Shown one piece after another: positions 1-32,837 of a stretch of DNA of 32,837 bases. Both the position numbers and the translations under genes were made by a program. Source of the stretch: Planctomycetota bacterium. GTDB lineage: Bacteria; Planctomycetota; UBA1135. The stretch is from positions 1 through 32,837 of the forward strand of contig JALUUN010000461.1 of assembly GCA_027021325.1 (NCBI GenBank), read 5' to 3'. The notes below the pieces were generated by a model. The model was not told the DNA's origin. It made no database searches and saw only the letters and a program-made list of their open reading frames with translations. The number at the start of each line of letters is the position of its first letter. Position 1 is the stretch's first letter.

Positions 1-261
1 GACGAAGCGGCGCTGTGGGAGCAGGCCCGAAGCGAGGTGGATCCCGCAGACCCCGTCGAGGCCGCCTGGTTCGAGGCTCTCCACGGCGAGCGCAACCGCC
101 GCATGGCCGAGAGGGTGGACCGCCTGCTCCGCGAGCGGTCGGATCAGGGCCTCCTCTTCGCCTTTGGCGCCCTGCACTTCGCCGGACCGGAGGGGCTTCC
201 CCGGCTCCTGGCCCGGCGCGGCTGGACCGTCCAGCGTCTCCCCGCCGCCGCGGAACACTGA
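1..261 (+). CDS. TraB/GumN family protein, C-terminal fragment (5' end lies outside the window)
   Basis: Frame 1 is open from base 1 to the TGA at 259-261; the ORF track shows it only from an internal GTG at 37. The translation ...GERNRRMAERVDRLL...LLFAFGALHFAGPEGLPRLLARRGWTVQRL resembles the TraB/GumN C-terminal signature as I remember it. Third positions are G/C-rich. Confidence 0.6.
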   Translation, partial: DEAALWEQARSEVDPADPVEAAWFEALHGERNRRMAERVDRLLRERSDQGLLFAFGALHFAGPEGLPRLLARRGWTVQRLPAAAEH

Positions 262-264
262 GTC

Positions 265-1794
265 TCAGGCGGTGGCGGCGGTGCGCTTCGCCTCGAGCTC
301 GGCCGGCGTGCAGGTGTCGTAGCACTCGAAGGGAAGCCCCAGCTCCTCGGCCACCGCCCGCAGGGCGGCGAGGTGGTCGCCACGGGCGGCCATGGGGTGG
401 TTGCTGTTGAGGAACTGCTCCACCGGACCGCAGAGGCGCAGGTAGTGCTGCGGCCAGTCGGGGCTGCAGCGGGCGCTGCGTTCCCGCCACTGCTCCTCGT
501 CGGGGATGTCGGTGAGACCGCGGCCGGCGCAGAGGTACGGACGGTGGTCGCGGTAGCTGAAGCGCGCCCAGGTGAAGACCCCGGGCACCCGCACCACCAC
601 CGAGCAGGTGCCTCCCCCCGCTCCGAAGTACATGGGCGTCTGGCGCTCACTCCAGGCCCCCTCCAGGCTGTCGTGCCGGCCCTGGGCGAAGTACGGCGCC
701 AGGGCGCCGGAGTTCACGAACCAGTAGAGGCCGTCCTTCCAGTAGCGCAGGTCGTGGAAGCCGACCGGCTCGCCTCCGTTCAGGAGCTTCAGGAGCTCCA
801 TGGTCACTGCCGCCCCGTCGTCGGCCTCGGTGGCGGCGACCACGGTCTCGCCGTCGCCCTCCGGCCGCAACCGGTTGTTGAGCAGCCCCAGGCTCAGGTC
901 GGTGGCGGGGTAGTGCTCGATCCAGTCGAGCTGGTCCTGGACGCCCAGGAAGTGCAGGCCGAAGCGATCCTTCAACTCCAGGAGGGCGAAGTAGACCTGC
1001 ATCTGGAAGACCACCTGGTCGCGGGTCAGGTCGCGGGCCGGGTCCTCCCCCAGGCGCAGCTCCATCCCCTGCTCCAGGAGCCAGTCCACGGCCGCCTCGG
1101 CGCGGCGCCGGTCCACGGCCTCGGCCATGTGCGCCAGGCGCAGGCCGTCGAAACCGAGGCGGGCCACGCCGAAGACCGAGAGGAAATCGGCCTCGCTGAT
1201 CTTGTTCCACATCTCCATGGAACGGGGCCCGACGGCGCCGTACAGGCGGCCGCGCAGGGCCTGGACCGCCGCCCGGGCGCGCTCGCGGTCCTCGGCGCCG
1301 GGCTCCACAGGCACCGTCTCCAGGGCGGGCGGCGGCAGGCTCCCCTCCTCGAGGAAGCGCCCCAGGGCATCGAGCCATTCCCCGGTCTCGTCGAAGTCCC
1401 CGACGAAGAGCCGCGAGCTCCGCACCCCCACGTGTTCCAGGCCGCTCGCCGCCGCCAGGAGGCCGACCGCACCCGGGAAGTCCGGGATCGCCGAGCCGAG
1501 GAGGAGCTTGGGGAGCTCCGGCGGAAGGAGAGCCAGGGGAGTGACCGTGAAATCGGGGTAGGTCCAGCCGGCCATGAACACGAGCAGACGCTCGCCGCCG
1601 GCGCGGCGGATCACCTCGATACCGCGGGCAACGGAATCCACAGGCCCCTCCGGGTTCAGAAGCCGGGGCTCCCAGCCCAGGGAGCGGATGGCCTCCTGGA
1701 GGCGCTGCAACTGCGGGCCGGCGACAGGCAGGACCACCTCGTTGGCCGAGGCCCGGGCGTCGGCAGGGAAGTACAGGTCGACGGTACGCGCCAT
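265..1794 (-). CDS. L-fucose/L-arabinose isomerase-superfamily protein (FucI-like)
   Basis: ORF 265..1911 trimmed to the ATG at 1792-1794 (MARTVDLYF...). The 39 upstream codons are Arg/Pro-rich and run towards the DUF962 gene. 509 aa. Segments such as VVAATEADDGAAVTMELLKLL and GFHDLRYW look like the FucI-type catalytic region. Confidence 0.6.
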   Translation of the reverse strand: MARTVDLYFPADARASANEVVLPVAGPQLQRLQEAIRSLGWEPRLLNPEGPVDSVARGIEVIRRAGGERLLVFMAGWTYPDFTVTPLALLPPELPKLLLGSAIPDFPGAVGLLAAASGLEHVGVRSSRLFVGDFDETGEWLDALGRFLEEGSLPPPALETVPVEPGAEDRERARAAVQALRGRLYGAVGPRSMEMWNKISEADFLSVFGVARLGFDGLRLAHMAEAVDRRRAEAAVDWLLEQGMELRLGEDPARDLTRDQVVFQMQVYFALLELKDRFGLHFLGVQDQLDWIEHYPATDLSLGLLNNRLRPEGDGETVVAATEADDGAAVTMELLKLLNGGEPVGFHDLRYWKDGLYWFVNSGALAPYFAQGRHDSLEGAWSERQTPMYFGAGGGTCSVVVRVPGVFTWARFSYRDHRPYLCAGRGLTDIPDEEQWRERSARCSPDWPQHYLRLCGPVEQFLNSNHPMAARGDHLAALRAVAEELGLPFECYDTCTPAELEAKRTAATA

Positions 1795-1808
1795 GTCCCA
1801 CCGCCATT

Positions 1809-2147
1809 CTAGGGCGGGTCCGGGCCGGCGCCGGGGAGAGCGGCCAGGTCCCGGCGCAGGCGGCCGTCGAACATGCGCCGGAGCATGCGGACGTCGCCGC
1901 GCAGACTCCACCAGGGATGCCTCCAGGTGGCGGGCCGATTCCGCTCGACGGCGAGGTGGCCGGTCCAGGCCAGGGCGTAGGCGAAGGCCGGCCCGGCGGC
2001 GAACCAGGCGGGGTGGAGGCAGAGGCCGAGGACGGCGGCCGGGAGCAGTCCCGCGGTCCCCAGGGCGTGCAGAGCGCGGTTGGCGGGGTGTCGGTGTTCG
2101 CCCAGGTAGAAGAGCCAGAAGTCCTCGAAGTCCCGGAAGGCGCCCAC
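1809..2147 (-). CDS. DUF962 (Mpo1-like) small membrane protein
   Basis: Only the last ~112 codons of ORF 1809..2519 look protein-like (GAFRDFEDFWLFYLGEHRHPANRALHALGT plus two hydrophobic helices). There is no in-frame ATG. An in-frame GTG at 2145-2147 sits 4 nt after the upstream gene's TGA (2152-2154), so the start is inferred. Confidence 0.55.
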   Translation of the reverse strand: MGAFRDFEDFWLFYLGEHRHPANRALHALGTAGLLPAAVLGLCLHPAWFAAGPAFAYALAWTGHLAVERNRPATWRHPWWSLRGDVRMLRRMFDGRLRRDLAALPGAGPDPP

Positions 2148-2151
2148 GGCC

Positions 2152-3099
2152 TCAAGGGCGGAGGACCCGCTCCAGGCGGGCACGGATGTCCAGGAGGCGC
2201 TCGCGGCCGCCGCCGGCCACCTCGGCCGTCGCCCAGGTGCCCGCGGGCAGTCCGGCGGCGGCGATGGCCTCGCGCACGCGCGGCCAGTCCACGTCGCCCT
2301 CGCCGATCCGGGCCCAGCCCTGCTCGCGGCCCCAGTCCTTGACGTCGAGCTTGTGGATGCGCCGGCCCAGGGTGCGGATCCATTCCTCCGGCCGGCCGTA
2401 CTTGCGGTGGTTGCCGATGTCGAAGTAGGAGCCGACGAGGTCCCGGTCCTCGGCACGGGCCGGGATGGCGTCGATGTAGTCCCGCAGGAGTTCGGCGCCC
2501 TGGTCCGAGGGACCGTCATGGCGGTAGCAGAACCCGTTCCAGACGTTCTCGATGAGGATGCGGACCGCGTTCTCCCGGGCCAGGGGAAGGACGCTCCGGA
2601 TCCCCTCGATGGAGCGCTCCCAGACGAGTTCCTGGGTCTCCTCCGGCCCGGTCACCCGCCCCGGCACCAGGAGCACGCTGTCGCCGCCGTAGGCCGCCGC
2701 GTCCTCGATCGCAGTGCGCAGGGCCTGCACGCCCCGGGCCCGGACCTCGGGATCAGGGTGGCTCAAGCGCTGGTTCCAGTGGACCGAGTCCACGACCCCG
2801 TGCACGGGCAAGCCCGAGGCCTCGCGTGCGGCCAGGACCTCCTCCCGCGTCCAGGCGTTGGGCGAGTCCAGCTCGATGCCGTCGAACCCGCAGTCCCGGA
2901 CCAGGCGGAAGCGCTCCTCGAGGCTCAGATCCCCCGGAGTCATGCCGACCTTGACCGCGAAACGCAGGTTCAGCGGCCGGTGAGGAGGGTCCTGGAAGCG
3001 GGCCAGTGGCAGGACGGCGAGGCCGCCTGCGGCCTGCCGCAGCCAGCGGCGGCGGCTCGAGGCGGAGGGGGAAGGAAGACCGGGCGCGGGGGACTCCAT
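2152..3099 (-). CDS. Xylose-isomerase-like TIM-barrel sugar (phosphate) isomerase/epimerase with a twin-arginine signal
   Basis: 315 aa, ATG at 3097-3099. The N-terminus SSRRRWLRQAAGGLAVLPLA is a Tat-type motif. The body (GFDGIELD..., VLLVPG..., RILIENVWN..., YFDIGNH...KLDVKDW) matches the AP-endonuclease-2/xylose-isomerase-like TIM-barrel pattern. Confidence 0.7.
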   Translation of the reverse strand: MESPAPGLPSPSASSRRRWLRQAAGGLAVLPLARFQDPPHRPLNLRFAVKVGMTPGDLSLEERFRLVRDCGFDGIELDSPNAWTREEVLAAREASGLPVHGVVDSVHWNQRLSHPDPEVRARGVQALRTAIEDAAAYGGDSVLLVPGRVTGPEETQELVWERSIEGIRSVLPLARENAVRILIENVWNGFCYRHDGPSDQGAELLRDYIDAIPARAEDRDLVGSYFDIGNHRKYGRPEEWIRTLGRRIHKLDVKDWGREQGWARIGEGDVDWPRVREAIAAAGLPAGTWATAEVAGGGRERLLDIRARLERVLRP

Positions 3100-3465
3100 G
3101 GCGGGGGCCTCTGTTCTACGGCGGGAGGAAGGGAGTCGGAAGGGATTCCCACGGGGAAGAAGGCCCCCGGCGCCTGCCGAGCCGCATCCGGCCCCCTAGG
3201 AAGTTGCTAAGGAAGCCAGAGCCCTCCCTTCCCCACGGAGACCGGGCGGGACAGGATCTTCCTCCGGAAATCCACGGGCCCCCGGGGCCGGCATCTCTTG
3301 CGTTCCCCGCGGATGGCCCCCTAGGCTGGAGGGTGCTGGCCTCCCGGCCGGCGGCCGGTCCCCCTGGCCGGCCCCTCCCCCTGCGGCGCATCCCCCTGCG
3401 CCGTCCCTGAATCCTCACACCCTGAGTCCCGCGGGCCTCTCAGGGTCCCGGGCACCCCGGCCCCC

Positions 3466-5418
3466 ATGATCTCTACGAGTCTCCGCCGAGGGCGGCTGTA
3501 CGCCGCACTGCTGACAAGCCTGCTCCTGCCTCTCCCCCTGCTCCACGCCCAGGGCACGCTTCCGGGCGACGCGGACGTGGACTACGAGGAGAGTGAACGC
3601 ACGGTCCAGCCGGCCAGTCCCGAGCCCATCACCCTGAACCTGGGCCACGCCCTGGCCCCTCCGGGCGGCATGCTCGAAGGGGTCGTGAACCCCGCGGTCT
3701 CTGACGGCGCCCTCGATCTGTACCTCGAGGGCGGCACCCTCGGGGGGCTGCAGCGCGGGATCATGCGGATGGACGGCTACGATCCCGCCAGCGACGGCCT
3801 GCGCACCCTGGGCGAGGCCGAGGAGCGTGGCATGCGAACGCTCCTCACCATCGTCGGCACCCCCTGGGACCTGGCGACGGAGTGGGACGGGCCCGAACTC
3901 GGCGACCTGCCGCCCTGGGCGCGTTCGGTGCCCCTCGACATGCAGGAGTGGGCCGACCGCGTGGCCGACGCCCTGCGCGAGCTTCGCGACGATTACGGCC
4001 TGGTCCCGGACTACGTCGAGATCTGGAACGAGCCCGACCGCTACGAGTGGTGGACCGGAACGCGCGACGAGTATCTGGAGCTGTACAGCGTGACCTCCCG
4101 GACCCTGGACCTGGTCTTCCCGTCGCGGGGCTTCAAGATCGGCGGACCGGGGCTGGCGAGCATCCGCTCTACGGTCGGCGGCAGCGAGTCCCTGGTCCTG
4201 AGCCTCATCGATACCGCCGGCGCCATGGCCCTGCCCCTGGATTTCGTCTCCTGGCACCACTACGACGTCGGCGGGGCGGTGCGCTACTACGAGGAGTATC
4301 CCCTGGTCGAGGCGGCCCTGCACCGCAACGGCTTCCACGACACCGAGCAGATCCTCTCGGAGTGGAACGTCTACCCGAGCAACCAGGGCAACCCCTACGC
4401 CCAGGAACTGGACGGTTCCCACCCCGCGGCTCTGGCCCTGAACATCCTCCATACCGTCGCCCAGGGGCAGCTCGACGGTCACTGCTTCTTCCTGCTGCAG
4501 GACAAGGAGAACCAGTTCGGGACCTCGGATTTCCTGATCGGCGCCAACGGGATGGTCACGCTCCACGGAATCCACAAACCCGTCTGGCAGGTCTTCCAGT
4601 TCCTCCGCAGCCTCGCCGGCACTCCGCAAGCCGAGGTGAAGTACCCGGACAACGAGTACGGGCTGGGCGTCCTGGCCTTCTACGACGCGCCCGCCCGCAA
4701 GGGCACCGTCCTGGTGGGCTGGGATACCATCGAGAGCGAGTGGATCTGGGCCGAGGCCTGCCGCGAGCGCGGAATCGGCGCGCAGCGCGTCTGGGACGCC
4801 GTCGAGGCGCTCCTGGCCGCGGAAATGGAGGTGAACGCCGAGAACCTGGAGCTCGCCGGCCTGACCCCCTACGAAGCCGAGGCCGGGGCCGAGGTCTATG
4901 CCCTGGCGGTCGAGGCCGAGTGGCTGGAGGAGAACCCGCGGAGTGTCGAGCTCCACATGCCCGGCGTCAGCTCGCTCTCCATTGACCGTGTCTGGCGCTT
5001 CGACGCCGAGAACAACAACCCTGCTGCGCGGCGCGACGAGTTTCTGCCCCTGCTCGAGTGGGCGGAGGCCGAGGCCCAGGAGATCTCCTACGGCGACCTG
5101 CAGGCCTTTCTGGCCGGTGAGGGCGTGGACATGCCGGATTACGAGGACCTCGGCGAGGGCGAGTTCCCGGACTCGGCCGAGGGTCTTGCCGCCTGGCTCG
5201 GCATCGACCTGGACCTGGCCGAGGAGGCCTGGTTCCTGTGGGAGAACTCGCTCTGGACCGCCCGCATCGCCCGTGCCGATGAACTGAACGCCCTGCCGGC
5301 GGCGACCCTCGTCGCCACCGACTCCGTCGGCGCCGGAGTCGGCTGGGGTGGACAGACCCTGTTCTTCAGCATGGAACCGGACAGTGTGATCGTCATCGAG
5401 TACACGGTCGGCTCCTGA
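3466..5418 (+). CDS. Secreted clan GH-A glycoside hydrolase, GH39-like, copy 1
   Basis: 650 aa with a signal peptide (LLTSLLLPLPLLHAQG). DYVEIWNEPD is the acid/base NEP motif, ...FKIGGPG... and DFVSWHHY follow, and ILSEWN is the candidate nucleophile. The order and spacing match GH39 beta-xylosidase as I recall it (EIWNEPN...VGGPA...DFVSRHAY...ITEYN). The last ~250 aa are acidic. Confidence 0.75.
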   Translation: MISTSLRRGRLYAALLTSLLLPLPLLHAQGTLPGDADVDYEESERTVQPASPEPITLNLGHALAPPGGMLEGVVNPAVSDGALDLYLEGGTLGGLQRGIMRMDGYDPASDGLRTLGEAEERGMRTLLTIVGTPWDLATEWDGPELGDLPPWARSVPLDMQEWADRVADALRELRDDYGLVPDYVEIWNEPDRYEWWTGTRDEYLELYSVTSRTLDLVFPSRGFKIGGPGLASIRSTVGGSESLVLSLIDTAGAMALPLDFVSWHHYDVGGAVRYYEEYPLVEAALHRNGFHDTEQILSEWNVYPSNQGNPYAQELDGSHPAALALNILHTVAQGQLDGHCFFLLQDKENQFGTSDFLIGANGMVTLHGIHKPVWQVFQFLRSLAGTPQAEVKYPDNEYGLGVLAFYDAPARKGTVLVGWDTIESEWIWAEACRERGIGAQRVWDAVEALLAAEMEVNAENLELAGLTPYEAEAGAEVYALAVEAEWLEENPRSVELHMPGVSSLSIDRVWRFDAENNNPAARRDEFLPLLEWAEAEAQEISYGDLQAFLAGEGVDMPDYEDLGEGEFPDSAEGLAAWLGIDLDLAEEAWFLWENSLWTARIARADELNALPAATLVATDSVGAGVGWGGQTLFFSMEPDSVIVIEYTVGS

Positions 5419-5435
5419 GTTCGGGAGTCTCGGCA

Positions 5436-5477
5436 GAGCGGGGAGCGGCCGCCGGCGGCTCCCCGCTCGCTGTTTCC
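5436..5477 (+). terminator. GC-rich hairpin after GH39-like copy 1 (candidate intrinsic terminator with a weak U tract)
   Basis: Perfect 11-bp inverted repeat: gagcggggagc (5436-5446) and gctccccgctc (5458-5468). The loop is 11 nt and is followed by gctgtttcc. It lies 18 nt after the stop codon. Confidence 0.45.
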
Positions 5478-5490
5478 GGCCGCACCTGGC

Positions 5491-5561
5491 GGAGGCGGAG
5501 CCGTGACCTGCCCCGGCGGGACTTCCCGGGGACCTCCGTGACAGGTCACGGCCCCGCCTCC
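5491..5561. repeat. 71-nt compound palindromic element between the two GH39-like paralogs
   Basis: Arms ggaggcggagccgtgacctg (5491-5510) and caggtcacggccccgcctcc (5542-5561) are reverse complements with one mismatch in 20. An inner hairpin pairs ccccgg (5511-5516) with ccgggg (5526-5531). A nested palindrome gtgac-ag-gtcac overlaps the right arm. Confidence 0.6.
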
Positions 5562-5672
5562 GTTCGGCCTGACCGGTCTCATCCCGGCCGCTCCGGGTCC
5601 GCAAAGGAGGCGAACACCGCGGGACGGGCGATACCGGCCCGGCCGCGGAACGGGATCGGGAACAGCCATACC

Positions 5673-7577
5673 ATGCAACACCAGGCATCCTGGGCCGGGC
5701 GGCTCGCGCTCGGGCTCCTCCTTCTCTCCTCCCCTCTGAGCTCCGCCACGCCGGCTCCCCAGGAGAAGAGCGTGGCAGCCATCGGCGAAGGACCGGTCGT
5801 GGTCCGCCTGGACCGCACCCTGCCGCCGCCCCGGGAACGGGTCGAAGGCTTCGTCGAGGCCTACCGGACCTCTCGCAGCGGCCAGCTCTACGCCGGCGAG
5901 CAACCCTCTTACGGCGGCCTCTACCGCCTGCAGATCCAGATGGATCTGCCGAATCTCGCGGGCAGTCTCGCCGAGAACCTGCAACTCGTCGAGGATCTGG
6001 GCATGCAGGCCTGGCTCACGGTCGTGGGCACGCCCTTCGATCTGGCGACGCAGTTCGAGGACGAGGCCGAGGGAACGCTCGATGCCTATGCCCGCTCCGT
6101 GCCCTCCGACCTCCAGGAATGGGCGGACCGGGTGGTGGCGGTTCTCCAGGAGTGCGAAGAGGAGTCCGGACTCCTGCCGGACTACGTCGAGATCTGGAAC
6201 GAGCCGGAGCGCGCGGAGTGGTGGAGCGGCACCCAGGAAGAGTATGAAGAACTCTACGCCGTCGCCGCCCAGGCCCTGGACCAGGCCTTTCCGGAGCGCG
6301 CGTTCCGGATCGGCGGCCCGGCGCTGGCCGGAGCCACCTCGACCTTCGACGGCGAGGAACCCTTCCTCCTGGAGTTCGTGGACGCGGCCATCGCCCGGGA
6401 GGCGCCCCTGGAGTTCGTCTCCTGGCACCATTACGACCTCGGCGGTGCGATCCGCTACTACGACGTCTACGAGCAGCTGCAGGAGCGCCTCGACGCCTAC
6501 GGGCTGCAGGACGTCCTCCGGATCGTGAGCGAGTGGAACCTGGCACCCTCCAGCTTCAACAATCCGGAGGCCGGCGACCTGGACCGGAGTCACGCCGCGG
6601 CCATGGCCCTGAACGTCATCGACGCCGCCATCCGCGGCGATCTGGACGGGCAGATCTTCTTCCAGCTCCAGGACGTGGACCAGCAGTTCGGAACCTCGGA
6701 CTTCCTGCTCGGTGCCCCGGGCCTGATGACCCTGCACGGCATCTACAAGCCGGTGTACCGGCTCCTGGAAGGCCTGCGCCAGGCGGCGGCGCTGCCCGCG
6801 GTCGAGGTCGAGTACCCCCTCAACGAGTGGGGCCTCGGGGTGAGCGCCTTCCGCGCCGACCGCTTCGGCGTCCTGTTCGTCGGCTGGGACACGGTGGACG
6901 CCGAGTGGGTCTGGGCCGAAGGTTGCAAGGAGCGCGGGGCCCAGCCCGGCGTCCTCTGGTCGGCCGTCGAGGACGCCTTCGAAGAGTACGGAACCCTCAG
7001 CGAACAGACCCTGGTCGCCGTCGGCCTGGAGGAGTGGGAGGCTGCGGTGGCTCTGGAGGTCTACGCCCTGGCCCTCGAGGCGCAGGTCGTGGAAGCCAAC
7101 CCGCGCGAGGTCGAGATCGTCCTGGAGGGCGCCTCCTCCATCCGCCTCGGCGAGGTCTGGCGCTTCGACTCGGCCCGCAACAACCCTGCCGACCGGCGCG
7201 AGGAGTTCCTGCCGACCCTGGAGTGGGCCGAAGACGAGGCCAAGGAGTACGCCTACGACGAGACGGTGGCCTTCCTGGCCGAGGAGGGCATCACCGATGT
7301 CCCGGACTACGACGACATCGAGGACTTCCCGGAGAACGCCGAAGAGCTCGGGGAACTCCTGGGCCTGAGCGAGTACCTGGCCATCGAGGCCTGGGGGGTC
7401 CTGGACAACGCCCTGGAAGAGGGCCGCCTGCTCCACGCCGACGACCTCAACGCCCTGCCCGCGGCCACCGTCCAGTCGGAGTCCGCCGAGGAGGCCGGGA
7501 TCGCCTTCGAGGACGGCGTCCTGCGCTTCAGCATGGAGCCGAACTCGGTCTACGTCCTCAAGTTCCGGGTCCGCTGA
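5673..7577 (+). CDS. Secreted clan GH-A glycoside hydrolase, GH39-like, copy 2 (tandem paralog)
   Basis: ORF 5538..7577 trimmed to the ATG at 5673 (MQHQASWAGRLALGLLLLSSPLSSA, a signal peptide). It has the same motifs as copy 1: DYVEIWNEPE, FRIGGPA, EFVSWHHYD and IVSEWN. It aligns with copy 1 over its whole length, including the acidic C-terminal region. Confidence 0.75.
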   Translation: MQHQASWAGRLALGLLLLSSPLSSATPAPQEKSVAAIGEGPVVVRLDRTLPPPRERVEGFVEAYRTSRSGQLYAGEQPSYGGLYRLQIQMDLPNLAGSLAENLQLVEDLGMQAWLTVVGTPFDLATQFEDEAEGTLDAYARSVPSDLQEWADRVVAVLQECEEESGLLPDYVEIWNEPERAEWWSGTQEEYEELYAVAAQALDQAFPERAFRIGGPALAGATSTFDGEEPFLLEFVDAAIAREAPLEFVSWHHYDLGGAIRYYDVYEQLQERLDAYGLQDVLRIVSEWNLAPSSFNNPEAGDLDRSHAAAMALNVIDAAIRGDLDGQIFFQLQDVDQQFGTSDFLLGAPGLMTLHGIYKPVYRLLEGLRQAAALPAVEVEYPLNEWGLGVSAFRADRFGVLFVGWDTVDAEWVWAEGCKERGAQPGVLWSAVEDAFEEYGTLSEQTLVAVGLEEWEAAVALEVYALALEAQVVEANPREVEIVLEGASSIRLGEVWRFDSARNNPADRREEFLPTLEWAEDEAKEYAYDETVAFLAEEGITDVPDYDDIEDFPENAEELGELLGLSEYLAIEAWGVLDNALEEGRLLHADDLNALPAATVQSESAEEAGIAFEDGVLRFSMEPNSVYVLKFRVR

Positions 7578-7595
7578 GCCGGGCCGCTACGGTCC

Positions 7596-8102
7596 TCAGC
7601 CGGAATCGCCGAGGACCTCCCGCGGCCGCGCCAGCTCGACGAGCCGGGCGCGGCCGGCCCCCAGGTCCTCCCAGGCCCGGGGCAGCTCGATACGGGCGGC
7701 GGCGCAGGTCGGGAAGGGAACCGGCCGCCCGGCCAGGGCGCTGACGAGGACCTCGAGGCCGGGATTGTGGGCCACGAGGAGGACATGGCCGGGCGCCTCC
7801 TGTTCCTCTTCCAGTCCGGACACAAGGTCGCGGATCCCCTCCGGAGGCGCCAGGTAGAGGCGGCGGTCCAGGCGCAGGGGCGCCCTGCTCCCCAGGGACT
7901 CGCGCAGGAGCTCGGCGGTCTCCTGCGCGCGCCGGGCCGTACTGCTCCAGAACAGGTCCACCGGCGGTTCAAAGCCGCGCAGATACTCTCCCATGCGCGG
8001 CGCCGTGCGCAGGCCGCGCCGGTTCAAGGGCCGCTCGTGGTCGTCCAGACCTTCCTGCTCCCAGGAGGACTTCGCGTGCCGGACCAGGGTGAGCCAGGGC
8101 AT
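7596..8102 (-). CDS. sixA: Phosphohistidine phosphatase SixA / histidine phosphatase family protein
   Basis: ORF 7596..8666 trimmed to the ATG at 8100-8102. 168 aa. MPWLTLVRHAKSSWE...ERPLNRRG...LLVAHNPG carries the RHA/G...H catalytic pattern of small SixA-type phosphatases. Confidence 0.7.
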   Translation of the reverse strand: MPWLTLVRHAKSSWEQEGLDDHERPLNRRGLRTAPRMGEYLRGFEPPVDLFWSSTARRAQETAELLRESLGSRAPLRLDRRLYLAPPEGIRDLVSGLEEEQEAPGHVLLVAHNPGLEVLVSALAGRPVPFPTCAAARIELPRAWEDLGAGRARLVELARPREVLGDSG

Positions 8103-8104
8103 GC

Positions 8105-8764
8105 TCAGCCAGGGTAGCGGCCCAGGAACCACTCCCCGTAGCCGAGGAGGAAGAGAAGCTCGCCCCAGAGGGCGTGCAAGCAGGCCAGGCGCAGGAGGGA
8201 GCCATGGCGGGCGTAGTCGGCGGCGAACCAGAGCCCCCCGGCCAGGCTCAGAAGAGGGGCCACGGCGTTGCCAAAGAAGAGGTGGGCCCAGGCGAAGACG
8301 ACAGCACTCACGGCGATGCGCACCCCAAGGGAAGGCCAGAGAACCCGATAGCGGTGGAAGAAGAACACCCGGAACAGGAGTTCCTGGGGCAGGACCGAGG
8401 CCAGGGGGTAGAGGGCCGAGACCAGGAGCCAGAGGACGGGCTCCTCCCGCGGCAGCCGGAAGAGGCGTTCGGGCGCCAGCAAGGCCAGGGCCAGGGCGAG
8501 AAGCGCAGCGCCGGCCGCCACGGCTGCGAGAGTGCGCCGGTCCAGGAGCGGCGCACCCCAGCCCCGTCCCAGGTGGCGCCGCGGAAAGGCGGAGTCTCGC
8601 AGAAGCACCCGCAAGGCCAGGACACCGGCCGTGAGCAGGAGGGGGATCAGGAGGACCCCCATCCACGGCCGCAGGAGGACCGGCCCGAGAGGCAGGAGGA
8701 CGAAGAGGAGGACGAACTCCCGCCGCCGGGCGCGCCGTAGCGACGCGCCGCCGCCCTCAGGCAT
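8105..8764 (-). CDS. CPBP family intramembrane glutamic endopeptidase (CAAX/Abi-like)
   Basis: 219 aa and polytopic. The motifs are QELLFRVFF (the EExxxR-type motif with Q in place of the first E), FAWAHL and a later LHALWG. The ATG at 8762-8764 overlaps the upstream gene's 3' end by 8 nt. Confidence 0.65.
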   Translation of the reverse strand: MPEGGGASLRRARRREFVLLFVLLPLGPVLLRPWMGVLLIPLLLTAGVLALRVLLRDSAFPRRHLGRGWGAPLLDRRTLAAVAAGAALLALALALLAPERLFRLPREEPVLWLLVSALYPLASVLPQELLFRVFFFHRYRVLWPSLGVRIAVSAVVFAWAHLFFGNAVAPLLSLAGGLWFAADYARHGSLLRLACLHALWGELLFLLGYGEWFLGRYPG

Positions 8765-9821
8765 TCACCGCCGCCAGCCGTTCGAGGACCATGTCCCCGA
8801 TCTCGTCCGTCGCATGGGCGCCGGCCTTGAGGCTGCGGATCCGGCCGCCTTGCAGCAGGTCGGCGATGCTCGCCTCGACTGCGGCGGCGGCCTCCTTCTC
8901 CCCCAGCCAGTCCAGCATCATTCCGAAGGCGGCGATGCTGGCCAGGGGGTTGGCGGTGTTCTTGCCGGCGGCCTTGGGGAAGCTGCCGTGGATCGGCTCG
9001 AACATGCCGAAACGGCCCGGATGCAGGTTGGCCGAGGCGGCGATACCCATGCCGCCCTGGATCATGGCTCCGAGGTCGGTGATGATGTCTCCGAACAGGT
9101 TGGTGGTGACCGCCGTGTCGAACCACTCGGGGTTCTTCACCATCCACATGCAGGCGGCGTCGATGTAGGCGTGATCGGTCTTGACTTCCGGGTATTCCTG
9201 GGCGACCTCCTCGAAGACCCGCGTGTACAGATCCTGGGCGCGCACGGCGTTGGCCTTGTCGATCAGGGTCAGCTGCCTGCGCGGCCGGGTACGCGCCAGG
9301 TCGAAGGCGAAGCGGATGATCCGTTCGGTTCCCTTGCGCGTGTAGACCATCGGCTGCATGGCTTTCTCCTCGGGCGTGCCCTGGTTCTCGAACACCGGTT
9401 GCTGGACATAGGCGTCCTCGGTGTTCTCGCGCACGATCACCATGTCCACGTCCTCCGGCCCCTTGTCCTTGAGAGGGCAGAAGCGTGCATCGTAGAGCTT
9501 GATGGGCCGCAGATTGACGTAGAGGTCCAGATCCCAGCGCAGGTGGCCGATGATGCCCCGCTCGATGAGGCCGACCGGCGCCCGCGGATCGCCGATGGCG
9601 CCGAGGAAGCAGGCGTCGTGCTGCTGCACCTCCTCGAAGGCCGGATCCGGAAAGATCTCTCCGGTCTCCAGCCAGTGCTCGGTACCGAAGGGGTACTCCG
9701 TGACCTCGATGCCGAAGCCGAAGTGCTCGGCAGCGGCGCGCAGGACGCGCAGGCCCTCCCGGGTGACCTCGGGGCCGATTCCGTCCCCGGCGATGACGGC
9801 GATGCGGTGGGTTGTGCTCAT
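8757..9821 (-). CDS. Beta-decarboxylating dehydrogenase of the isocitrate/isopropylmalate family, TtuC/DmlA (tartrate/D-malate dehydrogenase)-like
   Basis: 354 aa. The motifs are RIAVIAGDGIGPEV, FLGAIGDPRAP...LDLYVNLRPIKLY, VIVRENTEDAY, TNLFGDIITDLG and FEPIHGSFPKAAGKNTANPLA. It lacks the canonical LeuB GGPKWD-type segment. It resembles E. coli DmlA/TtuC more than LeuB, judged from memory. Confidence 0.7.
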   Translation of the reverse strand: MSTTHRIAVIAGDGIGPEVTREGLRVLRAAAEHFGFGIEVTEYPFGTEHWLETGEIFPDPAFEEVQQHDACFLGAIGDPRAPVGLIERGIIGHLRWDLDLYVNLRPIKLYDARFCPLKDKGPEDVDMVIVRENTEDAYVQQPVFENQGTPEEKAMQPMVYTRKGTERIIRFAFDLARTRPRRQLTLIDKANAVRAQDLYTRVFEEVAQEYPEVKTDHAYIDAACMWMVKNPEWFDTAVTTNLFGDIITDLGAMIQGGMGIAASANLHPGRFGMFEPIHGSFPKAAGKNTANPLASIAAFGMMLDWLGEKEAAAAVEASIADLLQGGRIRSLKAGAHATDEIGDMVLERLAAVNA

Positions 9822-11845
9822 GTCGGCTCAGGGGCGGAGACCGGCTGGCCGCGACGGGCGAAGAGGCCCGGCGTCCAGGCGGTGATGCGGCCGGTGAAGG
9901 CCGAGGCAGCCACAGTCAGGGGCGAGGCCAGGTACAGTCTGCCGGGGCCGCTCCGGCCCTGGAAATTGCGGTTGATGGCGCTCACCGTGACCTGCTCCGG
10001 CGAGTGGCTGACGCCGGGCCCGCAGCCGATGCAGGCGCCGCAGCCCGGGTGGATGACGCGCACTCCAGCCTTCTCGAAGAGTTCCACCCAGCCGCGCTCG
10101 CGGGCGTAGCGCTCGACCTCGAGGCTTCCGAACTGGATGTAGAACTCGACGCCCTCGGCCACTTTCAGGCCGGCGTCCACCGCCTCCTGGACGACCCGGG
10201 CATAGAAGGCGAAGTCGTCGATCTTGCCGGCGGTGCAGGATCCGCCGTAGGCGATGTCGATGGGGACCTCCCCCAGCTCGCGAATCCGGCGGCCGTTGGT
10301 CGGGTCGCTCGGGATGCCGCGATCCGGATCCCCCGGATCGGCGACCATGGGCTCGATCCGCGACAGGTCGATGAGGTGGACACCGCCGGGGTACTCGGCA
10401 TCCGGGTCGGGGGACACGAAGCGCACCCGCAGCTCCTCGGCGGTCCGCCCGGGACGCCGCTCCAGGAGCCACTCCAGGGTGCGCTCGTCGGCCTCGCAGA
10501 TCCCGGTCTTCGCGGTGCACTCCGTGGCCATGTTGCAGAGCGTGGCGCGCTCGTCCATGGACAGAGCGGACAGGCCGGGTCCGCCGAACTCCATGCACCG
10601 GTCCAGGGTCGCCTCCTGACGCGCGTAGTGCAGGAGGATCCAGAGCATGACGTCCTTGGCCGTGCAGTTCTCCGGCAGCTCCCCCGTCAGTTCGAAGCGG
10701 ATGGACTCCGGGACCTGCACGAAAGTGAAGCCGCTGTGGGCGAGGGCTGCGTACTCCGTGGCGCCGACGCCGTAGGCCAGGGCGTTGTTGCCGCCGCCCA
10801 TGCAGGTGTGGCTGTCCGTGGCCTGGATGAAGTCGCCCGGATCAATGAACTCCTCACGCGCCACCTGGTGGCAGATGCCGGGGCTGATACCCTCACGGGC
10901 GCTGTAGTCGCGGACGCCGGTGTGCCGCTGGAACTCCCGCTGCAGGTTGCGCAGCGTCTGGATGCGGTCGGCGAAGGGCTGCATCCGCGGCACGCCGTCG
11001 GCGTAAAGCAGGTGGTCCTCGAAGACCGCCAGCTTCTCGGGGTTGCACACCCGGTAGTCCTCGCCGAACTCCTGCTGCAGGAAGGTATGGACCTGGGCGG
11101 TGGTGAACTCGTGGCTGTAACCGCCGTCCACCTCGGCCAGGACCGCATCCCCGGGCTTCACATGGCGCGGTTCCTTCCCGCGCCCGACGAGCTTCGAGGC
11201 GATAATCTTCTCGAACATCGTCATCGGCCGCGGCCCGGTCTCCGGCAACGGCACCTCGATCTCCCCGGCCTGCAGGCGCCGGGTGAAGGGGAACAGGCCG
11301 CCGCTCTCCAGGATCAGGCGCGTGACCGGATCGTAGCGGGACGTGAACTCCTCCAGGGGGATGGCCTCTCCGGCCTGCAGCCGCTTCAGCTGCTCGTGGT
11401 CCCCCATCAACTGCCCGAGATTGATGTTGTTGCGCTCGTGGATGGGCGCGAAGCTGGCGGCGATGACGATGCGGATGCCGCACCAGCGCTCCGCCTGCGG
11501 GGCGGTCTCGCGGCTGCTCCCGGTGCCCTTGCGGTAACCGCTGACGATGACCTCGAAGTTGCCATCCATCAGCGCCCGCTCCCGGAACACCCGCTCTCCC
11601 TCGTGCATGAGGCCGGCGTAGGCGTTCAGGGCGATGTCCTCCGGCCGGTGGTGAAAGCAGACCCAGGCCGGCGTCATGACATCGGTGTTGATGTCGTCCA
11701 GGAGGTCCTCAACGCTCAGGTCCTCCATTCGCAGGTCCAGCCCCTCGTAGAGCTGCTTGCGGATCAGGTCCAGGTCCTTGGTCAGGAACAGGACCCGCTT
11801 GCCGGGACTGAGGCGGACCTCCGCGGGCGGCCAGGCCTGGCTCAT
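9818..11845 (-). CDS. Aconitase-superfamily Fe-S hydro-lyase with permuted domain order (LeuD-like swivel domain N-terminal, LeuC-like catalytic domains C-terminal)
   Basis: ORF 9818..11890 trimmed to the ATG at 11843-11845, 13 nt after the thiolase stop. The N-terminal part carries the small-subunit signature GTGSSRETAPQA...GIRIVIAASFAPIHERNNINLG. The C-terminal part carries ATDSHTCMGG, GGSCTAGKIDD and HPGCGACIGCGPG (Fe-S cluster ligands). Its stop overlaps the next gene's start as ATGA (9818-9821). Confidence 0.75.
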   Translation of the reverse strand: MSQAWPPAEVRLSPGKRVLFLTKDLDLIRKQLYEGLDLRMEDLSVEDLLDDINTDVMTPAWVCFHHRPEDIALNAYAGLMHEGERVFRERALMDGNFEVIVSGYRKGTGSSRETAPQAERWCGIRIVIAASFAPIHERNNINLGQLMGDHEQLKRLQAGEAIPLEEFTSRYDPVTRLILESGGLFPFTRRLQAGEIEVPLPETGPRPMTMFEKIIASKLVGRGKEPRHVKPGDAVLAEVDGGYSHEFTTAQVHTFLQQEFGEDYRVCNPEKLAVFEDHLLYADGVPRMQPFADRIQTLRNLQREFQRHTGVRDYSAREGISPGICHQVAREEFIDPGDFIQATDSHTCMGGGNNALAYGVGATEYAALAHSGFTFVQVPESIRFELTGELPENCTAKDVMLWILLHYARQEATLDRCMEFGGPGLSALSMDERATLCNMATECTAKTGICEADERTLEWLLERRPGRTAEELRVRFVSPDPDAEYPGGVHLIDLSRIEPMVADPGDPDRGIPSDPTNGRRIRELGEVPIDIAYGGSCTAGKIDDFAFYARVVQEAVDAGLKVAEGVEFYIQFGSLEVERYARERGWVELFEKAGVRVIHPGCGACIGCGPGVSHSPEQVTVSAINRNFQGRSGPGRLYLASPLTVAASAFTGRITAWTPGLFARRGQPVSAPEPT

Positions 11846-11858
11846 CGGTCGCCGCGCC

Positions 11859-13064
11859 TCAGCCCTCGCCCCGCTCCACGAGCATGGCAATGCCCTGGCC
11901 GCCGCCGATGCAGGCCGAGGCCATGCCGAAGCGCGCTCCGGCGCGCTCCAGCTGGTGGTAGAGGGTCAGGACCAGCCGTGTGCCGGTGGCGCCCAGGGGG
12001 TGGCCAATGGCGACGGCGCCGCCGTTGACATTGCACTTGTCCCGGTCCAGTTCCAGGGCCTTCTCCACCGCCAGATACTGGGCAGCGAAGGCCTCGTTGA
12101 TCTCGAAGAAGTCCACCTGGTCCTTGGTGATCCCGGCGCGCTCGCAGGCCTGCTGGATGGCGGGCACCGGCCCGATCCCCATGCGCGCAGGGTCCACGCC
12201 GGCCAGTCCCCAGCTGCGGATCCAGGCGCGGATCCGCCAGCCCTCGCGGCGCGCCCGTCCCGCCGTGGTCACGATCAAGGCTGCGGCCCCGTCCACGATC
12301 CCCGAGGCGTTGCCGGCGGTCACCGTCCCGTCCTTGCCGAAGGCCGGGCGCAGGCGGCTCAGGGCCTCGAGGCTGGTATCGGGCTTGATGTGGTCGTCAA
12401 TGGCGACCTCCACCTCCTCACGGCCGCGCTTGACCTGGACCGGAACGATCTCCTCGGCGAAGGTCCCGTTCTGGACCGCGGCCGCCCCCAGGCGGTGACT
12501 GCGCAGGGCATACTCGTCCTGGTCCTCCCGGCTGATGCCGAAGTCCCGCGCCAGGTTCTCGGCGGTCTGGGCCATGAAGAAGCCGCAATAGGGGTCCAGC
12601 AGGGACTCGAAGAGGTAGTCGTTCAGGGGCGGGTTGGCACCCAGGCGGAAGCCCTCGCGGGCGCCGCGCAGGACATGGGGTGCCTGGCTCATGTTCTCCA
12701 TGCCGCCGGCCACGCAGACCTCGGCCTCGCCGGCCAGGAGGGTGTGGCAGGCGGAGACGATGGACTGGATCCCGCTTCCACAGAGCCGGTTCACGGTCAG
12801 GGCCGGCAGGCTCTGGTCGAGGCCCGCCTTCAGGGCGGCGTGGCGTGCGCCGTAGATGGCCCCGGCCTCGGTCTGGAGAGCGTTGCCCATGAAGACCTGC
12901 TCGATGGCCTCGCCGGGGACGCCGGAGCGCTCCAGCGCGCCCTGGATGGCGTAGGCACCGAGCTGGTTGGCGCCGACGTCCTTGAACAGGCCGTAGCCCG
13001 GAGTGCCGACGTACTCGGCCATGGCGGTACGGGCACCGCCGACGATGACGAGGTCCTGGTGCAT
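11859..13064 (-). CDS. Acetyl-CoA C-acetyltransferase (thiolase), copy 1
   Basis: 401 aa. The motifs are NRLCGSGIQS (nucleophile Cys), GNASGIVDGAAAL, NEAFAAQ, NGGAVAIGHPLGATG and CIGGGQG. Confidence 0.85.
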   Translation of the reverse strand: MHQDLVIVGGARTAMAEYVGTPGYGLFKDVGANQLGAYAIQGALERSGVPGEAIEQVFMGNALQTEAGAIYGARHAALKAGLDQSLPALTVNRLCGSGIQSIVSACHTLLAGEAEVCVAGGMENMSQAPHVLRGAREGFRLGANPPLNDYLFESLLDPYCGFFMAQTAENLARDFGISREDQDEYALRSHRLGAAAVQNGTFAEEIVPVQVKRGREEVEVAIDDHIKPDTSLEALSRLRPAFGKDGTVTAGNASGIVDGAAALIVTTAGRARREGWRIRAWIRSWGLAGVDPARMGIGPVPAIQQACERAGITKDQVDFFEINEAFAAQYLAVEKALELDRDKCNVNGGAVAIGHPLGATGTRLVLTLYHQLERAGARFGMASACIGGGQGIAMLVERGEG

Positions 13065-13157
13065 CGGGGGTAGACGGGAGGCTGGAATGCGGAAGCGGCC
13101 CGGCGGGCCGGGACGGCTCCGCAGGGCCGCGCATTGTAGTCCTGCCGGCGCGGGCGC

Positions 13158-13985
13158 TCAGCGCCCCTGGAAGGAAGGCTTCCGCTTCTCCAGGAAGGCG
13201 CGGATGCCCTCGTGCCGGTCCTTCGTCGCGAAGACCAGGCCGAAGGCGTCGGACTCGGTGTTCTCGCCCTCGCCCTGGCCGGTCTCCAGGCCGCGGCGCA
13301 TGACCTCCAGGGCCAGGGCCTGGGCGGCGCCGCCCTGGGAGGCAATGCGCCGCGCCAGGGCCAGGGTGCCCTCCTCGAGCTCCTCCGGGGCGAAGAGCCG
13401 GTTGACGATGCCCACCCGCCAGGCCTCCTCGGCCGGGAAGTGCTCGGCGGTCAGGACCCACTCCCGAGCTACGCCGGCGCCGGCCAGGCGCATGAGGCGC
13501 TGGGTGCCGCCGAAGCCGGGAATCAGACCAAGACCGACTTCGGGCAGGCCCAGCTTCGCCGCCGTCGAAGCCACGCGCAGGTGGCAGGCCAGGGCCAGCT
13601 CCAGGCCGCCGCCCAGGGCGTAGCCCTGGATCATGGCGATCACCGGCTTCGGACAGCCCTCGATCTGGTCCAGGACCGCTTGGCCCATGCGGCTGAAGGC
13701 CCGCGCCTCCAGGGGTTCCATCTCGGCCATCTCGGCGATGTCGGCGCCGGCCACGAAGGCCTTGTCGCCGCCGCCCGAGAGCACGATGACCCGCACCGTC
13801 TCGTCCACGGCCAGTTCGTCCAGGACCAGGTCCAGTTCCACGAGGACCTCGGTATTCAGGGCGTTCAGGGCCTTCGGCCGCTGGATGACGACCCGGGCGA
13901 TGCCCTCCTCGAAGCCGACTTCGAGGTGCTGCAGTTCGATGATCTCGCCGCCTTCCCCGGCGGCCGCAGGGCTTTGTTCGCTCAT
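13158..13985 (-). CDS. Enoyl-CoA hydratase/isomerase (crotonase family)
   Basis: 275 aa. The motifs are RPKALNAL, KAFVAGADI, IQGYALGGGLELALACHLR, LGLPEVGLGLIPGFGGTQRL and EGIRAFLEKRKP. Confidence 0.85.
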   Translation of the reverse strand: MSEQSPAAAGEGGEIIELQHLEVGFEEGIARVVIQRPKALNALNTEVLVELDLVLDELAVDETVRVIVLSGGGDKAFVAGADIAEMAEMEPLEARAFSRMGQAVLDQIEGCPKPVIAMIQGYALGGGLELALACHLRVASTAAKLGLPEVGLGLIPGFGGTQRLMRLAGAGVAREWVLTAEHFPAEEAWRVGIVNRLFAPEELEEGTLALARRIASQGGAAQALALEVMRRGLETGQGEGENTESDAFGLVFATKDRHEGIRAFLEKRKPSFQGR

Positions 13986-14557
13986 CCTTCCTTCTCCTCC
14001 TCGGTTCCGGCCAGGCGCAGGTGCACGCCGGCGATCCGGACCGGGGCCAGGGGCCGGCTGCGCGCGCCGTCACCACCCGGGCCGCAGGGCGTCGCGCACA
14101 CCCGGTCCACCACCTCGATGCCATCCACGACCTCGCCGAAGGCAGCATACTGGCCGTCCAGGAAACCAGCGTCGGCGTGGCAGATGAAGAACTGGCAGGA
14201 GGCCGAGTCCGGGTCGCTCGAACGCGCCATGGAGATCACCCCGCGCCGGTGGCTGCGCGCGGGATCGGTCGAGAACTCGCCCGGGATGGTCCCGTGGGGT
14301 CCGGAGCCGGAGCCGGTCCCCAGGGGGCAGCCGCCCTGCATCATGAAGCCCTCGATGACCCGGTGGAAGCCGAGGCCGTCGTAGAAGCCCTCGGCGCAGT
14401 AGCGCAGGAAGTTGCGCACCGTCGCCGGAGCGGTCTCGGGCCAGAAGCGCAGGCTCAGACGGCCGGCGGGCTCGCCGCCGATCTCGAGGTCCAGGTCGGC
14501 GCGGACCCGGGCCAGTTCAGCGTCGTCCAGGGTGTGGGGGGAGCCGAGGTCGCTCAT
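13982..14557 (-). CDS. Peptidyl-prolyl cis-trans isomerase, cyclophilin type (no signal peptide)
   Basis: ORF 13982..14731 trimmed to the ATG at 14555-14557. 191 aa. The motifs are TVRNFLRYCAEGFYDGLGFHRVIEGFMMQGG and SASCQFFICH. Its stop overlaps the crotonase start as ATGA (13982-13985). Confidence 0.85.
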   Translation of the reverse strand: MSDLGSPHTLDDAELARVRADLDLEIGGEPAGRLSLRFWPETAPATVRNFLRYCAEGFYDGLGFHRVIEGFMMQGGCPLGTGSGSGPHGTIPGEFSTDPARSHRRGVISMARSSDPDSASCQFFICHADAGFLDGQYAAFGEVVDGIEVVDRVCATPCGPGGDGARSRPLAPVRIAGVHLRLAGTEEEKEG

Positions 14558-14618
14558 CGTTACGGGTTCGCCGGGGGAGCGGGAAGGGCGGATCGCGGAG
14601 AGGAAGAAGGGAGCGCGG

Positions 14619-15575
14619 TCAATCCACCCGGTAGACGCGCACCGCCTCGATGCGGCAGGGCTTCTCAGGGGTGGAGCGCTGCGGCCCGCCGACGGGCACT
14701 GCGGCCACCGCGTCCACCGCCTCCATGCCACGCAGGACCCGGCCGAAGCTTGCGTACTTCCCGTCCAGGTGCGGGGCGTCGGCGTGGCAGATGAAGAACT
14801 GGCAGGAGGCCGAGTCCGGATGCTGCGAGCGGGCCATGGAGATCACCCCGCGCCGGTGGGCGTACTTCGGCTCGCGGCTGAACTCGCCCGGGATGCGTCC
14901 GTACGGACCCTCGCCGCGGCCGGTGCCCTGGGGATCGCCGCCCTGGATCATGAAGCCGGCGATGACCCGGTGAAAGCCAAGGCCGTCGTAGAAACCCTCG
15001 GCACAGTAGCGCAGGAAGTTGCGCACCGTCTTCGGAGCCTTCTCCGGCCAGAACTCCAGGAGCACCGCGCCGACCGGCTCGCCGCCGACGCTCAGATCCA
15101 TCTCGACCAGGTAGCTCGCGAGGGCGGCATCGGACACCGCCTGGGCGTCCTCGAAGGCGACCTCGCCCTTCTTGAGGAGCCGGGCGATGCGCAGGTTCCC
15201 CACGGTCTTCCACGGCGCTTCGGCGGCCTCCCGGAACAGCAGCTCGGCCGCGCCGGCAGCGCACTCCGGAAGCACCGGCCCGAGATCGAAACGACGCCGC
15301 ACCTGGGCGCCCTCGGGCAGGGGCCAGGGATCGCCACCGTCGGGAAAGGCACCCTCGTCGAGGCCCGGGAAGGGATGGATCCTGCCGGCGGCGTCGCGCA
15401 GGGCCCAGGCCGAGGGCTGGATCCAGGACGGGTGGAAGGACTGTCCGTCCCCGCCCTCGAAGACCACGGTCACGGGCGCCGGTCCCGCAGGCACCAGGAA
15501 GGCCTCCGCCTCGACGCGGGGCCCGGCGCCGGCGGCAGGCAGGAGGAGGACGGTGAGAAGAAGGCCGGAGGGCAT
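14619..15575 (-). CDS. Secreted cyclophilin-type peptidyl-prolyl isomerase with a ~150-aa N-terminal domain of unknown function
   Basis: The ORF track starts at the GTG at 15584; I prefer the ATG at 15573-15575 (MPSGLLLTVLLLPAAGAG, signal-like). The C-terminal half is a close paralog of the neighbouring cyclophilin (TVRNFLRYCAEGFYDGLGFHRVIAGFMIQGGDP). The N-terminal ~150 aa match nothing I recognise. Confidence 0.8.
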   Translation of the reverse strand: MPSGLLLTVLLLPAAGAGPRVEAEAFLVPAGPAPVTVVFEGGDGQSFHPSWIQPSAWALRDAAGRIHPFPGLDEGAFPDGGDPWPLPEGAQVRRRFDLGPVLPECAAGAAELLFREAAEAPWKTVGNLRIARLLKKGEVAFEDAQAVSDAALASYLVEMDLSVGGEPVGAVLLEFWPEKAPKTVRNFLRYCAEGFYDGLGFHRVIAGFMIQGGDPQGTGRGEGPYGRIPGEFSREPKYAHRRGVISMARSQHPDSASCQFFICHADAPHLDGKYASFGRVLRGMEAVDAVAAVPVGGPQRSTPEKPCRIEAVRVYRVD

Positions 15576-15584
15576 GGCAGGCAC

Positions 15585-16781
15585 TCAGGGACGCCGGAAG
15601 GCCGCGGACATGCCGAGGCCTCCGGAAACGCATAGGGTAGCGAGTCCCCGGCGGAGCTGCCGGCGGCGCATCTCGTGCAGCAGGGTGACGACGATCCGCG
15701 CGCCGGTGCAGCCGATGGGATGGCCCAGGGCGATGGCGCCGCCGAGGACGTTCAGACGGCTCCGCTCCAGGGGCAGGTCCTGGAGAACGGCCAGGACCTG
15801 GGCGGCGAAGGCCTCGTTCAGCTCCACCAGATCGAAGTCCTCGAGGCCGAGGCCGGTGCCCTCCAGGAGCCGCCGGGTCGCCGGCACCGGCCCCAGGCCC
15901 ATGCGCCGGGGATCGCAGCCGGCCAGGGCCGCGGCCTCGAAGACCGCCAGGGGCTCCCAGCCGCGGCGTTCGGCCTCCGAGGCCGTGGTCAGGAGCAGGG
16001 CCGCCGCTCCGTCGGTGATGCCGCTCGAGTTGCCGGCGGTCACCGTCCCCTCCCCGGGATCGAAGACCGGAGGCAGACGGCCGAGCTTCTCCAGGGTGGT
16101 CGAGGGCCGCGGGTGCTCGTCGGCGGCGACCTCGGTCGCGCCGCCCTTCCGCGCCGGCACCGTCACCGGGACGATCTCCTCCCGGAAACGGCCCTCCTCC
16201 AGGGCCCGGGCCGCCTTCTGCTGGCTCTCCAGGGCAAAACGGTCCTGCTCCTCGCGGGAGATCCCGCGCTCCCGTGCGAGGAGCTCGGCGGTCTCCCCCA
16301 TGACCATGTCCGCCAGGGGGCAGAGGAAGCCGTCGCGGTACATGGCATCCACCACCGCCGCGTCACCGAGGCGGTAGCCCTCCCGCATGCGGTCCAGGAG
16401 GAAGGGCACCCGGGACATGGACTCCATGCCCCCGGCCACCGCCACCCGGGCTCGGCCCAGGCGCAAGGCGTCGGCGGCGAGCTGCAGGGCCTGGAGGCCG
16501 GAGGCGCAGGCCTGGTTGACGGTCAGAGCCGGCGTGGCGTCCCCGAGGCCGGCGCGCCGCACCACCTGCCGTGCGGGATTCGGACCGCAGCCCGCCTGCC
16601 GGGCGTGGCCGAAGCACAGGAGGTCCACGGCGCCCTCTCCGCCCTCCTCCAGGCCGGGAATCCGCTGGAGCAGGCCGCGCACCGCCGCTTCGCCCAGGGC
16701 CACGGCAGGCAGCGCCGCCAGGGAAGCGCCGAAACGCCCGATGGGCGTGCGCACGGCGTCCACGACGAGGACCGGATCCAT
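15585..16781 (-). CDS. Acetyl-CoA C-acyltransferase (thiolase), copy 2
   Basis: ORF 15585..16961 trimmed to the ATG at 16779-16781 (MDPVLVVDAVRTPIGRF). 398 aa. The motifs are NQACASGLQAL, GNSSGITDGAAAL, NEAFAAQ, GGAIALGHPIGCTGAR and CVSGGLG. Confidence 0.85.
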   Translation of the reverse strand: MDPVLVVDAVRTPIGRFGASLAALPAVALGEAAVRGLLQRIPGLEEGGEGAVDLLCFGHARQAGCGPNPARQVVRRAGLGDATPALTVNQACASGLQALQLAADALRLGRARVAVAGGMESMSRVPFLLDRMREGYRLGDAAVVDAMYRDGFLCPLADMVMGETAELLARERGISREEQDRFALESQQKAARALEEGRFREEIVPVTVPARKGGATEVAADEHPRPSTTLEKLGRLPPVFDPGEGTVTAGNSSGITDGAAALLLTTASEAERRGWEPLAVFEAAALAGCDPRRMGLGPVPATRRLLEGTGLGLEDFDLVELNEAFAAQVLAVLQDLPLERSRLNVLGGAIALGHPIGCTGARIVVTLLHEMRRRQLRRGLATLCVSGGLGMSAAFRRP

Positions 16782-16821
16782 GGGCTCGGGAGGGACCGGC
16801 AAGGGCCGGACCGGGCGGAGC

Positions 16822-19335
16822 CTAACCGCCCTCGCCGGATGCGTCGATCCAGACCGGCGAGGTCCAGGCCACCTCCCCGTCCAGGCGCACCAGACGCAGG
16901 TAGAGCCAGTCGCCGGCCCGCCAGGGATCGTCGGCGGGCGGCCGGTAGCGGAGCTCCCCACGCTCGAGGCCCAGGGCCGGCGGGTCCAGGCGCAGCTCCA
17001 CCGTCAGGTACTTCAAGAGGAAGCGCGCCGGCTCCCGGCGCAGCGCGGCGGGCTCCACCTCCCGGGATTCGCCCCGGCTCGTCACCCGCAGCCGCGCCCC
17101 CTCCGGCAGCCGCGCCGGGATCACCAGACCGTCCTGGTCGCGGGAGCCGAGCTCCGTGTGGAAGGCGACACGCTCTGCCTCCGCCAGGCGCAGGTGGTCG
17201 CCGTCCTCGAAGGCGAAGGGCAGGGGCTCGCCGAGGATCCCGTCCGTCACCTCGAGGCGGAGGTTCCGGGAGCGCCGCGCCTCCCCTACCCGCACCATGA
17301 GGAGCTCGGGATCCGAGGGCGGCCCGGCGTCCACCTGAACCACCCGGCCGTTGCGGATCCAGACCACGCGCGCCAGGGGGGCGCCGGCGTCGAAGCGGAG
17401 CACCGCCGCGGCGTTTCCCGGGACCGAGCCGCGCTGTCCTGGAAGGAGCGCCCCCAGACGCAGATCCAGGGCCATGGGCGCACTCGCGGCATAGGTCCGG
17501 CGCGCGCGCAGGGCTTCGAGGACCCCCTCCCGGCTGCGCTCGCGCACGAGGGCGGCGGTGAAGGCCCGGCCGTTGGCCACGTGGTCCGAGGCGGCGACGA
17601 AGCCGAAGCGCCGGCCCTCGCGCAGCCAGTCGAGGGCATGGGGCGCGGCGGGATCGGCCTGGAAGCTGTGCAGGGGCGCGCCGGGCGCTTCGAAAGAACC
17701 ACGGTTGCCCTGGTACAGCTCGACGACGGGGTGCGGCACCGCAGCCTCCGGCGGCCAGCGGTAGAGCGAACCGGCGTGGGCCAGCTGATGGGGAATGGCC
17801 ATCCAGTCCTCGCCGTCGAAGGCACGCAGGGGGTCCTCTGGCGGCCCCAGGGCGAAGGGAGCGTCCCGGGCCGCCTCGGGATCGGCGCTGAAGAGGTTGC
17901 GGTGGCCGAGGCTGGGGTGGGTCTGCTCGAAGGCCGGCAGGGCCAGGCGGCGGCCCGGCCGGTGGAAGCGCCCGAGGGCACGCATCTCCGCCGCCCAGGC
18001 GGCACGATTCAGGTGCTGGTAGTGGTCGGTGATGGCCACGAAGTCCAGGCCGGCCAGATCCCAGGCGTAGCGGTACTGGTCCGAAAGGGTGCCGTCACGG
18101 CTGGCGGCGCAACGCGAGAGGTCCGTGTGGCGGTGGAGGTCGCCCCACAGCCGCACATGGCCCGGCGGCACCAGAGCGGGGTCGGGATCCCGCGCCGGCG
18201 GCGGCAGGAGCGCCGGTCGGGGCGGCGCCGCCTCGGGCTCCGGCGGCTGCGCCGGCCCCGGCGCCTCCAGCTCGAGACGGAAGAGGAGGACCCGCGGCCG
18301 CTTCAGGACGCAGGTCTCCCAGGGCAGCATCTCCTGGACCCGCTCGCCGCGGCCGTCGGTGCTCCAGGCCGCCAGGACCTCTCCACCCGGCCGCGGCAGG
18401 AGGGCGACGGTGGCGACGCCGCCGCCGCTCGAGTCCGGCAGGGCCTGGGGCCGGGTCCAGCCCTCCGCGGTCAGGACCCGGAGCCGTCCGGTCCAGCCCG
18501 TAAGCGGCAGCTGGCTCCGGACCCGCCAGGCCAGATCCTCCCAGAAGAGGCGGGTGAAGAGCCACAGGCGCCCGCGGGCGTCCACGCCGAGCCGCGGCCG
18601 CTCCTCGAAGCCCGCCGCCTCGGGCAGGGCCGGCTCCGGAGCCTGCACGCGGACCCAGGGGCCGCCCTCGGGAGCGCGGGTGGCCAGGGCCAGGCGGCGC
18701 TCGCGGTGCAGTTCGTTGCGCCGTCCCCAGTCCTCCGGCGCCTCGTCCCAGGCCAGCCAGAGCCGCCCGTCGGGGGCGGCGGCCAGGCTCGGGTGGAAGG
18801 CGTGAACGGCCCCCCGCGGCAGGACCGTCTCCCGGCCGGCCGGGTCGCGGTGCACCACGGCGTAGCGGCCGTCCGCCTCGAGACGGTCGAAGGCGAGGTG
18901 CAGGCCGCCATCCGGGCCGCGGGCCCAGGACGGAGACCAGCCCAGGGGCTCCTCGGTGGAGTCCTGCAGGAGCCAGGACTCCCCGCACTCCGGCGCATCC
19001 CAGGTCTCACCCGGAGGGGGCATGCGGCCCGGGCGGGCGGCGGCTCCGGCGAGCACGGCGGGAACATCCTCCGGCGGCGGCCCCGCCTCCTGGGCCAGGG
19101 GTTCGGAGCCGAGGGGCAGGGCGCGCAGGGCCTCGCCCTGGCGCACGAGGAGCCAGGTCTGAGGACCGCCCTCCGGGGACGGGCGCTCCAGGAAGGCGGG
19201 GGCGTCCACGCCCTCGGGTGCCTCGAGAAGGGCCAGACGCCGGGCCTGGACCCGGGGTCCGGGCGCGGACCAGGCGCCCAGGACCAGAGCGGCGGCCGCC
19301 GCCAGGAAGGGTGCGGCCCTCAGAGGGCGAGGCAT
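16822..19335 (-). CDS. Large secreted protein with a central PHP-type (CehA/McbA- or DUF3604-like) metallo-phosphoesterase domain
   Basis: ORF 16822..19779 trimmed to the ATG at 19333-19335 (MPRPLRAAPFLAAAAALVLGAWS, a signal peptide). 837 aa. The central motifs are LWGDLHRHTDLS, DFVAITDHYQH and FGFVAASDHV. The N-terminal ~400 aa carry repeated DGRLWLAWD, ARGRLWLFTR and VLAAWSTDGRG strands, which suggest a beta-propeller; that is inference. Confidence 0.6.
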   Translation of the reverse strand: MPRPLRAAPFLAAAAALVLGAWSAPGPRVQARRLALLEAPEGVDAPAFLERPSPEGGPQTWLLVRQGEALRALPLGSEPLAQEAGPPPEDVPAVLAGAAARPGRMPPPGETWDAPECGESWLLQDSTEEPLGWSPSWARGPDGGLHLAFDRLEADGRYAVVHRDPAGRETVLPRGAVHAFHPSLAAAPDGRLWLAWDEAPEDWGRRNELHRERRLALATRAPEGGPWVRVQAPEPALPEAAGFEERPRLGVDARGRLWLFTRLFWEDLAWRVRSQLPLTGWTGRLRVLTAEGWTRPQALPDSSGGGVATVALLPRPGGEVLAAWSTDGRGERVQEMLPWETCVLKRPRVLLFRLELEAPGPAQPPEPEAAPPRPALLPPPARDPDPALVPPGHVRLWGDLHRHTDLSRCAASRDGTLSDQYRYAWDLAGLDFVAITDHYQHLNRAAWAAEMRALGRFHRPGRRLALPAFEQTHPSLGHRNLFSADPEAARDAPFALGPPEDPLRAFDGEDWMAIPHQLAHAGSLYRWPPEAAVPHPVVELYQGNRGSFEAPGAPLHSFQADPAAPHALDWLREGRRFGFVAASDHVANGRAFTAALVRERSREGVLEALRARRTYAASAPMALDLRLGALLPGQRGSVPGNAAAVLRFDAGAPLARVVWIRNGRVVQVDAGPPSDPELLMVRVGEARRSRNLRLEVTDGILGEPLPFAFEDGDHLRLAEAERVAFHTELGSRDQDGLVIPARLPEGARLRVTSRGESREVEPAALRREPARFLLKYLTVELRLDPPALGLERGELRYRPPADDPWRAGDWLYLRLVRLDGEVAWTSPVWIDASGEGG

Positions 19336-20600
19336 CCGTCCTCCACGGCGACCCGCCCGCCCAGCACCACATGGCGCACGGGATTCTCCCCGAAGGCGTA
19401 ACCCAGGCCCTCGACCCGGGGGAGATCCAGGACCACGAGGTCGGCGTCGGCCCCCGGCCGCAACACCCCCTTCCGCCCCTCCCAGCCGAGGCTCGCCGCC
19501 GCCAGGCAGGTCGCCCCGGCCAGGGCCTCGCGCACGCTCAGGCCCAGGCGCAGGCGCGCGAAGTGGATGGCTTCCGGAAGGCTCGGGGTGTAGCAGGAGC
19601 CCGGGTTGAAGTCCGTCGCCACGAACCAGCGCGCGCCGGCATCGAGGAGAAGGCGGGCGGGGGCGTCGGCCTCCTGGCGCAGGAAGTGGGGCACCGCCGG
19701 CAGGAGACCGGCAAAGGTCGGAGAGGCGGCCAGGAGTCCGGCGTCCTCCTCGCTCAGGGCCTCCAGGTGGTCGGCGCAATCGGCCCCGAGCTCGACGGCC
19801 AGACGCGCACCGCCGAGGGGAGCGAACTGCTCGGCGTGTACCCGCAGCCGCAGGCCCAGTTCGCGGGCGCGCTCCAGGTAGCGGCGCCCGCGCCCCAGGT
19901 CGAAGGCATGCTCCTCCAGGAAGACGTCCGCCGAGCGGGCCAGGCCATCCTCCGCCGCCGCCGGCAGGCCCTCCTCGCAGAGGAGGTCCAGGTAGCGGTC
20001 GGGGTGATCGCGGTGCTCGGCCGGCACGAGGTGGGCGCCGAGGAAGGTCGGCGAGACCTCCATGCCCAGCTCCGCGGCCGCCGCCCGGAGGATCCGCAGC
20101 GAACGCAGTTCGTCCCGCACCGTGAGGCCGTAGCCCGACTTCGCCTCACAGGAGGTCGTGCCGTGGCGCAGCATGCGGAGGAGGTGGCGGCGGACCTCGC
20201 CGTGGAGCTCCTCGTCGGAAGCGCGGCGCAGACGCTCGACGCTGGCGAGGATGCCGCCCCCGCGGCGGGCGATCTCCAGGTAGTCCAGGCCCTGGCAGCG
20301 CCACTCGAACTCCTCGCTCCGGTCGCCGCAGAAGACCGGATGGGTGTGGGCGTCCACGAAGCCGGGGACGACGAAGCCGCCCCGGGCGTCGAGGCGGCGG
20401 CGGGGCGCCCAGCGCCGGGCCAGCTCCTCTTCGGGCCCCAGGGCCTGGATCCGTCCCTCCGCCACCGCCACCGCGGTGCCGGCAGGGAGTTCGCTCAGCT
20501 TCGGGATCTCCGCGGCCCGGGGGAGGCCCCCCGGACCCGGATCCTGGGTCAGGACGGCGCCCGCGCCGGTGAGGAGGAGGTCGCAGGGGGCGGGGAACAC
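19320..20600 (-). CDS. hutI: Imidazolonepropionase-like amidohydrolase
   Basis: 426 aa, GTG start at 20598-20600. The motifs are GFVDAHTHPVF, CEAKSGYGL, DVFLEE, HAEQF, CADHLE and VATDFNPGS, which match the HutI pattern as I recall it. The 3' end overlaps the next gene by 16 nt. Confidence 0.75.
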   Translation of the reverse strand: MFPAPCDLLLTGAGAVLTQDPGPGGLPRAAEIPKLSELPAGTAVAVAEGRIQALGPEEELARRWAPRRRLDARGGFVVPGFVDAHTHPVFCGDRSEEFEWRCQGLDYLEIARRGGGILASVERLRRASDEELHGEVRRHLLRMLRHGTTSCEAKSGYGLTVRDELRSLRILRAAAAELGMEVSPTFLGAHLVPAEHRDHPDRYLDLLCEEGLPAAAEDGLARSADVFLEEHAFDLGRGRRYLERARELGLRLRVHAEQFAPLGGARLAVELGADCADHLEALSEEDAGLLAASPTFAGLLPAVPHFLRQEADAPARLLLDAGARWFVATDFNPGSCYTPSLPEAIHFARLRLGLSVREALAGATCLAAASLGWEGRKGVLRPGADADLVVLDLPRVEGLGYAFGENPVRHVVLGGRVAVEDGCLAL

Positions 20601-20622
20601 GGATTCTGGGGGCGGAGAGGAG

Positions 20623-20642
20623 CGGATTCCTCCAGGAATCCG
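20623..20642. promoter_or_regulatory. Perfect 9-2-9 palindrome (candidate operator) in the hutI/corC divergent region
   Basis: cggattcct (20623-20631), cc, aggaatccg (20634-20642). A third half-site, cggattc, lies at 20600-20606, 23 bp upstream and overlapping the hutI GTG. Confidence 0.4.
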
Positions 20643-20658
20643 GGCATCCCGTCCGTTC

Positions 20659-20664
20659 TATAAT
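20659..20664 (+). promoter_or_regulatory. Consensus -10 hexamer TATAAT, candidate promoter for the plus-strand operon
   Basis: An exact TATAAT is conspicuous in this GC-rich DNA. It lies 17 bp downstream of the palindrome and ~88 nt upstream of the proposed corC start. The hexamer at -35 spacing (gaatcc) is poor. Confidence 0.35.
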
Positions 20665-20751
20665 CGTCCTGTTCCCTGGCCGGGGCCACCCCCCGGACCC
20701 GGAACCCGGGCGACGCCCGGCCCCCAGGCCTCCTTCCGAGGCCCGCCCGCC

Positions 20752-22104
20752 TTGAGCGAACCAGCGACTCCCATCCTGGCTGCGGCCGGCTTGTTCCGGC
20801 CCCCACCGGCAGCCCTGGCTCTCCCCTTCGCCGGGGAGCCCGCCGACTTCGGCCTGCCCCTCCTCCTGGTCGTCCTCGCGGCCCTGGCCGGAGGTCTGCG
20901 CGCCCTCCTGGCCTCGCCCGTGCGCCGGAGCCTCCTGGAAGCCCTGCCCGCGGCCCGCCGCCAGGAGCTCGAGGAGTCCTGGACGCGCCGCCCTGGCCTG
21001 GCAGCGACCGCAGGGCTGCTCCGGGCCCTCCTTCTCTTCGCCGCCGTCGTGGTGCTCGTGGAATCCCTCCCGGGCGACGCCAGCCTGGCGGCGGATCTGG
21101 TGAGCTGGGGCGCCTTCGGCCTCGTTGCCGCCTTCCTCGTGGAGGGGATCCCGACCCTGGTCCAGCAGGGACGGGGCCTGGGCCTGGTCCTCCTCCTCCA
21201 CCCCCTGGTCCGGGTGCTGGAGCCGCCGCTCAGGCCCCTCACCCGCCTCCTCGCCGCCCTGGTCCGCGGCCTCGGCGGCGCTCCCCTGGGCGCCGGGCCG
21301 GGCCGCCTGGCCGCCGACCTGATCGAGGTCGCGGCCGAACTGCTGAAGGACGAGGGCCGCCCCGACCGGCTCACCCCGGTCGAGAAGCGCATGATCGCCC
21401 GCATCCTGCGCATGGGCTCGGTGGACGCCGCCGCGGTGATGACACCGCGCACCCGGATCACCGCGGTGCCGGCCGAGGCCACGGTCGCCGAGGCCCTGCG
21501 CCTGGCCCACCAGGAAGGGCACAGCCGCCTGCCGGTCTTCGAGGAGGACATCGACCACCTGATCGGCGTCTTCCACGTCAAGGACGCCCTGGAGCACGCC
21601 GCCGCGGGCAACGGCGCCTCTTCCAGGGTGCGGGAGTTCCTCCGGCCCGTCCTCTACACCCCCGAGACGACCCTCCTCTTCCCCCTGCTCGAGAACATGC
21701 GCCGCGAACGGACCCACCTGAGCGTGGTCGTGGACGAGTACGGGGTCACCGCCGGCGTCGTCACCATCGAGGACATCGTCGAGGAGATCGTCGGCGAGAT
21801 CAGCGACGAACACGATCTGCAGGACGAGGATCTGGTCCTGGACCGCCCCGGCCCCGACGAGATCCTCGTGGACGCCCGCATGTCGGTCGCCGATCTGAAC
21901 CGGACCTTCGGCGGTGAGCTGCCCGAGGACGAGGACTTCGACACCGTGGGCGGCCTCCTCTGCGAACGCTGCGGTGCCATTCCCGAACCCGGCGAGCGCG
22001 TCCAGGTGGACGGCCTGGTCCTGGAGGTCGAGGAAGCCGACGACCGCCGGGTGCGCCGGGTTCGCATCCACCGCCTGCCGCCCGAGGCCTCCGATGCCGC
22101 CTGA
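20752..22104 (+). CDS. HlyC/CorC family transporter (DUF21/CNNM membrane domain, CBS pair, CorC_HlyC domain)
   Basis: This is the C-terminal ~450 codons of ORF 20344..22104. The motifs are VMTPRTRI, SRLPVFEEDIDHLIGVFHVKD, THLSVVVDEYGVTAGVVTIEDIVEEIVGEI and DTVGGLL. There is no in-frame ATG downstream of hutI. The TTG at 20752 (or at 20791) is the proposed start, so the 5' end is uncertain. Confidence 0.7.
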   Translation: MSEPATPILAAAGLFRPPPAALALPFAGEPADFGLPLLLVVLAALAGGLRALLASPVRRSLLEALPAARRQELEESWTRRPGLAATAGLLRALLLFAAVVVLVESLPGDASLAADLVSWGAFGLVAAFLVEGIPTLVQQGRGLGLVLLLHPLVRVLEPPLRPLTRLLAALVRGLGGAPLGAGPGRLAADLIEVAAELLKDEGRPDRLTPVEKRMIARILRMGSVDAAAVMTPRTRITAVPAEATVAEALRLAHQEGHSRLPVFEEDIDHLIGVFHVKDALEHAAAGNGASSRVREFLRPVLYTPETTLLFPLLENMRRERTHLSVVVDEYGVTAGVVTIEDIVEEIVGEISDEHDLQDEDLVLDRPGPDEILVDARMSVADLNRTFGGELPEDEDFDTVGGLLCERCGAIPEPGERVQVDGLVLEVEEADDRRVRRVRIHRLPPEASDAA

Positions 22105-22876
22105 GCGGCCGGCCCGCTCCGGCCCGGCCATCGTCCTGCGCCGCTGGCCCTGGTCCGAGAGCAGCCTGCTCTTGTGGGTCCTGACCCGGGACCAGGGCGT
22201 CCTGCCCCTGCGGGCGCGAGGCTGCCATCGCCTGAAGAGCGGGCAGCTGGGCAACCTCGACACCTGGGCCCTGGTGGAGATCGCCTGGAAGCCGGCACGG
22301 CAGAAGGGCCATGCCGACCGGGTCCACGAACTCCGGCGCTCGCGCCTGCTCCGTCGCTGGTCCGGACTCTCCCGGAGCCCGCGCCACCTCGCCGCCGCCG
22401 GCATCCTCGCCGAACTCGCGGAACTGGCCGCTCCCGAGGGCACGCCCTCGGGCCCGGTGTTCCGCTGGTTGACCCGCGCCTTCCAGGAACTGCACGACGC
22501 TCCCGCCGCGGAGCGCATCCTCCTGCGCCGCCTCCTCGAGGGACTCGAGCTCCTGGGCATCGCCCCGGACCTCGCCGGGCTGCCGGCCGGCGAGGCCGCG
22601 GTCCTGGCCCTGGCCCGGGGCCGGATCCTTGCCGCCGGACAGGCCCGTCCCGAGGACCATCCCCGGCGTCTGAGCCCGGCATCCCTGGAGCTCCTTCGAA
22701 GTCTCAAGGCCCTGCCACCGGACCGCCCGACGCCCCTGGGAAGCCGAAGGGAGCGCCCGGAGGAGGAACTCCTTACAATCCTGGGCGATTTCCTGGCCTG
22801 GCACCTGGAACGGCCGCCCCGGGCCTGGCGTTACCTGAAGGGCGCGGGCCGGCGGCCCTCGATTCCGACATCCTGA
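22094..22876 (+). CDS. recO: DNA repair protein RecO
   Basis: ORF 21914..22876 trimmed to the ATG at 22094, which overlaps the corC stop by 11 nt. 260 aa. AIVLRRWPWSESSLLLWVLTRDQGVLPLRARG resembles the RecO N-terminal OB fold. The size and the corC-recO neighbourhood are typical. Confidence 0.65.
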   Translation: MPPERPARSGPAIVLRRWPWSESSLLLWVLTRDQGVLPLRARGCHRLKSGQLGNLDTWALVEIAWKPARQKGHADRVHELRRSRLLRRWSGLSRSPRHLAAAGILAELAELAAPEGTPSGPVFRWLTRAFQELHDAPAAERILLRRLLEGLELLGIAPDLAGLPAGEAAVLALARGRILAAGQARPEDHPRRLSPASLELLRSLKALPPDRPTPLGSRRERPEEELLTILGDFLAWHLERPPRAWRYLKGAGRRPSIPTS

Positions 22877-22878
22877 CC

Positions 22879-23826
22879 TTGTCCCCCTCGACCGGCTCTC
22901 CGTCTCCGGTTCCTCTCCGGACCCTCCCCTCGGCGCTCCTGCTGGCCCTGGGCGCGGCCTGTGCCTCGCCGCCCGAGGAACCCTACGGTCTCGCGGACCT
23001 GGAGCCGGTCCGCTCCCTGGTCGCCGAAGGCCGCTACGACGAGGCCTGGGACATCCTGGAGAGCCAGGAGCGGGAGTACTACGACCGCGACGCCCAGGCC
23101 GAGTTCAGCCGTCTGGCGGGCGAGGTCGCCTGGCAGCTCGGCGACAAGGACCGGGCGATCCGCCATTACGAGGAGTACATCTTCTACGAGGCTCCCGACG
23201 CCGAGGCCGCCCGTCTCGCCGAGGAGCGGCTCTTCGAGCTGGGCCTCGAGCTCCTGGAAGGCCGGCGCAAGGCCTTCGGGATCTTCCCCGACCGCACCCG
23301 CGGCGCCACCACCCTCCTCCACCTGGCCAGCTGGGCGCCCTTGAGCGATCTCGCCGACGACGCCCTGGCCCGAGTCGGGGAGTGGCACTTCCAGGACCGG
23401 CAGTTCCGTGACGCCATCGAGGACTACCGTCTTCTCCTGCGCTTCCACCCGGACTCCGAGTGGGCCGACCTCGCGGAGTTCCGGATCGGTCACTGCCAGT
23501 TCCTGATGATCGACGGCCCCTGGGTGGATGGCCGCCTCATCGACGGGAGCCTGCGCCAGATCCAGGAGTACCTGCGCAAGTATCCCTCGGGCCTGTACCG
23601 CGATCAGGCCGAGGAACTGGTCCAGACCCTGGAGGAACTCAGCGCCGGCCACCACCTGGTCGTCGGCGAGTACTACGAGGACATCGGCAACCTGCGCGGC
23701 GCCCGCTACCGCTACCGCAAGGCCTCCGAGGAACACGCCGAGACCGAGGCTGCCGCCGAGGCGCGGCGCCGGCTGGCAGCCCTGCCGCCGCCCGAGGAAC
23801 CGGAGACCGGCGGCGCAGAAGGATGA
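22879..23826 (+). CDS. BamD-like TPR lipoprotein (outer membrane protein assembly factor)
   Basis: This is the C-terminal part of ORF 22174..23826. The proposed TTG start at 22879 gives a signal with LLLALGAAC (lipobox-like). TPR-like repeats match BamD/YfiO architecture: ...YRLLLRFHPDSEWADLAEFRIGHC..., EYLRKYPSGLYRDQAEE and VGEYYEDIGNLRGARYRY. The start is uncertain. Confidence 0.55.
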   Translation: MSPSTGSPSPVPLRTLPSALLLALGAACASPPEEPYGLADLEPVRSLVAEGRYDEAWDILESQEREYYDRDAQAEFSRLAGEVAWQLGDKDRAIRHYEEYIFYEAPDAEAARLAEERLFELGLELLEGRRKAFGIFPDRTRGATTLLHLASWAPLSDLADDALARVGEWHFQDRQFRDAIEDYRLLLRFHPDSEWADLAEFRIGHCQFLMIDGPWVDGRLIDGSLRQIQEYLRKYPSGLYRDQAEELVQTLEELSAGHHLVVGEYYEDIGNLRGARYRYRKASEEHAETEAAAEARRRLAALPPPEEPETGGAEG

Positions 23827-24329
23827 AGGCCGCCCTCGCCGCCCTTCTGCTCCTGGCCCCGGCCTGCGGCTACCGGGTCCTCGATCCCGAAGTGGGCCGG
23901 GGTCGCCGCGTCGCCGTGCCGACCGCCGACAACGCCACCCGCTGGCGCGGCCTGGAGGCCGATCTCACCGCCGGCCTGCGCAGCGACCTGCAGCGCCTTC
24001 TGGAGGTCCGCCTGAGCGACGGCGGGGACGCCGACCTCCTGCTGCACACCGAGATCCGCGAGATCACACGCCAGGCTCCGGTCCGCGACATCCAGGGCGG
24101 AGCGGCGGTCGGCGCCACTCGTCTCGTGGTCCTCTGGCGCCTCGAGGACCCCCTGGGCGCGGTCCTCGGCCAGGGCCAGATCCAGAGAAGCCTGGAATTC
24201 CTCCCCGGGGAGGACGAAAACGCCTACACCGCCCTCCGGGAAATGCTCGATGCCATAGCAGAGCATGTCGTAATGGAGGTCAGTGCCCGCCTGTCGGCGG
24301 GCGGCGCCGACGGCGCCTCCGAGACTTGA
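23823..24329 (+). CDS. lptE: LptE-like LPS-assembly lipoprotein
   Basis: 168 aa. MKAALAALLLLAPACGYRV is a lipobox followed by the CG(Y/W)x motif typical of LptE. It is followed by VAVPTADNATRWRGLEADLTAGLRSDL. The ATG overlaps the upstream stop as ATGA (23823-23826). Confidence 0.55.
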   Translation: MKAALAALLLLAPACGYRVLDPEVGRGRRVAVPTADNATRWRGLEADLTAGLRSDLQRLLEVRLSDGGDADLLLHTEIREITRQAPVRDIQGGAAVGATRLVVLWRLEDPLGAVLGQGQIQRSLEFLPGEDENAYTALREMLDAIAEHVVMEVSARLSAGGADGASET

Positions 24330-24330
24330 G

Positions 24331-26604
24331 ATGACGCAAACCCCTCAACCCCCGGCCCGGGACGGCGAGAAGGAACCGAACCGGCGCGGGATCGGCCCCT
24401 TCCTGCTGGTCGCCACCGGCCTCCTGCTGCTCCTGATCCTCTACGGCGGCAGCCCCGGCTCCTCGCGCGAGATCAACCAGGACGCCTTCCAGTGGCTCCT
24501 GGTCTCCGGGCGCATCGAAGAGGTCGTCTCGCGGCCCCCGACCCGCTTCGAGGGGCGCTTCGAGGCCGACGACGGCACCCTGCGCGAGTTCAGTGTCACC
24601 GTCCAGGACACGGCCTCCTTCGAGGAGCCGATCCGCACCTTCCTGGGACGCGAGCTGGAGCCGGCGATCACGACCACCGAGCTGCGCCGCTCCCTGACGC
24701 CGGACGCCGACGGCAACCGCGCCATCACCCCGCTGCGCGCCTGGCCGGTGCAGCGGCGCGAGGCCGGACCGGCCGACGGCGGTGTCCAGGAGAGCAACCA
24801 CTTCTTCCTGGAGTACCTGGACGCCTCGGGCGTCCACTACACCGAGGTCGTGGGCACGGACTCCCGGCAGCTCGACCTGCGCGGCCTGCACGCCCTGGTC
24901 ACCGAGGCGGGAGGCCGTGTCGAGATGCCGACGGTCCTGAACCTGGAAAAGGGGCTGCGCACCGAGGAAGGCAACTCCTTTCTCATGTACGTGCTCAGCA
25001 CCTTCTTCCCGATCCTGCTCTTCCTGGCCCTGTTCTGGTTCCTCTTCATGCGCCAGATGCGCGGCCAGGGGCAAGGCCTCCTGAGCTTCGGCCGCTCGCG
25101 GGCCATCATCTACAACAAGGAGAACAAGACCGGCGTCACCTTCGACGACGTGGCCGGTATCGACGAGGCCAAGGAGGAGGTCTCCGAGATCATCGAGTTC
25201 CTGCGCAACCCGACGCGCTTCCAGCGCCTCGGCGGGCGCATCCCGCGCGGCGTCCTCCTGGTCGGCCCCCCGGGCACCGGCAAGACCCTCCTGGCCAAGG
25301 CCATCGCCGGCGAGGCCGATGTCCCCTTCCTGTCCATCAGCGGCTCCGACTTCGTGGAGATGTTCGTCGGTGTCGGCGCCAGCCGCGTCCGCGACCTGTT
25401 CAAGCAGGCCAAGGAGTCCGCACCCTGCATCGTCTTCCTGGACGAGATCGATGCTGTCGGGCGCAAGCGCGGCAGCGGCATGGGCGGCGGCCACGACGAG
25501 CGCGAGCAGACCCTCAATGCCATCCTCGTGGAGATGGACGGCTTCAGTACCGATGAGGGCATCATCGTCGTCGCCGCCACCAACCGTCCCGACGTCCTCG
25601 ACCCGGCCCTCCTGCGGCCCGGTCGCTTCGACCGGGAGATCGTCATCGACCTGCCCGACGTCAAGGGCCGGCAGCGGATCCTGGAGGTCCACACCGCCCG
25701 GGTGAAGACCGCCCAGGGCGTGGACCTGGCCGCCATTGCCCGCGGCACCCCCGGCTTCTCCGGCGCCGAACTCGCTGCGCTCGTCAACGAGGCCGCCATC
25801 CAGGCGGTGATGCGCGGCCACGAGGCCGTCACCCAGGAAGACTTCGAGGAAGCCCGGGACAAGGTCATGTTCGGGCGCCAGAAGAAGTCCCGGGTCATGG
25901 ACGAAGCGGACCGTCGGATCACGGCCTACCACGAAGCCGGCCACACCCTGGTCGCCTGCAAGCTCGAGAACACGGATCCGATCCACAAGGTGACGATCAT
26001 TCCACGGGGCATGGCCCTGGGCGCGACCATGCACCTGCCCGAGAAGGACCGCTACAGCCTGTCCCGGCGAAAGCTTCTCGACGAACTGGCGGTCCTCTAC
26101 GGCGGACGCGTCGCCGAGGAGGTGTTCTGTGAGGACATCACCTCGGGCGCGGCCAACGACATCCAGCGCGCCACGCGCCTGGCCCGGGCCATGGTCATGG
26201 AATGGGGCATGAGCGATCGCGTCGGCCCCATCAACTTCGCCGAGCGGCGCGGCAGCGAGTTCCTCGGGACCGAGGTCGTCGGCAGCAAGGAGCACTCCGA
26301 CGAGACCGCACGGCTTCTCGACCAGGAGATCTCCCGCCTCCTCAAGGAGGCCCACGACCGCGCCCGCAAGATCATCCTCGCCCATCGCGACGACATGGAG
26401 CGCCTCGCCGAGGCCCTGCTTCTGCACGAGACCATCCACGGCGACGAGGTGCAGCGGCTCCTGGACGGAGCCGACCCGAAGGACCTGCGGCCCCAGGCCA
26501 GTGCACCACCGCCGCCCCCGCCCGAACCGGCGCCGCGCACCCAGCCCGAGACGCAGCCCGGGGCCTTCGGGAACCCGGGAACCGAAGGCCTGTCGCCCGC
26601 CTGA
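24331..26604 (+). CDS. ftsH: ATP-dependent zinc metalloprotease FtsH
   Basis: ORF 24283..26604 trimmed to the ATG at 24331. 757 aa with two TM helices. The motifs are Walker [29 protein letters not shown], the SRH region and the zinc motif HEAGHT. Confidence 0.95.
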
Positions 26605-26638
26605 GGGCCGAGGCCCCAGGCGCCGGTAGACTGCCGGC

Positions 26639-27778
26639 ATGCTCCATCCCTGGGAGGTTCCGCACCTGGACCGGGATCACCAGGCCCTGCCCCTCGGGGA
26701 GGGCTGGTGGCGTGGCCCCGACGCCGGGGAACCGAGCTGCCGCCGCCTGCTGGAGGAACGGGGCATCCGGGCCGGCCGGAGACTGCCGGACGGCTCGGGC
26801 AGCTGGCGCCTGCCGGAGGAGCCGCTCCAGCCGGACCTCGGCCGTGCGGCGGAGGATCCCCGGGATCCCCGGGCCCGGGCGGCCTGGATCGAGGCGCGCC
26901 TGCACGCCGCCCGTCTGGCCTGCGCCCGGGAGCCGGAACCGCCGGTCTGGATGCGGATCCTCAACCTCACGCCGGACTCCTTCTCCGACGGCGGCGAACT
27001 GACCCGCGCCGGAGCCCTCGCCCAGGCCCTCGCGGAGGCCCGGGAGCAGGGCGCCGCCTGGCTGGACCTGGGCGCGGAGAGCACCCGGCCGGGCGCGGCG
27101 GCCGTAGCCGCCGAGGTCCAGATCGCCCGCCTCGAGCCGGCCCTCGAAGCCGTGAGCGCGAGCGGCATCCCCTGGTCCGTGGACACGCGCTCGGCCCGCG
27201 TCGCGGCCTTCGCCCTGGAGGCCGGAGCGCGGATGGTGAACGATGTGAGCGGCCTCTCCGACCCGGAGCTGGCGCCGCTCGTCGCCGCGCAGGGAGCGGA
27301 GCTGGTCCTGATGCACATGCGCGGAACCCCGGAGGACATGCAGGAACGGACCGCCTACCGTTTCCTCCTCGGGGAAGTGGCCGATGAACTGGCCCGTTCC
27401 CGGAACCGTGCCCTGCGCGCCGGGGTCCAGCCCGAACGGATCGTCCTGGATCCAGGCTTCGGCTTCGCCAAGACCGCCCGCCAGAGCCTGGAACTCCTGG
27501 GCCGCCTCGGCGCCCTCCGGGCCCTCGGCCACGCTCTCCTGGCCGGGCCCTCGCGCAAGTCCTTCCTCGGCCTCGCCCTGGGCGAGCGGCCGCCCCGGGA
27601 GCGGGACGGAGGGACGGCCGGCGCCGCCGCCCTGGCCGCCGCCCAGGGCGCGGAGATCCTGCGCCTCCACCGCGGAGGCGCCGTCTGGGAGGCGGCTCTG
27701 GCCGCCGCCGCCGCCGCCCGGGAGGCGCGCCGGGCGCAGGCCGATCCGCTCCCGGCTCTCCAGGAGGCCCGGGCATGA
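26639..27778 (+). CDS. folP: Dihydropteroate synthase, with a ~104-aa N-terminal extension if the first ATG is used
   Basis: The motifs are ILNLTPDSFSDGG, DLGAESTRPG, SVDT, VNDVSG, DPGFGFAKT and GPSRKSF. The extension (26639-26950) keeps G/C-rich third positions, so I keep the long form. The alternative start is the ATG at 26951. Confidence 0.85.
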   Translation: MLHPWEVPHLDRDHQALPLGEGWWRGPDAGEPSCRRLLEERGIRAGRRLPDGSGSWRLPEEPLQPDLGRAAEDPRDPRARAAWIEARLHAARLACAREPEPPVWMRILNLTPDSFSDGGELTRAGALAQALAEAREQGAAWLDLGAESTRPGAAAVAAEVQIARLEPALEAVSASGIPWSVDTRSARVAAFALEAGARMVNDVSGLSDPELAPLVAAQGAELVLMHMRGTPEDMQERTAYRFLLGEVADELARSRNRALRAGVQPERIVLDPGFGFAKTARQSLELLGRLGALRALGHALLAGPSRKSFLGLALGERPPRERDGGTAGAAALAAAQGAEILRLHRGGAVWEAALAAAAAAREARRAQADPLPALQEARA

Positions 27779-28659
27779 ACCTGCTGCGCAGGCTCCTCGA
27801 GCGGGATCCCCTGGGCCACGACCCGGTCTCTTCCATCATCGAGATCCTGATCCTCACGATCGGGATCTACGGTGTCCTCCGCTTCCTGCGCACGACCCGG
27901 GGCTTCGGCCTCCTGCGCGGTCTCGGCATTCTCCTGGGCACCGCCCTGGCCGCCTTCCTGATCCTGAACTCCACGGTCGGCGTCCCGGTTCTGGCCAAGA
28001 TCCTGAGCGACATCGCGCCCTGGACCGTGCTGGTGGTGGTCATCCTCTTCCAGCAGGAACTGCGCCAGGGGCTTGCACGCTTCGGCCAGGCCGGCCCCCT
28101 GCGCTTCTTCAGCCGCCAGGAGGGTACCGCCGACACGATCGGCAAGGTGGTGGCCGCAGCGCAGCGCCTGGCCAAGGAGCGCGTCGGCGCTCTCATCGCC
28201 TTCGAACGGAGCGTCAGCCTCTCGGCCTATCGAGAGAAGGGCGTCGAGCTCGACGCTCCGGTATCCTCGATCCTGCTGGAGACCATCTTCTATCCCGGCG
28301 GTCCCCTGCACGACGGAGCGGTCATCCTCCGCGGCGACCGGATCCTGGCCGCAGCCTGCCTCTTCCCCCTGACCGAGAATCCGGAGGTGCAGCGGCGCCT
28401 GGGCACTCGCCACCGTGCGGCCCTGGGCCTCACCGAGGAGACCGACGCCGTGACCCTGGTCGTGAGCGAGGAGACCGGACAGGTCTCCCTGTGCGCCGCC
28501 GGTCGCCTCTACCGCCAGATTCCTCTTGATCAGATCGAGGAGCGCCTGGTGGAACTCCTCGGCGCCACGCCCCAGGAACGCAGCACCGAGGAGGATGCCT
28601 CCAGCCAGTCCACGATCATCGACTCCAGCGAAGCCCCGGGCCGGGAGGCACAGGCATGA
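27775..28659 (+). CDS. cdaA: Diadenylate cyclase CdaA (membrane-anchored DAC domain)
   Basis: 294 aa. Three N-terminal hydrophobic helices are followed by GALIAFER, PLHDGAVIL (DGA motif) and LGTRHRAALGLTEETDA (RHR motif). ATGA overlap with folP (27775-27778). Confidence 0.9.
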   Translation: MNLLRRLLERDPLGHDPVSSIIEILILTIGIYGVLRFLRTTRGFGLLRGLGILLGTALAAFLILNSTVGVPVLAKILSDIAPWTVLVVVILFQQELRQGLARFGQAGPLRFFSRQEGTADTIGKVVAAAQRLAKERVGALIAFERSVSLSAYREKGVELDAPVSSILLETIFYPGGPLHDGAVILRGDRILAAACLFPLTENPEVQRRLGTRHRAALGLTEETDAVTLVVSEETGQVSLCAAGRLYRQIPLDQIEERLVELLGATPQERSTEEDASSQSTIIDSSEAPGREAQA

Positions 28660-29807
28660 GGGTCCTGGGCACCCTGCTCCACGATCCCTGGCGGAAACTC
28701 CTGGCCCTGGCCCTGGCCTGGGGGCTCTGGTCCTGGGTGTACCAGCAGATCACCGTGGACGAGACCATCAGCTTCGCCGTCCAGGCAGCGCCGGCCGGCG
28801 AGGCCGGAAGCCCGCTGCCGAACCAGCTGCAGGTGGTCATCCCCCGCGACTACGAACTGGTGCAGCCGGACCTGCGCAGCGCCCTGGATCTGCGCTTTCG
28901 CGGCACGCGGGCCCGCATCCAGGCCTGGCGCGGCACCGCCGACTGCTCTGCCAAGGTCGTCCTGGAGGCCGAGAGCGCCGGCGACCGCCCGCTGCCCATC
29001 CGCGTGCAGATCGCCCCGCGGGACTGGCACTGGAGCAGTCCCGAGGTCCTCGCCGCCCTCGACGACGAAGACGCCCGCCGTCCGGTGGTCTTCGAGGCGG
29101 TGCCCATCATCCGCCGCCAGATGCGGCTGCAGCCCGACGGCGTGGACCTGCAGATCGCTCTGCCGAGCGAGCGCTATTTCGTGGATCGGGATGGACTGCA
29201 GTTCCGGCCCGGGGTCGTCGTCCTCGTCGGTCCGGAGAGCGCTTTCGAGAGCCTCGACGCCCAGGACGCCGGGCCTCCCGGCCGGATCCTGGAACGCATC
29301 CTCTCCCCGGAGCCGGTGACCACGACTTTCGTCGGTCGTTTCGGCCTCGACGAGGAGATCATGCGTCTGGGCCTGCGCATGGAGCCGGAGACCGTCGAGG
29401 TCGTGGTTCCCATCGGCTACCGCGGCATCTGGCACCGCTGGACGCCGGGTCCCGAACGCCTGGTCGTCATCGGCGGACGCGACTGGGTTCCCGTGGGCGG
29501 CGGACTCCTGCCTCCCCTGCGCGCCCGGCTGCGACGCGAAGTGCCCCTGGGGGTGACCATCGACCGGGCCTGGCTCGAGGAACATGTCCTGTTCCTGGTC
29601 AACACCAACGAGATTCCGGAGAACGCCACCGCGGAGGCCGAGCTGCCGGTGGAGATCCTGTTCCAGGGCGTGGACCCCGGTACCCGCCGGCGCCTGCGGG
29701 AGCTCCTGGAGGTCCAGACCCAGACGGGCGAAGAGGCCGGGACGCTGACCATCCCCATGCAGCCCCGGCCCCCTGGACCGGAAGGAGACGGAAGCGAGAA
29801 CTCGTGA
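28656..29807 (+). CDS. cdaR: YbbR-domain protein (CdaA regulator CdaR-like)
   Basis: 383 aa. The N-terminal anchor WRKLLALALAWGLWSWV is typical of YbbR proteins. It sits between cdaA and glmM. ATGA overlap with cdaA (28656-28659). The body is divergent, so the call rests mostly on context. Confidence 0.6.
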   Translation: MRVLGTLLHDPWRKLLALALAWGLWSWVYQQITVDETISFAVQAAPAGEAGSPLPNQLQVVIPRDYELVQPDLRSALDLRFRGTRARIQAWRGTADCSAKVVLEAESAGDRPLPIRVQIAPRDWHWSSPEVLAALDDEDARRPVVFEAVPIIRRQMRLQPDGVDLQIALPSERYFVDRDGLQFRPGVVVLVGPESAFESLDAQDAGPPGRILERILSPEPVTTTFVGRFGLDEEIMRLGLRMEPETVEVVVPIGYRGIWHRWTPGPERLVVIGGRDWVPVGGGLLPPLRARLRREVPLGVTIDRAWLEEHVLFLVNTNEIPENATAEAELPVEILFQGVDPGTRRRLRELLEVQTQTGEEAGTLTIPMQPRPPGPEGDGSENS

Positions 29808-31165
29808 CGCAGCGACTCTTTGGAACCGATGGCATGCGCGGGGTGGCCGGGGAAGAGCCCCTGACCCCCGAGACCCTGGAACGCCTGGGCCGGATCCTGG
29901 CCGGGGAACTCCGTGCCGGGGCCGGCGAGGCAGCAGCGCCGCAGGTGCTCGTCGGCCACGACGGCCGCGAGAGCGGCGAGACCCTGGCCGCCGCCCTGAT
30001 CGCCGGCCTGAACCGCGGCGGGGTGGACGTGGACATGGTCGGCCTGGCGCCGACTCCCTGTGTCGCCTGCCTCACGGCCCAGGGCCCCTATGCCGCAGGC
30101 ATCGTCGTCTCCGCCTCCCACAACCCGGCGCCGGACAACGGCGTCAAACTCCTCGGCGCCGGCGGTGCCAAGCTCGACGACGCCGTCGAGGCGCGCCTGG
30201 AGGCGGCCCTGCACGAGGGGCGGCTGCCGGCGGAGGCCCGACAGGCCGGCAGCCAGCGCCGCGTCGCCCGTCTGGTGGGAGACTACGTCGCCTGGCTGCG
30301 CAACGAGGCCTTCCCGGATCTCGACCTCAAGGGCTGGTCCGTGGTCGTGGACACGGCGAACGGCGCCTGTTCCGAGGTCGCCCCGCGGATCCTGCGGGCC
30401 TTCGGCGCCGAGGCGATCCCGATCCACGACCATCCCGACGGGCGCAACATCAACCAGGGTTGCGGCGCCCTGCACCCCGAGGTCGCCGCGCAGGCCGTCG
30501 TCCAACAGGGAGCGACCGCGGGTCTCAGCCTCGACGGCGACGGCGATCGAGGCCTCCTGGCTGACACCCAGGGGCGCATCCTCGACGGCGACGCCCTCCT
30601 GGCGGGCCTGGCGCCCCGGCTGCACGCGGCCGGCCGCCTGCCCCACGGCACGGTGGTCGCCACGGTCATGAGCAACCTCGCCCTGGAGCAGTGGCTGGCA
30701 GCGCGCGGCCTGAGCCTCGTGCGCACGCCCGTCGGAGACCGCCACGTCGCCGCCCGCATGCGCAAGGACGGCTTCCACCTCGGCGGCGAGAAGTCCGGGC
30801 ATCTGCTCTTCGGCCCCGAGCACGACTTCCGGGGCGACGGCCTCTACACCTTCCTGAAGGCAGCAACCCTGCTGCGGGAGAAGGGAGAGGATCCCACGGC
30901 CCTGGCGTCGGGCTACGAGGATCTGCCCCAGGATCTGCGCAACCTGCCGGTCTCCCGCCGCGCCCCCCTGGAGGAACTGCCGCGCCTGCAGCAAGCGATC
31001 CGGGAAGCCGAGAAGCAGCTCGCCGGCCGCGGCCGGACCGTCGTCCGTTTCTCGGGCACCGAGCTGCGCCTGCGCCTGATGGTCGAGGCCGATGCCGAGG
31101 ATCTCGTGCGCTCGACCCTGGACCAGCTCGAAGCCGCCGCCCGCGAGGAGGGCATCCTGGCGTGA
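29804..31165 (+). CDS. glmM: Phosphoglucosamine mutase
   Basis: This is the C-terminal 453 codons of ORF 28526..31165. The GTG start at 29804 overlaps the cdaR stop as GTGA. The motifs are LFGTDGMRG, SASHNPAPDNGVKL, LSLDGDGDR, GGEKSGH and RFSGTE. Confidence 0.9.
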   Translation: MTQRLFGTDGMRGVAGEEPLTPETLERLGRILAGELRAGAGEAAAPQVLVGHDGRESGETLAAALIAGLNRGGVDVDMVGLAPTPCVACLTAQGPYAAGIVVSASHNPAPDNGVKLLGAGGAKLDDAVEARLEAALHEGRLPAEARQAGSQRRVARLVGDYVAWLRNEAFPDLDLKGWSVVVDTANGACSEVAPRILRAFGAEAIPIHDHPDGRNINQGCGALHPEVAAQAVVQQGATAGLSLDGDGDRGLLADTQGRILDGDALLAGLAPRLHAAGRLPHGTVVATVMSNLALEQWLAARGLSLVRTPVGDRHVAARMRKDGFHLGGEKSGHLLFGPEHDFRGDGLYTFLKAATLLREKGEDPTALASGYEDLPQDLRNLPVSRRAPLEELPRLQQAIREAEKQLAGRGRTVVRFSGTELRLRLMVEADAEDLVRSTLDQLEAAAREEGILA

Positions 31166-31848
31166 GCGGCGGGCTGGAGGGCTTCCTCGCCCTGGAGCTC
31201 TCGGGGGAACCGGCCACGGTCGCCCTGGCGGCCGGCGGCGGAATCCTGGAGCGACGGATCCCCGGCGAACGCGGCCGTGCGGTCCTGGCCGAGGTGGACG
31301 CTCTCCTCCGGCAAGCCGCCTTCACGAAGGGGGCCCTGCGCGCCGTGCTCTGCGGGCGCGGGCCCGGGAGCTACACGGGCCTGCGCATCGCCGCCGCCAC
31401 CGCCCGCAGTCTCGGCTTCGCCCTCGGCATCCCCGCCGTGGGCCTGCCCGGCTTCGACGCCGCCGCCCACGCGTGGTTCGAGGAGAACCCCGAGGCGGAG
31501 GGCCTGCAGCTCCTGCAAGACGCCTTCCGCAGGGAGTTCTACCTGGGGCGCGCCACCCCTTCGCCCGGCGGCACCCCTGCGGTGGAGATCAACGTCGTCG
31601 GCGGCGAGGAACTCCGCGAGCGCTGGGAGCCCCGGATCCCCTGGCTCGGTGACGCCTCGGTCCAGGACGCTCTTCCGCCGGGCGCCCCCCCACCGCGGGC
31701 GCCTCTCGCTCCACGCGCACGGGATCTCCTGCGTCTGGCCGGCGCCCTCGCCGCTCGCGGCCGGGATCCGCAGGACCCCCGTGCGTTCCCGCCGACCCCC
31801 CTCTACCTCCGGCCGGCCCTCACGAGGAAACGCGGCCAGCCGTCCTGA
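31162..31848 (+). CDS. tsaB: tRNA threonylcarbamoyladenosine biosynthesis protein TsaB (YeaZ)
   Basis: This is the C-terminal 228 codons of ORF 30691..31848. The GTG at 31162 overlaps the glmM stop as GTGA. The motifs are LALELSGEPATVAL and GRGPGSYTGLRIAAATARSL. Confidence 0.75.
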   Translation: MSGGLEGFLALELSGEPATVALAAGGGILERRIPGERGRAVLAEVDALLRQAAFTKGALRAVLCGRGPGSYTGLRIAAATARSLGFALGIPAVGLPGFDAAAHAWFEENPEAEGLQLLQDAFRREFYLGRATPSPGGTPAVEINVVGGEELRERWEPRIPWLGDASVQDALPPGAPPPRAPLAPRARDLLRLAGALAARGRDPQDPRAFPPTPLYLRPALTRKRGQPS

Positions 31849-31860
31849 ACAACAAGCAGA

Positions 31861-31920
31861 ACCGGCGCGCCTCCCGCAGAGGCGCGCCGGTCGGTGCCTC
31901 GGCGCCGGCGGACCGGCGCC
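31861..31920. terminator. Two GC-rich hairpins between convergent tsaB and the histone-like gene (candidate bidirectional terminator)
   Basis: Hairpin 1 has a perfect 13-bp stem, accggcgcgcctc (31861-31873) with gaggcgcgccggt (31879-31891), and a ccgca loop. On the minus strand it is followed by tctgcttgttgtt. Hairpin 2 pairs ggcgccgg (31901-31908) with ccggcgcc (31913-31920) around a cgga loop. Confidence 0.55.
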
Positions 31921-31929
31921 TCCCGTGGA

Positions 31930-32193
31930 TCAGAGATCCTGCGGGCGGAGGGTCTTGCGCTTGTTCGCGAGCGCGCGCTTCTCCGCCGCCTTGATGGCCT
32001 GGCGGACGTACTCGTCGAGGGCGGCGTAGAACTCGCTGGACACGTTGCACTTCGAGACCGCGCCCTTGGTACGGCTCTTCGAGATGATCATGTCCACCGC
32101 GCCGCGGCCCTTCCGCCTGGCGGTCGCCTTGCGCTTGGGGGTCGCCTTGCGGCGGGCGGCGGTCTTGGCCTTTGCCTTCTTTCGTGCAGCCAT
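31930..32193 (-). CDS. Small histone-fold-like (DUF1931 / bacterial histone-type) DNA-binding protein with a Lys/Arg/Ala-rich N-terminal tail
   Basis: 87 aa. GAGGA lies 9 nt upstream of the ATG (32191-32193). In residues 1-31, 15 are K/R and none is acidic. Residues 35-87, MIISKSRTKGAVSKCNVSSEFYAALDEYVRQAIKAAEKRALANKRKTLRPQDL, parallel the archaeal HMfB region ...VSDDARITLAKILEEMGRDIASEAIKLARHAGRKTIKAEDI. The protein ends right after that motif. Confidence 0.6.
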   Translation of the reverse strand: MAARKKAKAKTAARRKATPKRKATARRKGRGAVDMIISKSRTKGAVSKCNVSSEFYAALDEYVRQAIKAAEKRALANKRKTLRPQDL

Positions 32194-32299
32194 GGGTCTG
32201 ATTCCTCAGGATCGTTCTTGGTTCCGGTCCCCCGGTCTGCGCCAGCCGAGCGCTGCGGGGCACCTCGAAAAGGGAGGCTCCAAGGCCACCCATGCCAGG

Positions 32300-32328
32300 A
32301 TTGGAACGGAAAGCGGGAGTCCAGTCAA
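32300..32328 (-). promoter_or_regulatory. Candidate sigma70-type promoter for the histone-like gene
   Basis: The minus strand reads TTGACT (32328-32323), a 17-nt spacer, then TCCAAT (32305-32300). It lies in the most AT-rich stretch of the window and would give a ~100-nt leader. Confidence 0.25.
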
Positions 32329-32383
32329 ACCGGAAACGGCAAAAATCGGCCGTTATTCCAGGATTCTCGCCTATTCTCCCCCC

Positions 32384-32837
32384 GTGCCCTGGACGCCTGC
32401 GGCCCTGTCCCTGCTGCTGGCCGCCGTTTCCCTGCCGGCGGTCTCCCCTCGGCCGGCGCCTGCCCAGGAACCCGGCAACGGCCGGCACGAGCGCATCCTG
32501 GAGCGCTTCCGCAGCCTGCCCGAGGCCGATCAGGACCGGATCCTGGAACGCTTTCAGGAAGAGGCCCTGGATCTGGACTGCCCGACCTCCCGGGTCCTGA
32601 AGGAACTCGACGCCTGGCGCCGGGAGAACGGGATCCGCACGCTGGATGCCGAGCCCTCCAGGAACTTCGAGGCCGACCGCTACGCACCGGCGCTGCGCCT
32701 GAAGACCCGGATCCTCGAAGCCGGCGACCGGGCCTGGAGACTCCAGGTCGAGAGACTGTTCGCCGATCTGCCGGTCCCCGACCCCTACCGGACCTGGAGC
32801 TGGAGTTTCGGCCGCAGCGCCCTCATCCACCCGGCCG
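32384..32837 (+). CDS. Hypothetical secreted protein, N-terminal fragment (3' end lies outside the window)
   Basis: Not in the ORF track because there is no stop in the window. I translated it myself from the GTG at 32384: VPWTPAALSLLLAAVSLPAVSPRPAPAQEPGNGRHERILERFRSLPEADQDRILERFQEEALDL... It has a signal-like N-terminus, balanced composition and G/C-rich third positions. The competing track ORFs are Arg/Pro/Gly-rich. Confidence 0.5.
   Translation, partial: MPWTPAALSLLLAAVSLPAVSPRPAPAQEPGNGRHERILERFRSLPEADQDRILERFQEEALDLDCPTSRVLKELDAWRRENGIRTLDAEPSRNFEADRYAPALRLKTRILEAGDRAWRLQVERLFADLPVPDPYRTWSWSFGRSALIHPA

Follow-up and report, generated by a model that had tools for sequence, protein, structure and literature searches.

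It was only in 2023-2025 that histones of bacteria came to be accepted as genuine chromatin proteins. Two of them have been studied in depth, HBb (Bd0055) of Bdellovibrio bacteriovorus and HLp of Leptospira perolatii; expression and essentiality data are also available for the histone of L. interrogans. The N-terminal tails of all three are very short or absent, and long tails are absent from most bacterial singlet histones (Hocher et al. 2023). Schwab et al. 2024 (PMC11390915) defined the alpha3-truncated histones and split them into subtypes. Those of the face-to-face (FtF) subtype are tetramers with conserved K16, R48, N52, R54, T56 and D61 (HMM numbering), and the defining criterion of the subtype is a closed torus-shaped homotetramer. 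R48 and N52 make the contacts between dimers in FtF histones and are absent in 'bacterial dimers' such as HBb. The same authors reported positively charged N-terminal tails in bacterial FtF histones, which occur in Planctomycetota, one of the main bacterial FtF phyla, as well as in Myxococcota and other phyla.

Among the described members of this fold, three are close enough to be compared with the locus in this study. HLp (PDB 9QT0, 9QT1 and 9QT2; L. interrogans orthologue LA_2458) forms tetramers in solution, around which ~60 bp of DNA is wrapped (Hu et al. 2025, PMC12701072). In its crystal structures, R49, S52 and N53 touch F63, T61 and R55 across the tetramer interface, R55 and D62 form the RD clamp, the main DNA contacts are made by S14, K15, K17, K21 and R59, and T56 and T57 lie in L2 (Hu et al. 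2025, PMC12701072). HTkC, an FtF histone of the archaeon Thermococcus kodakarensis (PDB 9F2C; PMC11390915), belongs to the same torus-tetramer family, is tail-less and coexists with nucleosomal histones. HBb (PDB 8FVX and 9EZZ) has the same alpha3-truncated fold with an RKT...D motif and is itself a small abundant nucleoid protein, but it lacks the R/N dimer-dimer residues (PMC11390915), forms dimers, and does not wrap DNA but bends or coats it.

The gene described here lies in a 32,837-nt stretch of DNA from a Planctomycetota bacterium (hereafter the window; Table 1). The G+C content of the window is 72% and long spurious ORFs are abundant in all frames, so that an open frame by itself is little evidence for a gene. 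The ORF and the translation proposed in an earlier sequence-only reading of the window were reproduced exactly on re-check; the encoded protein (9.6 kDa, pI 11.4 and net charge +21, as computed for the 87 residues) consists of a tail of 34 residues followed by a core of 53 residues. The ORF is no chance product, as (i) 610 database proteins match it at E <= 0.01 in a sequence search, (ii) a relative is encoded in 406 species-representative genomes, and (iii) the tail and the core have GC3 values of 0.88 and 0.96, respectively, and AAG is used for all 15 Lys codons. With a profile, 777 matches were obtained among 1.84 billion cluster representatives. The genomes with a relative are all MAGs and belong mostly to Planctomycetota, the remainder being assigned to Eisenbacteria, Krumholzibacteriota, Latescibacterota, Methylomirabilota, Myxococcota and a few other phyla. 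A protein identical to that of the window is present on three metagenomic contigs, the longest of which is 71.9 kb. Neither a second histone copy nor an HU-like gene was found within the window, a result that bears on this stretch and not on the genome as a whole, and scans of the whole window with Rfam (gathering thresholds) and for tRNAs gave no match.

Table 1. Features of the histone locus (positions are counted from the first letter of the window)
Feature	Position	Strand	Basis or remark
Tailed alpha3-truncated (FtF-type) histone ORF, complete, 87 aa	31930..32193	-	ATG 32193-32191, TGA 31932-31930
Shine-Dalgarno-like GAGGA, 9 nt 5' of the ATG	32203..32207	-	sequence
Disordered basic tail MAARKKAKAKTAARRKATPKRKATARRKGRGAVD, codons 1-34: 8 K, 7 R, 10 A, 1 acidic (last residue)	32092..32193	-	pLDDT ~50, composition
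18-nt (6-codon) tandem repeat, 2.8 copies, in tail-coding DNA	32109..32159	-	repeat search
Predicted histone-fold core, codons 35-87: alpha1-L1-alpha2-L2 and a 4-residue alpha3 remnant	31933..32091	-	HTkC/HLp profile matches, Foldseek
Predicted alpha1, residues 39-49; S40, R41 and K43 are counterparts of HLp DNA contacts S14, K15 and K17	32047..32079	-	AF2 model, alignment
Predicted alpha2, residues 53-76, dimerisation helix; R73 is the counterpart of HLp tetramer-interface R49	31966..32037	-	AF2 model, alignment
Residues 77-87, NKRKTLRPQDL	31933..31965	-	N77 is a tetramer-interface residue by HLp alignment
R79-x-T81-x4-D86, RD clamp and L2 DNA-binding loop; R83 is the counterpart of HLp R59; PQDL is the truncated alpha3	within 31933..31965	-	
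Terminator-region hairpin 1, 8-bp G+C stem, 4-nt loop	31901..31920	-	folding
Terminator-region hairpin 2, 15-bp stem, 3-nt loop, then CTGCTTGTTGTT; between convergent histone gene and tsaB	31860..31892	-	folding
Candidate promoter TTGACT-N17-TCCAAT, begins 135 nt upstream of the ATG	32300..32328	-	pattern chosen post hoc

Scans of the 87-aa protein against Pfam and NCBIfam returned no match even at E <= 10, and a Pfam scan of 64 relatives returned only sub-threshold traces of DUF1931, CBFD_NFYB_HMF, Histone and HC2. The sequence-only reading had recognised a histone fold and named Pfam (CBFD_NFYB_HMF, DUF1931) as a check on it, with the lack of a match as grounds for refutation; this check comes out empty, although the fold is real. 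With no direct match to build on, the homology was traced by means of a family profile and of a predicted structure. When the single sequence was searched against the PDB, HTkC (9F2C) was found at E = 0.0028 and HLp (9QT0) at E = 0.68; with a family profile, made from the alignment of the 64 relatives, the values were 8.7e-10 for HTkC and 7.4e-5 for HLp. The match of the profile to the archaeal histone HmvA was marginal (E = 0.098). Its alignment pairs 'NkRktlrpqDl' with 'EGRKTIKARDI', so the parallel between KRKTLRPQDL and the archaeal L2 motif GRKTIK..DI, which had been drawn by eye, is real.

The alignment-based AF2 model leaves the N-terminus unstructured (pLDDT ~50) and places helices at residues 39-49 and 53-76, with pLDDT of 83-93 over residues 51-80. 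The C-terminal 11 residues are non-helical in the model and end with PQDL, and no alpha3 is formed. The pTM of this monomer model is 0.47, a value obtained for a histone modelled outside its obligate dimer. The modelled alpha2 comprises 24 residues and aligns without gaps to alpha2 of both HLp and HTkC, and in the alignment with HLp the polypeptide terminates one residue past the Asp of the RD clamp. Foldseek against the PDB gave HTkC (9f2c) and HLp (9qt0) as the best two matches, with a probability of 1.0, target-normalised TM-scores of 0.69-0.72 (0.72 for HLp, which is alpha3-truncated like the window protein) and identities of 32-37%. HBb followed (9ezz and 8fvx; TM-score 0.65-0.67, identity 22-24%), and then eukaryotic H3 and other histone folds. 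The E-values of the top matches were weak (0.012-0.024) because the histone domain is tiny. The AF2 model, Foldseek and the profile matches to HTkC and HLp support the truncated histone fold read from the sequence, and residues 35-87 are predicted to adopt it as a monomer.

The residues on which the subtypes are distinguished can be followed from the window protein to HLp in the alignment. R73, N77, R79, D86 and L87 correspond to R49, N53, R55, D62 and F63 of HLp, respectively; in L2, K80, T81 and R83 correspond to T56, T57 and R59; and in alpha1, S40, R41 and K43 correspond to S14, K15 and K17. The window protein has counterparts for the interface residues R49, N53 and R55, for the R55-D62 clamp and for the DNA contacts S14, K15, K17, T57 and R59 of HLp. 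Among the 64 relatives, no substitution is seen at R73, N77, R79, T81 or D86, and at least 90% of them keep K80 and L87; R79, T81 and D86 make up the RxTxxxxD motif of alpha3-truncated histones. HLp and the window protein, which share ~32% identity, differ in that L2 carries TT in HLp and KT here, and in that K21 of HLp aligns to S47, a position occupied by K in most relatives. HTkC is the best match in both sequence and structure (37% identity) and shares the VS.EFY.AL and GRKTL motifs as well as the torus-tetramer family, but it is archaeal, has no tail, and carries E at the position of N77, which is invariant in the family examined here. Every sequence hallmark of the FtF subtype was found in the window protein, and a tetramer is its probable oligomeric state. 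Core peptides of the family were not found in the supplementary text of Schwab et al., which carries no sequences as text. Both the FtF class and its basic tails have been described before, and this protein is a further uncharacterised example of that class.

The protein had earlier been placed with the small Bdellovibrio/DUF1931 class of histones, which is the wrong subtype, as the R/N dimer-dimer residues of FtF histones such as HLp and HTkC are present instead. The idea behind that placement nevertheless deserves attention in another form, namely that an alpha3-truncated histone of this kind acts as a dimer that bends or coats DNA in the manner of HBb/Bd0055 and builds no wrapping tetramer. 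Both HBb structures are also good Foldseek matches, and Planctomycetota are also among the phyla with 'bacterial dimer' histones (Schwab et al., PMC11390915). K80 belongs to an RKT motif that is typical of bacterial dimers, a trait tied by Schwab et al. (PMC11390915) more to nucleosomal and bacterial-dimer histones than to the FtF consensus; HTkC, an FtF histone, likewise has K in this motif according to the profile alignment. However, R73 and N77 are invariant in the 64 relatives and bacterial dimers lack both, so that the absence of these residues, which defines the HBb-type dimer, does not hold here. In addition, the family profile reaches HTkC and HLp, whereas HBb gave no match at E <= 1, and the identity to the FtF structures (32-37%) exceeds that to HBb (22-24%). 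A purely dimeric mode of action is unlikely on these grounds, and we prefer the assignment to the FtF subtype.

Three other classes were considered and rejected. The DUF1931 (PF09123) proteins fall into a cluster of their own, made up of pseudodimers that lack the DNA-binding residues (Hu et al., PMC12701072); the window protein gave no Pfam match at E <= 10, has a single 53-aa fold and retains the DNA-binding residues, and PF09123 appeared below threshold in 11 of the 64 relatives (best E = 0.0069). There was likewise no match to CBFD_NFYB_HMF (PF00808), to which archaeal and nucleosomal histones belong; alpha3 is absent in the AF2 model, the similarity to HmvA is the marginal one given above, and sub-threshold matches of PF00808 were again seen in 11 of the 64 relatives (best E = 0.012). 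For the linker histones H1/H5, no Pfam match was obtained, and the only likeness is that the tail is rich in K and A.

Schwab et al. (PMC11390915) cautioned that prokaryotic histone-fold proteins need not all organise genomes. The window protein could accordingly be a specific regulator, a basic protein associated with RNA or ribosomes, or a relative of the DUF1931-type pseudodimers that does not bind DNA, and the sub-threshold DUF1931 matches among the relatives would fit the last of these. Such a role appears very improbable to us: the family keeps the canonical DNA-binding and RD-clamp residues without exception but DUF1931 proteins do not have them, the fold is single without a doublet architecture, the gene stands alone in a housekeeping context without a partner gene, and the net charge is +21. 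A histone of the FtF subtype that binds DNA is the reading we retain.

If translation started at the internal ATG (Met35, 32089-32091), the product would be a tail-less 53-aa histone, and the basic stretch upstream would be an untranslated leader that is open by accident. Tail-less relatives of 56 aa are indeed known (P0143, P0162 and P0220), and HLp offers a precedent, for which a longer variant from the database was dismissed in favour of a shorter one, regarded as the authentic protein (Hu et al., PMC12701072). Nevertheless, the position equivalent to Met35 is occupied by Leu in 65 of 74 homolog loci, and thus the internal ATG is no conserved start. The N-terminus MAA[KR]KK, on the other hand, is conserved across several phyla in the homolog comparison. 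The frame is open through length-variable tails in ~70 loci; the tails stay in frame despite varying between 6 and 60 aa, their repeats have periods divisible by 3, and they are nearly devoid of acidic residues. The codon usage of the tail described above (GC3 of 0.88, AAG at every Lys codon) also speaks for translation. The GAGGA element proposed as a ribosome-binding site was found 9 nt ahead of the first ATG; as no more than 33 of the 76 homolog loci have an SD-like 4-mer, GAGGA alone is weak evidence. Altogether, the start at 32193, which the sequence-only reading had preferred, is favoured by the comparison of homologs over Met35, and an accidental leader is barely credible.

The core LIISKSRTKGAVKKCNVS.(E/D)FY.ALD..VR..IK.AE.RA.AN.RKTL.PQDL is common to all 120 best homologs, and a basic stretch ahead of it, opening with MA(A/K)(K/R)KK, was recognised by its pattern in 118 of them. 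The tails are 8-55 aa long in these 118 proteins and 6-60 aa long in 74 genome loci, with a median of 18 in both sets. Those of the 118 homologs are composed of K (34%), A (25%), R (9.5%), T (7%), G (6%) and P (3.6%), and, with starts as set by the gene caller and the last position excluded, contain five acidic residues in total. Of residues 1-31 of the window protein, 15 are basic (8 K and 7 R) and none is acidic, in agreement with the earlier count; 9 are Ala. A simple start rule assigned implausible lengths to a few tails (161 and 433 aa), and only medians and repeat periods are taken from it; by this rule, tails have a median length of 33 aa in the sub-clade sharing the gene order of the window versus 17 aa elsewhere, and the 34-residue tail is thus typical for its clade. 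Tandem repeats were detected in 29 of 76 homolog tails, and the same rule yielded periods that are multiples of 3 in 28 of the 29, the remaining one being a start-calling artefact; a repeat is carried by 16 of the 23 tails that measure 30 aa or more. We also considered that Arg replaces Lys in the tails as genomic GC rises, as would be the case for selection on charge only, and rejected it since no correlation was found (rho = 0.12, p = 0.30). Judging from these comparisons, the tail is translated, selected, fast-evolving and of low complexity, and grows by in-frame duplication.

Conservation in homologs and disorder in the AF2 model bear out the earlier view of the tail as an encoded feature. 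The tail was also called H1-like. K/A-rich segments to which this label is applied are found in the C-terminal domain of eukaryotic H1, in chlamydial Hc1/Hc2 and in the C-terminus of mycobacterial HupB, and are disordered, highly basic and repetitive. The label is apt for the K/A-rich composition alone, in which the tail resembles these segments, and implies no homology: there is no globular winged-helix domain, and the tail is N-terminal to the histone fold, which makes its topology nearer to that of a core-histone tail. Pfam HC2 (PF07382) matched the tails of two relatives below threshold (best E = 1.8e-4). The accompanying statement that tailed histone-fold proteins are rare in bacteria fails for the FtF subtype, given the nearly universal tails of the close homologs (118 of 120) and the report of Schwab et al. 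(PMC11390915). In this context, the tail of the window protein is not unusual; tails are the rule in the FtF class. HLp differs from the window protein with its 34-residue K/R/A-rich tail in that its first 6-7 residues are unresolved in the crystals. A literature search on FtF histones and Planctomycetes returned only papers from the groups of Hocher and Schwab, and we found no experimental study of a long-tailed FtF member. The published account of these tails consists of a summary and supplementary figures; the conservation of the MAA[KR]KK start, the range of 6-60 aa, the origin from tandem repeats and the conserved promoter described below were worked out here.

Taken as a whole, these data point to a nucleoid-associated FtF histone with truncated alpha3, and we give a probability of roughly 0.8 to this reading, including the mechanism that follows. 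Residues 35-87 would take the alpha1-L1-alpha2-L2 fold, as indicated for the monomer by prediction and homology, and two chains would pair head-to-tail via alpha2. The contacts between two such dimers would be made by R73, N77, R79 and the PQDL at the C-terminus, and the resulting tetramer would be closed and torus-shaped like those in the HLp and HTkC crystals, as the invariant interface residues suggest. Around the perimeter of the tetramer, ~60 bp of DNA may be wrapped and contacted by S40, R41 and K43, with K48 nearby, and by K80, T81 and R83 of L2; the wrapping is extrapolated from HLp-DNA structures, MD and MNase data. The four tails of 34 residues, with 15 K/R each and thus ~+60 per tetramer, would exit at the N-terminal end of the DNA-contacting alpha1. 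Judging from their composition, they might neutralise phosphates on the wrapped or neighbouring DNA and thereby raise affinity or promote compaction or bridging, in a way that could be likened to the H1 C-terminal domain or to other K/A-rich extensions of bacterial NAPs. By analogy with the known systems, the most likely function is that of a tetramer wrapping ~60 bp, to which the four tails would add non-specific DNA affinity. The tails could, however, also alter or block the closed-tetramer wrapping mode. As for the abundant chromatin protein envisaged in the sequence-only reading, analogy with Leptospira and Halobacteria suggests that the protein may be abundant.

It is attractive to speculate further that the long K/A/T-rich tails are a compaction or bridging module resembling the H1 C-terminal domain that was fused to a wrapping core, that their length is rapidly tuned by in-frame tandem duplication to set the compaction of the nucleoid, and that their lysines, which are kept even at 74% GC, are possible targets of reversible acetylation. 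We hold this extension to be doubtful, but if it were true, the regulation of chromatin through tails would have a counterpart in bacteria, with an origin separate from the Asgard/eukaryote lineage. The finding itself leaves existing knowledge unchanged and will not surprise a specialist. Its value lies in the gene being a clean example of a larger, wholly uncultured branch centred on Planctomycetota, the 406 species-level genomes above, in which a core of the wrapping type is predicted to be combined with a long H1-like basic tail. It also offers a construct for probing bacterial histone tails, as the start, the tail/core boundary, the interface residues, the candidate promoter and the terminator are mapped, and tail-less or short-tailed relatives are at hand as natural controls.

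The surroundings of the gene agree with the view that it stands alone with twin hairpins behind it, a point on which the sequence-only reading was borne out. The histone gene is geometrically monocistronic, being convergent with tsaB (31162-31848, + strand) and divergent from a gene for a 377-aa protein that starts at ~32384 (+ strand). Both hairpins, which are rich in G+C, were recovered by folding, and the 91-nt region 3' of the stop codon has a folding energy of -57 kcal/mol (z = -4.18 against 200 shuffles). A candidate promoter of its own had been proposed as well. A strict sigma-70 scan found none, so that this proposal stands only in so far as TTGACT-N17-TCCAAT fits an arrangement that is conserved in position upstream of most homologs; a chance-expectation figure for this particular pattern is not meaningful, and its support comes from the comparison across loci. 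In the 220 nt that precede the gene, 61 of the 76 homolog loci carry TTGAC on the sense strand, versus 28 on the opposite strand. Fifty-eight of the TTGAC sites fall between -140 and -80, and an A-rich element resembling a -10 box (TCAAACT, TCAAAAT, CACAAT or TCCAAT) lies ~17 nt further on. This recurrent pattern, which the window element fits, favours a promoter dedicated to the histone gene, followed by a leader of ~100 nt. The histone gene would then be transcribed alone from its own promoter, with a leader of ~100 nt, and transcription would end at the double hairpin.

On the convergent, downstream side, tsaB is accompanied by glmM, a gene for a 383-aa protein, a DAC-domain (cdaA-like) gene, folP and ftsH, and on the divergent, upstream side the gene for the 377-aa protein is accompanied by alr and others. 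The order alr / 377-aa gene / histone / tsaB / glmM recurs in 23-38 of 80 homologous loci. The HLp gene is also single-copy and stand-alone; it belongs to another phylum and, in Leptospira, has smc and map as neighbours, unlike the tsaB, glmM and alr found here. The FtsH encoded in the window shares 62-68% identity with FtsH of Planctomycetota MAGs.

Basic residues in the tails of the histone homologs are mainly lysines, even at a genomic G+C content of ~74% (L033, L011, L039 and other homologous loci with 72–75% G+C), and the arginine share of the tail K+R did not correlate with genomic G+C (rho = 0.12). The retention of lysine in high-G+C genomes might reflect a lysine-specific requirement beyond charge alone. 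The tail of the window histone itself is unusually arginine-rich (seven of 15 K+R residues), and carries one TPKR motif, which is S/TPKK-like. S/TPKK-like motifs of H1 and sperm histones are minor-groove-binding or resemble kinase consensus sites. Homologs of the window histone do not conserve the TPKR motif.

In the core, a cysteine in loop L1 (C49, motif KCNVS) is almost invariant in the family alignment of 64 relatives, and is replaced by serine in one sub-clade (KKSNVS). Neither of the solved FtF histones, HLp and HTkC, bears a cysteine at this position. We also noticed six proteins of 114–124 aa in the representative library, outside the window (P0157, P0159, P0160, P0163, P0164 and P0169), each of which comprises two alpha3/FtF-like histone folds in tandem and lacks the basic tail. 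NVSGDF...RA.ANGRKT is present in both halves of all six. These proteins look like covalent pseudodimers of the fold of the window histone. They are distinct from DUF1931, because the RKT DNA-binding motif is retained.

The inferred leader, which extends over ~100 nt from the conserved TTGAC/-10-like pair to the start codon, is similar in length in most of the loci (the window and L004–L083), and the loci of one sub-clade share a GCGCGCCAGTTCGC block directly 3' of the -10-like element. No Rfam match was detected in the leader region; the inferred leader could be a regulatory one. In the divergent upstream operon, a gene for a 1202-aa protein, of which the sole match was a faint one to YhdP, adjoins alr and a nucleotidyl-transferase gene.

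Coordinates of the features (L001, the contig of the window)
Feature	Sequence	Position	Strand	Codons
C49, loop L1	window	32047-32049	-	49
TPKR motif	window	32137-32148	-	16-19
KATPKRK	window		-	16-22
Inferred leader with TTGAC/-10-like pair	window	32194-32328	-	
1202-aa protein	L001, beyond window	3852-7460
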